In this document: in pieces, positions 1 through 64,000 of the stretch
Layout of the letters: every line of letters starts with the position of its first letter
How positions within the stretch are numbered: the first letter of the stretch is position 1
Source: Alphaproteobacteria bacterium
GTDB lineage: Bacteria > Pseudomonadota > Alphaproteobacteria > UBA828
Length of the DNA: 64,000 nucleotides
Reading direction: 5' to 3'
Assembly (NCBI GenBank): GCA_965214705.1
Contig: OZ243972.1
Span: 4,106,123-4,170,122, forward strand
The notes under the pieces: model-generated
Seen by the model: only the letters and a program-made list of their open reading frames with translations
Databases searched by the model: none
What the model was told of the DNA's origin: nothing
Made by a program: the position numbers and the translations under genes

Positions 1-183
1 GGCACGGTCGGCGGCGCGGCGTTTCTCGGCGCAGCCGGTACATACTTTGCGACCAGGCTCGGGAGGAAGCCGGCCACAGCGGGTGCACAAGCCGCTCGCA
101 ATCCGGGCGGCATGGCGCCGTCGCAGGCGGGTGCTGGCCCGCTCCTTTGCGGAGACCTGGTCGGGCATGACCGGCGCCCCCGC

Positions 184-510
184 TCAGCGCGCGTGGCGCA
201 TGGCGCTCAACCCGCTCGCGGCAATCCCCCAGATCTGCACGCCCGACGCCTTCAGATCGAGCGCGGTGCAGATGATGATCTCGTCGCGCTCGGGGCGCAT
301 CTTCCTGACGGCGCCGGCGCTCACGATCGTGCGGCGTGGCCTGCGTCCGCCCTTCCTTGCCTTCGGCTGCCCGGCCTCGACCGGGTGGATCTGCCCGTCG
401 GGCCGGGAGCGGTACTTCTCTATCACGTAGCGCTCCCCGTCGAGCCCCCGCCCGAAGACGTGGACCAGGAACGTGTGCGCGTTGCGATGCGACGGCCGGC
501 GAATCTGCAT
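184..510 (-). CDS. hypothetical protein (108 aa)
   Basis: ORF with a GGAGG RBS upstream; divergent from the AT-richer spacer at ~540-850; no recognisable domain. Confidence 0.4.
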   Translation of the reverse strand: MQIRRPSHRNAHTFLVHVFGRGLDGERYVIEKYRSRPDGQIHPVEAGQPKARKGGRRPRRTIVSAGAVRKMRPERDEIIICTALDLKASGVQIWGIAASGLSAMRHAR

Positions 511-919
511 GGCCTGCCTCCCCTTCGTCTCGGTGTGGTCCTGAATTTGGTATTACTGGGGTGCGTCAGGTAGTGGAGTGGCTCGTTTTCTCTCCTGCAT
601 ATGTTTTACATTACAGGTGATTGGGTCGTTTCGCAAGAGGATTGTGGCGGCTTCTATCTGATATAAAATTTTACGTCGCGAACCGATCAGTTGCAATCTG
701 GGAAGTGAAGGCATATGTCAGTGATTGCGAGTCTGTCTGTACGGAGAAACACACGATGGATATTCGGGTTTGAAGAGGGGGTAAGGCGGTGGGTTCTCAT
801 GACGTACGCGGATGGGCAAGTCGTAACTGTTTTATATGGTATTATGTAGGTGGTTTCGGCACGAACGCGGGGCCTTCGAGGTTGGTCACGCAGTATTGCA
901 CCGTCCCCGGGGTGCCCTC

Positions 920-1318
920 ATGAGCCGCCGGCCGGCCGAGCGCCGCACGCAGCACGCGGTGATGGCCACGGCGAGCGATTGGGTGCGAATCCGCGAACCC
1001 GCGGCCGACGCAGGCAAGGATCTCTCGCGCTACGTCGTGCACAGGGCGAGCGCGCCGGACCCGCTGCCGGATAGCGTTCTGCGCCGCACGGTGCGCGAGC
1101 TTCCGCTGCTCGCCAGGATCGAGCAACAGCGCATGGCCGACATGGGGCTGGAGGAGCGCTGGAACGCGCTTGGCGATGCCGTCGATGCCTGGGAGGATGC
1201 CCTCTCGCGGCCGAGCGCACGATCGCCTCTCGTATACGCCCTTCGGAGCAAGGGATCGGTGAGCCGTCCCACGCGCTGGGCAGCTCTCGGTGCCATCGCG
1301 CCTGCTTGCGATCATTGA
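920..1318 (+). pseudogene. RHH/MobC-like protein, 3'-rearranged paralogue of 18856..19239
   Basis: MSRRPAERRTQHAVMATASDWVRIRE...ALGDAVDAW closely matches 18856..19239, then diverges abruptly after ~1190. Confidence 0.65.
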
Positions 1319-1569
1319 CGAAGCCGCATTGCGGGAGGGGGTATCCCGCTCCGGACTCATCGCCTGCGCGGCACTCAGTTTCGTGGAACGGCGGGCGAGG
1401 GAGCGATAGAAGCGCGTGCGTTCGCCGGAGCGGGGTTGTCCGGCGGCCCGCTTCGGACCTCCCGCCACAGACGGAGGGCCAGGTTGAACTCGCCATCGAC
1501 GAGCGCGACCGCGGCGCGCAGGGAAACGGACGCATGGCAGCGGTGGAGTGCGCAGGCCCTTTTATGAGG

Positions 1570-1896
1570 CTCTCGAAGTCAAGGTGCCGAGCCGGCTTCT
1601 TTATTGCATGCTATTCCCTCCCTCTCGTGGTCGATCGGATCGGCGCCTTGTCTTGCCAGGTCGAAACGCTTCTCTCATCGGTCGCGCGTCTATGCGCATA
1701 CCCACCTTTTATCCGGGCGGCTGCCGGCAAGGGTGTGCCGGAGCCGTCCCCCAATCCCGCTTGCTGCGGGCGCAGCGTTCCGGGGGCGGGGCCCTTCTGT
1801 CCGCCGGCGTATTTCAGCCCGGCCTTCGCTCGGCCACTCGCCACCCGGCCCAGCCCCGGCCGCGTCCGGCCGGGCTGGAACAGTGCGGTCTCGGTG
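1570..1896 (-). ncRNA. putative bridge/seek RNA region
   Basis: Contains GCGGACAG (matches target left flank plus core) and ATAAAAG (matches donor junction); position typical of IS1111-group RNAs; exact RNA ends unknown. Confidence 0.65.
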
Positions 1897-3084
1897 TCAG
1901 GCGAGCTTGGCGCCCGTCGGCACGAGACCGGTCTCGGAGAACCGCCAGAGCGCGATGAGCAGCTTGCGGGCGAGCGCCACGATCATCACTCGGCGAATGC
2001 GGCCCCGAGCTCCGGCGGTGCGTTCCTCGAACCACTTGCTGAGCACGCTGTCGGGTTGATGGCGCAACCAGCGCCACGCCATTTGGATGAGGAGGGCACG
2101 GATCCAGGCCGGACCGTCGCGGCCGATCCCCTGATCGCGTTGCACGTCCCCGCTTGCCCATGGGGTCGGCGTCAACCCGACCCAGCTCGCAAGCTCACGG
2201 CGGTTGTGGAAGTCGCGGTAGAAGATCTCGTGCTCAAGCAGCGTCGCGTCGTTCGCGCCGATCCCCTTCAGTTGGGTCAACGTCGCGATCTTGGCCGCCG
2301 CCTGCTCCTGGCTTCCATCGGGCGCGACCGGTGCCGGGACAGCCTCGCCTTGGCTGACAATCGCATCTCGCTCCACCTCGACTTCCGCGATCTGCCGCCG
2401 CACGAGCGACAACCGCTCCACAAGCCGAAGGATCTCCTGGCGAGCTCGCGGCGGAAACGGCGATCCATACGCGGTCACCGTGTCCGCGAACGTCTCCTCG
2501 AACCCTTTGGCGCGGGGGTCCAGGTCGAAGATGCCGTGCAGCTTCAGCAGCCCCTTGATCGAGTTGGTCAGCGAGGTCCGCTCCTTCACCAGGCGCCGGC
2601 GCTCGCGAAGCAGCCGCTTGCGATCCTCCTCCTCGACGCTCGGAACCCGCACACGGCTCAGCACTGCGGCGTCACCCCGGTCATGGGCGAGAAGGGCGCG
2701 CACCATCTTCTTCGCATCGATCCGATCCGTCTTGCGCTGCTTCGCCTTCCGGTTCACCAACAGGCTCGCCGGATCGAGCACCACCGTCTCGATGGACATC
2801 TCCCGCTCCAGCCAGCGCTCCAGCCAGAAGCCCTCGTAGCCCGCCTCGTAGCAGCACAGGACGCGCACCTCTCGGTCGAGAGCCCGTTCAGCCTTGGCCC
2901 GCTGATTCTCGATCAGATCCCTGAGGCCTTCCGTGTCCGCCGGCCCGAGCGAGTGCAGGCCGATCTTTTCGCTGGTCGGGCTCTTGACCCCAACCACCCA
3001 GCTCTTCTGACTAACCTCAATCGCCACGTACAGCGTGTCATGCTCCGCCTCGGCCGGCGCAGCGGTCTCGTTCAATGAGGACAT
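1897..3084 (-). CDS. IS110 family transposase/recombinase
   Basis: YVAIEVSQKSW, CYEAGYEG, KTDRIDA, LKGIG, GLTPTPWASG, VALARKLL; AGGAGA RBS. Confidence 0.95.
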   Translation of the reverse strand: MSSLNETAAPAEAEHDTLYVAIEVSQKSWVVGVKSPTSEKIGLHSLGPADTEGLRDLIENQRAKAERALDREVRVLCCYEAGYEGFWLERWLEREMSIETVVLDPASLLVNRKAKQRKTDRIDAKKMVRALLAHDRGDAAVLSRVRVPSVEEEDRKRLLRERRRLVKERTSLTNSIKGLLKLHGIFDLDPRAKGFEETFADTVTAYGSPFPPRARQEILRLVERLSLVRRQIAEVEVERDAIVSQGEAVPAPVAPDGSQEQAAAKIATLTQLKGIGANDATLLEHEIFYRDFHNRRELASWVGLTPTPWASGDVQRDQGIGRDGPAWIRALLIQMAWRWLRHQPDSVLSKWFEERTAGARGRIRRVMIVALARKLLIALWRFSETGLVPTGAKLA

Positions 3085-3658
3085 ATCGTGTCTCCTTATG
3101 AGGATTGGTCAGAACGGCACCGTAGCGCCGGTCACCGAGTCGCCTCATAGGATCTGTCCGCAAGGGCGCGCGCCCGGTCGCCCACGGCAAATTCGTTCTG
3201 ATTTTCGCCGCTGGCTGACGGCACTCAATCATGCTGTTGGTGACCGTCTAGACCCGCGCGTATTCGCTCATTTAGGGCGCGTGATTTTGGTGGCGATGTA
3301 GTTGACGGGTTTTTTGTCCGCACTGATTTGAGCGCTTGTTGCTGTTGGGCCTGTGGGGAAGTGGTCAGGCGCGGAGCGGCTGTCCACTTGTCCACAGGCC
3401 TTCGGCCGGTCGTGTGGAAGCTGGGCCAGGCGACCTGCCGATTTTGAGGTCCGGCGGGCTTGCCGTCGGCAGCGTTGCGCACCTGACATCGAGATCGCCG
3501 GGGGTAGACTCGGGCCGCTGAGAACGATGCGGCGCCGGCCCCGTTTGCCTGATCGCAACAGCCGACGCCGCACCCCCGAGCCATGCCAGACACGGCCCAG
3601 ATGCACAGTATTGTGCTGGATTCTGCGGGGGTCGAGCCCGTTCTCATCGACCGCCGCG

Positions 3659-4105
3659 ATGAGGAACTTCGGCCGCATCTTCAACTGCCCGCAGTGTCAT
3701 CGGCAGGTTGTTCTCTGCCCCCGCTGCGACCGCGGCAATCACTACTGCTCCAGGGAGTGCAGCGAGAGCGCGCGCCGAGAGTCGCAGCGTCTCGCCGGGC
3801 GGCGCTACCAGGACGGGCGCCCGGGGCGCCGCAAGCACGCGGAGCGCCAGAGACGCTATCGGGACCGGCAGCGCTGCAGGGCGCTTCAGGATGAGGGCTG
3901 CGGGCGGAAAGTGACGCATCACCCTTCGACGCGCGCGCACCGCCGTGTTGTCGTGCCACGGACGCCAGGGACGCGCCGCGGAACACGCCCCTTCGGGGAC
4001 GAGGAGCCCGCCGGGGGCTTCCGCTGCAGCATCTGCGGCCGCTTCTGCGCGGTGTTCGTTCATCCGGGCCTGCGCACGGTGCGCCACCCGGCACGAGAGG
4101 GGTGA
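3659..4105 (+). CDS. Cys-rich (Zn-finger-like) basic protein upstream of istA
   Basis: CPQC..CPRCDRGNHYCSREC and C-terminal CSICGRFC; stop abuts the istA ATG; start codon uncertain. Confidence 0.65.
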   Translation: MRNFGRIFNCPQCHRQVVLCPRCDRGNHYCSRECSESARRESQRLAGRRYQDGRPGRRKHAERQRRYRDRQRCRALQDEGCGRKVTHHPSTRAHRRVVVPRTPGTRRGTRPFGDEEPAGGFRCSICGRFCAVFVHPGLRTVRHPAREG

Positions 4106-4106
4106 G

Positions 4107-5612
4107 ATGACCACAGACAAGGAGACGAGAGCGGAGATCCTGCGGCTGTATCACGCCGAGAAGTGGAAGATCGGCACGATCGCGCGTCAGCTCGGCGTCC
4201 ATCACGGCACCGTGCGGCGCGCGATCAGGGACGCCGAGGAGCCTCGGCAGCACAAGCCGCGGCCCTCGAAGCTCGATCCCTTCATCCCCTTCATCCGCCA
4301 GACACTGAAGAAATACCCGACGCTGCCGGCCAGCCGGCTCTACGAGATGGTGTGCGGGCGCGGCTACCGGGGGAGCCAGAGCCACTTCCGTCGTGTGATC
4401 GCCTCCCTGCGGCCGAAGCCTGAAGCCGAGGCCTATCTGCGGCTGAAGACCCTTCCCGGCGAGCAGGCCCAGGTCGATTGGGCCCACTTCGGCAAGGTCA
4501 GGATCGGGCGCGCGGAGCGCCCGTTGATGGGCTTCGTGATGGTGCTCAGCTACTCGCGCCGCATCTTCCTGCGCTTCTACCTGGGCGCAGGGATGAACAA
4601 CTTCCTGCGCGGCCATATCGACGCCTTCGAGGCCTGGCAGGGGGTGCCGCGCGAGATCTGGTGCGACAACCTGAAGAGCGTCGTGCTCGAGCGCCGCGGG
4701 AGCGCTGTCCACTTCAATCCCCGGTACCTCGACTTCGCCGCCCACTACCGCGTGCTGGCACGGCCTGTCGCGATCGCGCGCGGCAACGAAAAAGGGCGCG
4801 TCGAGCGGGCCATACGCTATGTACGCGCCAGCTTCTTCGCCGCCCGGGAGTGGCGCGACATCGACGACCTCAACGCCCAGGCCGAGGCCTGGTGCGAGGG
4901 CATCGCCGCCGACCGCCCCTGGCCCGAGGATCGCTCCATCACCGTGCGCGAGGCCTTCGAGAAGGAACGCAGCTCTCTCATGGCCTTGCCCGGCGACCGC
5001 TTCCCCGTCGACGAACGGGTCGAGGTCGTCATCGGCAAGACGCCTTACGCCCGGTTCGATCTCAACGACTACAGCGTCCCCCACACCCATGCGCGGCACA
5101 CCCTTGTCGTGATCGCGACGCTGGACGAGGTCCGCATCCTCGACGGCACGGACGTCATTGCCACCCATCCGCGCAGCTTCGACAAGGGCGCCTGCATCGA
5201 GATCCCCGAGCACATCGCCGAGTTGGCCAAGAAAAAGCGTCACGCCCGGCGCCTTCGCGGGCAGGATCGTCTGATCAAGGCTGCGCCGAACAGCGAGCGC
5301 CTGCTCGACGAGGCCGCCAAACGCGGCGGCCATCTCGGCTCCATCGTCGCCGCCCTCTTGCGCCTCCTCGACGAGTATGGCGCCGCCGAGCTCGAGGCCG
5401 GCATCGACGAGGCGCTCAAGCGCGGCGTCCCCCATCCCAACGCCGTGCGCCTGAGCCTGACGAGGCGCCGCGAACAGCAGGACAAGCCGCCGCCCATCCC
5501 GGTCGATCTGCCCGACGATCCGAAGGTCCGCGACATCGCCGTCCGCGACCACGACCTGACGGATTACGACGGGCTGGCGGGCGAGGGCGAGGAGGAGGAC
5601 AGCGAAGAATGA
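4107..5612 (+). CDS. istA: IS21 transposase IstA
   Basis: N-terminal HTH, PGEQAQVDW, CDNLKS, KGRVERAIRY. Confidence 0.95.
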   Translation: MTTDKETRAEILRLYHAEKWKIGTIARQLGVHHGTVRRAIRDAEEPRQHKPRPSKLDPFIPFIRQTLKKYPTLPASRLYEMVCGRGYRGSQSHFRRVIASLRPKPEAEAYLRLKTLPGEQAQVDWAHFGKVRIGRAERPLMGFVMVLSYSRRIFLRFYLGAGMNNFLRGHIDAFEAWQGVPREIWCDNLKSVVLERRGSAVHFNPRYLDFAAHYRVLARPVAIARGNEKGRVERAIRYVRASFFAAREWRDIDDLNAQAEAWCEGIAADRPWPEDRSITVREAFEKERSSLMALPGDRFPVDERVEVVIGKTPYARFDLNDYSVPHTHARHTLVVIATLDEVRILDGTDVIATHPRSFDKGACIEIPEHIAELAKKKRHARRLRGQDRLIKAAPNSERLLDEAAKRGGHLGSIVAALLRLLDEYGAAELEAGIDEALKRGVPHPNAVRLSLTRRREQQDKPPPIPVDLPDDPKVRDIAVRDHDLTDYDGLAGEGEEEDSEE

Positions 5613-6403
5613 CCGACACCCTCAAGGACCGGGCCCGTGCCCTCGGCCTGCACGGCCTCATCGCACACTGGGACGAGGTCGGCGAGTGCGACTGGCTGAC
5701 CACGCTCATCGCCTGGGAAGAAGACGAGAGACGCGCCCGAAGCCTCAAGCGCCGCCTCGCCGATGCCCGGCTCGGTGACTTCAAGCCGCTCGCCGACTTC
5801 AACTGGGACTGGCCCCGCCGCTGCGACCGCATGGCCGTCGAGGACCTCATGGGCCTCGACTTCCTCAAGGAGGCCGCCAACGTCGTCCTGGTCGGCCCCA
5901 ACGGCGTCGGCAAATCGACGATCGCCGCCAATATCGCCCACCGCGCCGTCCTCGAGGGCCATACCGTGCGCTTCGCCACCGCTGCCAGCATGCTCGGCGA
6001 GCTCGCCGCCATCGACTCCGACACCCTGCTCCAGCGAAAGCTGCGCTTCTACGCCCGCCAGCAACTGCTGGTGATCGACGAGGTGGGATACCTCTCCTAC
6101 AGCAACCGCCACGCCGACCTGCTGTTCAGCATCGTCTCAAGCCGCACCCAGCAGAACTCCACGATTATCACGACCAACCGGCCGTTCGCCGAGTGGGGCG
6201 AGGCCTTCCCCAACGCCGCCTGCGTCGTGGCCCTGGTCGACCGCCTCGTCCACAACGCCGAGATCATCGCCATCGACGGCGATTCATACCGCCGCAAGGA
6301 GGCCGAGGAGCGCCAGAAGCAGCGCAGCACAGAGCGCCGCCGCCGGCGCCAGGAGAAAGGGCGCCGGCGATCCGGCGACCCGCAGGACACCGGGGACGAC
6401 TGA
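5609..6403 (+). CDS. istB: IS21 helper ATPase IstB
   Basis: GPNGVGKS Walker [10 protein letters not shown] Walker B, DRLVH; ATGA overlap with istA. Confidence 0.95.
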
Positions 6404-6415
6404 GGCGGCGCAGCC

Positions 6416-7336
6416 GTGCGCCAGCTACGCCCATGGGAGCGGCGGCTGCGGGCAGAGGGGCTGCGCGGCTGTCCCCTCGAAGACGTCGCCCGCGCCCTCG
6501 GCTACCGCCGCGATCCCGACGACGCCGATCGCTGGAGGCGTCTTGGATCGGTCGTCACCATCAACCGCTTCATGTTCTACGACCATCTGCGCGGCGAGGG
6601 CGGCGCCGGGGCCGTCGACCTGGTGGTCCATGCCCAACGCTGCACCGTGCCCGACGCCCTGGCCTTCCTCGCGAAACTGCCGGGCCTTTCCCGGCGCCCC
6701 CCGCAGTGCCCCTGCCCACGGCTGCCGCATCCGCAGGAGCGGCACTGGCCCGCAGTGGAACGCCACCTCGTCGACGAGCGCGGTCTCTCGCCCGTGCTCC
6801 TCACCCTGTGCCGCGACCTCCGCCTGGTCCACGCCGACCGCAACGCCAATGCCGTGTTCGTCTGTCGAGACGCCGCAGGGGTCGCGACCGGCGCCGAGAT
6901 CGTCCCCACCGGCGGCCGGTGCGGAGCGGCTGCCGGCGCCGGCGAAGCTGCCCCATCCCCGCTCGCCCGCGGGGGCTTCTGGATATCGTGGGAGCTCGAC
7001 TGGCCGCACTCCGTGCTCATCGCAAAGAGCGCCATCGACGCCCTGTCCGCCCTCTCCCTCCAGCTCATGCCCGCCGAACTCAGGGAATGTGCCGTGGTCT
7101 CCATCGCCGCCGTCACTCCAAGCCTCCCCGCGTGGATCGAGGACTGGAACCCCCGCCGCATCTTCTGTGCCTACGACGCTACCCCTGGCGGCGATGACGC
7201 CGCCGAGCGGCTGTTCCGAAGCGACAGCAGGGTCGTCCGCGTGCGGCCCGCCCTCGACGGTGACGACTGGAACGACATGCGCAGGCGTGACCTCGAAGGC
7301 AATATGCTCGAGACCGACGATCGGCTCATCGACTGA
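6416..7336 (+). CDS. DUF3991/toprim (primase-like) passenger protein with degenerate acidic motifs
   Basis: [44 protein letters not shown]. Confidence 0.7.
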
Positions 7337-7704
7337 AAAACAACAGGGTCCCTCAGCCAAACCTGCAGGGCCGCTCTCGCACCACCGCGATCACGACGAC
7401 CAACACCACAAGCCGGACCGCGCTCAGCACTGCAGATCGGCGCCACGCCGATCAACGCTCCACCACATCAGGCTGTCAAAATGAGCGAATACGCGCGCTT
7501 TTGCGTGATCGCCAACAATCATGCTCCACCCGCTTTCGTTGAGGACCTTGCGGGGCTGGCCACCGGATTTGGCCGCCATCGCGCCGCCGCATAGCGCTGT
7601 CCTTGGCCGCGAGGGTCGAGCACGGCTTCATCTGGACATGACCGCTCGCCCCCGGCGTTCCGAGGGTTGGCGTCGCGGCGATGGACGCGGCCCGGAGGGG
7701 GCGG

Positions 7705-8464
7705 TCAGCTGGGCGCTGTCCGCGGAGCGACGTTGTCGGTCATTTTCAGGAAGTCGAGAACCCGCCTCGGTTTCCTGGCCAGCTTGCGCATGGTCTCGGC
7801 GACAGCGAGCCCGCGCCCCTTGATAACGCCGATGGCGAAGCGCCGCAGCAGGGTCATGTTCTCCGGACCGTAGCCTGAACGGATACGGCATCGGTCCTCG
7901 TCGAAGCTCCAGTCGAGGATGTGATGGGCCGCCTCGATGGTCCAGTGCCCGCGATTGAGGGTGAGCAGGCGTTCCGGCGATGCGGCCTGCGCACTCAGGC
8001 TTGTGACGCCGTAAGCCGTCTCGCAGCTTCTCTTCCCGGATTTGACGTGCCGGGTTTCGCGCCGCACGGCGAAGATCTGTCCGACGCCGGGGAAGTTGAG
8101 GTAGTCGTTGAGCTCGCTGGAGACCCAGATGGAGCGCCGCTCGCGGCGGCCGTGCTCGGGCTTGGGGCTCTCGTCCGCGAAGTCCGGCGCGCGGCCTGCG
8201 ATGGCCTCATCGAGAGTGAGCCGGATGTCGTCGAGCAAGGTGGGCTGGTTGCCCTTGACGGTGAACAGATAGTCGGCGCCGCGCTCGCGCAGATAGGAGG
8301 CCAGCGCCCGCTGGGTGAGCAGAGCATCGGCGGTGACGGTGCGACCCGCGATGTCGGGCACCGTCTCGATACCCGGATCAAGTCCGGGCAGGGGGATGAT
8401 GGTGCCGATCTCGTTGGTGCGCTTCTCCCCGTCGTCGGCGTCGGGCCTCATGCCGACTTTTTTT
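7705..8464 (-). CDS. ISAs1 transposase, C-terminal DDE part (reached by -1 frameshift)
   Basis: TNEI, VTADALLTQR, DYLFTVKGNQP, HGRRERR, RGHWTIE, SFDEDRCRIR. Confidence 0.88.
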
Positions 8465-9536
8465 GACCCCAGGGCGCCTTGGTGTCGTGGCCTATGATGC
8501 CGAGCACATGAGCCTGCCTGCCATCGTCATCGATGGCGCCGCGGATGGTCTTGCCGTCGATGGCCAGCGCGCTGTCGCCCGAGCCGTGGGCCTCGTACCA
8601 GGCCCTGAGCGCGGCGTCGAGCTGGACCGGATCGACGCGGATCAGCAGGCTGCGCATCGCCGACAGGCTGGGCGGGCGGTACCGGCCGTCGCGGCGGCGC
8701 ACGCGGAAGCGCTGCAGCACCCTGGGACTGAGGTCGTCGACCCATTCGCTGATCGCCTTGTAGCCGCGCATGCCACAGAACGTCGCGGCGGCGGCGAGCG
8801 CCAGTACCGTGGGCAGCGCATGGCGCCGGCCCTGGCGGCGGCGGGGATCGTCGATGCCCTGGAAGAACTCGGGGAGGGATCGCATCTGTGCGGCGGTGAG
8901 CGTCATCTTCGGCACTCCATGTCGCAGACGGGGGTCGAGATCGTCGGCCCGCAGCCGGGCCCGCGCGGTGCGGGACAGGGGAAGAAGGAACACGCGCTTG
9001 GGCCGTGCGTGCTCGCTGTAGCCGGCCCCGCCGCGAGCGAAGCCGCGGGTGCGCCCGACCTCGATCCAGTTGGCCGCGCGGTAGACCGTGCCCCGGAAGA
9101 GCGCCGGGTCCACGAACGTCTCCGCCAGCAGCACGTCGTGACCGAAGCGGATCGGCCAATCCCTCACCAGACGGCGCGTGCACAAAGACAGCACCCGCGA
9201 GCCGAGATTGCGCTCACCGCCGGGGAGGATCAGGAAGCGCGAGTTGTTGGTGACCAGGTGAAGACGACCGAACTGAAGGCCGCGGTCCCAGCCAATCCAG
9301 CGATCGCGCGCACCGCACTTCAGCGCCGCTGCCGAGAAGACCGCCAACGCCAGCCATCGCCCTCGATGGTGCGCGACATAGCGCACGGTCTCGCCCATCC
9401 CCGGCACCGCGCCGAGGTAGTGGTGTGTCTGCATCACGTCGCGGAAGCGGGCCTCGTCCTCCGCCGCCACGATGTCGACCGCCACCTCCGATAGAGCTGC
9501 CACAGCTTGCCAGTCCCCACGGCTGCCTCGCGGCAC
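8448..9536 (-). CDS. DUF4338 (DruA-like) domain fused to ISAs1 transposase N-terminal part
   Basis: HHYLG, RDRWIGW, NNSRFLILP, ETFVDP..GTVYRAANW then DPRRRQGRRH and AIDGKTIRG; ends at slippery AAAAAAAG (8457-8464); start uncertain. Confidence 0.82.
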   Translation of the reverse strand: MPRGSRGDWQAVAALSEVAVDIVAAEDEARFRDVMQTHHYLGAVPGMGETVRYVAHHRGRWLALAVFSAAALKCGARDRWIGWDRGLQFGRLHLVTNNSRFLILPGGERNLGSRVLSLCTRRLVRDWPIRFGHDVLLAETFVDPALFRGTVYRAANWIEVGRTRGFARGGAGYSEHARPKRVFLLPLSRTARARLRADDLDPRLRHGVPKMTLTAAQMRSLPEFFQGIDDPRRRQGRRHALPTVLALAAAATFCGMRGYKAISEWVDDLSPRVLQRFRVRRRDGRYRPPSLSAMRSLLIRVDPVQLDAALRAWYEAHGSGDSALAIDGKTIRGAIDDDGRQAHVLGIIGHDTKAPWGQKKSA

Positions 9537-9783
9537 TCATATCAGGACACGGGGAGCAAGTCCACTATTTCAGGCAACTCGCTGGCCGGCCTAGCCAAAG
9601 GCTGAAGTACAAATCCGCCCTGCCCGGTCGCCGCAGCCGCTTGCCAGCGCGGCCGCCGCCCGCCGCCGGCACTGCGCGGCGGCCCGCTCGACGGCCAGCA
9701 CCTGGCGCAGGTCGGTCCGGCAGCGGTGGCATGTCGGGCCCTCGATCCCCCCGGCGCCGCAGGTCGGGCAGCGGAGCACCGGC

Positions 9784-9890
9784 CTACTCCAGGTAGAACA
9801 GTATCTCGTCGAGGTTCTGCCTGATGGCGGCAGCATCCTCGTCACGGCCCTCGCCGAGCGCCGCACGCAGCCTCTCGATCAGGACGGCAA
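9784..9890 (-). pseudogene. C-terminal fragment of a gene, possibly Hsp70-like
   Basis: LIERLRAALGEGRDEDAAAIRQNLDEILFYLE* directly precedes the Zn-ribbon gene; 5' part missing. Confidence 0.4.
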
Positions 9891-9970
9891 AGCAGCTGTT
9901 GCCGATCGGAACCGCCTCCGGGGGGCACAGTGGGAGGGTCATGGGCATGGCTGAGGCCGCGTTTATAGTG

Positions 9971-11347
9971 GAGCCACTTGCAAAACTCCCAGGCGCGGTC
10001 TGCTTTTCCCGAAAGCCCGTCGTGAGGACATTGACGGTCGGAACGTAACATGAACTTCGGGACGAGCGGACGTCGCTGGCTGCCGCCGGGGCGCCGATTC
10101 GCCGCAAACCGATGCCCATGCGGGCGCATTTTGGACCCGCCGTCGCGATGCGGACATGGCTTTTTGCGCCTCCGCGGAGGGAGGCGTGCCGGCGTGACAG
10201 CGACGGAGGCGCCCGCTCAGGCCAGGAGGCGCATCAACTGGTCGACCGTCAGCACCAGGATGCCGAACATCAGGTGGCAATGAATCTTGGCATGGCCGCG
10301 CACGCGGACATGGCGGCCCCCGCAGTTGTCCTTCAGCCCACCGTTGATGCGCTCGATGTTCGAGCGCTCGTTGTAGCGCTCGTCCGCCGGGTGGCGGTGA
10401 CCGACGCCTCTCTGCGCCCGGGCCTCGCGCGCCAGCTCCTCCTTGTACTCCTTGTCGCGAGGGTTGACGTCGATGATCGGGACGTGGCCCAGCAGGTAGC
10501 TGTGCCAGCCGATCTCGGGCGCGTCATAGGCTGAGTCCATGAGGTCGTACAGATTGGTGACGCGGTCGGCGGTCATACTCGCCAGCGGGATCGCGGCCTG
10601 CCTGTCGTGCAGCGAGGCGGACGTCAGGATGCAACTGATCGGAATGCCGCCATCGGCAGCGTCGATGTGCAGCTTGTAACCGATCCACGATGTGGTATGG
10701 CCCTTGGCGTTCCGCTTGGTGCCGACGTCGCAGGCTTTCGGCAGGTCGTCGAGCATCTGGGGCAAGCTCATCGTGAGCTGGCGTTTCACGCGGCGCTCCT
10801 CCTTGGGCCGCTCCTCGCCCTTGCGCGGTCGGCCGCGCTTGCGCTTCGGCTTCTCCGCCCTGGGCTTGGGCTGAGGCTTCTCGCGCGCCTCGATCGCGGT
10901 TGCGTCGCGCGAGACGTGCCCGACCAGATGGTCTCCGAGGGTCTGCTTGATCAGCGCCTCATGCACGCGAGCGGGCAACGCACTCTCGGAGAACTCCGCA
11001 AACGCCCGCGAAAACGTCGCCTCGCTCGGGATCTCTGCGGCATAGGTCCAGCCGCAGAGGCCATGGAAATGGGGAAGGAAGCTCTCGACCCGCGCAAGCT
11101 CAAGCACGGTGACGAAGCGCCGGTACCTCTCGCCGAGCGGCCCGAGCTCCTCCTCAAGCCACGGGAAAAGATCCGCTTGAATGTGATGCCAGAATCCGGA
11201 TAGTGTCTGTCCCAGCGACATGGGGCCGCCCTCTCCGTCGACGTTGTCCGAAACCCGACAGGAACAGAGAGCGGTCCCGATTTCCAGGACAATCTGACCG
11301 CCACGGCGGCAAAATCCCGCTCAAATGCGGAATTCTGCGTGTGGCTC
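9971..11347 (-). mobile_element. IS5/IS1182-like element
   Basis: Ends GAGCCACTTGCAAAA / TTCTGCGTGTGGCTC, related to the ends of 51844-53342; no clean TSD. Confidence 0.75.
10217..11221 (-). pseudogene. IS5/IS1182-like DDE transposase with in-frame internal deletion
   Basis: Lacks the ~42-aa GRP...LARAFIAKAV..LCR segment present in paralogue 52064..53203; SRDATAIE, GYKLH, DSAYD retained. Confidence 0.8.
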
Positions 11348-11543
11348 CAGTGTCATATTAAAATGTACGAACCTGGCTGCGACTGCCACCGAAAATCGGC
11401 CCGTAACGGCCGAAAAGCGGTAGATTTCAAGGGGTTCGAGGCACGCCGCCCGGCAGCGTCAACCTCAAGAGGTCAGGAAGTCTGAAATTTGCCCTGGGGT
11501 GCTGCCTTGGACGTCTTCTCCTTCGCTCTGTATGGTGGTAGTC

Positions 11544-11969
11544 ATGCTTCGCATGACCGACGATTCTCAGAACATGGTCGAGCATTTGAAAATGGTGCAG
11601 GGTGTCGTTACCCGCATGGCGGGCAATAGCGCACAGATGAAAACGTGGGCCGTGTCGTTGGTCACCGCAGTTTTTGTCTTCTCGGGGCTGTCGGACGATC
11701 CGCACTGGCTGATCGGCGTGGGCGGTTGCATCCCCGTCATCGCCTTCTGGACGATGGACGCTAGATACCTTCATCTCGAAAGGTGCTATATCAAGCTCTA
11801 TGAGGCCGTTGTGACAGGGACATCAGTTGCGCCTTTCGAACTCAACTACCGTCCCCATGCGGCCACGGTCGATTCTGTCTGGAGGGTTGCGTTGTCCTGG
11901 TCTGTCTACACGTTTTATGGCCCCCTGTTGACGGTGATGCTTGTACTCTTGGCAATCCTCGCGACGTAG
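11544..11969 (+). CDS. small membrane protein (about 3 TM segments), putative TIR-associated effector
   Basis: EHLKMVQGVVTRMAGNS..KTWAVSLV, FWTMDARYLHLER..LY, hydrophobic C-terminus; lower GC; start 11544 or 11553. Confidence 0.8.
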   Translation: MLRMTDDSQNMVEHLKMVQGVVTRMAGNSAQMKTWAVSLVTAVFVFSGLSDDPHWLIGVGGCIPVIAFWTMDARYLHLERCYIKLYEAVVTGTSVAPFELNYRPHAATVDSVWRVALSWSVYTFYGPLLTVMLVLLAILAT

Positions 11970-11979
11970 GAGTCGCACG

Positions 11980-12477
11980 ATGACGCGAAGGGTCTTCTAT
12001 AGCTTTCATTATGAGCCGGACAATTGGCGGGCCAGTATAGTTCGGAATATCGGAGCAATAGAAGGAAACCGACCGGCGACAGATAATGACTGGGAGGCTG
12101 TGAAGAAAGGGGGCGACAAGGCGATCAAGAGATGGATTGCTAATCAGATGCACGGGCGATCATGTACGGTTGTGCTTGTTGGCACGCATACTGCGGGACG
12201 AAAATGGATCAATCACGAGATTGTCAAATCATGGGGTGAAGGCATGGGTATTGTTGGTATCTGTATCCACGGATTGAAGAACAAAGACGGAAGGGTGTCT
12301 AATGAAGGTGGAAATCCCTTTAATTCCATCGGGTTTGGCAACACCGGTAAGAAGCTCTCCTCTATCGTCAGATGCTACAACCCAACGGGACGTAACAGCC
12401 AGGAGAGATACGAATGGATTAGAGAACACCTCGTCAACGCTGTTGAAGAAGCAATCTCGATACGAAAGAAGAATTGA
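11980..12477 (+). CDS. ThsB-like TIR domain protein (DUF1863/MTH538 type)
   Basis: RRVFYSFHY, DNDWEAVKK, SCTVVLVG, RKWINHEI with catalytic Glu; AGGAG RBS. Confidence 0.9.
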   Translation: MTRRVFYSFHYEPDNWRASIVRNIGAIEGNRPATDNDWEAVKKGGDKAIKRWIANQMHGRSCTVVLVGTHTAGRKWINHEIVKSWGEGMGIVGICIHGLKNKDGRVSNEGGNPFNSIGFGNTGKKLSSIVRCYNPTGRNSQERYEWIREHLVNAVEEAISIRKKN

Positions 12478-12495
12478 TCTAGATCGTTGAAGTAG

Positions 12496-12692
12496 TGAGG
12501 TGGCCCCGGAAAATCGGACAGGTCGTTAAGGTGTATTCCACCGTTTGACGGAGGAATGCAGTGAGCGGCAAGCGACGCAGGTTTTCGGGGGAGCAGAAGG
12601 CGAAGATCGCGCTTGGGGCGCTACGGGGGGATCGGACGTTCCAAGAGATCGCCTCGCGTCACCAGGTGCATCCGAACCAAGTTGGGCGCCTG
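12496..12692 (+). pseudogene. IS3-family left end and orfA 5' fragment
   Basis: Near-identical to 32266-32462. Confidence 0.85.
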
Positions 12693-12780
12693 CAAGGCGC
12701 TCGATCTGCTCGGCGTCAGCCTATAGCGTACCCAGTACGCGACTCCGCGAAACGGTGGTTTGGAAAGCCACCGCAATAAC

Positions 12781-13058
12781 TTCAGACTTCCTGACCTCGT
12801 GGCACAGGCAGGTTCGCTCATGTGTCTCGTATAGCGTTGAAAGCGCGCACTGTTTCGCCCTTGTCGTGTCCAGCTGTAGCGCCCCGACGGCGCTTGGACC
12901 TGCTATTCTGGCTGATGCGGAATTGCACTTTCCATACAGAGCCCTTGAGCCGGAAACCGCCCAAGGACAGCGATTTAGGCCAGTTTCGGGTACAGGATTG
13001 GTCACCAAACCGCCTCAAACCGCCTCATGCCAAAATATCAGAGGTCAGGAAGTCTGAA
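12781..13058. mobile_element. MITE-like element with 18-bp perfect terminal IR
   Basis: TTCAGACTTCCTGACCTC (12781-12798) / GAGGTCAGGAAGTCTGAA (13041-13058); a third copy at 11469-11486. Confidence 0.6.
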
Positions 13059-14096
13059 CTTAGCTCAATATCTGCTCAGGAAGTTCGGGCTAAACAGAGG
13101 GGTCAGAGTGCCACGCCGCCTAACACCGCAAGTGTCACGCGTTCTCGGCTATGCGCCCGTCACTGCAACCAACTCAGCCCGAAACCTCTCAGCAAAATCA
13201 GACAAACGCACGCGTTCTACCAACAGCCCCTCATTGGCCATCGTGAACTTCCAATGAGTTCTCAATTTGATCAGCAGACCCTTTCCATCCGCTAATCGTA
13301 CGATCTCTGCGTCCGCGTTTCCCCCGGCCTTCCTTACACCATCCATTCGCACCTTCGCCCACCGTCCGATCTCGACCAACTGCTGCCTGAACTCCCCGCA
13401 ATTGTCTGCGAACTCCTGTTCTATTCTCTGCTTCGCGTTTCGAATCTCTTTCACGAGGCCATGGTCAGAACGAAAATGATCAACATTGCCGATTCCGGTA
13501 GCCAATCCTCGAAAATACATATGTGCCCACGCATACTTGATCAATGCGGCCACATAAAACCGCCTCGCCTCCCTCGATATGTGCTTCTCGACTTCCTCCT
13601 TTCTTCTGATGCCGAGCTCTCTGAGTTCCACATTACGTTCCACGAATCCCGCTAGGCAGGAATGCCCAACCAAGACATTTTCCAACTCGTGGGTGCTCAG
13701 AAACACAATCCCATCGCAGTCCGGCAAACTCAGTTCGAACAGTACGTCTGAACAGTCTATCAATCGAGCCACTTGCGGATTCCGGTTCATTTGACCGCCG
13801 GTTCTGATTCTATCTGACCGGGGTTCTGATTTTATTTGACCGGGATTCTGGCGACACTTGACCGTGCCGCGGGCGCGCGCCAGCGCGCTGTCTCTCCCGG
13901 ATTTGGCGGTGTGACCCTCCCCTTGGTGATGTCGGGGGGCTGGCCTCTGGCCAGCCCGAGCCGAGCGTATGCGAGGCCTCTTGGGCATGCAAACGGCCGG
14001 CGGGGCGCGGCGGCAAGCTCTCACACACAGCATGCCGCCGCGCACCTCCGCCCTCGCAGCCTGGAAGGCGCCGCAGGCGCCCATGGACCCCGGCCT

Positions 14097-14873
14097 TCAG
14101 GCCGGGGCTCTGTTGCCGTTGCCGCCGCCGTCGAGTGGCGGGGGCTTGTTGCGCTTGCGCTGGGACTCTCCCTTGAGCTCGATGCGGTAGGCGTTGTGGA
14201 CGATGCGGTCGAGGACCGCATCCGCGATCGTTAGCTCTCCGATCACCTCGGGCCAGCCGTCTACGGGGATCTGGCTGGCGATCAGGATGGACTTGCGTCC
14301 GTGGCGCGCCTCCACGATCTCCAGCAGGTCGCGCCGGCCCTCGGCGGAGAAGCCCTGCAGCCCCCAGTCGTCGAGGACCAGCAGGGAGACCCTGCCCAGG
14401 CGGCCCATCAGGCGCTCGAGCGTGCCTTTGTCGCGGGCGCGGGTGAGCGCCGCGACCAGTTCGGGCACGCGGCGATAGAGGACGGACTGGTGCTGGCGGC
14501 AGGCCTGGTGGGCGAGCGCGCAAGCGACGAACGTCTTTCCCGATCCCGTTGGCCCACCCAGGATCAGATTGTGGCCTTGGCGGATCCAGTCGCCGGCGGC
14601 GAGCTGGGTCAGCGTGGTCCGGGCGATGCCACGCCCCGCGCGGCAGTCGACGTCCTGGACGTCGGCGCGGATGCGCAGCTGGGCCTGGCGCAGATGGCCG
14701 AGATAGCTTTTGTGATCGCGGTGCTCGGCCTCGCGCTCGATCATCAGGGCGAGGCGGTCGTCGAAGCCGAGCTGGTCGACGTCGGCGATGTCGCGCTGCT
14801 CCTCCAGGGCCTCGGCCATGCCGCTGAGGCCGAGCTGCAGCAGGCGGTCGATATTGGGTTGTCGCAGGGTCAT
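14097..14873 (-). CDS. istB: IS21 helper ATPase IstB
   Basis: GPTGSGKT, LLVLDDWG, DAVLDRIVHNAYRIELKGES. Confidence 0.95.
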   Translation of the reverse strand: MTLRQPNIDRLLQLGLSGMAEALEEQRDIADVDQLGFDDRLALMIEREAEHRDHKSYLGHLRQAQLRIRADVQDVDCRAGRGIARTTLTQLAAGDWIRQGHNLILGGPTGSGKTFVACALAHQACRQHQSVLYRRVPELVAALTRARDKGTLERLMGRLGRVSLLVLDDWGLQGFSAEGRRDLLEIVEARHGRKSILIASQIPVDGWPEVIGELTIADAVLDRIVHNAYRIELKGESQRKRNKPPPLDGGGNGNRAPA

Positions 14874-16468
14874 GGTGTCGCTCCTCCGTTGTTGCCGTAG
14901 TACTCGCCACCGCGGATGTTGCCGTGGCTGGGGATGGTCTCGTCGGGCTCGGGGCGCGGCCGATCGGGCTCGCCGCCGCCGTTCTTGAGGCGCTCCCTGA
15001 GGAAGCCTGAGGCGAGGCGGTTGAGGTCGAGGGCCTCGGCGCAGAGCACGTCGAGGCGCTCGGCACCGTGATCGTCAGCGAGCTGGATCATGCCCTTCAC
15101 GGTGGCGAAGGCTTGTTCCGGGAAGTCGCGCGAGGCGTAGCATCGCTCGGCCCAGGCCAGGGCATTGGCTCCGATGCGGCGCGCCTGATCGAGCAGGATG
15201 TCGCCGTAGTCGGGGCGGCGGATATCGCAGACCGCCCGGTGGTTCTCCGGCATGTGCTCGGGGGTGGTGGCGTACTGGTTGCGCCCGGCCTTGCGGCGAT
15301 GGACAGCGATGCGCTCGCCGCCGCGTTCGAGGAACACCTCGACCATGCGTTCACCGGCGCGGACGTCGACCTGGCGGCCGATGTAGCGCTCCGGCACGGA
15401 GTAGTGATTGTGCTCGAGGCGGACGTGGCAGTTCGGCCCGACCTTGCGCTCGACCCACTCTCCCCACTCCCAGGGGTGAGCCGGCAGGGCGGTCAGGGCC
15501 GTCCGCTCGTTCGCCTCGAAGAGCGCGCGGCGGCTCTCGCCGTGCTTGGCCATGGGGGCATCGTTGAGGCGGTCGAGCGCGCGGCGGATCGCGGCGTTCA
15601 TGGTGTCGAGAGAGAAGAAGGTCTGGTGGCGCAGCGTCAGCAGGATGCGCGTCTGGACGATCTTGACGCAGCCCTCGACCAGCCCCTTGTCGGTGGCCCG
15701 GTACTTGCGCGCAGGCAGCACCGCGATCTCGTAGTGCCGTGCGAACTCCCGGAAGCTCGGATTGAGCCGGATATCGTCGCGGTCGGGATCGTCCACGCCC
15801 GACTTGAGGTTGTCGATGATCCACCGGCGGGGGGAGCCGCCGAAGTACTCGAGCGCGCGCCGGTGCGCCATGGTCCAGTGGCGCACCGTCTGGTCGGGGA
15901 CCGCCTCGGCGTAGATCAGGTTCGAATGGGCCAGGACCGCGACGAAGATCTCCACGTCGGTCTCGCCGCGCCCGGTGCGAAGGGCCAGCGTCTTGCCGGA
16001 GAAGTCCGCCATCCCGTACAGCCCGGGCTCGTAGTCGAAGTGCATCTGCGCCGAGCCGCCGCAGCTGCCCTGGTGCGCCTTCAGGCGCGCGCAAAACTGG
16101 CTGTAGCTGTACGCCTTCCCGCCCTGGGCCTGGGCCTCGTCGCGGTACTCCTCCCAAAGCGTGCGACGCGTCGCACGCACCCGGCGCCGCTTGCGCTTGG
16201 CTCGAAGCTCACGGAGCACATCATCCCAGTCCGGCTGCGCATACCCGCTCTCGCGCGGCGCCGGCGGATACAGGCGCGCGCGCAGCCCGTCATCGTCGAG
16301 ATCGGACGGCAACGGCCATGACAGGCCCGCCGCCTGCGCGCGCTCCAGAACGTTCGATACCGTCCCCGCGCTCACGCTCACGGCCACCGCGATCTCCGCC
16401 CGGGGCAAGCCCAGGTCGTGATGGTGCCGAAGGATGTCCCTGATGCTCATGGTGTCGATCCTCTTCAT
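14870..16468 (-). CDS. istA: IS21 transposase IstA
   Basis: IRDILR HTH, YSYSQFC, ADFSG, IIDNLKSGV, DKGLVE. Confidence 0.93.
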   Translation of the reverse strand: MKRIDTMSIRDILRHHHDLGLPRAEIAVAVSVSAGTVSNVLERAQAAGLSWPLPSDLDDDGLRARLYPPAPRESGYAQPDWDDVLRELRAKRKRRRVRATRRTLWEEYRDEAQAQGGKAYSYSQFCARLKAHQGSCGGSAQMHFDYEPGLYGMADFSGKTLALRTGRGETDVEIFVAVLAHSNLIYAEAVPDQTVRHWTMAHRRALEYFGGSPRRWIIDNLKSGVDDPDRDDIRLNPSFREFARHYEIAVLPARKYRATDKGLVEGCVKIVQTRILLTLRHQTFFSLDTMNAAIRRALDRLNDAPMAKHGESRRALFEANERTALTALPAHPWEWGEWVERKVGPNCHVRLEHNHYSVPERYIGRQVDVRAGERMVEVFLERGGERIAVHRRKAGRNQYATTPEHMPENHRAVCDIRRPDYGDILLDQARRIGANALAWAERCYASRDFPEQAFATVKGMIQLADDHGAERLDVLCAEALDLNRLASGFLRERLKNGGGEPDRPRPEPDETIPSHGNIRGGEYYGNNGGATP

Positions 16469-16865
16469 TGGGGCCCTGCCTCCTCGAGTCGATCGATGGA
16501 TCGATGAGGCTGAGCCGGGAGAGGATCGGCGCGTCTGGAAACATGGGTGTCGGTGGCGCCCGCAGGGCGATCGGGCCGGGCCTCTGACCCGGCCTCCGGC
16601 GGTCAAATCACGCCGGAATCACGGTCAGATGTCGCCAGAACTGCGGTCAAATAAAATCAGAATGGCGGTCAGATAAATTCAGAACTGCGGTCAAATGAGG
16701 CCAGATTTTGCAGCCACTTTTCCGAATCTCGCCGCCACCTCGCCATCGACTAGGCCGAAGATTTTCGAATTACTCGGCCTTTCGGTCTTTACCCGGCTGA
16801 GTACTATCTCCGATCCGGTGCCTTGGGAAAGAGGCACTTTGAATTCCAGCCGATCAGCTAATTCG

Positions 16866-18462
16866 GTAAGAGGGGCAAATCCTGGGATGAAGCGGCGTGG
16901 TTCCGGCTTTGAGGTCCGGTTTGGGCAGGACCTCAGATGGCCTGCGGAGCGAGCACTGGGCCAGCGGTCGGTCGCTGGCGCGCGAGGTCGGGGAGCCAGG
17001 GGACACTTTCGGCACCTGGGATGCCCAGGCGGTCACCGAGGTAGTTCCAGAATGAGATGCCGTGGCGGGCACAGGTCTTCATGTGGGTGAGGAAGGCGTC
17101 GCGGCAGGCACGGCCTTGATCCGAGCGGGTTCCGCCCGAGACCTTGCGGCGGACGACACAGACGCGAAGGTCGTTCTCGGTACCGTTGGTGTGGGCCGGC
17201 ACGTCGGGACGGTCGAGCACGGCGAGCAGCTTGTCGCGGTTGGCGAGGGTGCGCCCGATCTGCTCGTCGAGCAGGCGGTAGCCGGTGCCGGTCCGGAAGG
17301 TGCGCGCGAAGCTGCGCTCGACGACGGCGCGTCTGCGCGGACTTGGCTGGCGGCAATAGGCGCCAAGCAGCCGGTACGTCCGCCAGATGCCGCCGCGCAC
17401 CTGATCGACGGCCGCACGGCTGGCGTCGCTCCAGACCGGCAACGTGCGATAGAGCCTCTCGGCATGGATCCAGCACAGGAACTGGTGCAGGCCGAGGTCG
17501 AACTGGCCGGCGTCGTCGCTCAGGATGGCGCTGTCCTCGCGCAGCAGGCCATGGGCGAACAGACAGCCGAGCCGGGCGCCCTCGGTGGCGAGGAGCCGGG
17601 CCCTGGGGGCGTCGATCCCGAGCCCGTCGAGGAACGCCATCCACAGCTCAGGCCCGTCAAACCGACTACCGGCATGCCCCCTCAACGCGTCAAGCGCCCG
17701 ACGCGGCATGCTGTGGCTCTCCATGTGCCGGAACGCTTCATCGTTCAGCACGTACTCGTCGAGGGCGCCGCACATCGTGTCGAGGAAGCTCAGACGGCTC
17801 TTCGACCCCGTCGTTCCGAACCAGCCGAAGCAATCGTTGCCGATCGAGATGCAATAGCCGTTGCGCCCTTGATGGCGCGCGCCAGTGTCGTCGACCGAGA
17901 TCCAGGCCGCCCCCTCAAGACCCGCCTTCAGTATCTCCGCCGCCTCGCCGACGAACGGTTCCCTGTTCCCGGTCAGCAGGCGCCGCACCTGACGCTCCGA
18001 GATGTCGAGGCCGATCGCATCGAGCAGGCCGGCGATGCGCGGGATCGTGCTCTGGCCCTGGTGGTAGAGCATCAGCACGAAGCGATGCAGTTCCAGGTTG
18101 AAGCCGCCGATCACGCCGTCGGGCAGCTCAGCGACGATGATGCGCCCATCCGGCGTCACCACGCGCTCGCGCTGAAAGACGACGTTGTGGACTTCGAGTT
18201 CCAGCAGTTGGGCGTGATAATCCTGATAGTCTTTGTGGACCGAGCCCTCGGGCGCGTCCTCTACGCAGACGACCACGCGCTTCGCGTCCTTGCGGCCCTG
18301 CTTGGGGCCTCGCCGCTTCTTCGAGGCGCCCGAAGAGCGTCGGCCTCCCTCCAGGCCCTTGCCGCCCGAGCCCTTGCCGTCTCCGTCGCCCGCGCCCGGT
18401 TTGATATCCGGCTTGCCGGGCAACCTCTTGAGTTGGCGGATCTCGGCCTTGAGCATCTCGAT
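16866..18462 (-). mobile_element. IS66-family (single-ORF type) element, left end deleted
   Basis: GTAAG terminus at 16866; transposase 16933-~18462 with VDDTGARH, SDDAGQF, CWIHAER, TNGTENDLR; N-terminus missing. Confidence 0.8.
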
Positions 18463-18855
18463 CGTTAAGGTGTGAGTCCATAATCGAATTCTGTGGAGTG
18501 AGTCATCGATTGCGGCGGGTCGCTTTATCTCCTGATTACGTGCCATACTACAGTTAGTTGTGCGGTTATGCAAGTGGTATATGGCGGTTGTGGGCTGATA
18601 TAAAAATTCAGACCATCGGAGGCTCAGTTGCAATCTGGGAACTAAAGGCGTATGTCTGGGAAGATGGATCTGTCGTTGCGGAGGAGTTGCGGTGGAAACA
18701 CGCTTGTATAGAGGCGACAAGGCGATGGCGTGTCGCGGCGTATCGGGATGGCAGCGTCTCATCTACATTATATGGAGAAATACAGGTGGTTGTGGCCGGA
18801 ATGCGGGCTTGGGGAGGGGTTCCACACGGTGTCGCACTGCCTCCGGGGCGCTCTC

Positions 18856-19239
18856 ATGAGGCGCAGGCTGGCGGAGCGCCGCACACAGCACGCGGTGATG
18901 GCGACCGCGAGCGAATGGGCACGCATCCGCGAACTCGCGGCCGACGCGGGCATGGATCTCTCGCGCTACATCGTGCACAGGGCGACCGTGGCAGACCCGC
19001 TGCCCGATACCGTTCTGCGCCGCGCGGTACGCGAGCTTCTGCTGCTCGCGAAGATCGAGGAACGGCGCATGGCCGACATGGGGCTGGAGGAGCACTGGAA
19101 GGCGCTCGGCGATGCCGTCGATGCGTGGCTCGACCGGGAGGCGGAGCTCGACCGGCTGACCGATCCAGGTGCTGCCGAACGCTGGCGCGCGGTCTCGGTG
19201 AGCGCCGATCCCGAGGGCGGCCCCGTGCCGCAGCCCTGA
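18856..19239 (+). CDS. RHH/MobC-like DNA-binding protein 1
   Basis: QHAVMATASEWARIRELAADAGMDLSRYIV strand-helix-helix pattern. Confidence 0.7.
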   Translation: MRRRLAERRTQHAVMATASEWARIRELAADAGMDLSRYIVHRATVADPLPDTVLRRAVRELLLLAKIEERRMADMGLEEHWKALGDAVDAWLDREAELDRLTDPGAAERWRAVSVSADPEGGPVPQP

Positions 19240-19242
19240 GCG

Positions 19243-19563
19243 ATGGGGAACGTGGTGCGCCGCACGCTGCGCTGCAGCCGGGCCGAGAGGGCCGAGATCA
19301 GGGAACGCGCGACCGCGCTCGGCATGCCGGTCTCGGGATACCTGGTCGCCTGCGCGCTGCACGAGGATGCGGGTGGGCCACGCCAGGACGAGCCGCGGCT
19401 GGTATTGTCGGAAGAACAGCAGCGGACCCTGTACGAGCGGGTGGAGGAGATGGACCGGGTGCGCCGTGCGCTGGGGGAGTCGCTGTCGGGCACCGGCCTT
19501 TCCGTGTTCGGCGCGATCGCCTTCATACAGCGCGCGATCCAGTCGCGCCGGAGCGGCCCGTGA
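19243..19563 (+). CDS. RHH/MobC-like protein 2
   Basis: RTLRCSRAERAEIRERATALGMPVSGYLVACAL. Confidence 0.75.
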   Translation: MGNVVRRTLRCSRAERAEIRERATALGMPVSGYLVACALHEDAGGPRQDEPRLVLSEEQQRTLYERVEEMDRVRRALGESLSGTGLSVFGAIAFIQRAIQSRRSGP

Positions 19564-20006
19564 TGGCGGAGCGCAGCGCAGCGCCCCGGGCGCGGATTGC
19601 GATCTCGTGTCTGGAGTCCGAGTGGGAGCGGATCCGCGAGGTCGCGGAGAGCCGGGACGTGTCCATCAACGACCACGTGATCTCCGCGGGGCTGAACGTG
19701 CAGCTCGACCCCGCGCAGGCGAACGCGCCGGCCCTGGCGCTGAGCGAGGCGGAACAGCGCCGGCTGCTCGACCGTGTGGACCGCCTGGCCGAGAGCATGC
19801 TGTCGACGGCCTCCGGAGGGTCGATCGAACGGCTGCGGCAGTCGGTCGAGCTGCTGCTCATGACGACGTTGGACGACCTCGTACTGCAGAGCCGGGAGCA
19901 CGAGCTCGGGCCGCTGCTCGTGGCGGTGTTCGGCCCGGACGCCGGGCCGGTGGTCGAGCGGCAGTTCCGGGACTGGATGGCGCGCAAGCCGCCGCTGCTC
20001 GGTTGA
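19563..20006 (+). CDS. RHH/MobC-like protein 3
   Basis: IAISCLESEWERIREVAESRDVSINDHVI; shares an (V/A)LSEEQQR-like motif with protein 2; TGATG coupling. Confidence 0.7.
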   Translation: MAERSAAPRARIAISCLESEWERIREVAESRDVSINDHVISAGLNVQLDPAQANAPALALSEAEQRRLLDRVDRLAESMLSTASGGSIERLRQSVELLLMTTLDDLVLQSREHELGPLLVAVFGPDAGPVVERQFRDWMARKPPLLG

Positions 20007-20104
20007 GCGACGCTGCGATCGTCCTCGGACGCGTCCCCGGCAAGCAGCTTGAACGGATATCCGAACATGCTCTCTCTGGAGGCAGCGGTGCAGGCCTGAC
20101 TGGC

Positions 20105-23100
20105 TCACATGCCGATCCCCCCGCCGCGGGAGTGCTCGAGGCCCTGTTTCAGGGTCTGCTCCCGCACCTCCTTCTGCGGGTCGAGTTCGGCCTCGCGCCG
20201 GGTCTCGTCGGACCACGCGGCGCGGTAGCAGCCGCGCGCGGTGACCTCGTCTGCGGTGCGCCGGATCGAGGCGCCGGGCTCCGGCGCTTCGGGACCTGAG
20301 GCGTGGATCACCCGCAGCCCCAACTCGTGCTCGTCGGCGATCTCGATCCGCGTGGCGACCACGGCCTCGACCGTCCGCACCGCTTCGTTCCGGCCGACAG
20401 CCTCGGTCCAGGCGATGCGGTCGCCCGCGACGGGTTCGGGACAGGCGAAGCGGCATCCGGCGCTGGGCACGGAGTACTGCCGGGCGGCTTCCAGCTGCCT
20501 GAGCCCCTCGTCGGACCACTCGGCACGGACGCATCTGACGTCCCGCAGAGCCCGCGCATGGATCTCTACGATCCGGCCTGCGTCGTCAAGAGCGGGCCCG
20601 TCCGCCGGCTGCACGATTCTCACCAACAGCGTGTCGTTCGCGCGCACGCCGCCCGTCTCCCCCGGAAACGCCACCGCCCCTTGGTGCACCGTGCCGCCAG
20701 CGCGCCAGGCGATGCGGTCGCCCGCGACCAGCGGCTCGTCGCCGGTCCACGCCGTCCATTGCTCCGGCGTCGGCGAGCGGGCGAGCCAGGCGGTCTCCCG
20801 CCCGATGGCCGCCCTCACGACCGGCCGGCACGCGGCCTCGCGGAGGGTCTCGCGGAGACCGGCCGTGTCGACATACTGCTGCTGCGACGCGGTAAGCTTC
20901 AGCGCCGAGGCAAGGTCCTCCTTCCAGTTCCGGTCGCGGTCGAGCCACTTGGCCGCCTCATGACGTGCCGCTTCCGGCAAGGCCGCGCGGCTCGCGAGGG
21001 TTTGCGCCATCTCCGTCGCGCGGCCGTAGCCCTCGGCGTGCAGTGGCAGCGTTTCCTGCCGCCTGGCTCGCCGCTCGACCGTAGCCGCAAGCTTTTGGAA
21101 CTCCGCGACCTCGTCGCGCAGCTCCAGGGTCTCCAACCGGTTCAGCACCTCCCGGACACGGCCCTGAAGCCGCGGCATGTCGGCAAGCCTGGCTGCGGCC
21201 AGCATCTCCCGGGTGTCGGCCGGCGACTCTCCCAGAAGATGAAGGGCGGTCTCGCGAAGCTCCCGCGAGCGTTCCCGCCAGACCGGGACCGCATCCGGGG
21301 ATGGAGGCTCGACGATGCCGCGCCCTTCGTCCAGCGCCGCGCGCCGATCCAAGTGCCGGGTACCCTCTTCGAGGAAAGCGTTGACGGGGGCGATCTCGGC
21401 CTCCACGCGGGCAGCACGGGCAAGCACCTCATCGACCGCCTCCCGCGCGTCCGGCGCGAGGCCCGCTTCGCCCCGAAGCGCCTCGGCGCGATCCCGCAAG
21501 TTCCCCCATGCCGGCAAGTCGACCGGATCGCAGCGCGCCTCGAGGCCCTGCCGGGTGACGGTCCCGCTGAGTTCCATGAACGCCCGTGAACGGAGCCCTT
21601 GAACTTCCGCCCCCAGCGCGTCCACGGCATCGCGCACTTGTTCGCGTTCGTCGGCTGCGCGGGACAGGCGCGCACGCGCCGGATCGTCGAGCTTCGCTCC
21701 CTCGCCCTCGCCGAGCAGCCGCAGTCCCTCGCGGCGAAGCTTTTCAGCCGCGTCGATCCGCGGGTCCAGGTCTTGCGCCGCAGGCACGACCTCCTCCAGG
21801 CGATGCCGGCAGTCCCGCAGAAACGCCTCGATGCGGCGCCCGGCCTCAAGGTCATCCGGAGTGAGTCGTTGCACCGTTTCCCGAGAAGACGGCTCGGTGA
21901 TCGGGACCCACGCCGCGACCGTCCGGCGCACGGCTTCGGGGAGCTCGTGGCGCCCCAGCGCCTCCGCCCGTTGCACGAGCCCCGCCGCCCCCGCCATCCC
22001 GCCGGGGTCGATCCCCAGTCTCTGCGCCTCCGCCTCATGGCGGGCGACCGCTTCGCAAAACCGTTCTCCCTCGTCGAGCCGGAAGCCCTGCGCGATCCGC
22101 CCGAGCGCGGCCGCGATCCGCCCGAAGAAGCCCGGGGTCTCCTGCATCCGCCTACCGGTCTCCTCCAGCGCCGCGCCCTCGGCCCGCCACGCCGCATGCT
22201 CCGGCAGCGCGGATACCGCCACGCCGCGCTCCTCCGCCGCCCACTTGAGGAGAGGCTGCCGGCGGCAGTGCATCTCCGCCTCGTGCACGAAGGCCAGCGC
22301 GTCGCGCCGCCGTTCCACGATCCCGGCGTCCCGCTCACGCACCTCGTCGACGAAGCCCTGCATCTCCGGCGGCAGATCCGTTTCGGCAGCAAGGGCATGT
22401 ACGCCGGTCACGATCCGGGCGTAGCCGTCAATCCGGTCGAGCGCGGTACGCTCGGCCTCGGCCCGCGCCACGAGGGCACGCCAGTCGTCCCTCAGCTCGC
22501 GCAGCATCCCGATGGTTGCATCAGCCGGGCCGGGGGGCGCATCGTCGTCCCCCACGGCCTCCAGCGCCGTCATGCGGATACTCGCGTTCTGCTCCAGCGC
22601 CTCCTCCAGGCTCTCCCGGTTGTCGGTCACCAGCACGAAGCGGTCCCGCGCCCGGCTCGCCTCCACGTAGAGCCCCGCCTGGCCGGTCAGACGGCCGTGC
22701 CCGGTATCCAGCACGCCGATCGCCGCATCCCGCGTCATGCCCTGCGCCCCGTGCACCGTCGTGCTCCAGGCGTGGTCGATATGGCGAAGCTGCGGATCGT
22801 CGCGGGAAAGCGACAGCCGCTTGCCGCCGCCGAGGTCGAACTTCACCCGGCGGGAGTCGATCCCCAGCACCACCGCCTCCCCGCCGTTGACGAGGCCGTG
22901 CCGCTTGTCGTTCCTGGTCCAGCGGACACGGTCGCCCGCCCGGATCCGGATGCGCGCCGTCTCGTAGATCCCGAAACGGTAGCGCACCCAGTGGTCGTCC
23001 GGCCGGATGTGGACCGTGCGCCCCGAGGGGTGCTCGAGGAAGACCAGCCCGCCTTCGGCGCGGGCGATCCGGCAGGCGTCCCCATCGTCCACCCTGAACG

Positions 23101-25264
23101 GCGGCACCCGCGAGTGGAAGATCACCACGTCCCCCGGCTCGTGGTTGCGCACGTCCGCCCTCTGGGCCGCCGTCAGGTGCCGGTTCACGTAGCGCTCGAT
23201 CTCGATCTCGCGGCCGTGCAGCACCCCCTCACGGGCGAGCCCCTCGCGCACCGCGCGGTGGATCTCGGCGCGGAGGAAGTGGGTGGGCGCGAGGATCGCC
23301 GTTCCTTCGCGCTGCTCCCCGTCGAGCGCGAGCCAGAGCCGGGCCGCCTCCGCCCCCAGCTCCTCGTGCGCCACCTCGCGCACCTCGAGCTCTTGCGCGG
23401 CCTCCGCCGGCAGGCCCTGCTGCAGGGCCTCCACGGCGCGCCTGAGGCCCGGATCGCGCTGGCGCAGGATCTCGTCCATCTCCGCCATCGCGATGCCCGC
23501 ATCCTGCAGGGCGCGGAACGGCTCGCCCGCGCCGGCCGCGCGCAGCTGGCCGCGGTCGCCCACCAGCACCAGCCGCGCGACGCGCAGCCGCTCCGAGATC
23601 CGCATCAGCAGCTGCATCTGCGCCGTCGACGTCATCGACGCCTCGTCCAGCACCAGCACCGAGCCCTCGTGCTCGCGCCTTGCACTGGCCGTCTTCTCCG
23701 CATTGCCGACGTCGCCATAGCGCGTCAGGAACCATTGCAGCGTGCGTGCGCGCGCGCCGGTCTCGTCCGCCAGCACCCGCGCCGACGACGACGACGGCGC
23801 AAGCAGGATCGCCTTGCGCTCGCCGATAAGGTCCAGCGCCTCGCGCAGCATCGTCGTCTTGCCCGTCCCCGCCGCGCCCTGCACCGCCACGAACCGGTCG
23901 CGCGACAGCAGGATCGTGCGCACCGCCTCCCTCTGACCCTCGGTGAGGGTGGTCTGTTCCATTCGATGCGATACGCGCGCTTCCTCCGCCAGCGCGTCCC
24001 CAGCACCTACGCCATCGCGCATGCGGACCACGATCTCGCGCTCGGACCGCAGCGCCTCGCCCGTCACGAAGGAGCGCCCGCTCCGCACCCTGGCCTCCAC
24101 CAGGTGGCCGTCAGCCAGCAGCCCCGTCACCGCCGCGTCGATCTCGCCGAGCTCGTGCCGGCCAGGCGCATGGCTCAGCGCGATCGCCCGGATATCGCTC
24201 TCCCGCAGCACCGACGCGCGCTCAGCAAGATGCTCCACCGCCCGCCAGACGATCTCGCGGGGGCTGAGACCCTGGCGGTCGGGCCGCAGCTCCTGTTCCG
24301 TCCTTACATAGGGCCGGCCCTTGTGGGTCTCTCGCGACTGGCGCCTGTCCTGCGCGCGATCCTGCCGGGAGAGGCTGCGGTCATGAGATATCCCCTCGGC
24401 CCGCCCCTTCCACTCCGTCTTCAGCGCGTCGATATCCTTGTCGACCTTGTGCTTGCGCGTGATCAGCGCCGCCTGCTGCGTCAGCGCCGCGCTGTAGGGC
24501 AGACCGTGCTCGTCCAGCCAGGCAAGGATCTCGCGGCGCCGCGACGAGAACGTGTCCAGCAGCGCGCGCGGGTAGCCCGCGATCTCGAATCCCGGGACCC
24601 CGCCGATCATCGTCGTCTCCGTGCGGTAGCCCAGATCGATCAGCCGCCGCGCCAGCTCGTGGCGGTAACAGGCGCCGATCAGCTTCACGTTGCGGCGGAT
24701 CTCCGTGGGCTCCACGCTCCGCCACTCTCCCGCCCGGTTGCGCGTCATGTTGGCGAGGACGCAGTGCGTGTGCAGCTGCGGGTCCTGGTCCCGGCTCGTC
24801 AGGTGCCGGAACCCCGCCGCCACCAGGCCGTCCGCCGCCACCCGCGGGCGCCGCCCTGTCGCCGGGTCATAGCCGCGCGTCTGCAGAAGCTCCGCCTCGA
24901 CCCAGTCCAGCGTCGACCTGACCGCCGCGTCGTGGGCGCTCAGCACTTGCCGGTTGCCGTAGAGCAGCGCCTCCAGCGACACCGACTTGGGCGCAGACAG
25001 CGTGAGGTCGAGCCCAGGCCGGTGCTCGTGCTCCCCGCCGCGCGCCCTGCCGAGCCGGATCTCCGTCCCCGGAACGTGGCCGGCAAGAACGCGCTCGAAG
25101 GTCCTGGGCGAGACGTGCTGCGGCAGGCCCAGCGCCGCCGCCCCCTCGCCGTGCCAGAAGCTCGCGCGCCGGTGCCGCGCGTCGTTCTTCGCGTAGTAGC
25201 CCTCGCGCTCGAAATACGCCACCGTCATCGCGCTCGAGCCGAGATCGCTCAGGCTCGCGACCAT
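20105..25264 (-). CDS. MOBF (TrwC/TraI-type) relaxase-helicase with long C-terminal extension (1719 aa)
   Basis: YFEREGYY, DLTLSAPKSVS, HLTSRDQDPQLHTH, GAAGTGKT, LDEASM, TVHGAQG, SRAR. Confidence 0.93.
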   Translation of the reverse strand: MVASLSDLGSSAMTVAYFEREGYYAKNDARHRRASFWHGEGAAALGLPQHVSPRTFERVLAGHVPGTEIRLGRARGGEHEHRPGLDLTLSAPKSVSLEALLYGNRQVLSAHDAAVRSTLDWVEAELLQTRGYDPATGRRPRVAADGLVAAGFRHLTSRDQDPQLHTHCVLANMTRNRAGEWRSVEPTEIRRNVKLIGACYRHELARRLIDLGYRTETTMIGGVPGFEIAGYPRALLDTFSSRRREILAWLDEHGLPYSAALTQQAALITRKHKVDKDIDALKTEWKGRAEGISHDRSLSRQDRAQDRRQSRETHKGRPYVRTEQELRPDRQGLSPREIVWRAVEHLAERASVLRESDIRAIALSHAPGRHELGEIDAAVTGLLADGHLVEARVRSGRSFVTGEALRSEREIVVRMRDGVGAGDALAEEARVSHRMEQTTLTEGQREAVRTILLSRDRFVAVQGAAGTGKTTMLREALDLIGERKAILLAPSSSSARVLADETGARARTLQWFLTRYGDVGNAEKTASARREHEGSVLVLDEASMTSTAQMQLLMRISERLRVARLVLVGDRGQLRAAGAGEPFRALQDAGIAMAEMDEILRQRDPGLRRAVEALQQGLPAEAAQELEVREVAHEELGAEAARLWLALDGEQREGTAILAPTHFLRAEIHRAVREGLAREGVLHGREIEIERYVNRHLTAAQRADVRNHEPGDVVIFHSRVPPFRVDDGDACRIARAEGGLVFLEHPSGRTVHIRPDDHWVRYRFGIYETARIRIRAGDRVRWTRNDKRHGLVNGGEAVVLGIDSRRVKFDLGGGKRLSLSRDDPQLRHIDHAWSTTVHGAQGMTRDAAIGVLDTGHGRLTGQAGLYVEASRARDRFVLVTDNRESLEEALEQNASIRMTALEAVGDDDAPPGPADATIGMLRELRDDWRALVARAEAERTALDRIDGYARIVTGVHALAAETDLPPEMQGFVDEVRERDAGIVERRRDALAFVHEAEMHCRRQPLLKWAAEERGVAVSALPEHAAWRAEGAALEETGRRMQETPGFFGRIAAALGRIAQGFRLDEGERFCEAVARHEAEAQRLGIDPGGMAGAAGLVQRAEALGRHELPEAVRRTVAAWVPITEPSSRETVQRLTPDDLEAGRRIEAFLRDCRHRLEEVVPAAQDLDPRIDAAEKLRREGLRLLGEGEGAKLDDPARARLSRAADEREQVRDAVDALGAEVQGLRSRAFMELSGTVTRQGLEARCDPVDLPAWGNLRDRAEALRGEAGLAPDAREAVDEVLARAARVEAEIAPVNAFLEEGTRHLDRRAALDEGRGIVEPPSPDAVPVWRERSRELRETALHLLGESPADTREMLAAARLADMPRLQGRVREVLNRLETLELRDEVAEFQKLAATVERRARRQETLPLHAEGYGRATEMAQTLASRAALPEAARHEAAKWLDRDRNWKEDLASALKLTASQQQYVDTAGLRETLREAACRPVVRAAIGRETAWLARSPTPEQWTAWTGDEPLVAGDRIAWRAGGTVHQGAVAFPGETGGVRANDTLLVRIVQPADGPALDDAGRIVEIHARALRDVRCVRAEWSDEGLRQLEAARQYSVPSAGCRFACPEPVAGDRIAWTEAVGRNEAVRTVEAVVATRIEIADEHELGLRVIHASGPEAPEPGASIRRTADEVTARGCYRAAWSDETRREAELDPQKEVREQTLKQGLEHSRGGGIGM

Positions 25265-25310
25265 GCCTCTCGGCCCTTGGCGGCAAGAGCTGCCGCGTTC
25301 GCCGCGCCGA

Positions 25311-26468
25311 TCACGGGTGCCGGACGTCGAAGCTGCATGTGACGACTTCGCCCGCCCGCCAGGACTTGAGCATGCAGTCCTTGACCTTCCGGCCGTGACG
25401 CTCCCACACCCCCTGCTTCCAGCCCCCAGTGTCGTCGTAGGGGGCGAATGCGCCGAACTCGCTCTGCCCAAGCGCGCCCGCAAACACGAACAGCGGCGCG
25501 GCGATCGCCAGCGCGATTGCCAGCGCCGGAAGCGTCCAGCGCCGAATGCGCGTCCACTCCTGCCGGGCCTCCTTCAGCGCCTCCCCCCTGGCCGTGCCGA
25601 ATTCCTGCAGGAACCTGAAGCCCGTCATGGCGAGCTTGTCCACGTTGTCGGCGGTCTTCGCCGCAGCATCGCGCTGCGCCGCGCTGTTCGCCCCGATGCT
25701 CTCCTGCATGCGCTCGGTCCAGGGGCCGATCGACGTCTCCAGACGGGTCACCATGTGATCGCCCGCGTCGAGACGCTTCGACAGCGCCCTCATCTCGCCC
25801 AGGCTGGTCTTCGCCTCGGCGATCCACTCCCGGTAGTACCCGGCGAGTTCCTGCTTGACCGCCCCCAACTCCGACGATCTCCGGTCGAGGCCCTTCGCCG
25901 TGGCGTCGAGCGACGCCACGACCTTGTCCAGCCCCTCCTTCAGCACATTCAGCTGCGCCAGCGCCGCGTCGAGATCCCTGTTCCCGCTCTTCAGCCCTTC
26001 GATCTGCTTGCCGGTCGACGCCAGGATCTCCGAAATCGCCGCCTTGATGTCGTTGACCCACTCGGTCGCCGCGCCGACCTGCTCCGTTTGCCCGGCGATG
26101 GTCCGGGCTGCCGCGGCAAGATCGGTCTCGCCAGCCGACAAGACCGCGACCTTCTTGTCCATATCCTCCAACAGGGCGAGCATGCGACGCAGAACCGCGT
26201 CGGACGACGCGACCTCGGTCGACGCGACCGCGGTCGGCGCAACGTCCGATGACGGGACCGGCCCGGCCCGGCCCGCAGGGTCCGTGGCCGCCTCCGCCGC
26301 GGGCGGGGAATTAGGGGGAGGTGGCGACGCGGCACCCGCATGTGGTCGGCGCGGCTTCTGCCTGTCACCAGCCCGCTCCGCTGCGGCCTTCGTGGAGCCG
26401 AACAGAAGACTGCGATCCTCATCGTCCGGCGGCGGGGACTGGTTTCCATTGTTGTCGGTGGAACTCAT
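25311..26468 (-). CDS. coiled-coil protein with C-terminal TM segment, co-oriented with the relaxase
   Basis: Low-complexity N-terminus, heptad-like helical middle, WTLPALAIALAIAAPLFVFAGAL. Confidence 0.75.
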   Translation of the reverse strand: MSSTDNNGNQSPPPDDEDRSLLFGSTKAAAERAGDRQKPRRPHAGAASPPPPNSPPAAEAATDPAGRAGPVPSSDVAPTAVASTEVASSDAVLRRMLALLEDMDKKVAVLSAGETDLAAAARTIAGQTEQVGAATEWVNDIKAAISEILASTGKQIEGLKSGNRDLDAALAQLNVLKEGLDKVVASLDATAKGLDRRSSELGAVKQELAGYYREWIAEAKTSLGEMRALSKRLDAGDHMVTRLETSIGPWTERMQESIGANSAAQRDAAAKTADNVDKLAMTGFRFLQEFGTARGEALKEARQEWTRIRRWTLPALAIALAIAAPLFVFAGALGQSEFGAFAPYDDTGGWKQGVWERHGRKVKDCMLKSWRAGEVVTCSFDVRHP

Positions 26469-27447
26469 GGCGCGCTCCTCTCATGCCGACATGCGAAGGG
26501 CACGTCAGCAATGCCGGCCGCCACGCGCCTCCCTGATCCGCGTGACGCGGACCGCGAAACGGCCATCCGCCGACAGAATAACACCCACCGACCAAGACGG
26601 TTCCAGGCAATTGCAGCAGAAGCGGGTGCACGAGATGAACGGCCAGGCGCCGCGAAGGAGCGATGCCCCGTGGAGAGAATTCGGCAGGCGCACGCAGCTG
26701 CAGCAAAGGCCAGAGGAGTCTTCCGCCTGGATGGCCGGCGCCTTGCCGGAGCGCCACACCGGGATGTAGCCTCGGGCCGCCCGGACGGGTCTCCGCGAGG
26801 AAAGCGTGGGAACCGGCAATCCCTGTCTCGGCCGGCTCCCACGCATTCCGTCGAGTTCGGGACGCATGTCCGTCGGCGGCCGCAGTCGGACCCCGTGCAA
26901 ACCGGCAGCACAGATTCTCGCAACCTGCTGAGCGATGGCAAGTCGCATGGGCGACGCAGAACCGGCGGCTCCCACGCAGTCAGCGCCGGGTCGATATCCG
27001 AGACAATCTCGACCCCGTCGGAACCGAGGCCCGGAAACGCCAGCGCGGCCATGGCCTCGGCTTCGGTCTCGAATGTGTCCAACGCCAGACCGGTGGCGAT
27101 CTCGACGATGGTGAAGCGCGCCTCGGGCACCGGCGCTCCGCGACGATCCGGCGAACGCGCCCGCGAGCAACTCCGGCTGGCACGCCGACGAGCGTACCGC
27201 TTTCGATCGGCGGCTGTTGTTCGGCGCGCGTGTTGGACGCCGATCAGCGTAGTAAGGCGTTGATTCGCTTTGATTCCGAGTGGTCAAACAACGACGCCGA
27301 ACAACAACCCCGGAGCAAGAACCAAATCAACTCCGCCGCCGACAGGGATTCCGACGAATTGTCGGGGGCCGTATTCCACCCCAGTCCACGCCGATCGCGT
27401 TCCAATTAACGCGAGAGCCAAGCGCGAACAACACCGCTCCCAACGGT

Positions 27448-30400
27448 CTACGCGTCCGGCGTGTCGAGGAAATTGTCCTGCCGCTCGTCCGCGCTGCCGC
27501 CGCGGCCTGTGCGGGACGCGTCGAAGGCACCGGCGGCACGAAGGTCATCACCACTCAACAGGGGGCCATCGCAAATGCGGTCGAGCAGATCGGCCTGGCG
27601 AGCCTGGAGTGCAATCAGACGACCCAGGACGTGGAGCACGTTCATCAACTCCGTGGTGTACTCGGCAAGCCAGCCTTCGGGCTGGATCCTTTCGAGCGGC
27701 GACGGCGGACGCCGGTCACCGATGATGGGGCGGGAGCGGTCAAGGCGGCGATAGCTGAACCACTGCGCGAGCACCTGCTTGCCAGAGACCTCGTACTCCC
27801 ACACCGCTCGCGACACGCTGTCGACGAAGCCGTCGCCGACTCTCAGTTGACGGGCGGCGGAATCGTACTCGATGCGGTCGGGATAGCGTTCTGGATCGGT
27901 CGGGATCGCGCCGTCCTTCGGGATGACGGGGCGCTCGCCTTCCGGCATCCGCGGCGGGCCATTGGGTCTACCTGAACCAGTGTCGGCGAAGCGCTCGCCG
28001 AAACAGTGGAGCCAGATGACCTCTCGTCCGATCTCGGCGGCCTCGGCGAAGAGCGAGGCGTCGGCAGTGATCGGAAAGCGCAGGCCCGGCTGGACAAGGT
28101 CGGATCGGAATCGAGCCGTGTACGCAGGATGCGCGGCAATCGCCGCGAAGTAGGCCATCAGGTCGGGGGCGCTGACGGCGATCCCCAAAGCTTCGGCCAT
28201 CTCGCGGAGCAAGCCTGACTTCAGATTCGGCTCTTGAGCGTGGCGGTCAGCCCAGAGGGGAAATGCGCGACCTCCGAATGATCCCTTGTAGTGATCCAAA
28301 TCGGGTATCGCGGCAGAGAACGTGACCGCCGGACCCGTAGTGGGCGCGTGTGCTTGCAACGCCGTCAAGTAGACCTGTCGGTCCGAATGGTTCTCCCAGA
28401 GCGTCGGGTTAGGTTGATTGATGAGCCGACCGTCCGGGATGATCCACTGCCGATCGAACGAACGGAATCCGTATCGAGCAGGGTGAATCATGGCGCCCTT
28501 GTCAGAGGCCACAGAGCCGGAGCGAAACTCATGACCATAGAGCCTCCGTCGAAGCACCTTGTCGACGTGTTTGTCTCCCGGCTTGCCGCCTCGAAGGTGC
28601 GGGTGAAAGAGCATGCGCTTCTTCCCGGCGTCGGGTTCAGCCTGAAGCGCCTCCCACCGGCGCGCGAGCGAGGCGCGATCGGGAGCGATAACCCATGTCC
28701 GTCCGGGCATGACGCCGGAGCCGTCGTAGGTGAACAGGTCCTCAAGCGGAGCGAACTCCGCCCACGCCCCGGCGGCCCTGGGGAAGAACGAGGCGCGGGA
28801 CTCGGACGAGCATTCCGTCCACCCGCTGCCGTCCAGCGCGATCGCATCCAGCGCAGCAAACTTGTCGTTCCGGTGGCCCGACGGCAGCGCTCGATATCGC
28901 ACTAGCGCCGGGGCAGATGACCCCTCGTCCGTGCATCGCAGCGCCATGACGATACACACGGGCTGCTGCACGCCCTGGAAGATGCGCGTGCGCACTTCCG
29001 GCTGATGTCCCTCCGGCGAGCAATCGATGACCCAGATCTCATCCGCGTCACGGCGCAGCTCGGCGCGCATCTTCTGGAACCCGGGTCCGTTGAGGAAGCC
29101 CGCCACCGTGATGAAGGAAACGATGCCCTTCCTGTCTGCCTCGCGCCCTTCGATCCGTGACCGGTCGCCGTCTCCGAACACCTTCCATGTCGCCCATCGC
29201 CAGAAATAGACGTAGAGGTTGCGCAGGTGCTTGGCATGGGCGCCGACGTTCCAGTCGGTGGGCGGCATCCATTCGCCGAGGGGCGGCGTGGGCACATCGG
29301 CCGTCGTGCCGCTCTCGATCCAGCCGCCGAGGCCCTTCGCCTTCTCCTTGTAGGGTGGGTTGCCGATGACGACGGTGATCCTTTCCTGCCGCTTGATCTC
29401 GTTCGCGCGTCTGCGGGATTCGCCGAGGGGCTTGAGGATCTGCGGGATGTACTCCTCCTCGGCGTAAGGGTTGCCGAGCGTGTCGGTCACGAAGAGCCGC
29501 ATTGCGGGTGTCGAGTTCGCGTCATCGAGGAGCGATTGCAACTCGGCGAGGAGGCGCAACTGGGCCACGGCGAAAGGGCCGAACTGAAGCTCAAAACCGA
29601 TAAGGCGGGACAGGGCGGCTTCGACTACGCCGGGGACTGCCCCCGGCCCTTGGTCGGCCTCCGTCGCCTCCGCAATCCGGCGGAGAACGCCGAGCAGATA
29701 GGTGCCGGTCCCAGCAGCCGGGTCGGCGACGGTAACGTCCGGGGAAGCAAGGCCCTCCGCGAGAGCGAACCTCCTGTCGGATCGCAGCGCCTCGTCGACC
29801 AGGCGGACCATGGCGCCGACCGCCTCCGGCGGGGTGTAGTAAGAGCCCGTCTTCTTGCGCAGCTCGTTGTCGTAGACGCTCAGGAAGTCCTCGTAGAAAT
29901 ACAGCCAGGCTTCCGGGCTGCCCTTGCTGACAGCAGGCCAGTGAACCGCGTCGAGCACCCGCGTCAGCGTGGCGAGCGAGGTCTTCAATGTCGCCTGGTT
30001 GTCGGCGTCGTCGGTGAGGAGGCGAAGCGCAGTACCGATCAGGGAGTTGGTCTGGCGCAGTTCGTGAGCGACCCGGTCCAGACCTTCGGCGAGGGCGATG
30101 CTGCGCGCCCGCGCCATCAGCAGGCCGAAAGTCACCGCCTGAGCGTAGCCGTCCGCGAACGCTTCGTCCGTCGCACTCGGGAACAGGAGCTTCCGCCAGT
30201 CCGCGGCAAGATTCGTGAGCGGGGCAGACCCTTGCCCCAATTGCTCCGAAACCTCTTCCCGGAGCAGGCGGCACAGGCGTGCCGTGACGACGGCGAGTTG
30301 TACGGCCGAGCGGGGCGGCTGCGGCTCCCACTGAAAGAAGTCGGCGAACAGCGACACGAGGCCGTCCGGCGCAGCTAGCTTGTTGCCGGCATCGGCAACG

Positions 30401-30819
30401 TCGCCCTCCATGTGAACGACCTGGCCCTCGAGCTCGCCATTCCGCCAGAGGCTGAAGCCGTTGCCGTCCGTGTAGATCAGGTTGGGGAGAGTCTGCAGCT
30501 TCGTCCACTGCTCCTTGTCGTGCCGGTCCTGGAAGCGGCGGGGATCGGCCCCCTTGCCCGGCGCCTTGACCTCGATGAAGCCGATGAGGGCGTTTCGGCG
30601 GGTGACGGCATAGTCGGGTCGCGTCTTGAGATCGGCGAGCGATGTCTCGCCGACCGCCACGACGGTGCCCGGCGGCAGCCCCGTGAGTTCGGCGAGGTTC
30701 GCAATGAGACCTTCCAGCGGCGTGCGCAACTGGTCCTCGGGCGCACCGCTTGCAGCGGGGTTCGAGAGCTTCGATTTCGCCTCGAAACCGAATTTGGAAG
30801 CAGCTTCCTGGAGTGTCAT
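27448..30819 (-). CDS. type IIG/ISP-like restriction-modification enzyme (REase + N6-MTase + ISP-type specificity domain)
   Basis: RPDY..FIEVKAPG, GSYYTP, DPAAGTGTYL, GNPPY, NLYVYFWRW, YGFRSFDRQW; no helicase domain. Confidence 0.9.
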   Translation of the reverse strand: MTLQEAASKFGFEAKSKLSNPAASGAPEDQLRTPLEGLIANLAELTGLPPGTVVAVGETSLADLKTRPDYAVTRRNALIGFIEVKAPGKGADPRRFQDRHDKEQWTKLQTLPNLIYTDGNGFSLWRNGELEGQVVHMEGDVADAGNKLAAPDGLVSLFADFFQWEPQPPRSAVQLAVVTARLCRLLREEVSEQLGQGSAPLTNLAADWRKLLFPSATDEAFADGYAQAVTFGLLMARARSIALAEGLDRVAHELRQTNSLIGTALRLLTDDADNQATLKTSLATLTRVLDAVHWPAVSKGSPEAWLYFYEDFLSVYDNELRKKTGSYYTPPEAVGAMVRLVDEALRSDRRFALAEGLASPDVTVADPAAGTGTYLLGVLRRIAEATEADQGPGAVPGVVEAALSRLIGFELQFGPFAVAQLRLLAELQSLLDDANSTPAMRLFVTDTLGNPYAEEEYIPQILKPLGESRRRANEIKRQERITVVIGNPPYKEKAKGLGGWIESGTTADVPTPPLGEWMPPTDWNVGAHAKHLRNLYVYFWRWATWKVFGDGDRSRIEGREADRKGIVSFITVAGFLNGPGFQKMRAELRRDADEIWVIDCSPEGHQPEVRTRIFQGVQQPVCIVMALRCTDEGSSAPALVRYRALPSGHRNDKFAALDAIALDGSGWTECSSESRASFFPRAAGAWAEFAPLEDLFTYDGSGVMPGRTWVIAPDRASLARRWEALQAEPDAGKKRMLFHPHLRGGKPGDKHVDKVLRRRLYGHEFRSGSVASDKGAMIHPARYGFRSFDRQWIIPDGRLINQPNPTLWENHSDRQVYLTALQAHAPTTGPAVTFSAAIPDLDHYKGSFGGRAFPLWADRHAQEPNLKSGLLREMAEALGIAVSAPDLMAYFAAIAAHPAYTARFRSDLVQPGLRFPITADASLFAEAAEIGREVIWLHCFGERFADTGSGRPNGPPRMPEGERPVIPKDGAIPTDPERYPDRIEYDSAARQLRVGDGFVDSVSRAVWEYEVSGKQVLAQWFSYRRLDRSRPIIGDRRPPSPLERIQPEGWLAEYTTELMNVLHVLGRLIALQARQADLLDRICDGPLLSGDDLRAAGAFDASRTGRGGSADERQDNFLDTPDA

Positions 30820-31261
30820 CCGTGATCACTGGCCTCGCCAGACCAACCTCTCCGTTCAGATACTCGACCAGTGGAAAGAAGACGAGGCCTTATCCTCCTG
30901 GCCAGCCGGGCGCGGCCGACTCTGGGTCAATCATTCGGTGCTGACGGCGCTCAGCAGCTGGCAATGGTCGCTCGATCCACAATCGTCGACTCCGATAGGC
31001 GCGCGGAACCGTCGCTCCCTCGTGGAAACCACGAGAGGCGAGAGTATGGTCAAGCTCACGATTGCCGCTGACGGGAATGGGCGAAGCGTTCGTCTGGAAG
31101 CTCAAGATAGCTGGCTTGCCTCGCCAGACTCGGGGCGTCGCTACGGCACGCCCATTCACCACTCCAACGAGGAACGCTTCCAACCGCCAGCCCGGCGGCT
31201 ACATTGTCACTGTGCTCTCGGCCTGAGTGCAGCGAATGGCTAGACGCCGCTCGATCCTGCC

Positions 31262-31665
31262 CTAGCGTTCCAAGAGCCAGTCCATCGCCTCGTAGAGTTC
31301 GTCTTCGTCGACCTCGCCTAGGGGGGCGGGTAGGAGAGGTCGTCGCCGCGTCTCTCCCCCCTGGGAGCCGGACGTGCGGGCATTACCGTATCCGGTTCCT
31401 CGCGTGTCGGGTTCGCTCAGGGAGAGCGCCTTGCCGAGGCCGCGCCGCAGGCTGTCGCCGCTGAGCCCGCGCGCGGTGGCGAGCTTCGAGCGCTGCGCCA
31501 CGATGCGGGCCACGATCATGGCCACCTCGAGATCGCGAGGCCGCGAGCGTTTGCCGACAATCTGCTTCTCGTGATCCAGCCCGCGCAAGACGGCGAACAC
31601 CTCTGCGACATGACCAAAGGGGCGCGAGCGAGTGATGTCGAAGCCATCGTCCTCGTGCGCCTCCT
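31262..31665 (-). pseudogene. IS1634-family transposase fragments
   Basis: FDITRSRPFGHV, MIVARIV..SKLATAR, EVDEDELYEAMDWLLER. Confidence 0.7.
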
Positions 31666-31669
31666 CGAT

Positions 31670-31832
31670 GTCAGCGTGCCGCATGCGCCGCAGAGGCAGC
31701 GATGGGCGCGGTGTTCGGTGACCTCGAGAGGCTGCGGCTCGGGTACATCGAAGACCTGCCGACAGGCGGGCGCGCCCTGCCGGTCGGCGTCCGCGAGCTC
31801 AGCGCCACAGCCGGAACAGGCGGGAGGGTGGT
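31670..31832 (-). pseudogene. IS66 TnpC Zn-finger fragment
   Basis: CSGCG..RQVFDVP..VTEHRAHRCLCGACG. Confidence 0.7.
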
Positions 31833-32222
31833 GGCGATCACGCAAAAGCGCGCGTATTCGCTCAAAGGCTTATCCCGTTGAGCACGGCTTCTCAATATGT
31901 GGGGCACCGGGTCGCCCGCCATTCGGCGGGTAAGTCCTTGAAACAGGGAAAGAACCGGGACCATGGCGAATGATTTTGCCGACGCGGCCGGCACCCCACA
32001 TATGGAGAAGCCGGAGCCAGAGGGATAAGCCTTTTCGCTCATTTTGACAGCCTGATGTGGTGGAGCGTTGATCGGCGTGGCGCCGATCTGCAGTGCTGAG
32101 CGCGGTCCGGCTTGTGGTGTTGGTCGTCGTGATCGCGGTGGTGCGAGAGCGGCCCTGCAGGTTTGGCTGAGGGACCCTGTTGTTTTTCAGTCGATGAGCC
32201 GATCGTCGGTCTCGAGCATATT
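31832..32222 (-). repeat. inverted copy of the right end of the IS21 element (~7301-7513), interrupted by a MITE
   Basis: Essentially identical sequence in reverse orientation. Confidence 0.85.
31865..32033. mobile_element. 169-bp MITE, IS1595/ISSod11-like ends
   Basis: IR AAGGCTTATCCC; 8-bp TSD TTCGCTCA. Confidence 0.85.
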
Positions 32223-32331
32223 CGCCTACCATTCACACGCCAGAGCGTCCCGAAACCTCGTACGCTGAGGTGGCCCCGGAAAATCGGACAGGTCGTTAAG
32301 GTGTATTCCACCGTCTGACGGAGGAATGCAG

Positions 32332-32616
32332 ATGAGCGGCAAGCGACGCAGGTTTTCGGGGGAGCAGAAGGCGAAGATCGCGCTTGATGCGCTACGGGGT
32401 GATCGGACGCTCCAAGAGATCGCCTCGCGTCACCAGGTGCATCCGAACCAAGTCGGCGCCTGGAAGCGCCAGGCGATCGAGGGACTGGCGGAGGTTTTCT
32501 CGAACGGAGGCGAGCGCCGGGCGCGGGATCATGAGAGCGAGGTCCGCGATCTGCACGCCAAGATTGGGGAGTTGATCGTAGAGCGGGATTTTTTGTCTCG
32601 CGGGTCCGGTCGATGA
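32332..32616 (+). CDS. IS3 family OrfA
   Basis: RRRFSGEQKAKIAL..HQVHPNQV..WK; ERDFL. Confidence 0.9.
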   Translation: MSGKRRRFSGEQKAKIALDALRGDRTLQEIASRHQVHPNQVGAWKRQAIEGLAEVFSNGGERRARDHESEVRDLHAKIGELIVERDFLSRGSGR

Positions 32617-33548
32617 GCCGGGCCGAGCGTCGGGCGATGGTGGTGCGCGACCATCCGTCGTTGAGCCTGAGCTGGCAATGCCGGCTGCTGTCGATCGGGC
32701 GCTCCTCGCTGTATTACAAGCCGAAGGGGGAGAGCGCGGAGACGCTGGCGCTGATGCGTCGGATCGACGAGCTGTTTCTGAAGTATCCGTTCTACGGCGC
32801 CCGCCAGATGGTTCGGCATCTGCGCCGCGAGGGGGTGCGGATCGGGCGGCGCCGGGCCGCTCGGCTGATGCGCCTGCTGGGTCTTCAGGCGGTCTATCGG
32901 GCGCCGCGCACCAGCGATCCGCACCCCGAGCACCGGGTGTGGCCCTATCTTCTCAAGGACTTGCGGATCGAGCGGGCGAACCACGTCTGGTGCGCCGACA
33001 TCACCTACATCCCGGTGCGCCGCGGCTTCCTCTACCTGGTGGCGATCATGGACTGGGCAAGCCGCCACGTCCTGGCCTGGCGGCTGTCGAACACGCTGGA
33101 TGCGGGCTTCTGTGTCGAGGCGCTCGAGGAGGCCCTGGAGCGCTATGGCACGCCGGAGATCTTCAACACCGATCAGGGCAGCCAGTTCACCAGCTTCGCC
33201 TTCACCGGGCGCCTGCAGGCGGCCGGCATCCGCATCTCGATGGACGGCCGGGGCCGGTGCATGGACAACATCTTCATCGAGCGGCTGTGGCGCTCGCTCA
33301 AGTACGAGGCGGTCTACCTCCACGAGATCGCCGACGGCCTCACCGCCCGGCGCGTCATCGCCGAGTGGATCGGCTTCTACAACACCGAGAGGCCTCACTC
33401 GGCGCTCGGCGGGCGGACGCCGGCCGAGGCCTACCGGGACGGCCCGCCTGTGGATATGATGGACAAGCCGCTACGCGCCTTGCCCACAGATCCACAGGCG
33501 CAACAGCAGCAACGGGAAGATCGATTCAAGGGGATTCTGGCGGCCTGA
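32613..33548 (+). CDS. IS3 family OrfB (DDE)
   Basis: WCADITYIP, FNTDQGSQF, DNIFIERLWRSLKYE. Confidence 0.93.
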   Translation: MSRAERRAMVVRDHPSLSLSWQCRLLSIGRSSLYYKPKGESAETLALMRRIDELFLKYPFYGARQMVRHLRREGVRIGRRRAARLMRLLGLQAVYRAPRTSDPHPEHRVWPYLLKDLRIERANHVWCADITYIPVRRGFLYLVAIMDWASRHVLAWRLSNTLDAGFCVEALEEALERYGTPEIFNTDQGSQFTSFAFTGRLQAAGIRISMDGRGRCMDNIFIERLWRSLKYEAVYLHEIADGLTARRVIAEWIGFYNTERPHSALGGRTPAEAYRDGPPVDMMDKPLRALPTDPQAQQQQREDRFKGILAA

Positions 33549-33691
33549 GGAACAACCGGAATACACCTTAACACGCACCTGCGGTGCTAACTATCTGAAC
33601 GAGGGTTGTTTTTTCTCCCCCACATTGTTGCATCCGGACGGGTCCGTCAACTCCCGGTTCCCTGGCTGCAACCGAAACTGGAAGAGGGGAG

Positions 33692-34816
33692 ATGCCTGGA
33701 ACCCACCTTACCGACGCCCGCGTCCGCGCCTTCAAGCCCCGCAAGACCGCATACGACATTCGCGACGGCAAGCTAAGGGGGTTCGGCCTCCGGGTATTGC
33801 CCTCGGGCGCCAAGCGCTTCTTCGTCCACTGCCAGCATCGCGGCGAGCGCGTCTGGAAGATCATGGGCGACGACGCCACCATGGATGTCCGCGAGGCGCG
33901 ATCGCGCGCCGTGACCGTCCTCGCCGCGGTCCGCCTGGGGGAGAACCCGCCACCCGATCCTGCCGAGACCCTCTTCGAGGCCGTCGCCGAAACCGTGTTC
34001 GAGCGCCGCAGCCGGGTCTGGAAGGCGGGAACGCTGGCGGTGAACCGGGCCTACCTGCGAAGCCAGATCCTGCCGCACTTCGCGGGACGGCAGATCGCCG
34101 ACATCGACCGCCGGGACGTCGCCAACTGGTTCGCTTCGCTGCGCGCCACCCCGGTCGCCGCAGACCGGTCGATGCCGGTGCTCTCCGTCATCATGCGCGA
34201 GGCCGAGGCAATGGGCTTCCGTCCCGAAGGCTCGAACCCGTGCAAGGGCATCCGGCGCTGCCGCCGTGAGGGGCGGGAGCGCTTCCTGTCGGACGATGAG
34301 ATCCGCCGCTTGTCGGCGGCACTCACGGCCCATGAGGGGCTGCATCCGGAGCAGGTGGCGGTCGTGCGCCTCCTCCTGCTGACCGGATGCCGGAAGGGCG
34401 AGATCCTGACGCTGCGCTGGTCCGACTATCGAGAGGGGCGCCTGTTCCTCCGTGACTCGAAGACGGGCCCCCGAACCGTCTGGCTGTCCGAGCCGGCCAG
34501 GAACATTCTCGACGCCCTGGAGCGAAAGGGCCGCTGGGTGTTCCCCTCGTGCCGGACGGCAGGCCCGCAGGGCAACAACTGGCTGGACCGGTTCTGGTGG
34601 AAGCTCCGCGCCGAGGCGGAGCTGGACGACGTTCGTCTCCACGACCTCCGCCATACCCATGCCAGCATCGCCCTGCGCGAGGGAGAGACCGTGCTCGCGA
34701 TCGGTCGGCTGCTCGGCCATGCCAACCCGGAGACGACCCTCAAGTACACGCACCTCAGCGACGTCATGACGATGGAAGCCGCCGAGACCGTCGGCGCCGT
34801 GCTGGAAGGAAACTGA
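33692..34816 (+). CDS. tyrosine integrase with N-terminal arm-binding domain
   Basis: DGKLRGFGLRV; TGCRKGE, DSKTG, HDLRH, LLGH, TLKY. Confidence 0.93.
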   Translation: MPGTHLTDARVRAFKPRKTAYDIRDGKLRGFGLRVLPSGAKRFFVHCQHRGERVWKIMGDDATMDVREARSRAVTVLAAVRLGENPPPDPAETLFEAVAETVFERRSRVWKAGTLAVNRAYLRSQILPHFAGRQIADIDRRDVANWFASLRATPVAADRSMPVLSVIMREAEAMGFRPEGSNPCKGIRRCRREGRERFLSDDEIRRLSAALTAHEGLHPEQVAVVRLLLLTGCRKGEILTLRWSDYREGRLFLRDSKTGPRTVWLSEPARNILDALERKGRWVFPSCRTAGPQGNNWLDRFWWKLRAEAELDDVRLHDLRHTHASIALREGETVLAIGRLLGHANPETTLKYTHLSDVMTMEAAETVGAVLEGN

Positions 34817-34819
34817 TCG

Positions 34820-36013
34820 ATGGCCGGCAGGGAACGCGTGCGGCTGACCGACGCCGCCGTCGAACGTCTCCGTCCGCGAGAACGGGAGTTCACCGTCTGG
34901 GACGACCGCATCCCCGGCCTCGGGGTCCGGGTCCGGCCCGGCGGCGGGAAGAGCTATGTCTGGTTGCAGCGATCCGGCGGGCGCTCGAAACGCATCTCCC
35001 TGGGTCCGGTGTCGCTCAGGACCGTCGCCGAGGCGCGCAGGGAATGCCTCGCGCGGCAGCTCGCCCCGGAGCCCGACAGGGAGAGCGTGCCCACACGCCG
35101 CGCCCCCTCGTTCCGGGAGTTCGTCGAGGGCGAGTGGAAGGACGCGCATTTCGAGCGCTACAAGCCCTCCACGAAAACGGGTGTCCGCTCGCTCCTCGCG
35201 AGCCAGCTGATGCCGGAGTTCGGCTCGATCCCGCTCGACCGCATTGCCACCTCACGGGTCAGGCGGTGGTTCGACACGTTCAGCCGGACCGCCCCGGTCA
35301 ACGCCAACCGCGGCCTCGACGTCCTCCGCCAGATCATGAACTTCGCCATCGACCGCGGTCACGCTGACGCCAACCCGGCCGTAGGCATCGAACCCAATCG
35401 ACGGCCGAAGCTCACCCGCTTCCTCTCCCGCGAGGAGATCGCCCGCCTCCACAGGGCGCTCGACGGGCAAGCCGGGCGGGGCAACCGCCAGCAGGCCGAC
35501 CTGATCCGGCTCCTGCTGCTGACCGGGTGCCGCAGGGGCGAGATCGTGCGCCTGCGCTGGTCCGAGGTCCAGGGCGACATGCTCATGCTGGCCGACAGCA
35601 AGACCGGGCCCCGGAAGGTCCCCCTCAATTCGCAGGCCCGGCGTATTCTCGAACGGCAACCTCGGGGAGAGAGTCCATTCGTGTTTCCGTCGGCGCGCGA
35701 TCCGTCCCGGCCGCGCCACCGGGACTTCAAGCTCTGGTACCGGGTCCGCAAGGAAGCCGGCATCGAGGATGTGCGCCTCCACGACCTCCGTCATACCGTG
35801 GCTAGCCACGCAGTGATGAACGGTGTGCCGGTGCCAGTGGTTTCGCGGCTGCTCGGACACTCCAATGTGCGAATGACCTTGCGCTACGCTCACCTCGCAG
35901 ATCGCGACATTGAGGCAGCAGCCGAGAGGATCGGCCAGGCAATCGCTAGGAGAATGGGACTGGACGCACAACTGCTCCCCTTGGATGCGTCGAGCGGCGG
36001 CTCGACCGGGTGA
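34820..36013 (+). CDS. second tyrosine integrase with N-terminal arm-binding domain
   Basis: WDDRIPGLGVRV; TGCRRGE, DSKTG, HDLRH, LLGH, TLRY. Confidence 0.93.
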   Translation: MAGRERVRLTDAAVERLRPREREFTVWDDRIPGLGVRVRPGGGKSYVWLQRSGGRSKRISLGPVSLRTVAEARRECLARQLAPEPDRESVPTRRAPSFREFVEGEWKDAHFERYKPSTKTGVRSLLASQLMPEFGSIPLDRIATSRVRRWFDTFSRTAPVNANRGLDVLRQIMNFAIDRGHADANPAVGIEPNRRPKLTRFLSREEIARLHRALDGQAGRGNRQQADLIRLLLLTGCRRGEIVRLRWSEVQGDMLMLADSKTGPRKVPLNSQARRILERQPRGESPFVFPSARDPSRPRHRDFKLWYRVRKEAGIEDVRLHDLRHTVASHAVMNGVPVPVVSRLLGHSNVRMTLRYAHLADRDIEAAAERIGQAIARRMGLDAQLLPLDASSGGSTG

Positions 36014-36516
36014 CGCACCCGTTTCATCCGCTTCACGGCCGCGAGTTCCCAGAGGTCGAGATCAAGTCGACGATGGGAGTGAAGTTGGTGAATTGCGCGG
36101 GAGATGACGGCGTGCTGAGCAGCATGCGGCGAGCCTGGACCGGCGTTGCCTGCGAGGACCCGGGTGTTGTTTCGCACGCAATATGACGACGGCGTTGCCG
36201 GATTGATTTGAGCGCCGGAGGCGCGGATTTCTCGGATAGATCAGGCTTTTCCGGATCGATGAGCAAGCTGCGACGACGCATATCCGTTCGCCCCTTGAGG
36301 GTTGAACGGATGGTTTGGTCCTGCTGGTTGGGAGGAGGCTGCCCGCGACGCTCAGGGGCTTCAGGGAACGGGAACGAGCGGTGGCGGCACCATGGTCGGT
36401 GCCGGCCAGTGCTGCGCACTCGGCCGCCCGGGCGTCTCAGAACGGGGTATCCAACTCCGGGAACAGCGGCAGTTGTTCCCCGTCGTCGAGGGGCGGCGGG
36501 CAGTTGGGCTCGTAGT

Positions 36517-36540
36517 GTGTGCTGGGCAGCGCCCAGATCA
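36517..36540 (+). repeat. 24-nt relic identical to the 5' end of the inner group II intron
   Basis: GTGTGCTGGGCAGCGCCCAGATCA = 60858-60881; both preceded by TAGT. Confidence 0.75.
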
Positions 36541-36549
36541 TACCAAGCG

Positions 36550-36710
36550 CAGGGCTGATTTATTCATTCGGGAAATCATCATAAAATCAACCGATTACCG
36601 CGAACGGCATCTTCTCTTCAAAACCGATGCGCTCGTCCGAAAGCTGCTGTTGGATCAATGCAGTACCCGGATGCGGCTTCGATCTCAGCACTGAGAACGA
36701 ATTTGCCGTG
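36550..36710. mobile_element. 161-bp ISAs1-derived MITE
   Basis: Ends CAGGGCTGATTT / AGAACGAATTTGCCGTG, the latter identical to the 3183 end; 10-bp TSD ATACCAAGCG. Confidence 0.85.
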
Positions 36711-36848
36711 ATACCAAGCGCGTTCCAAATTGAATCGCCGGCCCAATATGTTGTAGTGACGAGCTGGACCACCTCCATAGACTGTGGTGATCGACTCACC
36801 AGCGTCGGAGGAGGACGATGAGTGCGGCAACGCCGATAACCTGGACAA

Positions 36849-37361
36849 GCGCTCGCGCCCCTTGCGGCGGTAGCGCCGGATGCCCTTGCACGGGTTCGAG
36901 CCCTCCGGCCTGAGCCCCATCGCCTCGGCTTCGCGCATGATGACGGAGAGCACCGGCATCGACCGGTCGGCGGCGACCGGGGTGGCGCGCAGCGAGGCGA
37001 ACCAGTTGGCGACGTCCCGGCTGTCGATGTCGGCGACCTGGCGTCCCGCGAAGTGCGGCAGGATCTGGCTGCGCAGATAGGCCCGGTTCACCGCCAGCGT
37101 TCCCGGCTTCCAGACCCGGCTGCGGCGCTCGAACGCGGCCTCGGCGACGGCCTCGAAGAGGGTCTCGGTGGGATCGCGTGGCGGGTCCTCGCCCAGGCGA
37201 ATGGCGGCGAGCATGGTCACGGCGCGCGTTCGCGCCTCGCGGACATCCATGGCGGCGGCATCGCCTATGATCTTCCAGACGCGCTCGCCGCGATGCTGGG
37301 AGTGGACGAAGAAGCGCTTTGCGCCCGAGGGCAGCACGCGGAGGCCGAACCCCCTTAGCTT
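36849..37361 (-). pseudogene. truncated inverted paralogue of integrase 33692..34816
   Basis: KLRGFGLRVLPSGAKRFFVH..SNPCKGIRRYRRKGRER; catalytic domain absent. Confidence 0.85.
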
Positions 37362-37610
37362 GGGGGCTTATACGCCCAACTAGCCAAAACGCTAGACGTT
37401 GGGTTTCCGGGTTTACGGATCCCCGTATGTTGTAGTTCGGTTAGCTAAGCGTATAAGCTCCTATTGAAAGCCTCCCCTCCCCTCCGGCATCGGCTTGGTA
37501 ACCCCGGTCCCTTCGAACTATGGTGCGGGCGTGCGGACGGTCCGACACGGGAACGCATGCCCGCCGACCGTCGCGGGCACATCGCCGGTGAATTCGACCG
37601 AGTCGTTTCG

Positions 37611-40600
37611 ATGATGAAGCTTGAGAGCATCCTTCCCGGCACCCGGCTCGCGGGCATCCTCGGCGACGGCGCGGTGGAGGTCGTCGCCACCCGCGCCTAC
37701 GGACCCGGCGCCGTCGAGGTGACCTGGAAGGGGCCGGACGGGCTCGGCCAGCGGATTCTCTTTCGCGACGACGAGCCCCGGCTCGGGGAGGTCTCGCCGG
37801 GCCGCCGGTTCGCCTTCGACGGCGACGGCCGCCTGTTCCGGCTGGCCTCCGAAGCGCTGCGCATCCGCCTCGCCCATCTCTTCGATCCCTACGTCGCCGT
37901 CAATGCCTCGCGGATCGAACCGCTGCCGCATCAGTTGACGGCCGTCTACGGCGCCATGCTCGATCGCCAGCCGCTGCGCTTCCTGCTGGCCGACGACCCG
38001 GGCGCCGGCAAGACCGTGATGGCCGGGCTGCTGGTCAAGGAGCTGCTGATCCGGGGCAGCCTGGAGCGCTGCTTGATCGTCGCGCCGGGAAGCCTGGTGG
38101 AGCAGTGGCAGGACGAGCTCATGGACAAGTTCGACCTCGCCTTCGACATCCTGAGTCGGGAGCAGGCCGAGGCCTCGGCGACCGGCAACCCCTTCGCCGA
38201 GCGGCCGCGCCTCATCGCCAGGCTCGACGTGCTGGCCCGCAACGACGATCTCAAGGCGAAGCTGGAATCCGCGCCCGAATGGGACCTCATCGTATGCGAC
38301 GAAGCGCACCGAATGTCCGCGAGCTTCTTCGGACAGGAGGTCAAGTACACCAGGCGCTTCCAGCTGGGCGCGCTGGCAGGGCGGCTCGCGCGGCATTTCC
38401 TGCTGATGACGGCGACGCCGCACAACGGCAAGGAGGCCGATTTCCAGCTCTTCATGGGGCTCCTGGATGCCGACCGGTTCGAGGGGCGCTTCCGGGAAGG
38501 CATCCACAAGGTCGATCCCTCCGACATGATGCGCCGGCTCACCAAGGAAGAGCTGTTCCGTTTCGACGGCAGCCCGCTCTTCCCCGAACGCCGGGCGTAC
38601 ACCGTCTCCTATGCGCTGTCGCCGCGCGAGGCCGCACTCTACGAGGCGGTCACCCACTACGTCCGCGAAGAGATGAACCGCGCCGACCGCCTGTCCGAAG
38701 ACGGCTCCAGACGGCGGAACAACGTGGGCTTCGCGCTGCAGGTCCTCCAGCGCCGCCTCGCGTCCTCTCCGGCCGCGATTCACGAATCGCTCAAGCGGCG
38801 CCTGTCGCGCCTCGAAGCGCGCCTGCAGGAAGAGAGGCTCGGGCAGGCGGGCGGCGGATCCGCCGGGCCGCTTTCGCGGCCGGAAGCCCCGCCAGCGCTC
38901 GACGAGGACGACCTGGATGATGCCTCGGGAGAGGAGCTGGAGGCCCACGAGGACACCCTTCTGGATCGGGCCACGGCGGCGCAGACCGTTGCCGAGCTCG
39001 AAGCGGAAATCGCCAGGCTCGGACGTCTCGAACGCATGGCCGGCGCCCTCCGCCGCTCCGGCGAGGACACCAAGTGGCGCGAACTCGACCGCATCCTCGA
39101 CGATCCCCTGCTGCACGACCCCGCACGGGACATCGGGCGCAAGATCGTCGTCTTCACCGAGGCGCGCGACACCCTGGAATACCTGGCGGGACGCATCCGC
39201 GGCCGTACCGGCGAGGCGGAGAGCGTCGCGGTCATCCACGGCGGCGTGCCGCGCGACCGGCGGCGGGCCACGATCGCCGCCTTCAACGACGATCCCGCCG
39301 TGCGCTTCCTGCTGGCCAACGACGCCGCCGGCGAGGGCGTCAACCTGCAGCGCGGCGCCCACCTCATGGTCATCTACGACCTGCCGTGGAACCCGAACCG
39401 CCTGGAGCAGCGCTTCGGGCGCATCCACAGGATCGGCCAGACCGAGGTCTGCCACCTGTGGAACCTGGTGGCGAGCGAGACCCGCGAAGGCGCGGTCTAC
39501 CGGCGGCTCCTGGAGAAGCTGGAGACGGCGCGGGAGGCCCTCGGCGGCAAGGTCTACGACGTGCTGGGCGAGCTGTTCGAGGCGCGGCCCCTGCGGGAGT
39601 TGTTCATGGAGGCGATCAGGTACGGAGAGCGGCCGGAGGTGCGCGAGCGCCTGTTCCGGGCGATCGACGGCGCGGTCGACGTCGACAACGTCAACGACCT
39701 CGTGGCCCGCAACAAGCTCACGCAGGAAGGTCTCGATCCAACGATGGTGCGGAGCGTGCGGGAGGATATGGAGCGGGCGGCTGCGCGCCGGCTCCAGCCG
39801 CATCACATCCGCTCTTTCTTCCAAGCCGCCTTCGCCGAGGCGGGCGGTGTCCTGCGCCCGCGCGAGAAGGGGCGCTTCGAGGTCACGCGCGTCCCACCGA
39901 TCCTGCGCGACCGCGACCGCCTGATCGGCCGCGCCGATCCGGTGCTGCCGCGCTACCGGCGGATCTGCTTCGACAAGGAGCGCGTTGGTGGCCAGCCGCA
40001 GGCCGCCCTGGTGGCGCCGGGCCATCCGTTGCTCGACTCCCTGATCGACCTCACGCTGGAACGCTACCGGGACCTGCTCGCGCGAGGCGCGGTGCTGGTG
40101 GACGCGACGGACCGGCACGAGGGTCTGCGCGTTCTGATCGCGCTGCGCCATGCCGTCCGCGACGGCCGGACGACACGACACGGCAGGCCGCAATCGATCT
40201 CCGAGCGGCTTCAGTTCGTCTGGCTCGACGAGGCCGGCAGGGCAATCGACGGCGGACCGGCGCCCTATCTCGATTGCCGCGCGGCGCGAGAGGAAGAACG
40301 CGGCCGGTTGGCGGAACTCACGGAAGCACCCTGGCTCAAGGAGCCCCTGGAGGAGCGGGCGCGGACTCTCGCGGTCACCGGTCTCGTGCCCCGGCACCTG
40401 AGCGAGGTGAAGGAACGGCGCCTTGCCGAGCTCGACAAGATCGAGGCCGCGGTCAAGGAGCGAATGCGTAGGGAGATCGCCCACATCCAGCACCGCGCCC
40501 TTGAGATCGAAGCCGAGGAGCGGGCCGGAAAGAAGCCCCGGCTCAACTCCGAGAACCTCCGGCGCCAGGCAGAGGTCCTGACCGACCGGCTGGAGCAGCG

Positions 40601-41155
40601 GCTTGCCGAGATCGCGCGGCAGCGGGACATGGCTCCGCTGCCGCCGGAGATCTGCGGCGCGTCCTTGGTCGTGCCGGCGGGATTGCTGGCTTCGGAGAAG
40701 ATCGAGGAAGAAGCCGCTGCCGGTGTCGCCGATGCCGCCGACCCGCTCTCCCGCGCGGAGGTCGAGGCCATGGCCATGCGGGCGGTCATGGAGCGCGAGC
40801 GGAGCCTGGGCTTCGAGCCCCGCGACGTCTCCGCCGAAAACCGGGGCTACGATATCGAGAGTGCCGATCCCGGGACCGGGCGGCTCCGCTTCATCGAGGT
40901 CAAGGGGCGCCGTGCCGACGCCCGCGCCGTCACAATCACACGCAACGAGATGCTGGCCGCGCTCAACTCCGGCGACTCCTTCATCCTGGCCGTGGTGTTC
41001 GTCGAAGGAGAGTCGGTGCACGAACCTCTCTATGTGCCCGACCCCGCTCCGGTGTTCGGCCCGGAGCCAGGTTTCAACGAGGTCCACCGCGCGATCTCCG
41101 TGGCCTCGATCGAGGCTGCTGCGCAACAGGGCCGATCCGCTGGGAAGCGACTCCG

Positions 41156-41159
<4 letters not shown>
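37611..41159 (+). CDS. SNF2-type helicase with C-terminal DUF3883 nuclease-like domain
   Basis: LLADDPGAGKT, DEAH, TATPH, GEGVNLQ, PWNPNRLEQRFGRIHRIGQ; GYDIES..FIEVKG. Confidence 0.92.
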
Positions 41160-44047
<2,888 letters not shown>

Positions 44048-44084
44048 GCGCAGGGATCGAGAATTCGGTGAAGTCCGCCGGATC

Positions 44085-44336
44085 ATGAAGACGACGCGAT
44101 ATTTCCGGGAGCAGGTTCTGCGCAAACGTCCCTATATCGACCCGGCATGGTGCGCCGCGGTCGTCGCCGAGCCTCTGCGGCGCGAGGAGCAATCCGACGG
44201 CCGCATCCGGTTCTGGGGAGAAGTCAGGCGGGCCGGCGAGGACGCGCCTCGCATCCTGCGCGTCGTTACGCTGGACGATGGCGAAACGGTCCACAACGCA
44301 TTCTTCGACCGGGGTTTCGGAAGGGGAGAACGATGA
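44085..44336 (+). CDS. BrnT/RelE-like toxin (DUF4258-like)
   Basis: 83 aa; DGRIRFWG, LRVVTLDDGETVHNAFFDR. Confidence 0.7.
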   Translation: MKTTRYFREQVLRKRPYIDPAWCAAVVAEPLRREEQSDGRIRFWGEVRRAGEDAPRILRVVTLDDGETVHNAFFDRGFGRGER

Positions 44337-44548
44337 AGCTGCACTACTATAAGGAGACCGACAGCCTGTACATCGAATTCCGGCCCGGACCGGGGGCCGA
44401 GACGCGGGAGGTTTCAGACGGGCTGAACGTCGATCTCGACAGCGAGGGCGGCGTGGTCGGATTCGATATCGACCATGCCTCGCGGCGGCTCGATCTGTCC
44501 ACGCTGGAGACCGAGTCGCTGCCGCTGCATTCGATCAAAGTGGGATGA
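44333..44548 (+). CDS. DUF2283 family protein (putative antitoxin)
   Basis: MKLHYYKETDSLYIEF..DLDSEGGVVGFDI; ATGA overlap. Confidence 0.82.
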   Translation: MKLHYYKETDSLYIEFRPGPGAETREVSDGLNVDLDSEGGVVGFDIDHASRRLDLSTLETESLPLHSIKVG

Positions 44549-44970
44549 CCGTCAGACGGCGATGCCCGAACCACCGATTGGAGTGTGCGCCAATACCCCG
44601 ATTGCGGCAGCGGCAGCCTTTGACAGGCGCTTGCCGGCGGCACATATACAAGCAAGTCAGTACTACCGCGAATGCCGGGGAGGAGCGGGCCATGGCCGCG
44701 AACAGGGACCGGTTGATCCGGGAAGCCGCTTCGCGCGGCAAGTACGCCCCGCTCTATCGCCATCTGGCCGCCAAGACCGGGCCCGACTGGCGCGTCTCTT
44801 TCGAGGAGATCGAAGCTCTACTCGGCTTCGAGCTGCCGGTTTCGGCACGCCTCTATCGTCCCTGGTGGTCGAACCAGAAAGTAAGCGGTATCGGGCCCCC
44901 ATACTTCCAGCGGATCTGATTTCGGGGCTGACTCTCCGCCTTGACCACGAGCCACACAGGAGAGATCGCG

Positions 44971-45396
44971 ATGACAGATTCGATTTTGGCATCTGGCGAC
45001 GGTGTCGCTGTTGCTTCGGTTGAGATCCCAGCTTCTGAGGGAGCCGCCCCGGCTCCGTCTGAGCCGGCCCCCATGCGACGCTGGCCGGACGATGAGAAGG
45101 CGCGGATTGTCTCGGAGAGCTTTGAGCCGGGCTCTTCGGTTGCGGCGGTCGCGCGCCGCCATGGCGTCAGCGATACGAGCCTGACCAAGTGGCGGCGGCG
45201 CGCGCGGGAGGGAACTCTTCCGGGCGCTCGGATTGGTGGCTCTGCACCGCCATTTGTTCCCGTGGTGGTTGATAGCGTGACGTCCGAGCGGACGGTGGCG
45301 ATCGAGGCGCTAGGCGTGGTCGTTCGCCTTCCGGTGGAGAGCGCGGTCGATCGGATTGTTGCGGTGGCCTCGGGCCTGGGCCGGGCGTCGTCATGA
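44971..45396 (+). CDS. tnpA: IS66 TnpA
   Basis: RRWPDDEKARIVSES..VARRHGV..WRR. Confidence 0.9.
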   Translation: MTDSILASGDGVAVASVEIPASEGAAPAPSEPAPMRRWPDDEKARIVSESFEPGSSVAAVARRHGVSDTSLTKWRRRAREGTLPGARIGGSAPPFVPVVVDSVTSERTVAIEALGVVVRLPVESAVDRIVAVASGLGRASS

Positions 45397-45743
45397 TCGC
45401 GGCCCCCTCGCTTCGCATCGTGTTGGCGACGCGGCCGGTTGATTTTCGTCGCGGCCACGACGCGCTTGCGGCGACGGCGGCGGGGGAGCTGGACCTCGAT
45501 ATCTATTCCGGGGTGATCGTGATCTTCCGCTCGCGCCGCGGCGACAGGCTCAAGCTCCTTGCGTGGGACGGCAGCGGTCTGGTGATGACCTACAAGCGTC
45601 TGGAGCAGGGCCGCTTCGCCTGGCCTCGGATCGAGGATGGTGTGATGCGCCTTACGAAGGGCCAGTTCGAGGCCCTCTTCGAGGGTCTGGACTGGCGCCG
45701 GGTGAAGGCCCGCCCGGTTCGCCGCCCGCTGGCGGCGGAGTGA
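45393..45743 (+). CDS. tnpB: IS66 TnpB accessory protein
   Basis: PVDFRRG, FRSRRGDRLKLLAWDGSG, KRLEQGRF. Confidence 0.93.
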   Translation: MIAAPSLRIVLATRPVDFRRGHDALAATAAGELDLDIYSGVIVIFRSRRGDRLKLLAWDGSGLVMTYKRLEQGRFAWPRIEDGVMRLTKGQFEALFEGLDWRRVKARPVRRPLAAE

Positions 45744-45836
45744 GGCGGCACGCAGGCGGGGCCGCAGATTTCGGTCGCGGTCCCGCCTGCACTTTTCCCT
45801 GGTCATGCATTGGCGAATCGGATTAAGGGGTGGCCC

Positions 45837-47552
45837 ATGCCGAAGGTCACGCCCTCACCCCTCAGCAGCGCCGGTTCGCCGTCGCCTGCGGTGGTTTCGG
45901 CGGCGCTGGCGGCCCTGCATGCGGAGCTTGACGACGAGCGCGCGGCGCGCCGGGCGACGGAAGCAGCCCTATGCGAAGCGGAGCAGGCACGCGGCGCGGC
46001 GGAGGCGGCGAGGCAGACGGCGGAAGCGCGGGCGGCACGGCTGGAGGCCGAGAACGCGCAGAGCGCGGAGCAGATCAGCCGGCTTGAGCATCTCAACAAG
46101 GAGCTCAGGAAGGCGCTGTTCGGTCCGCGCTCCGAGAAGCTCGGCGAGGACGAGCGCCAGCTTACGTTCGAGGAGTTTTGGGCGGCGATCGCTGAAGCCG
46201 GCGGTCGGCCCGAGGCAGATGACCAGGAGCAGGACGAGGGGGCTGGCGGCAAGCGCCGGCGGCGCTCTTCCCGGGGGTCGCGCAGCGGGGTGCGCTTCGG
46301 GCCCCAGGTCGACCGGCGCGAGGAGGTGATCGAGCCGGACACGATCATGTGCCCCTGCGGCTGCGGCGAGATGACGAAGATCGGCGAGGACCGCAGCGAG
46401 CGGCTGGACTATGAGCCGGCGAAGTTCACCGTCATCGAGACCGTGCGCCCCCGCTACGCCTGCAACAAGTGCAAGGGGGGCGGGGTGGTGCAGTCGCCGG
46501 CGCCGGCCGCTCTGGTCGAGGGCGGCCTTCCCACCGAGGCTCTTCTGGCGCAGGTGCTGATCGCGAAGTACGGCGATCATTGCCCGCTCTATCGCCAGTC
46601 GCAGATCTACGAGCGCTCGGGGATCGAGGTTCACCGTGCGACGCTGGCGACGTGGGTGGGCCAGGCGTCGTTTCACCTGCGCCCCGTGGTCGCTTGCCTG
46701 GAGGATGAGCTGAAGAAGTCGGATCACCTGGGTCTGGACGAGACCACGATCCGCGTTCTCGACCCGGGCCGGGGCAAGACGAAGACGGGCTACATGTGGA
46801 CCCTTGTGCGTGACGAGCGCCACTGGAGCGGCACGGACCCGCCGGGCGTCGTCTATCGCTATGCGCCCGGCCGCGGCGGCAAGTATGGCGCCGAGCTTAT
46901 GGAGGGCTTTTCGGGGACGGTGCAGCTCGACGGCTACTCGGGCCACAACATCCTGGCGCGGCCGGACCGGGCGGAAGGCCCTGTGACGCGGGCCCTCTGT
47001 TGGGCGCATGTAAGACGGAAGCTGAAAGAGGTATACGACTCGAGCGCATCGCCGATCGCGCTGGCCGGTCTGAATCGGATCGCGAAGCTCTATGCGATCG
47101 AGAAGAAGATCCGGGGCAAGCCGCCGGCGGAGCGCCGCGCGATCCGTTGGGAGGAGTCGGCGCCGATCGTGAACACCTTCGGTGTCTGGCTCGACGAGCA
47201 GCGCTCGCGCGTCTCACCGCGCTCGCGTCTCGGCGAGAAGCTGACCTATATCGCCAACCAGTGGGACGGGCTGCTGGAGTTCCTGCACGACGGTCGTGTC
47301 GAGATCGACTCGAACCTGGTGGAAAACCGAATCCGGCCGCTGAAGCTCACCGCCAAGAACGCGCTCTTCGCCGGCAACGACGAGGGTGCGCAAGCCTGGG
47401 CCCGCATCGCCTCGCTGATCGAGACCTGCAAGATGAACGGCGTCGAGCCCTACGCCTGGATGCGGAGCACGCTCGAGAAGATCGCCAAGGGCCACCCGCA
47501 GTCGGGCATCCAGGAGCTTCTGCCGTGGAACTTCCAGCCCGAGGCAAAATGA
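45837..47552 (+). CDS. tnpC: IS66 TnpC transposase
   Basis: FGPRSEK, PLYRQ, DET, DGY, CWAHVRRK, DSNLVEN, ELLPW. Confidence 0.95.
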   Translation: MPKVTPSPLSSAGSPSPAVVSAALAALHAELDDERAARRATEAALCEAEQARGAAEAARQTAEARAARLEAENAQSAEQISRLEHLNKELRKALFGPRSEKLGEDERQLTFEEFWAAIAEAGGRPEADDQEQDEGAGGKRRRRSSRGSRSGVRFGPQVDRREEVIEPDTIMCPCGCGEMTKIGEDRSERLDYEPAKFTVIETVRPRYACNKCKGGGVVQSPAPAALVEGGLPTEALLAQVLIAKYGDHCPLYRQSQIYERSGIEVHRATLATWVGQASFHLRPVVACLEDELKKSDHLGLDETTIRVLDPGRGKTKTGYMWTLVRDERHWSGTDPPGVVYRYAPGRGGKYGAELMEGFSGTVQLDGYSGHNILARPDRAEGPVTRALCWAHVRRKLKEVYDSSASPIALAGLNRIAKLYAIEKKIRGKPPAERRAIRWEESAPIVNTFGVWLDEQRSRVSPRSRLGEKLTYIANQWDGLLEFLHDGRVEIDSNLVENRIRPLKLTAKNALFAGNDEGAQAWARIASLIETCKMNGVEPYAWMRSTLEKIAKGHPQSGIQELLPWNFQPEAK

Positions 47553-47932
47553 CTCGCGCGCTCACGGCGCTCCTCAAGAAATCCCCGTCGTAGTCAAGCC
47601 AGATTCCGGTATGGGGTCTGCGTACCGCTTACACCAGAAACGGGGCGCCGGGCACAGCCATGTGCTGTCCTGGTACGCGGCCGGATGGAAAACGCGGGCC
47701 GTGGACCTCGAAGCGGAAACCCTGGTGTTCGAACGCACGGAAGCCTCGCCCGACATAGCCGGGGCAGCACCTGAGAAAGGGAGATTCGACCTCGACGAGG
47801 TCTGGCCGGCGATCCCCGGCGGCTCATGGCCTCCCGGCTTCACGGTCGGCCGCGAGCAGATCTACGATGGGTTCGGGCGTCTGACCGGCGGGCCGCAGGA
47901 CGAGGCCGAGCACGGCCGCTGAAGCATCGCGC

Positions 47933-48367
47933 ATGTTCGTTGACACCAACGTTCTGGTCCGGGCGCGTTTCGAGGCGGCCCCGAGCCACTCCCTCGCCCG
48001 GCGGCGGATGCAGGAGGCCGGGGAGAGCGGCGAAGCGCTGCGTATCAGCCGGCAGGTCCTGCGGGAGTACCTGGCCACGGTGACCCGCCCGCAATCCTGG
48101 TCTTCGCCGGTCGCCATGGACGCGGCCTTGGCACACATTGCCGCGCTGGAGGCCGTATTCGATATCCTTGAGGACGGCCCGAGAGTGACGCAGACGCTCA
48201 CGGGGCTGTGCCGGGAGGTGCCCGTTGCGGGGCGGCAGATCCACGACGCCAACATCGCGGCGACCATGCTGGCCCACGGCGAGCGGAGGTTGCTGACGTT
48301 CAACGCCGGCGATTTCCGCCGCTACGGCGAGCGCATCGAACTGATCGACATGAAGGGAGCGCCATGA
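47933..48367 (+). CDS. vapC: VapC-like PIN domain toxin
   Basis: FVDTNVL, QVLREYL, IHDANIAA, LLTFNAGDF. Confidence 0.88.
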   Translation: MFVDTNVLVRARFEAAPSHSLARRRMQEAGESGEALRISRQVLREYLATVTRPQSWSSPVAMDAALAHIAALEAVFDILEDGPRVTQTLTGLCREVPVAGRQIHDANIAATMLAHGERRLLTFNAGDFRRYGERIELIDMKGAP

Positions 48368-51300
48368 GCGGTACGGACACGCGGGACGCGGCGCTTGCGG
48401 CCAAGCAGAGGGTCGAAAGGAGCCTGGAAGCGCTCCGAACCGGGCTCGGTCCCTATGTCGCCAGGCACATGCGCGACCGCCACGGCAACCACTGGCGCCA
48501 CCACGCGAGCCGCGCGCAAGGTGACGAGGCCGGCGGGGAGCTCGACGTCTATGCGCTCCTGAAGACGGTGCTCGACAACTGGAGCGACCTGTTCCGGCAC
48601 GACGCCAAGCTCAGGAAGGCGCGGAGCTTCATCTCGCTTGCCATGGACGCGCGCAACAGCGCGGCACATTTCACCGGGGCGATGACCTCTCGCGAGGCGC
48701 TGCGATATCTCGACGCCATGCGGGAGCTGGCGGTCGCGGTGGCAGCCGAGCGGCAGGCGAAGATCGTCGAGAAACTCTACGACGAACAGCGGGCAGCGAA
48801 CGGCGCCGGGCGCTCTCCGGAGACCCGGGCGCTGGCCCTCGACGAGCCTCCGGCACCGGAAGCGCTGCGCCCGTGGCGCGAGGTCTGCGAGCCCCACCCG
48901 GATGTGCTCGAAGCGCGCTTCTCCGATGCCGAGTTCACCGCAAATCTCGCACTGGTCGACCAGGGCGAGGGCAGCGAGGAGTACGTCGACCCGGCGGCGT
49001 TCTTCCGCATCACCTACGCGACCGAGGGCCTGCGGCGCGTTCTCACGGCAACGATCCTGCGTCTGGCGGGCAAGGGCGGCGATCCTGTGATCGGGCTTCA
49101 GACCAATTTCGGCGGCGGCAAGACCCACACCATGCTGGCGCTTCACCATCTGGCCGGCGCCGCCGACGCTGGTTACGAGCCGCACAGGCTCGCCGGCATG
49201 GCGCCGATCTTCGAGGCTGCGGGCATCGACACGCTCGGCCCGGTCAAACGAGCCGTGTTCGTCGGCACTCACAAGGGCGCGGCCGAGGCGATGCATTCGG
49301 AGGAAGGCCGCGAGATCCGTACCTTGTGGGGCTACCTCGCCTGGCGCCTCGGCGGCTGGGAGGCGGTCGAGACCATCTCCGCTTCCGAGGCCGCCGGCAC
49401 CAATCCGGGATCGGAACGGCTGATCCCGATCCTGCGAAGTGCCGCACCATGCCTGATCCTGATGGACGAGGTCGTTGCCTTCGCGCGGCAGTTGCGCGGC
49501 CTCGAGTACGACGCCTTCCACGCCTTCATCCAGTCGCTGACGGAGGCCGCTGCGGCGGCCGAGGGGGTCGTCGTCGTGGGCTCGCTGCCGGAGTCCGGCG
49601 CCGAGGTCGGCGACGAGCAGGGCCGCGACGCGCTCCGGCGGCTCGAAAAGATCTTCGGCCGCGTGCAATCGGCGTGGACGCCTGCAAGCGGCATCGAGAC
49701 CTTCGAGATCGTCCGCCGCCGTCTTTTCCAGCCGTTCGACGAAGCGGGGGAGCAGGCGCGCGACGAGACGATCCGGGCGTTTCGCAAGCTCTACCGCGAC
49801 AACCGGGCGGACTTTCCGGCGGGGATGCCCGACGCTGCCTACGAGGATCAGATGCGCCGGGCCTATCCCCTCCATCCCGAGCTGCTGCGGCGGTTCTCCG
49901 GCGACTGGTCGGTGCTCGACAAGTTTCAGCGCACCCGAGGCATCCTCAAGATCATGGCGAATGCCGTCTATGCGCTGTGGAGCGGGGAGAGCGACGCGCC
50001 GCTGATCACGCCGGCGCTGCTGCCGTTCCGCGACGACAAGGTGCGCACCGCGCTGCTGGAGCCGCTCGACCGCGCGTTCGGGCCGATCCTGCAATCGGAA
50101 GTCGACGGCGATCAGTCGCTGACGGCCCGGATCGAGGCGCAGCGACCGCGCCTTTCCAGATCGAAGGCGGCGACGCTGGCGGCACGGTCGGTGTTCTTCG
50201 CCACCGCGCCGCATGGCGGGGCCGCCCGGGGCGGCATGACGGGCGCCGAGCTTCGGCTCGCCTGCGCCCAGCCCGGCGACCAGATCGCCATATTCGGCGA
50301 AGCGCTGCAGGAGATCGCGGCGCGCTCCGCCCATCTCTACCGCGACGGCGAGAGCTACTGGTTCTCGCCCCAGCCGACGCTGAACAAGCTGGCCGCCGAC
50401 CGTGCCCTGGACGTGAGCGAGGAACGGGCCGACCGGCGCATCGTCGAAATCCTGCGCGAGGAACAGCGCGGCCGCGCCGGGTTCCCCCGGGTGCACGCGG
50501 CGCCCGACAACCCGGCCGACATCGAGGACCGGCGCTCCACCGCGCTTATCATGCTGCCGCCGTCGGCGCCGCACGATGCCGGCGCAGGCCCCGGATCCAA
50601 GGCCGCCGCCTTAGCGCGCGAGACGCTTGAGCGAAGGGCCGGCGGGCAGCGCCAATACTGTAACGCCCTGGTGTTCGTTGCTGCGGACGCGTCGAACGTC
50701 GGGGCGGCCCGCGAGAACGCTCGCCGCGAGCGCGCCTGGGATTCGATCGTGAACGACGCCGATCTGAGACAGAATCTGACACAGGCGCAATCGACCGACG
50801 CGCAGACGCAAGCCGGGCGCAGCCGCGAGGCCCTGCGGCAGAGCATTCGGGGAGCCTGGGTCCATGTGCTCTACCCGGCACCGCCCGGCGAGAAGGACGA
50901 CGCCGCGGGCAACAGCAGGGGCTTCGTCATGCGTTCGACGCGACTGGTGAACCGCGGCGCAGCGAAAAGCATCACGCAAGCCGTTTGGGACAAGGCCGGC
51001 ACGGACGGCACCGTGATCGGAGAGATCGGGCCCGGCAACCTGATGAGAAGCCTCGACCCCATCTGGCCACCCGATCGACCGCACATTTCGGTCGATGAAA
51101 TCCGGAAGTGGTTCGCATCCTACGTCTACCTGCCGCGGCTGCGCGATGAGGCCACTCTCGACGGTGCGCTGCAGCGGCTGGTGGAGGACATGGCCAGCCC
51201 CTATGCCTACGCGTCGGGCTTCGATGAAGACACCGGCGCCTATGAGGGCGTGATCGACGGCACGGCCCAGTTGCCTGGCGGTCTTGGCGACGGACTTCTG

Positions 51301-51678
51301 GTTCGCCGTGAAGCAATCCCAACGGAAGAGCGCGAGCCCGCTTCCGATGAAGACGACGGCACGCTCGGGCATCCTGAGGGTTCCGGGCCGAGCCCGGAGC
51401 AGACCGGAGCGGAACCGATACCAGCCGAGCCGCTTCCGGGACGTTTCTTCGCGAGCATCCCGATCGAGCCCGAGCGCGCCGGTCTCGAAGTTGCGCGCAT
51501 CATGGACGGGCTCCTGGTGGAACTCACCGGATCGCCGGGGGCGAACATTCGGCTCACACTCGAAATCGAGGGAACGTCAGCCCACCCGGGTTATCCCAAG
51601 GATGTCGTCGAGACAGTCAGGGCCAATGCCCTCGACCTGAAGCTGGATCCGGACTCGTTCGGCTTCGAGGAGAACTGA
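48364..51678 (+). CDS. DUF499 AAA+ ATPase with N-terminal Swt1-like HEPN domain
   Basis: RNSAAH (RxxxxH), PWREVCEPHPDV, TNFGGGKTH, LMDE, YPLHPE, FQRTRG. Confidence 0.9.
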   Translation: MSGTDTRDAALAAKQRVERSLEALRTGLGPYVARHMRDRHGNHWRHHASRAQGDEAGGELDVYALLKTVLDNWSDLFRHDAKLRKARSFISLAMDARNSAAHFTGAMTSREALRYLDAMRELAVAVAAERQAKIVEKLYDEQRAANGAGRSPETRALALDEPPAPEALRPWREVCEPHPDVLEARFSDAEFTANLALVDQGEGSEEYVDPAAFFRITYATEGLRRVLTATILRLAGKGGDPVIGLQTNFGGGKTHTMLALHHLAGAADAGYEPHRLAGMAPIFEAAGIDTLGPVKRAVFVGTHKGAAEAMHSEEGREIRTLWGYLAWRLGGWEAVETISASEAAGTNPGSERLIPILRSAAPCLILMDEVVAFARQLRGLEYDAFHAFIQSLTEAAAAAEGVVVVGSLPESGAEVGDEQGRDALRRLEKIFGRVQSAWTPASGIETFEIVRRRLFQPFDEAGEQARDETIRAFRKLYRDNRADFPAGMPDAAYEDQMRRAYPLHPELLRRFSGDWSVLDKFQRTRGILKIMANAVYALWSGESDAPLITPALLPFRDDKVRTALLEPLDRAFGPILQSEVDGDQSLTARIEAQRPRLSRSKAATLAARSVFFATAPHGGAARGGMTGAELRLACAQPGDQIAIFGEALQEIAARSAHLYRDGESYWFSPQPTLNKLAADRALDVSEERADRRIVEILREEQRGRAGFPRVHAAPDNPADIEDRRSTALIMLPPSAPHDAGAGPGSKAAALARETLERRAGGQRQYCNALVFVAADASNVGAARENARRERAWDSIVNDADLRQNLTQAQSTDAQTQAGRSREALRQSIRGAWVHVLYPAPPGEKDDAAGNSRGFVMRSTRLVNRGAAKSITQAVWDKAGTDGTVIGEIGPGNLMRSLDPIWPPDRPHISVDEIRKWFASYVYLPRLRDEATLDGALQRLVEDMASPYAYASGFDEDTGAYEGVIDGTAQLPGGLGDGLLVRREAIPTEEREPASDEDDGTLGHPEGSGPSPEQTGAEPIPAEPLPGRFFASIPIEPERAGLEVARIMDGLLVELTGSPGANIRLTLEIEGTSAHPGYPKDVVETVRANALDLKLDPDSFGFEEN

Positions 51679-51843
51679 TACAGATCGCAGGACGCCCGCT
51701 CACGACCCAGGATCGCGATCTTGCGTGCGGCCTCCTCGGTCTCCACCGCGCCGGATGCCGGGTCTCTCGACCGCGGCAGACCGATGCGCTTGTTTGCCGC
51801 ACGGAGCCCGCGCCGGTGACCTCCAGCCACGCGACGAACCCGT

Positions 51844-53342
51844 GAGCCGCTTGCAAAACTCTGATCGACTCGGAGCGGCGCAAGAACACCCAAGCTAGCA
51901 GCGACGTCGGCGCACGGCAATTGGCGCGATTTTGATCGCGACCATGGTCGGATCAGCGTTGGCGCTGCCTCCGATTCGGTATTTTCGCCGAACTCCAGGC
52001 GCGTTTGGCCGCTCCGCCTCTCAGGAAGTGCGGCTGCGGTGATGGCGAAGGAGAGGAGCCGGACTAGATCGGCGGAACGATAAGGCGCATCAGCTGGCTG
52101 GCCGTCAGCACGGTCATGCCGAACATGAGGTGGGCGAGAACCTTGTCGTACCCGCGCACGCGGACATGGCGGCCGCCGAACTCATCCTTGAGCCGCCCAT
52201 TGATCCGCTCGGACCCCGAGCGCACGACGTAACGACGCTCCTCGGGAAAGACGAGGCCGAGCGTGCGCCGCGCCTTCTTCTCCTGCTTCAACGCCTCTTG
52301 CATTTCGACCGAGCGGCGGGGGTTCACGTCGATGATCGGCTTGTGGCCCAGCAAGATGCTGTGCGCCCAGATCTCGATGGAATCATAGGCCGCGTCCATA
52401 AGGTCGTAGAGGTTCTCGACCCGCCCGGCCGTCAGGGTTCCCAACGGAATCGCCACCTGGGAGTCATGCGTCGACGCAGACGTCATGATGCAGCTGATGG
52501 GGATCCCGCCATCGGCGGTATCGACGTGCAGCTTGTACCCGATCCAGGAGGTGGTATGGCCCTTGGCGTTGCGCTTGCTGCCGACATCGCAGGCCCTCGG
52601 CAGGTCTGCCAGCATCTGCGGAAGGCTCATCGTCAGTTGCCGTTCCAGCCGGCTCGGCTCCTTCGCCCGCGCCTCTCCCTTGCGTGGCCGCCCCCGCTTG
52701 CGCCGCTTCGGCTTCGCTGCCTTCGGCTTCGGCTTCTCCCGCGCCTCGATCGCCGTCGCATCCCGCGAGATGTGCTCGACAAGATGGCCATCCATCGTCC
52801 GCGCAATCAACGTCTCATGCAGACGGTTCGCAAGACGGCTCTCGGCAAACTCGGAAAAGGCCCGCGAAAACGTCGCCTCGCTCGGAAGCCGGCCGGCACC
52901 GCTCCAGCCGCACAGCCGGCATAGCCTGCCGTCAACCTCAAGACGCTCGATCAGGCCGCGCGTCGTCGGAACGTCGAACACGGCCTTGGCGATGAAGGCG
53001 CGCGCCAGCGCCGCGCGGTCCTCCTCCGGCCGCCCTACCTGGCCGCGGAAGTAGGGCAGAAGAGCCTCGACCCGCACCAGTTCCAGAACCGCGACGAACA
53101 GCTCGTAGCGCTCGCCCATCGGGCCAAGCTCGCTCTCGAGCCTCGGGAATAACTCTTGTTGAAAGGCGTACCAGTAATCCGATAGCATCTCGCGCAGGGA
53201 CACGGCTCCACTCCTCCGTGGTCATCATGCGGTGTTTTGCGCTAGCGCAGCACATGATACTCACGAGGGTGGGCCGGTCCCACCGCAAAGGCCTTCACTC
53301 AGGCAGAAGAGCAACTCGACTCAGCTATTTTGCAAGAGGCTC
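51844..53342 (-). mobile_element. IS5/IS1182-like element, complete
   Basis: IR GAGCCGCTTGCAAAA / TTTTGCAAGAGGCTC; 4-bp TSD CCGT. Confidence 0.88.
52064..53203 (-). CDS. IS5/IS1182-like DDE transposase
   Basis: GRP, PSEATFSRAF, SRDATAIE, GYKLH, DAAYD, ERINGRLK. Confidence 0.9.
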   Translation of the reverse strand: MSLREMLSDYWYAFQQELFPRLESELGPMGERYELFVAVLELVRVEALLPYFRGQVGRPEEDRAALARAFIAKAVFDVPTTRGLIERLEVDGRLCRLCGWSGAGRLPSEATFSRAFSEFAESRLANRLHETLIARTMDGHLVEHISRDATAIEAREKPKPKAAKPKRRKRGRPRKGEARAKEPSRLERQLTMSLPQMLADLPRACDVGSKRNAKGHTTSWIGYKLHVDTADGGIPISCIMTSASTHDSQVAIPLGTLTAGRVENLYDLMDAAYDSIEIWAHSILLGHKPIIDVNPRRSVEMQEALKQEKKARRTLGLVFPEERRYVVRSGSERINGRLKDEFGGRHVRVRGYDKVLAHLMFGMTVLTASQLMRLIVPPI

Positions 53343-53604
53343 CCGTGATACCAATTGCCACGGTCTGCCGGCGCCCCTCGGGCACTGTGTAACCACGTCG
53401 CCACCGATGGGCGAAGCCGCCTCCGTCCAGGTTTCCGTCACGCGATGACGGCGTCGAAGCTTTCCACCGCCGCCGTTGACCTCCACCAGAGAGGCCGGTG
53501 CCGACGCCTGCACCGTAAGCGGTATCGAGGCCCCATACTTCCACCGAATCTGATTTCGCGGCTGACTCTGGGCCTTGGCAAGGAGCCTTGGAGGAGGCAT
53601 CGCG

Positions 53605-54240
53605 ATGACGGATTTGGATCTGCTGCGTGTCCACGATTTCGGCGCCAACTCGGTCGAGGCGTCAGGGTCTGAGGAAGCCGCCCCATCTGCTGCGGCCCCA
53701 TCTACGGCAACCGGTCCGGCTGATCACACTCGGCGGTCATGGTCCGCCGAGGAGAAGGCACGGATCGTCGCGGAGAGCGACAGGCCGGGGGCCGTGCAGA
53801 AGGAGGTCGCGGCTCGTCACGGCATCACCGGGCAAACTCTTCGTCAGTGGCGCAGTCGGGCGCGCGCTCGTGGTCTCACCGGCGCGAGCGGGGCAGCGGC
53901 TTGCGGGGACCGGCATGGCCGGCCTTGGCCGGATGATGTGAAGGCGCAGATCGTTGCGGAGAGCGAGCGCCCGGGAGCCACGATATCGGCAGTTGCCCGC
54001 CGTCACGGCATCAGCGAGAAGACGGTGCGCACCTGGCGTCGTCAGGCGGCGAGTGGCGCTGGCGATGATCGGCGGGGAACCGGGTCTGCGCCCCCCTATA
54101 TTCCGGTTGTGGTTGACGGGTCTGCGTCCGAGCAGACGATCGCGATCGAGGCGCTGGGCGTCGTCGTTCGCCTTCCGGCGGAGAGCGCGGTCGATCGGAT
54201 CGTGGCTGTGGCCTCGGGTCTGGGTCGGGCGTCGTCATGA
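53605..54240 (+). CDS. tnpA: IS66 TnpA with duplicated HTH
   Basis: Two W...KA.IVAES..PGA..VA.RHGI..WR units. Confidence 0.88.
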   Translation: MTDLDLLRVHDFGANSVEASGSEEAAPSAAAPSTATGPADHTRRSWSAEEKARIVAESDRPGAVQKEVAARHGITGQTLRQWRSRARARGLTGASGAAACGDRHGRPWPDDVKAQIVAESERPGATISAVARRHGISEKTVRTWRRQAASGAGDDRRGTGSAPPYIPVVVDGSASEQTIAIEALGVVVRLPAESAVDRIVAVASGLGRASS

Positions 54241-54587
54241 TCGCGGTTCCCTCGCTTCGCATCGTGTTGGCGACGCGTCCGGTTGATTTTCGTCGAGGCC
54301 ACGACGCTCTTGCGGCGACGGCGGCGGGGGAGCTGGACCTCGACATCTATTCCGGTGTGATCGTGATCTTCCGTTCGCGCCGCGGCGACAGGCTGAAGCT
54401 TCTCATGTGGGACGGCACCGGTCTGGTGATGACCTACAAGCGTCTGGAGCAGGGCCGCTTCGCCTGGCCCGCGATCGAGGACGGGGTGATGCGCCTCACG
54501 AAGGGCCAGTTCGAGGCTCTCTTCGAGGGCCTTGACTGGCGCCGAGTGAAGGCCCGTCCGGTTCGCCGCCCGCTGGCAGCGGAGTGA
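54237..54587 (+). CDS. tnpB: IS66 TnpB
   Basis: Near-identical to 45393..45743. Confidence 0.93.
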   Translation: MIAVPSLRIVLATRPVDFRRGHDALAATAAGELDLDIYSGVIVIFRSRRGDRLKLLMWDGTGLVMTYKRLEQGRFAWPAIEDGVMRLTKGQFEALFEGLDWRRVKARPVRRPLAAE

Positions 54588-54680
54588 GGCGACAGGCAGG
54601 CGGGGCCGCAGATTTCGGTCGAGGTCCCGCCTGCACTTTTCCCTGGTCACGCATCGGCGAATCGGATTAAGGGATCGGCC

Positions 54681-56351
54681 ATGCCGAAGGCCATGCCCAC
54701 ACCCCTCAGCAGCGCCGGTTCGCCGTCGCCTGAGGTGGTTTCGGCGGCTCTGGCGGCTCTGCAGGCGGAGCTTGCCGACGAACGTGCGGCGCACCGTGCG
54801 ACCGAGGCGGCGAGGCAGACGGCGGAAGCCCGGGCGGCACGGCTGGAGGCCGAGAACGCGTGCAGCGCGGAGCAGATCAGCCGGCTTGAGCATCTCAACA
54901 AGGAGCTCAGGAAGGCGCTGTTCGGCCCGCGCTCCGAGAAGCTCAACGAGGACGAGCGCCAGCTTACATTCGAGGAGTTTTGGGCGGCGATCGCTGAAGC
55001 CGGCGGCCAGCCCGAGGCAGATGACCGGGAGCAGGACGAGGAGACTGACGGCAAGCGTGGGCGGCGTTCTTCCCGGGGATCGCGCAGCGGGGTGCGCTTC
55101 GGGCCTCAGGTCGACCGGCGCGAGGAGGTGATCGAGCCGGACACGATCATGTGCCCCTGCGGCTGCGGCGAGATGACGAAGATCGGCGAAGATCGCAGCG
55201 AGCGTCTGGACTATGAGCCGGCGAAGTTCACCGTCATCGAGACCGTGCGTCCCCGCTACGCCTGCAACAAGTGCAAGGGGGGCGGGGTGGTGCAGTCGCC
55301 GGCGCCCGCCGCTCTGGTGGAGGGCGGCCTTCCCACCGAGGCCCTTCTGGCGCACGTGCTGATCGCGAAGTACGGCGATCATTGCCCGCTCTACCGTCAG
55401 TCGCAGATTTACGAGCGCTCGGGGATCGAGGTTCACCGCGCGACGCTGGCGACGTGGGTGGGCCAGGCGTCGTTTCACCTGCGCCCCGTGGTCGACTGCC
55501 TGAAGGATGAGCTGAAGACGTCGAGCCACCTGGGTCTGGACGAGACCACGATCCGCGTTCTCGACCCGGGCCGGGGCAAGACGAAGACGGGCTACATGTG
55601 GACCCTTGTGCGCGACGAGCGCCACTGGAGCGGCGCGGACCCGCCGGGCGTGGTCTATCGCTATGAGCCCGGTCGCGGCGGCAAGTATGGCGCCAGGCTG
55701 TTGAAGGGCTTTTCGGGGACGGTGCAGCTCGACGCCTACTCGGGCCACAACATCCTGGCGCGGCCGGATCGACCCGGCGGCCCTGTGACGCGGGCACTCT
55801 GCTGGGGGCACGCCAGGCGCAAAAAAGAGGTGTACGACTCGAGCGCCTCGCCGATCGCGCTGACCGGTCTCATGCGGATCGCCAAGCTCTATGCGATCGA
55901 GGAGAAGATCCGGGGCGAGCCGCCGGCGACGCGTCAGGCGATCCGCTGGGAGGAGTCGGCGCCGATCGTGAACGCCTTCGGTGTCTGGCTCGACGAGCAG
56001 CGCTCGAAGGTCTCACCGCGCTCCCGTCTCGGCGAGAAGCTCGCCTATATCGCCAACCAGTGGGACGGGCTGCTGGAGTTCCTGCACGACGGCTGCGTCG
56101 AGATCGACTCGAACCTGGTGGAAAACCGCATCCGCCCGCTGAAGCTCACCGCCAAGAATGCGCTCTTCGCCGGCAACGATGAGGGCGCGCAAGCCTGGGC
56201 CCGCGTCGCCTCGCTGATCGAGACCTGCAAGATGAACGGCGTCGAGCCCTACGCCTGGATGCGGAGCACGCTCGAGAAGATCGCCAAGGGCCACCCGCAG
56301 TCCAAAATCCAGGAACTGCTGCCGTGGAACTTCGAGCCCGAGACAAAGTGA
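54681..56351 (+). CDS. tnpC: IS66 TnpC
   Basis: Paralogue of 45837..47552 with small in-frame deletions. Confidence 0.9.
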   Translation: MPKAMPTPLSSAGSPSPEVVSAALAALQAELADERAAHRATEAARQTAEARAARLEAENACSAEQISRLEHLNKELRKALFGPRSEKLNEDERQLTFEEFWAAIAEAGGQPEADDREQDEETDGKRGRRSSRGSRSGVRFGPQVDRREEVIEPDTIMCPCGCGEMTKIGEDRSERLDYEPAKFTVIETVRPRYACNKCKGGGVVQSPAPAALVEGGLPTEALLAHVLIAKYGDHCPLYRQSQIYERSGIEVHRATLATWVGQASFHLRPVVDCLKDELKTSSHLGLDETTIRVLDPGRGKTKTGYMWTLVRDERHWSGADPPGVVYRYEPGRGGKYGARLLKGFSGTVQLDAYSGHNILARPDRPGGPVTRALCWGHARRKKEVYDSSASPIALTGLMRIAKLYAIEEKIRGEPPATRQAIRWEESAPIVNAFGVWLDEQRSKVSPRSRLGEKLAYIANQWDGLLEFLHDGCVEIDSNLVENRIRPLKLTAKNALFAGNDEGAQAWARVASLIETCKMNGVEPYAWMRSTLEKIAKGHPQSKIQELLPWNFEPETK

Positions 56352-56500
56352 CTCGCGCGCCCACGGCGCTCCTCAACAAGTCCCCGTCGTAGTCAACCCA
56401 GATTCCCATATGGGGTCTGCGCACCGCTTACCCTGCACCACTCCGCCTCCCTTGCACTTATTGCAGGCGTAGCGGGGGCGCACCGTCTCGATGACGGTGA

Positions 56501-56853
56501 ACTTGCAAAACTCCCAGGCGCGGTCTGCTTTTCCCGAGAGCCCGTCGTGAGGACATTGACGGTCGGAACGTAACATGAACTTCGGGACGAGCGGACGTCG
56601 CTGGCAGCCGCCGGGACGCCGATTCGCCGCAAACCGATGCCCATGCGGGCGCATTTTGGACCCGCCGTCGCGATGCGGACATGGCCTTTTGCGCCTCCGC
56701 GGAGGGAGGCGTGTCGGCGTGACAGGGACGGAGGCGCCGCTCAGACCAGGAGGCGCATCAGCTGGTCGACCGTGAGCACCAGGATGCCGAACATCAGGTG
56801 GCAATGAACCTTGGCATGGCCGCGCACGCGGACATGGCGGCCCCCGCAGTTGT
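56501..56853 (-). pseudogene. 3' fragment of the IS5/IS1182-like element
   Basis: Near-copy of ~9976-10330. Confidence 0.8.
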
Positions 56854-57114
56854 CTGCACGCGCTGGCGGAGAGCGGCAACACGGTGATGGTGATCGAGCA
56901 CAACCGCGAGGTGATCAAGACCGCCGACTGGATCGTCGATCTCGGGCCGGAAGGCGGCGACGGCGGCGGGCGCGTGGTTGCGGCCGGCACGCCCGACGAG
57001 GTCGCCGCCGTGGACGAGAGCTACACCGGGCAGTTTCCGCGCCGCGCGCTGGGCCCCGCGCCGGCCCGCCAGCCGCATCACGGGGCGCGCCGCGCCCGAC
57101 GCAAGGTGGCCTGA
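56854..57114 (+). pseudogene. uvrA: UvrA C-terminal fragment
   Basis: [35 protein letters not shown]. Confidence 0.85.
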
Positions 57115-57189
57115 GAGGAACCGGCGCATCACCGGCAGGGCCGGCCGGGCAAGCCGAACGGCACTCCGCAGCGAGTTGCAACCGCCCCG

Positions 57190-57891
57190 TCAGTTCGCTC
57201 CGCAGCAGCGCTCGTACGTCCGCCCGGAGCCGCAGGGACAAGGCTCGTCCCGGCCCGCCCTCCGGCCCGGAAACAGCCGCGCGCCCGGATCAAAACTGCC
57301 GTCGGCACCGCCCATACCCATTTCCTCATCGAACCGTCGCGACCTGTTCCGGAAATTGAGCGCATGAACGAAGGCCGGGATCAGGTCCGAAGCGGTCCGA
57401 TCGATCTCATCGACAGCCTCCTCCTCCAGGTCCGACAGGCCCTGGTCTATTTCGTGCATGGCCAGGATCATGTGCACCGACGCGGCAGCTTCCTCGTCGC
57501 CGCTATCCTGAATCCGGGCCCACGCGTCCGGACGCAGCCGCATCGCCCGCTGGAAGCCGTGGATCCAGGGCTCCCACAGCAACACGCCGTCCTGCGGATC
57601 GAACCCGAAGAGCGGCCGGTATGCCTGCGGGTCCCGGTTGAGATCCCGGGCGACCCGCCGGTAATGGTCCATGACGGCCTCAACGGCCCGTGCCGCCTCC
57701 CCGGCATCTCCGGAAGCGCTGTTGCCGCCCCATACCTGGGGCAGCCAATCCGACGCCGGGATCGACTCGGGACAGACGATCAGTCCGGCGACGTAGCCGT
57801 CCAATTCGACGACCGACATCGCGTCCCGCTCCGGCATCGCCCGTTCCAGCAGGTCCGACAGCAGTTCGATCTGTTCCCCGGTGTGGCTCAT
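57190..57891 (-). CDS. UPF0149/YecA-family protein with SEC-C motif
   Basis: ELDGYVAGLIVCP..SDWLP, WIHGF, GRDEPCPCGSGRTYERCC. Confidence 0.88.
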   Translation of the reverse strand: MSHTGEQIELLSDLLERAMPERDAMSVVELDGYVAGLIVCPESIPASDWLPQVWGGNSASGDAGEAARAVEAVMDHYRRVARDLNRDPQAYRPLFGFDPQDGVLLWEPWIHGFQRAMRLRPDAWARIQDSGDEEAAASVHMILAMHEIDQGLSDLEEEAVDEIDRTASDLIPAFVHALNFRNRSRRFDEEMGMGGADGSFDPGARLFPGRRAGRDEPCPCGSGRTYERCCGAN

Positions 57892-58095
57892 GGCATGAGG
57901 AAATAGCGGCTGGCGCGCCGACGGGTCAACAGGCGGCGACAGCCGGCAGGCAGCCCGGAAAGCCCGCGCCGCCGCCGCCGGCGCACGCTCGCCGACAGTC
58001 CGGCTCGCCGTCCGACCGCTCATGCAGCTTCGTCATGGCGGACCCGCATGCCTCCGCGGCCGCCGCCCCTCCACCGGGGCCGGAGGGCAGACGAT

Positions 58096-58383
58096 CTATG
58101 CCTGCGCCGGCTCCGCGACGATCCTGCCGCGGCCGCGCCTGAGCAGGTAGCCGCCGCGCGGAATCTTCAGTGCTCTCGCCTCGACGAGCGGCCACAGGAC
58201 ATCGACGATCCTGTCTGCGTTCGGGTCCTTCCCGTTCGACCCGTCCGAACGTGACGACAGCCATTCGGCGAATGCCTTGTCGCCGATCTCATTGCCTACG
58301 GACTTGCGCAACGCGTCAAGCTTGCGAATCTCTCCCTTGGAGAGAGTGCTCTCGTCGATCGAAGTCGTCGTTGCCTGGTCCAT
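58096..58383 (-). CDS. hypothetical protein (95 aa)
   Basis: LSKGEIRKLDALRKSVG..AFAEWL..IPRGGYLLRRGRGR; plausible composition, function unknown. Confidence 0.6.
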   Translation of the reverse strand: MDQATTTSIDESTLSKGEIRKLDALRKSVGNEIGDKAFAEWLSSRSDGSNGKDPNADRIVDVLWPLVEARALKIPRGGYLLRRGRGRIVAEPAQA

Positions 58384-58549
58384 GATCCCGGTCTTTCCCG
58401 CAGTCAGTGAATCTGCGGCGCACTTGTAGCAGCACAGCTTGCAAACTCCTAACTGCCGTTCTCGCGGTTCGACATCCCTTCGTCGATCCGCTGCTTCAGC
58501 ACATGGGAAGGCCGGAACGACACCACGCGGCGCGGCGGTATCGCCGCCG

Positions 58550-59350
58550 CCTCCAGCCGTGCCGCCCGGGCTTCCGCCGTCTGCCTCGCCGCCTCCGCCG
58601 CGCCGCGTGCCTGCTCCGCTTCGCATAGGGCTGCTTCCGTCGCCCGGCGCGCCGCGCGCTCGTCGTCAAGCTCCGCATGCAGGGCCGCCAGCGCCGCCGA
58701 AACCACCGCAGGCGACGGCGAACCGGCGCTGCTGAGGGGTGAGGGCGTGATCTTCGGCATGGCCGATCCCTTAATCCGATTCGCCAATGCGTGACCAGGG
58801 AAAAGTGCAGGCGGGACCTCGACCAAAATCTGCGGCCCCGCCTGCGTCTCGCCTCACTCCGCCGCCAGCGGGCGGCGAACCGGGCGGGCCTTCACCCGGC
58901 GCCAGTCGAGGCCCTCGAAGAAGCCTCGAACTGGCCCTTCGTAAGGCGAATCACACCGTCCTCGATCCGGGGCCAGGCGAAGCGGCCTTGCTCCAGACGC
59001 TCGTAGGTCATCACTAGGCCGGTCCCGTCCCAGGTGAGAAGCTTGAGCCTGTCGCCGCGGCGCGAGCGGAAGATCACGATCACACCGGAATAGATATCGA
59101 GGTCCAGTTCCCCCGCCGCCGTCGCCGCAAGCGCGTCGTGGCCGCGACGAAAATCAACCGGCCGCGCCGCCAGCACGATGCGAAGCGAGGGCACCGCGAT
59201 CATGACGACGCACGACCCAGGCCCGAGGCCACAGCCACGATCCGATCGACCGCGCTCTCCACCGGAAGGCGAACGACGACGCCCAGCGCCTCAATCGCCA
59301 CCGTCTGCTCGGACGCAGACCCGTCAACTACAACCGGAATATAGGGGGGC
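58550..59350 (-). pseudogene. IS66 remnant (tnpA 3' part, frameshifted tnpB, tnpC 5' part)
   Basis: Inverted homology to ~45250-46050; 1-nt deletion near 58922. Confidence 0.85.
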
Positions 59351-59418
59351 GAAGACGCGTCTCCCTGCCGATCGCCACCAGCGTCAGAGCCTGGCCGGAT
59401 ATGAATCGTGTATTTTCA

Positions 59419-59585
59419 AAGGCTTATCCCTCTGGCTCCGGTTCCCCAACATGTTGTACCGGCCACCTCGGCGGCGGTATCCGACACGGTCGCAGTTCCT
59501 TCCGTGTCTCAATGGGTTGCCCGTAAAGTGCCCAGCGATCCGGCACCCCACATATCGAGAAGCCGGATGTAAGGGGATAAGCCTT
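59419..59585. mobile_element. 167-bp MITE, same family as 31865-32033
   Basis: IR AAGGCTTATCCC; 8-bp TSD TATTTTCA. Confidence 0.85.
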
Positions 59586-59700
59586 TATTTTCATAGCGTT
59601 GCGAGTCTCCAGATGAAGGGCTGGATGCTGGCGATCAGGAGCTAGGCGAGTGCGCGAAGCCCCCCGCGCTCATACTTCTCCCGGTTGGCGTCGATTCACA

Positions 59701-60334
59701 GTAAGCGGTACGCAGACCCCATACCGGAATCTGGCTTGACTACGACGGGGATTTCTTGAGGAGCGCCGTGAGCGCGCGAGTCATTTTGCCTCGGGCTGGA
59801 AGTTCCACGGCAGAAGCTCCTGGATGCCCGACTGCGGGTGGCCCTTGGCGATCTTCTCGAGCGTGCTCCGCATCCAGGCGTAGGGCTCGACGCCGTTCAT
59901 CTTGCAGGTCTCGATCAGCGAGGCGATGCGGGCCCAGGCTTGCGCACCCTCGTCGTTGCCGGCGAAGAGCGCGTTCTTGGCGGTGAGCTTCAGCGGCCGG
60001 ATTCGGTTTTCCACCAGGTTCGAGTCGATCTCGACACGACCGTCGTGCAGGAACTCCAGCAGCCCGTCCCACTGGTTGGCGATATAGGTCAGCTTCTCGC
60101 CGAGACGGGAGCGCGGTGAGACGCGCGAGCGCTGCTCGTCGAGCCAGACACCGAAGGTGTTCACGATCGGCGCCGACTCCTCCCAACGGATCGCGCGGCG
60201 CTCCGCCGGCGGCTTACCCCGGATCTTCTTCTCGATCGCATAGAGCTTCGCGATCCGATTCAGACCGGCCAGCGCGATCGGCGATGCGCTCGAGTCGTAT
60301 ACCTCTTTCAGCTTCCGTCTTACATGCGCCCAAC
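59701..60334 (-). pseudogene. IS66 right end and tnpC 3' part, interrupted by a group II intron
   Basis: Near-identical inverted copy of ~46999-47632; homology stops in the CWAH codons. Confidence 0.92.
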
Positions 60335-60857
60335 TAGCGACAGGGTAAGCCCTGGAAAGGGGGATGATATGAACTGAAACCTTTCGTCGCGACCCAGCGG
60401 GTTCGACTCCCGCCCGGCAAAGGCGCAGCCCGCCAGCCGGAAGCGAGTCTTGCATGGCGTGCGGCAACGCCCGTCGTGAAGCGTAGACAGCGTGTGGTGA
60501 AGCGGCTCGGTAAGCCTCGAAATCATGTGCATCGACGACGCCTTCAGTGTGTTGGGCCTGGGGGCAGCACCGGAAGCACCGCGACAGGCGAGGTGCGACG
60601 GGTCGTCCGGGGTCTTGGAAAGGCGCAGAGCCACGGGAAGGGTCGCCAGGGAACCTGTGAGGTCCTGTTCTTGCCCATGAGGAAAACCGCTGGAAGGGGA
60701 CGGCCAGCGTGACCAACAAAGACCCCGGCCTGTCGTCTGGCCTGCACGGCGGCGGGAGCGCGCGAGCGGACACGAAGATGCGGGAACCCATGGACCCGGC
60801 TGGCGAAACCATAAGCCGAAGGGCATGCGGAGCAGGAAGTCGTAGCGCCTTCATAGT

Positions 60858-62881
60858 GTGTGCTGGGCAGCGCCCAGATCAGGTGGGTTCAAGTCCCACT
60901 GGCGCTCGGGTAAGGGGCGCCATATCCAAAAGTGGGGGTAATTCCTCACTGGCCGGAGTGAGCCGATAAGCGAAACTCTAAACGGGCACGAAGCCGGAAA
61001 CGGCGGAGACAGCCAAGGGAGGAGCTAAGTTGGTCCACTGTCGAAAGACAACCGGAAGGCAGGGTGTCCACCGCGAGGTGGAATCTGAAGGGCTTGCGGA
61101 GAAGTACCGGGCCGTAATCGAGGGGGCCACCCCATGATGAATCGGTCGGCCAAAGACGGGGCAAGGTCGAGCCGGCACTATGGCGGCGAAGGCGTTCTTA
61201 CCCACCCGTCGCACCAAGGTGTTTGCGAGCGGCACGGTACGGAAGATCTGGACGTGACCCCAGGAGGGCTCGCCGCGTTCCCGGGTGGCACCGGGATAAC
61301 GGACCCTATAAGCCGAAAGGCGAAATGGGAAAGGATGCGCGGCGAGCAATCGGACAACCGAATAGTACCTGAAGCCCGGCGAAAGCCGGGTGACCGCGCG
61401 AGCGGCGGCCGTGTGGGCCGGGGAAGGCGGTTGGCAGAGGTGGTCGGCGAGAGACAGCGATGAGTGAGTAAGGACCATGACGCGGACAAGTTCCTTGAGC
61501 GAAAGACCCGGACATCATGGCCCGAGGAGACTCATCGACTGGATCAACCCGGCGGGTGACAGGAAGGTCCACTCACTGGTGGACAAGGTGTACAAGCGGA
61601 AGAACCTTGAGGTGGCCTGGGAAAAGGTGAAGCGCAACCGGGGTGCCGGTGGCGTGGACGGAGAGGATTTAGCGGCGTTCGAGGCATCGCTGGATGCAAA
61701 TCTCGATCGCCTGCACCGGGAGTTGCGGGACGGTGAGTATCACCCGCAGCCGGTTCTCCAATGCCTGATCCCCAAGGCGGGCCAGCCGGGGAAGTTCCGC
61801 CCGCTCGGCATCCCGACAATCTACGACCGGGTGTGCCAGCAGGCGCTGCTGAACCGGCTGGAACCGATCTTCGAGCCGGTGTTCGACGATGCCAACTACG
61901 GGTACCGGCAAGGAAGGTCTGCCCATGGAGCGTTACGCAAGATATGGAGGGAACTGGACGAGGGCAACGAGTGGGTTCTCGATGCGGATTTGAAAGACTT
62001 TTTCGGGTCCGTGGACCACGAAAAGCTCCTCGAACTCGTCAACCAGCGAGTCTCGGATGGCCGGGTATTAGGTCTGCTCAGGCAGATGCTCACGGCCGGG
62101 GTGGTGGCCGACGGTAAGAGGCTGCCGACCGAACAGGGCACTCCGCAGGGCGGCATCGTTTCACCGCTGCTCAGCAATATCTTGCTGACCCCGTTCGATT
62201 GGGAAATGCGTCGTCGCGGCTATCGACTAACGCGATACGCCGATGATTGGCTGATCACGTGCCGCACACGCGGGGAAGCCCGCGCAGCACTGGAGACGGC
62301 CAGGCGGATTCTGGCAAAGCTGGGTGTGTCCCTCAACGCCGGGAAGACCCGCATTGTCCATGTCAGGCACGGGTTTGAGTTCCTCGGCTACAAGATCAAG
62401 CAGGGCGAGCGGCCTCTCCGGCTGTCGTCCTCCAAGATCAAGAGCGGGGTTCGCGGGGGAGCGCGCTACGCGGTTCCGCGTGAGAAATCCATCCGGCACT
62501 TCAAGGACCAGATTCGCCAGCGTACCCGGCGCAAGGCTCCTGTCAGCACGCAGGAGCTGATTGACGAGATCAACCCGATCATTCGGGGATGGGGCCAATA
62601 CTATTGCAAGGCCCACGTCCGCGGGCTCTTCCACCAGCTTGACGGCTGGATCGTGCGGCGGCTCTGGTCGCATCGTCGCAAGCGCTGGCGCAACGCTGGC
62701 TGGAAACAGTTGCCGGAGCGCAAGCTGATCGACGAATACGGGCTTGTTCGCCTGATCTCACTGGTTCCGTCCTTGAACCTTCGTTGAGACACCTTTGTGA
62801 AAGCGGCTTACGGGAAAACCGTACGGGCCGTTTGAGCGGCGGACGGAGGCTAGCCTCGCGGGGCGCCTCCTCCGACCCGAC
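60858..62881 (+). mobile_element. inner group II intron, complete
   Basis: GTGTG 5' end; domain V AAGCGGCTTACGGGAAAACCGTACGGGCCGTTT; domain VI ending CCGAC. Confidence 0.9.
61477..62787 (+). CDS. ltrA: group II intron reverse transcriptase/maturase (no endonuclease domain)
   Basis: GAGGVDG, RPLGIPT..DR, DADLKDFF, GTPQGG..SPLLSN, RYADD, FLGY, X domain NPIIRGWGQYY. Confidence 0.95.
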   Translation: MTRTSSLSERPGHHGPRRLIDWINPAGDRKVHSLVDKVYKRKNLEVAWEKVKRNRGAGGVDGEDLAAFEASLDANLDRLHRELRDGEYHPQPVLQCLIPKAGQPGKFRPLGIPTIYDRVCQQALLNRLEPIFEPVFDDANYGYRQGRSAHGALRKIWRELDEGNEWVLDADLKDFFGSVDHEKLLELVNQRVSDGRVLGLLRQMLTAGVVADGKRLPTEQGTPQGGIVSPLLSNILLTPFDWEMRRRGYRLTRYADDWLITCRTRGEARAALETARRILAKLGVSLNAGKTRIVHVRHGFEFLGYKIKQGERPLRLSSSKIKSGVRGGARYAVPREKSIRHFKDQIRQRTRRKAPVSTQELIDEINPIIRGWGQYYCKAHVRGLFHQLDGWIVRRLWSHRRKRWRNAGWKQLPERKLIDEYGLVRLISLVPSLNLR

Positions 62882-62966
62882 ACCGCTGACGGCGGGGAAC
62901 CGTGGCCATCGGGACCCGTCCGAGGAAAGGGAGGCGTCACATGTCCAGACCCACTGATGGGAAACG

Positions 62967-63650
62967 ATGGAGGGGACACTGAGCTCCACGACCACGTCAA
63001 CGAAACAGCAGTGGATAGCCGAACAGGCGAGGGAGCACCCGGAACGGGTGTTCACGTCCCTGCACCACCTGATCGACGGCGAGTGGATGCGCGAAGCGTA
63101 TCGCCGGACGCGCAAGGATGGGGCGACGGGCATCGACGGCGTGACCGCTGCCGACTACGAAAAGGATCTGGAGGCCAATCTCGAAAGCCTGCTGAACCGG
63201 ATCAAGTCGGGCAGCTACCGCGCGCCCCCGGTGCGCCGCCACTACATCCCGAAGGCGGATGGAACGAGACGCCCTCTCGGCATCCCGACGTTCGAAGACA
63301 AGGTGGCGCAGCGGGCGATCCTGATGATGCTGGAACCGATTTACGAGGCGGACTTTCTGCCGTGCTCGTACGGCTTCCGGCCCGGACGCTCGGCCCATGA
63401 CGCCCTGAAAGCGCTGCGGACAGGCTTCATGGAGCAAGGCTGCCGTTGGGTGATCGATGCTGATATCGCGAAGTACTACGACAGCATCGACCACGGACAA
63501 CTCCGGTCATTCCTCGACCTGCGGATCAAGGATGGCGTCGTGCGACGCATGATCGACAAGTGGCTGAAGGCCGGGGTGCTCGAAGGGAAGAGCCTCCGCC
63601 GGACGGAAACGGGCACTCCTCAGGGCGGGGTGATCTCGCCGATGTTATCG
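62967..63650 (+). pseudogene. group II intron RT, truncated after PQGG
   Basis: FTSLHHLID, RPLGIPTFEDKV, SYGFRPGRS, GTPQGGVISPMLS then unrelated sequence; no YADD. Confidence 0.9.
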
Positions 63651-63802
63651 GAACGTTCCGATAACAGCGGATATGGGAACCTTATGATTCTGGGAACCTG
63701 AGCCGCTGCGGGCGTTGATTATCAAGGGATTGGGCACGGCTCAGGTTCCCATAAAAATCTGCTTTTCTCCTGCCGGTTTTGCCCCTGGACAGGAGAATCG
63801 GC

Positions 63803-64000
63803 ATGTCTTCCATGATCACCAACACGGCGTCGCCCGAGGCGGGTGATGGACCGGATCCGGGCATCGTCCCGACCTACAAGGCGCGGTTGCAGGCCCTGGG
63901 ATATTCCCCGAGCCTGACGGGCAAGTGCATCCGAACGATCCTGCACCTCATCGCATGGTTGTCGGCGAACGGGATGGGGATCGAGACGCTCGACATTCGC
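63803..64000 (+). CDS. N-terminus of a probable RIT-type tyrosine recombinase (partial)
   Basis: AGGAGA RBS; YKARLQALGYS......IRTILHLIAWL resembles RitA N-termini; preceded by an IR-rich end. Confidence 0.5.
   Translation, partial: MSSMITNTASPEAGDGPDPGIVPTYKARLQALGYSPSLTGKCIRTILHLIAWLSANGMGIETLDIR

Follow-up and report, generated by a model that had tools for sequence, protein, structure and literature searches.

The minus-strand element between positions 3155 and 1559 of our window (the whole 64,000-nucleotide stretch of DNA that was analysed) raises the question of whether its non-coding end encodes an RNA that guides its own recombinase, and which letters of that RNA are the guides. We conclude that it is very probably an intact IS110-family insertion sequence with IS1111-like anatomy, whose right end encodes a bridge (seek) RNA. 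The element belongs to the known RNA-guided IS110/IS1111 kind as a clean new example; the system itself is not of a new kind. It consists of a short left end, a gene for a 395-aa recombinase, and a 338-nt right end that would encode the bridge (seek) RNA.

Element ends and target site

The features of the DNA element are as follows.

1559..3155, minus strand: whole insertion sequence, delimited by own-genome copies and empty sites and by a 1595-base joint in contigs
3156..3161, minus strand: left target half GCGGAC, followed by the core AG at 3155-3154
3149..3153, minus strand: ATCCT, the five bases with which the left end begins and which form the "right donor" half-site
3142..3149, minus strand: left sub-terminal inverted repeat TATGAGGC
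1897..3084, minus strand: recombinase gene, 395 aa, with catalytic candidates E23, E80, D120, D123 and S311 (GLTPTPWASG motif)
1563..1570, minus strand: right sub-terminal inverted repeat GCCUCAUA; next come AA and the core AG (1562-1559)
1549..1558, minus strand: right target half GGCCTGCGCA, preceded by the core AG at 1560-1559

The mobile unit measures 1595 bp; as written, the element spans 1597 nt because it includes the AG core a second time. AG stands at both junctions, and there is no target duplication. In the same genome, the uninterrupted site (left flank, a single AG, right flank) is present at three places in the same repeat context, where the flank matches overlap by 2 bases, and the target 12-mer also occurs in four unrelated contexts. 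Because these copies of the target are unoccupied, the element ends and the target GCGGAC-AG-GGCC are exact. They agree with an earlier sequence-only reading, which had put the element on the minus strand with AG at both junctions and had reconstructed this same target. Contigs from two public runs, belonging to two studies, contain a joint from 1558 to 3154 that skips exactly 1595 bases, with a 2-base ambiguity; these joints may derive from paralogous empty copies of the repeat. Empty sites with a single AG were found for the sister elements as well (one for A2 and two for B, next to the three in context for the element studied here). Insertion is site-specific, leaves no target duplication, and uses a 2-base core common to target and element. 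The host repeat that carries the target begins near window position 3182, and a Pfam search with its four candidate reading frames gave zero matches.

The inverted repeat TATGAGGC is perfect over 8 bp at 3149-3142 and 1570-1563. Its left and right copies covary in relatives, and it reaches 10 to 11 bp in the related loci L042 and L034. The repeats of IS1111-type elements are usually 11 to 13 bp long according to Siddiquee et al. (PMC11187229), whereas Durrant et al. (PMC11208160) give 7 to 17 bp, a range that includes the 8 bp seen here. The terminal extensions outside the repeats measure 6 bp (AGATCC) and 2 bp (AA) if the core is counted on the left, or 4 and 4 if it is counted once on each side, so the figure depends on core assignment; those described for the IS1111 group are asymmetric, at 7 and 3 bp or 6 and 3. 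The right end (338 nt) is much longer than the left end (71 nt), and the guides lie within it.

A predicted covarying RNA and its guides

Comparison of relatives predicts a conserved, covarying RNA of about 195 nt within the 338-nt right end. Its parts are listed from 5' to 3'.

1850..1878, minus strand: hairpin H0, directly after the stop codon (helices 1-2; 66% and 85% of cells paired, 8 pairs changed on both sides)
1831..1849, minus strand: 5' strand of the stem closing the target loop, partner 1794-1780 (helices 3-4; 97-99% paired, 5 pairs changed on both sides)
1821..1830, minus strand: right target guide island AGCGAAGGCC, which tracks the flank in relatives
1806..1820, minus strand: small conserved hairpin separating the two target guides (helix 5, 100% paired; CG to UA in 4 sequences)
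1797..1804, minus strand: left target guide and core (GCGGAC and AG), GCGGACAG, which tracks the flank in relatives
1780..1794, minus strand: 3' strand of the target-loop stem, with covarying pairs
1756..1770, minus strand: hairpin H3, CCCGC-AGCAA-GCGGG (helix 6, 94% paired)
1753..1758, minus strand: GGGAU(U), candidate for the right donor guide, able to pair with left end ATCCT (through one G-T wobble) and with core G; partial covariation
1715..1752, minus strand: long hairpin H4 between the donor guides, with CCCT (1733-1730) in its terminal loop (helices 7-8, 9 pairs changed on both sides)
1706..1712, minus strand: left donor guide and core (AUAAA and AG), the same letters as the last bases of the right end
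1683..1698, minus strand: hairpin H5 after the donor guide (compensated changes by eye in L021, B1, L032, L033 and L034)
1655..1669, minus strand: 3' strand of a long-range helix, in which GCGUUUCG pairs with GGAACGC (1781-1775) and CCUGGC with GCCGGG (1849-1844), from RNAalifold on 20 close relatives without a shuffle test

Over the 46 pairs of the structure, 83.0% of cells were paired, compared with 76.6% after shuffling. The covariation score was 0.236, compared with 0.135 for shuffles, none of which (0 of 500) scored as high, and slid controls reached at most 54% paired. The single-sequence fold of the whole RNA was mildly better than shuffles (z = -1.90). A fold of the non-coding end was a check that the sequence-only reading had proposed, and it returned a covarying structure with the target guides in a loop closed by a covarying stem. 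A search of Rfam assigned the region to no family; its three matches, to unrelated families, were at chance level (E = 0.66 to 0.95) and far under the gathering scores. The donor-binding domain would be closed by the long-range helix at 1655..1669, where the long RNA probably ends on its 3' side.

We suggest that the target-binding loop would comprise the covarying closing stem and, in order, the right target guide (1830-1821), the small hairpin, and finally the left target guide plus core AG at 1804-1797. The left target guide has the same letters as the top strand of the left flank and would therefore base-pair with the opposite, bottom strand. For the right flank, the guide is antisense, complementary to the top strand. 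The guide that is complementary to the top strand thus lies 5' of the one that is complementary to the bottom strand. The letter string GCGGACAG occurs 5 times on both strands of the window, with 5.58 expected. By our own arithmetic, the chance of a match in one strand-specific stretch of 338 nt is about 0.015.

Covariation of the guides with target flanks, also proposed earlier as a check, was scored in 27 differently programmed relatives, each with a distinct guide pair. The left guide matched its own flank at 4.30 of 6 positions, compared with 1.79 for shuffled assignments, and the right guide matched at 6.93 positions, compared with 3.71. For each guide, the observed match was reached in 0 of 20,000 shuffles. 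Three related lineages in the same genome (one with a 97%-identical gene, the others at 80% and 65% DNA identity) differ in the islands found at these two positions of the RNA, and in every lineage the islands match the element's own flanks. The right target guide of the element studied here mismatches its own flank at one position; its register relative to the core shifts by 0 to 2 bases among elements, and in sister copy A2 it matches just the 4 core-adjacent bases.

These results uphold the placement of the left target guide at 1804-1797 in the sequence-only reading, and its view that target-reading motifs precede the donor-reading motif. They overturn its right target guide. That reading had assigned the role to a CCCT at about 1734-1731; the motif exists, one base away at 1733-1730. 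CCCT does complement AGGG (the core and the two right-flank bases that adjoin it), and its position is between two confirmed guides. However, the motif is just 4 nt long, and the terminal loop of H4 in which it sits varies freely among relatives and does not follow their right flanks, whereas the island at 1830-1821, upstream of GCGGACAG, tracks the right flank in 27 lineages. A layout in which CCCT reads the right target half and a right donor guide is absent is accordingly scarcely credible.

The islands also change between near-identical elements. In the 93% sister copy, the coding sequences agree at 1150 of 1188 bases (a 97%-identical gene), but the guide islands agree at only 2 of 10 and 2 of 6. 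Judged from the alignment, this sister copy is a case of natural reprogramming. In public contigs, the stretch 1799-1830 varies only inside the guide islands (1799-1804 and 1821-1830); further variant letters are found at 1784, 1791 and 1795. Within the same genome, sister elements with one scaffold are programmed for four different sites.

Could the matches instead be pieces of target DNA captured in past recombination, with specificity residing in the protein alone? The left target and left donor guides are sense copies of core-adjacent DNA, as a footprint of this sort would be. The right target guide, however, is antisense and hence no copy. Every guide has a fixed place within a conserved structure with covarying pairs, and proteins that are 97% identical use different sites, following their islands. 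Furthermore, PMC11187229 reports experimental evidence of RNA dependence in relatives within the family. We consider captured DNA extremely improbable as an explanation.

It is also very improbable that the conserved tail works as DNA and not as a transcribed RNA, for example by folding in single-stranded form or by offering sites in the donor to which protein binds. Comparative data cannot separate RNA from single-stranded DNA, and G-U type pairs are few in the best helices. However, some positions pair only through G-U (5 GU at columns 55-134 and 3 GU at columns 70-124), and these would be A-C on the opposite strand. RNA of the corresponding region also co-purifies with the transposase in four IS1111-type elements, as reported in PMC11187229.

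In the preferred reading of the tail as a guide RNA, its donor-binding domain would hold the probable right donor guide GGGAU(U) (1758-1753), the long hairpin, and the left donor guide with the core (1712-1706). All 40 of 40 elements have a left donor guide identical to their right end, and four variants occur among them (AAA, AAG, ACA and ATA). In the window, ATAAAAG has just two occurrences (0.75 expected), one in the tail and the other at the element's right end. The earlier recognition of ATAAAAG (1712-1706) as the donor-matching motif is thereby borne out at the same position.

The sequence-only reading had found no clean right donor guide. We now have GGGAU(U) at 1758-1753, which is probably that guide and which covaries in part. 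Where relatives have a G at position 3 of the left end, a compensating C is present in 3 of 4 lineages; where they have a left-end A, a compensating U is present in only 1 of 4 readable lineages. The candidate lies partly inside the stem of hairpin H3, whose own pairing also accounts for some of the changes. AUGAG near 1678, which matches the left end in sense orientation, was another candidate; it was rejected because a sister copy with the same left end differs there. In L098, an ISRel9-family locus, all four guides are readable by eye: GGGAU goes with left end ATCCC, AUGUGAG goes with right end CATGTG and AG, and both target guides match the flanks. In our model, the left guides would pair with the bottom strand and the right guides with the top strand, and the core would be common to both.

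The recombinase and its relatives

The 395-aa protein matches PF01548, the N-terminal DEDD RuvC-like domain, over residues 22-182 (E = 2.4e-10), and PF02371, the C-terminal transposase domain (E = 5.2e-13), in which S311 lies within GLTPTPWASG, the conserved G..P....SG motif. It also scores 199.5 bits against NCBIfam NF033542, "IS110 family RNA-guided transposase", which has a cut-off of 140. As noted in the sequence-only reading, the first RuvC acidic residue is Glu: E23 in AIEVS aligns with the Asp of IS4321 (IGIDLG). Glu replaces Asp at this first catalytic position throughout the clade, including the ISRel9 family. In a BLASTP comparison with IS4321 of plasmid R751, only the C-terminal part aligned (residues 269-380; 116 residues), with 28% identity, and the protein clade appears distinct from IS4321, the sole named comparator. 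Among solved structures searched by sequence, ISCro4 alone was found, weakly (E = 0.0034) and in the C-terminal domain only. Proteins 90 to 97% identical to the recombinase are present on many contigs.

The best-described elements of similar anatomy are the IS1111-type seekRNA elements ISEc11, ISKpn4, ISPa11 and ISPst6 (Siddiquee et al. 2024, PMC11187229). They share with our element sub-terminal inverted repeats, insertion without target duplication, a long non-coding region on the 3' side of the gene, and a top-strand-complementary guide 5' of a bottom-strand-complementary one. They also share natural reprogramming between close relatives and a -35 box in the right end fit for a junction promoter. 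In contrast, the recombinase has 395 aa here and 330 to 350 aa in the IS1111 family as reported there, the inverted repeat is shorter, and the first catalytic residue is Glu and not Asp. Donor guides are not described for seekRNAs in PMC11187229, whereas one clear and one probable donor guide can be read here. The earlier label "IS1111-type" therefore suits the anatomy (long right end, sub-terminal inverted repeat, guide order) and does not suit the protein, with its 395 aa and C-terminal-only alignment to IS4321.

Compared with IS621 and ISCro4 (Durrant et al. 2024, PMC11208160; PDB 9t56), the element has the same two protein domains, a two-loop RNA with the target loop before the donor loop, and the same strand logic, in which left guides read the bottom strand and right guides the top strand. 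The AG core is CT on the opposite strand, which is the IS621 core (PMC11208160). However, the RNA is in the right end here, and the 5' bridge RNA is in the left end there. The guide order inside each loop is reversed relative to IS621 and ISCro4, as it is in the IS1111-type seekRNAs; the inverted repeats are longer, and the sequence is very distant. The closest named relatives are the ISRel9-family elements of rhizobia ("IS110-like element ISRel9 family transposase"), with 39% identity over 95% of the protein. They have the same first-position Glu and the same architecture, but other targets. A term look-up for ISRel9 in PMC11187229, that paper alone, gave 0 occurrences.

Mobility and significance

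One further feature bears on expression.

1577..1582, minus strand: TTGACT, a -35-like box 17 nt upstream of a hexamer that spans the circle junction (TTGAC in 20 of 20 close relatives)

The left-end ATCCT together with the core G gives the -10-like hexamer of the predicted junction promoter. On the minus strand inside the element, we found no promoter-like or terminator-like sites. We propose that the element would be excised in circular form, with a single AG between its right and left ends, and that this circle junction would form the promoter TTGACT-N17-GATCCT. The transcript from this promoter would give the recombinase and, through read-through and processing, the RNA. The RNA would then hold the circle junction together with a GCGGAC-AG-GGCC site, and the recombinase would swap strands across the 2-base core without duplication. 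We infer the transcription, the processing, and the ends of the guide RNA. None of the public runs that contain the stretch is listed as an RNA data set. Among the joints and loose ends in contigs of four runs, none was a circle junction; one loose end, at 3131 in run X6, was considered and rejected because it is the left end of a relative beside another flank.

The sequence-only reading had called the element intact and potentially reprogrammable. It is intact at the sequence level, and its reprogrammability is backed by natural variants only. A copy that is structurally intact yet stranded, no longer mobile in its host because its RNA or recombinase is unexpressed or inactive, is a realistic but rather unlikely reading. 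The element is present as a single copy, while three identical target copies and four further 12-mer matches in the genome are unoccupied; that at least three perfect targets in the same repeat stand empty would fit a stranded copy, as would the mismatch in the right target guide and the want of a promoter-like site in the integrated copy. On the other hand, elements that acquire their promoter only upon circle formation normally have few copies. The reading frame is uninterrupted and includes all catalytic candidates, both ends, both inverted repeats and the entire RNA scaffold are conserved, and the 90 to 97% identical proteins occur on many contigs.

A bolder proposal is that the ISRel9-like clade is a third separate lineage of bridge recombinases, with a Glu-first tetrad, about 380 to 400 aa, and IS1111-like RNA placement, and that it might come with an H3 switch and directed guide rewriting. 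We think this improbable. If it were true, the right donor guide, part-sequestered in H3, whose 5' strand mimics the left end, could be a switch that opens only upon donor binding. Likewise, the wholesale turnover of guide islands beside a 97% identical gene could mean directed rewriting of guides and not slow point mutation.

As a clean example of the known kind, the element adds a well-resolved natural case to the RNA-guided recombinases described in 2024, in a protein clade remote from both clades studied so far. Of its four guides, three are placed to the base, and the fourth is probable. A point for annotation is that elements of the ISRel9-like clade carry the right target guide upstream of the left, which first-pass readers tend to overlook. 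The natural swap pairs are ready material for asking what share of the specificity the two islands carry, and they also allow a test of Glu in place of Asp in the catalytic centre.

The element, its recombinase and its target site

A compact element lies in the window at positions 3155..1559 on the minus strand. It consists of the following parts.

Left junction, minus strand: AG
Between the left AG and the reading frame: left end, 71 nt, with a ribosome-binding site
3084..1897, minus strand: reading frame, 395 codons
3' of the reading frame: right end, 338 nt, non-coding, final bases AG

Residues 22 to 182 of the recombinase match PF01548, residues 268 to 345 match PF02371, and the protein scores 199.5 bits with the NCBIfam model NF033542, "IS110 family RNA-guided transposase", whose cut-off is 140. 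The sequence-only reading had proposed an RNA-guided IS110-type recombinase, and this was the correct call. It had also named a Glu as the first RuvC acidic residue; this residue is E23, which aligns with the Asp of IS4321. All intact members that were examined carry Glu here (own-genome lineages, about 30 loci, and elements of the ISRel9 family, Skermanella and Bradyrhizobium): it is a clade trait and is not peculiar to this copy. The other candidate catalytic residues are E80, D120, D123 and S311.

We searched the organism's own genome (7.92 Mb, three contigs) with the element and its flanks. The matches were this copy, one full-length copy at 93% (A2), two 5'-truncated copies at 93 to 94%, three copies at about 80% (B), and about twenty matches at 65% (C). 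At some places, the 29 bases that flank the element on the left run straight into its right-hand flank, and the two matches share 2 bases. By pattern search, three uninterrupted sites, in which a single AG stands between the two half-sites, were found in identical repeat context, and the target 12-mer was found four further times elsewhere. Single-AG empty sites are also present for A2 (one) and B (two). Therefore, the mobile unit is 1595 bp, it is inserted without duplication, and AG is the shared core. Public contigs from two runs of two studies also join 1558 to 3154, with 1595 bases skipped and 2 ambiguous. The sides of these joints are only 29 and 18 bases, so they may be paralogous empty copies of the repeat. 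All parts needed by the element appear intact, and it is single in the genome although three perfect target sites are unoccupied.

The element interrupts a host repeat that runs from window position 3182 down to about 530 (minus strand), and it lies 27 bp inside the end of that repeat. The repeat, which carries the target, has copies (95 to 99%) at three or more other places, and a Pfam search with its four candidate frames gave no match. Its neighbours are a 54-bp repeat, with 6 copies at 98 to 100%, and the end of an IS21-family element. At 3945-6403 (plus strand) lies an IS21-family element with IstA (HTH, rve and Mu-transposase C-terminal domains) and an IstB-like frame. The terminal 521 bp of this element have three other genome copies, 99.8 to 100% identical. 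At C3:532854-534521 there is a 5'-truncated 93% copy. Beyond its right end, after 74 bp, comes a fragment with 118 bp of the element's left end. CCCCAAG stands directly before the AG of this fragment and is close to the A2-type left guide.

Target guides and their natural variation

The left-target motif of the sequence-only reading, GCGGACAG, is found at the stated position, 1804-1797, and it occurs 5 times on both strands of the window (128 kb) versus 5.58 expected. The proposed donor motif ATAAAAG is likewise at its stated position, 1712-1706, and has only two occurrences, one in the tail and one where the element ends. Each match is unlikely alone, and the real test is the comparison with relatives. 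When the right ends of this copy, A2 and B are aligned, a nearly invariant scaffold is broken by two short variable islands. In this copy, A2 and B alike, the 3' island (GCGGAC, GGCAAG and CCTTC, respectively) is the sequence directly left of the element's own AG. The 5' island (1830-1821 in this copy) is the reverse complement of the sequence directly right of the element, over 8 of 9 bases in this copy and 7 to 10 in B, and over only the 4 bases adjoining the core in A2. Family C follows the same plan.

A scan of one genome per species gave 80 loci, most from metagenome bins labelled Alphaproteobacteria, of which 61 were examined and the 19 shortest partial matches left out. In 32 of the 61, simple patterns sufficed to call both ends; the remaining 29 are cut short by truncation or by a contig end, or their ends are variant. 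Adding five copies from the own genome and three of family C to these 32 loci gives 40 elements with 30 distinct guide pairs; for 27 pairs, each flank comprises 8 bases or more. For these 27, the left target guide matched its own flank at 4.30 of 6 positions (1.79 in shuffled assignments) and the right target guide, in the best of three registers, at 6.93 (3.71 shuffled), with 0 of 20000 shuffles reaching either observed value; kinship among the elements inflates these tests somewhat, yet the effect is large.

Elements differ by 0, 1 or 2 bases in the register of the right target guide relative to the core. In some of them, the island itself ends with the core complement; in this copy it (1821-1830) stops short of it, and a conserved GGGCU comes next. 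CCCT (1733-1730), earlier taken as the right-target motif, was rejected as a guide. It lies in the terminal loop of the predicted hairpin H4 (1715..1752, minus strand), and this loop varies freely in relatives without tracking their right flanks.

The coding sequences of this copy and A2 are 97% identical (1150/1188), and the hairpin between the guides is identical at 16/16 positions; the guide islands agree at only 2/10 and 2/6. In public contigs with near-identical elements, variant letters within 1799-1830 fall only in the guide islands (1799-1804 and 1821-1830). Further variant letters are at 1784, 1791 and 1795, and contigs of three runs have 1727-1831 swapped for diverged sequence of the same length. 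This divergence of the guide islands is natural reprogramming.

Predicted RNA structure, one clear and one probable donor guide, and a predicted junction promoter

RNAalifold, run on 31 non-identical sequences, placed both target guides in one internal loop that is closed by a long stem and has a small hairpin between the guides. We scored a 46-pair structure, which is the RNAalifold structure plus two hairpins. It had 83.0% of cells paired versus 76.6% in shuffles, changes on both sides at 25 pairs, and a covariation score of 0.236 versus 0.135, with 0 of 500 shuffles as high. The slid-partner control gave at most 54% paired, and the stem around the target loop was 97 to 99% paired. In 20 close relatives, a long-range helix is predicted between GGAACG (1781-1775) and CGUUUCG, and between GCCGGG (1849-1844) and CCUGGC (3' strand at 1669-1655); it would enclose the donor domain. 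The fold of this single sequence was slightly better than shuffles (z = -1.90).

A third variable spot reads AUAAAAG in this copy and AUAAGAG in B, where the right ends finish CATAAA and CATAAG, respectively. In 40/40 elements, the left donor guide is identical to the five bases preceding the core, which supports the donor-reading role proposed for ATAAAAG. Its variants over the 30 lineages are AAA (16), AAG (9), ACA (4) and ATA (1).

The sequence-only reading found no clean right donor guide. If the donor domain is laid out like the target loop, this guide would be expected 5' of H4 and would be antisense to the left end. The sequence at 1758-1753, GGGAU(U/C), forms four Watson-Crick pairs and one G-T wobble with ATCCT, its last base pairing with the core G, and is probably the right donor guide.

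Left ends and candidate right donor guides across lineages (part of the readings by eye)
Left end; guide; lineages; pairing
ATCCT; GGGAU; 24 guide-pair lineages of the close clade; 4 pairs + wobble
ATCCT; AGGAU; L104; 5/5
ATCCC; GGGAU; L098 (ISRel9 family), L111, L116; 5/5
ATGCT; GGCAU; L058; position 3 compensated
ATGCT; AGCAU; L105/L109; position 3 compensated
ATGCT; UGCAU; L112/L114; position 3 compensated
ATGCT; GGGAU; L037; without compensation
ATACC; GGUAU; family C; compensated
ATACC; GGGAU; L061/L073; without compensation
ATACC; GGCAA; L063; without compensation
ATCCT; GGGUU; L106; one mismatch

In locus L100, the left end lacks its first A and 4 bases pair with the guide; in L099 (left end ATACT) the guide was not recognisable. 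Position 3 is compensated in 4 of the 8 lineages that vary there. This covariation is confounded, because part of the candidate is also the 3' strand of hairpin H3 (1756..1770, minus strand), and the 5' strand of H3 has likewise changed in family C. The right end of a relative from another genome (L023/L102) has a tandem duplication of about 110 nt, which comprises the donor-binding part of the RNA with its donor guide.

No promoter-like site was found within the integrated copy (1559..3155). In 20/20 close relatives TTGAC is conserved, and its spacing to the right end is constant. We joined the ends in a script and scored 32 distinct junctions for hexamer pairs. The best pair in 21 of them was a TTGAC-type -35 box, N17-18 and GATCCT, with the -10 spanning the junction; in this copy that pair scores 8/12, tied with another pair. 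The joined ends may form a junction promoter for expression, in the arrangement published for ISEc11 and ISEc21 (PMC11187229).

Relation to published systems and to family C

In IS621, the left guides are complementary to the bottom strand and the right guides to the top strand, with the core included, and the donor loop follows the target loop (PMC11208160). All of this holds for the predicted RNA of the element, and its AG on the minus strand is the IS621 core CT on the other strand. The guide order within each loop is reversed, which is the order reported for IS1111-type seekRNAs (Siddiquee et al., PMC11187229). For Durrant et al., inverted repeats of 7 to 17 bp define the IS1111 group, whose bridge RNA they locate in the right end (PMC11208160), and by this definition the element belongs to it. 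Siddiquee et al. add a transposase of 330 to 350 aa that is related to that of IS1111 over its full length (PMC11187229). The protein here has 395 aa, and only residues 269 to 380 align with IS4321 (28%). The earlier label "IS1111-type" therefore stands by the first definition and fails on protein length and full-length relatedness. The closest named relatives are ISRel9-family elements (39%), which have architecture and guides in common with the element. It is a known kind of system, recognised as such by the earlier reading, with one guide misplaced and one overlooked.

Family C, the 65% relative with about 20 own-genome copies (e.g., L097:233-1882, G000:C1:39432-41081), has inserted into an abundant IS91-like gene, within the codons for a zinc-finger motif (..CRNRHCPTCQ..). 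The core is AA at the unoccupied sites, of which there are about 70 (..CTCTTC-AA-CTCCTG..). An IS91-like copy on the minus strand of C1 (offset 1164483 of the reverse complement) reads ..TTC-AG-AA-CTCC.., with both cores kept and no element. This is a possible excision scar, of a form that would not result from simple reversal of insertion. At occupied sites, the left junction is AG and the right junction is AA. AG is part of the left guide, and the complement of AA is part of the right guide. Loci L036 and L073 show this polarity too. The core mismatch is always resolved one way, and this may show which strand lineage survives.
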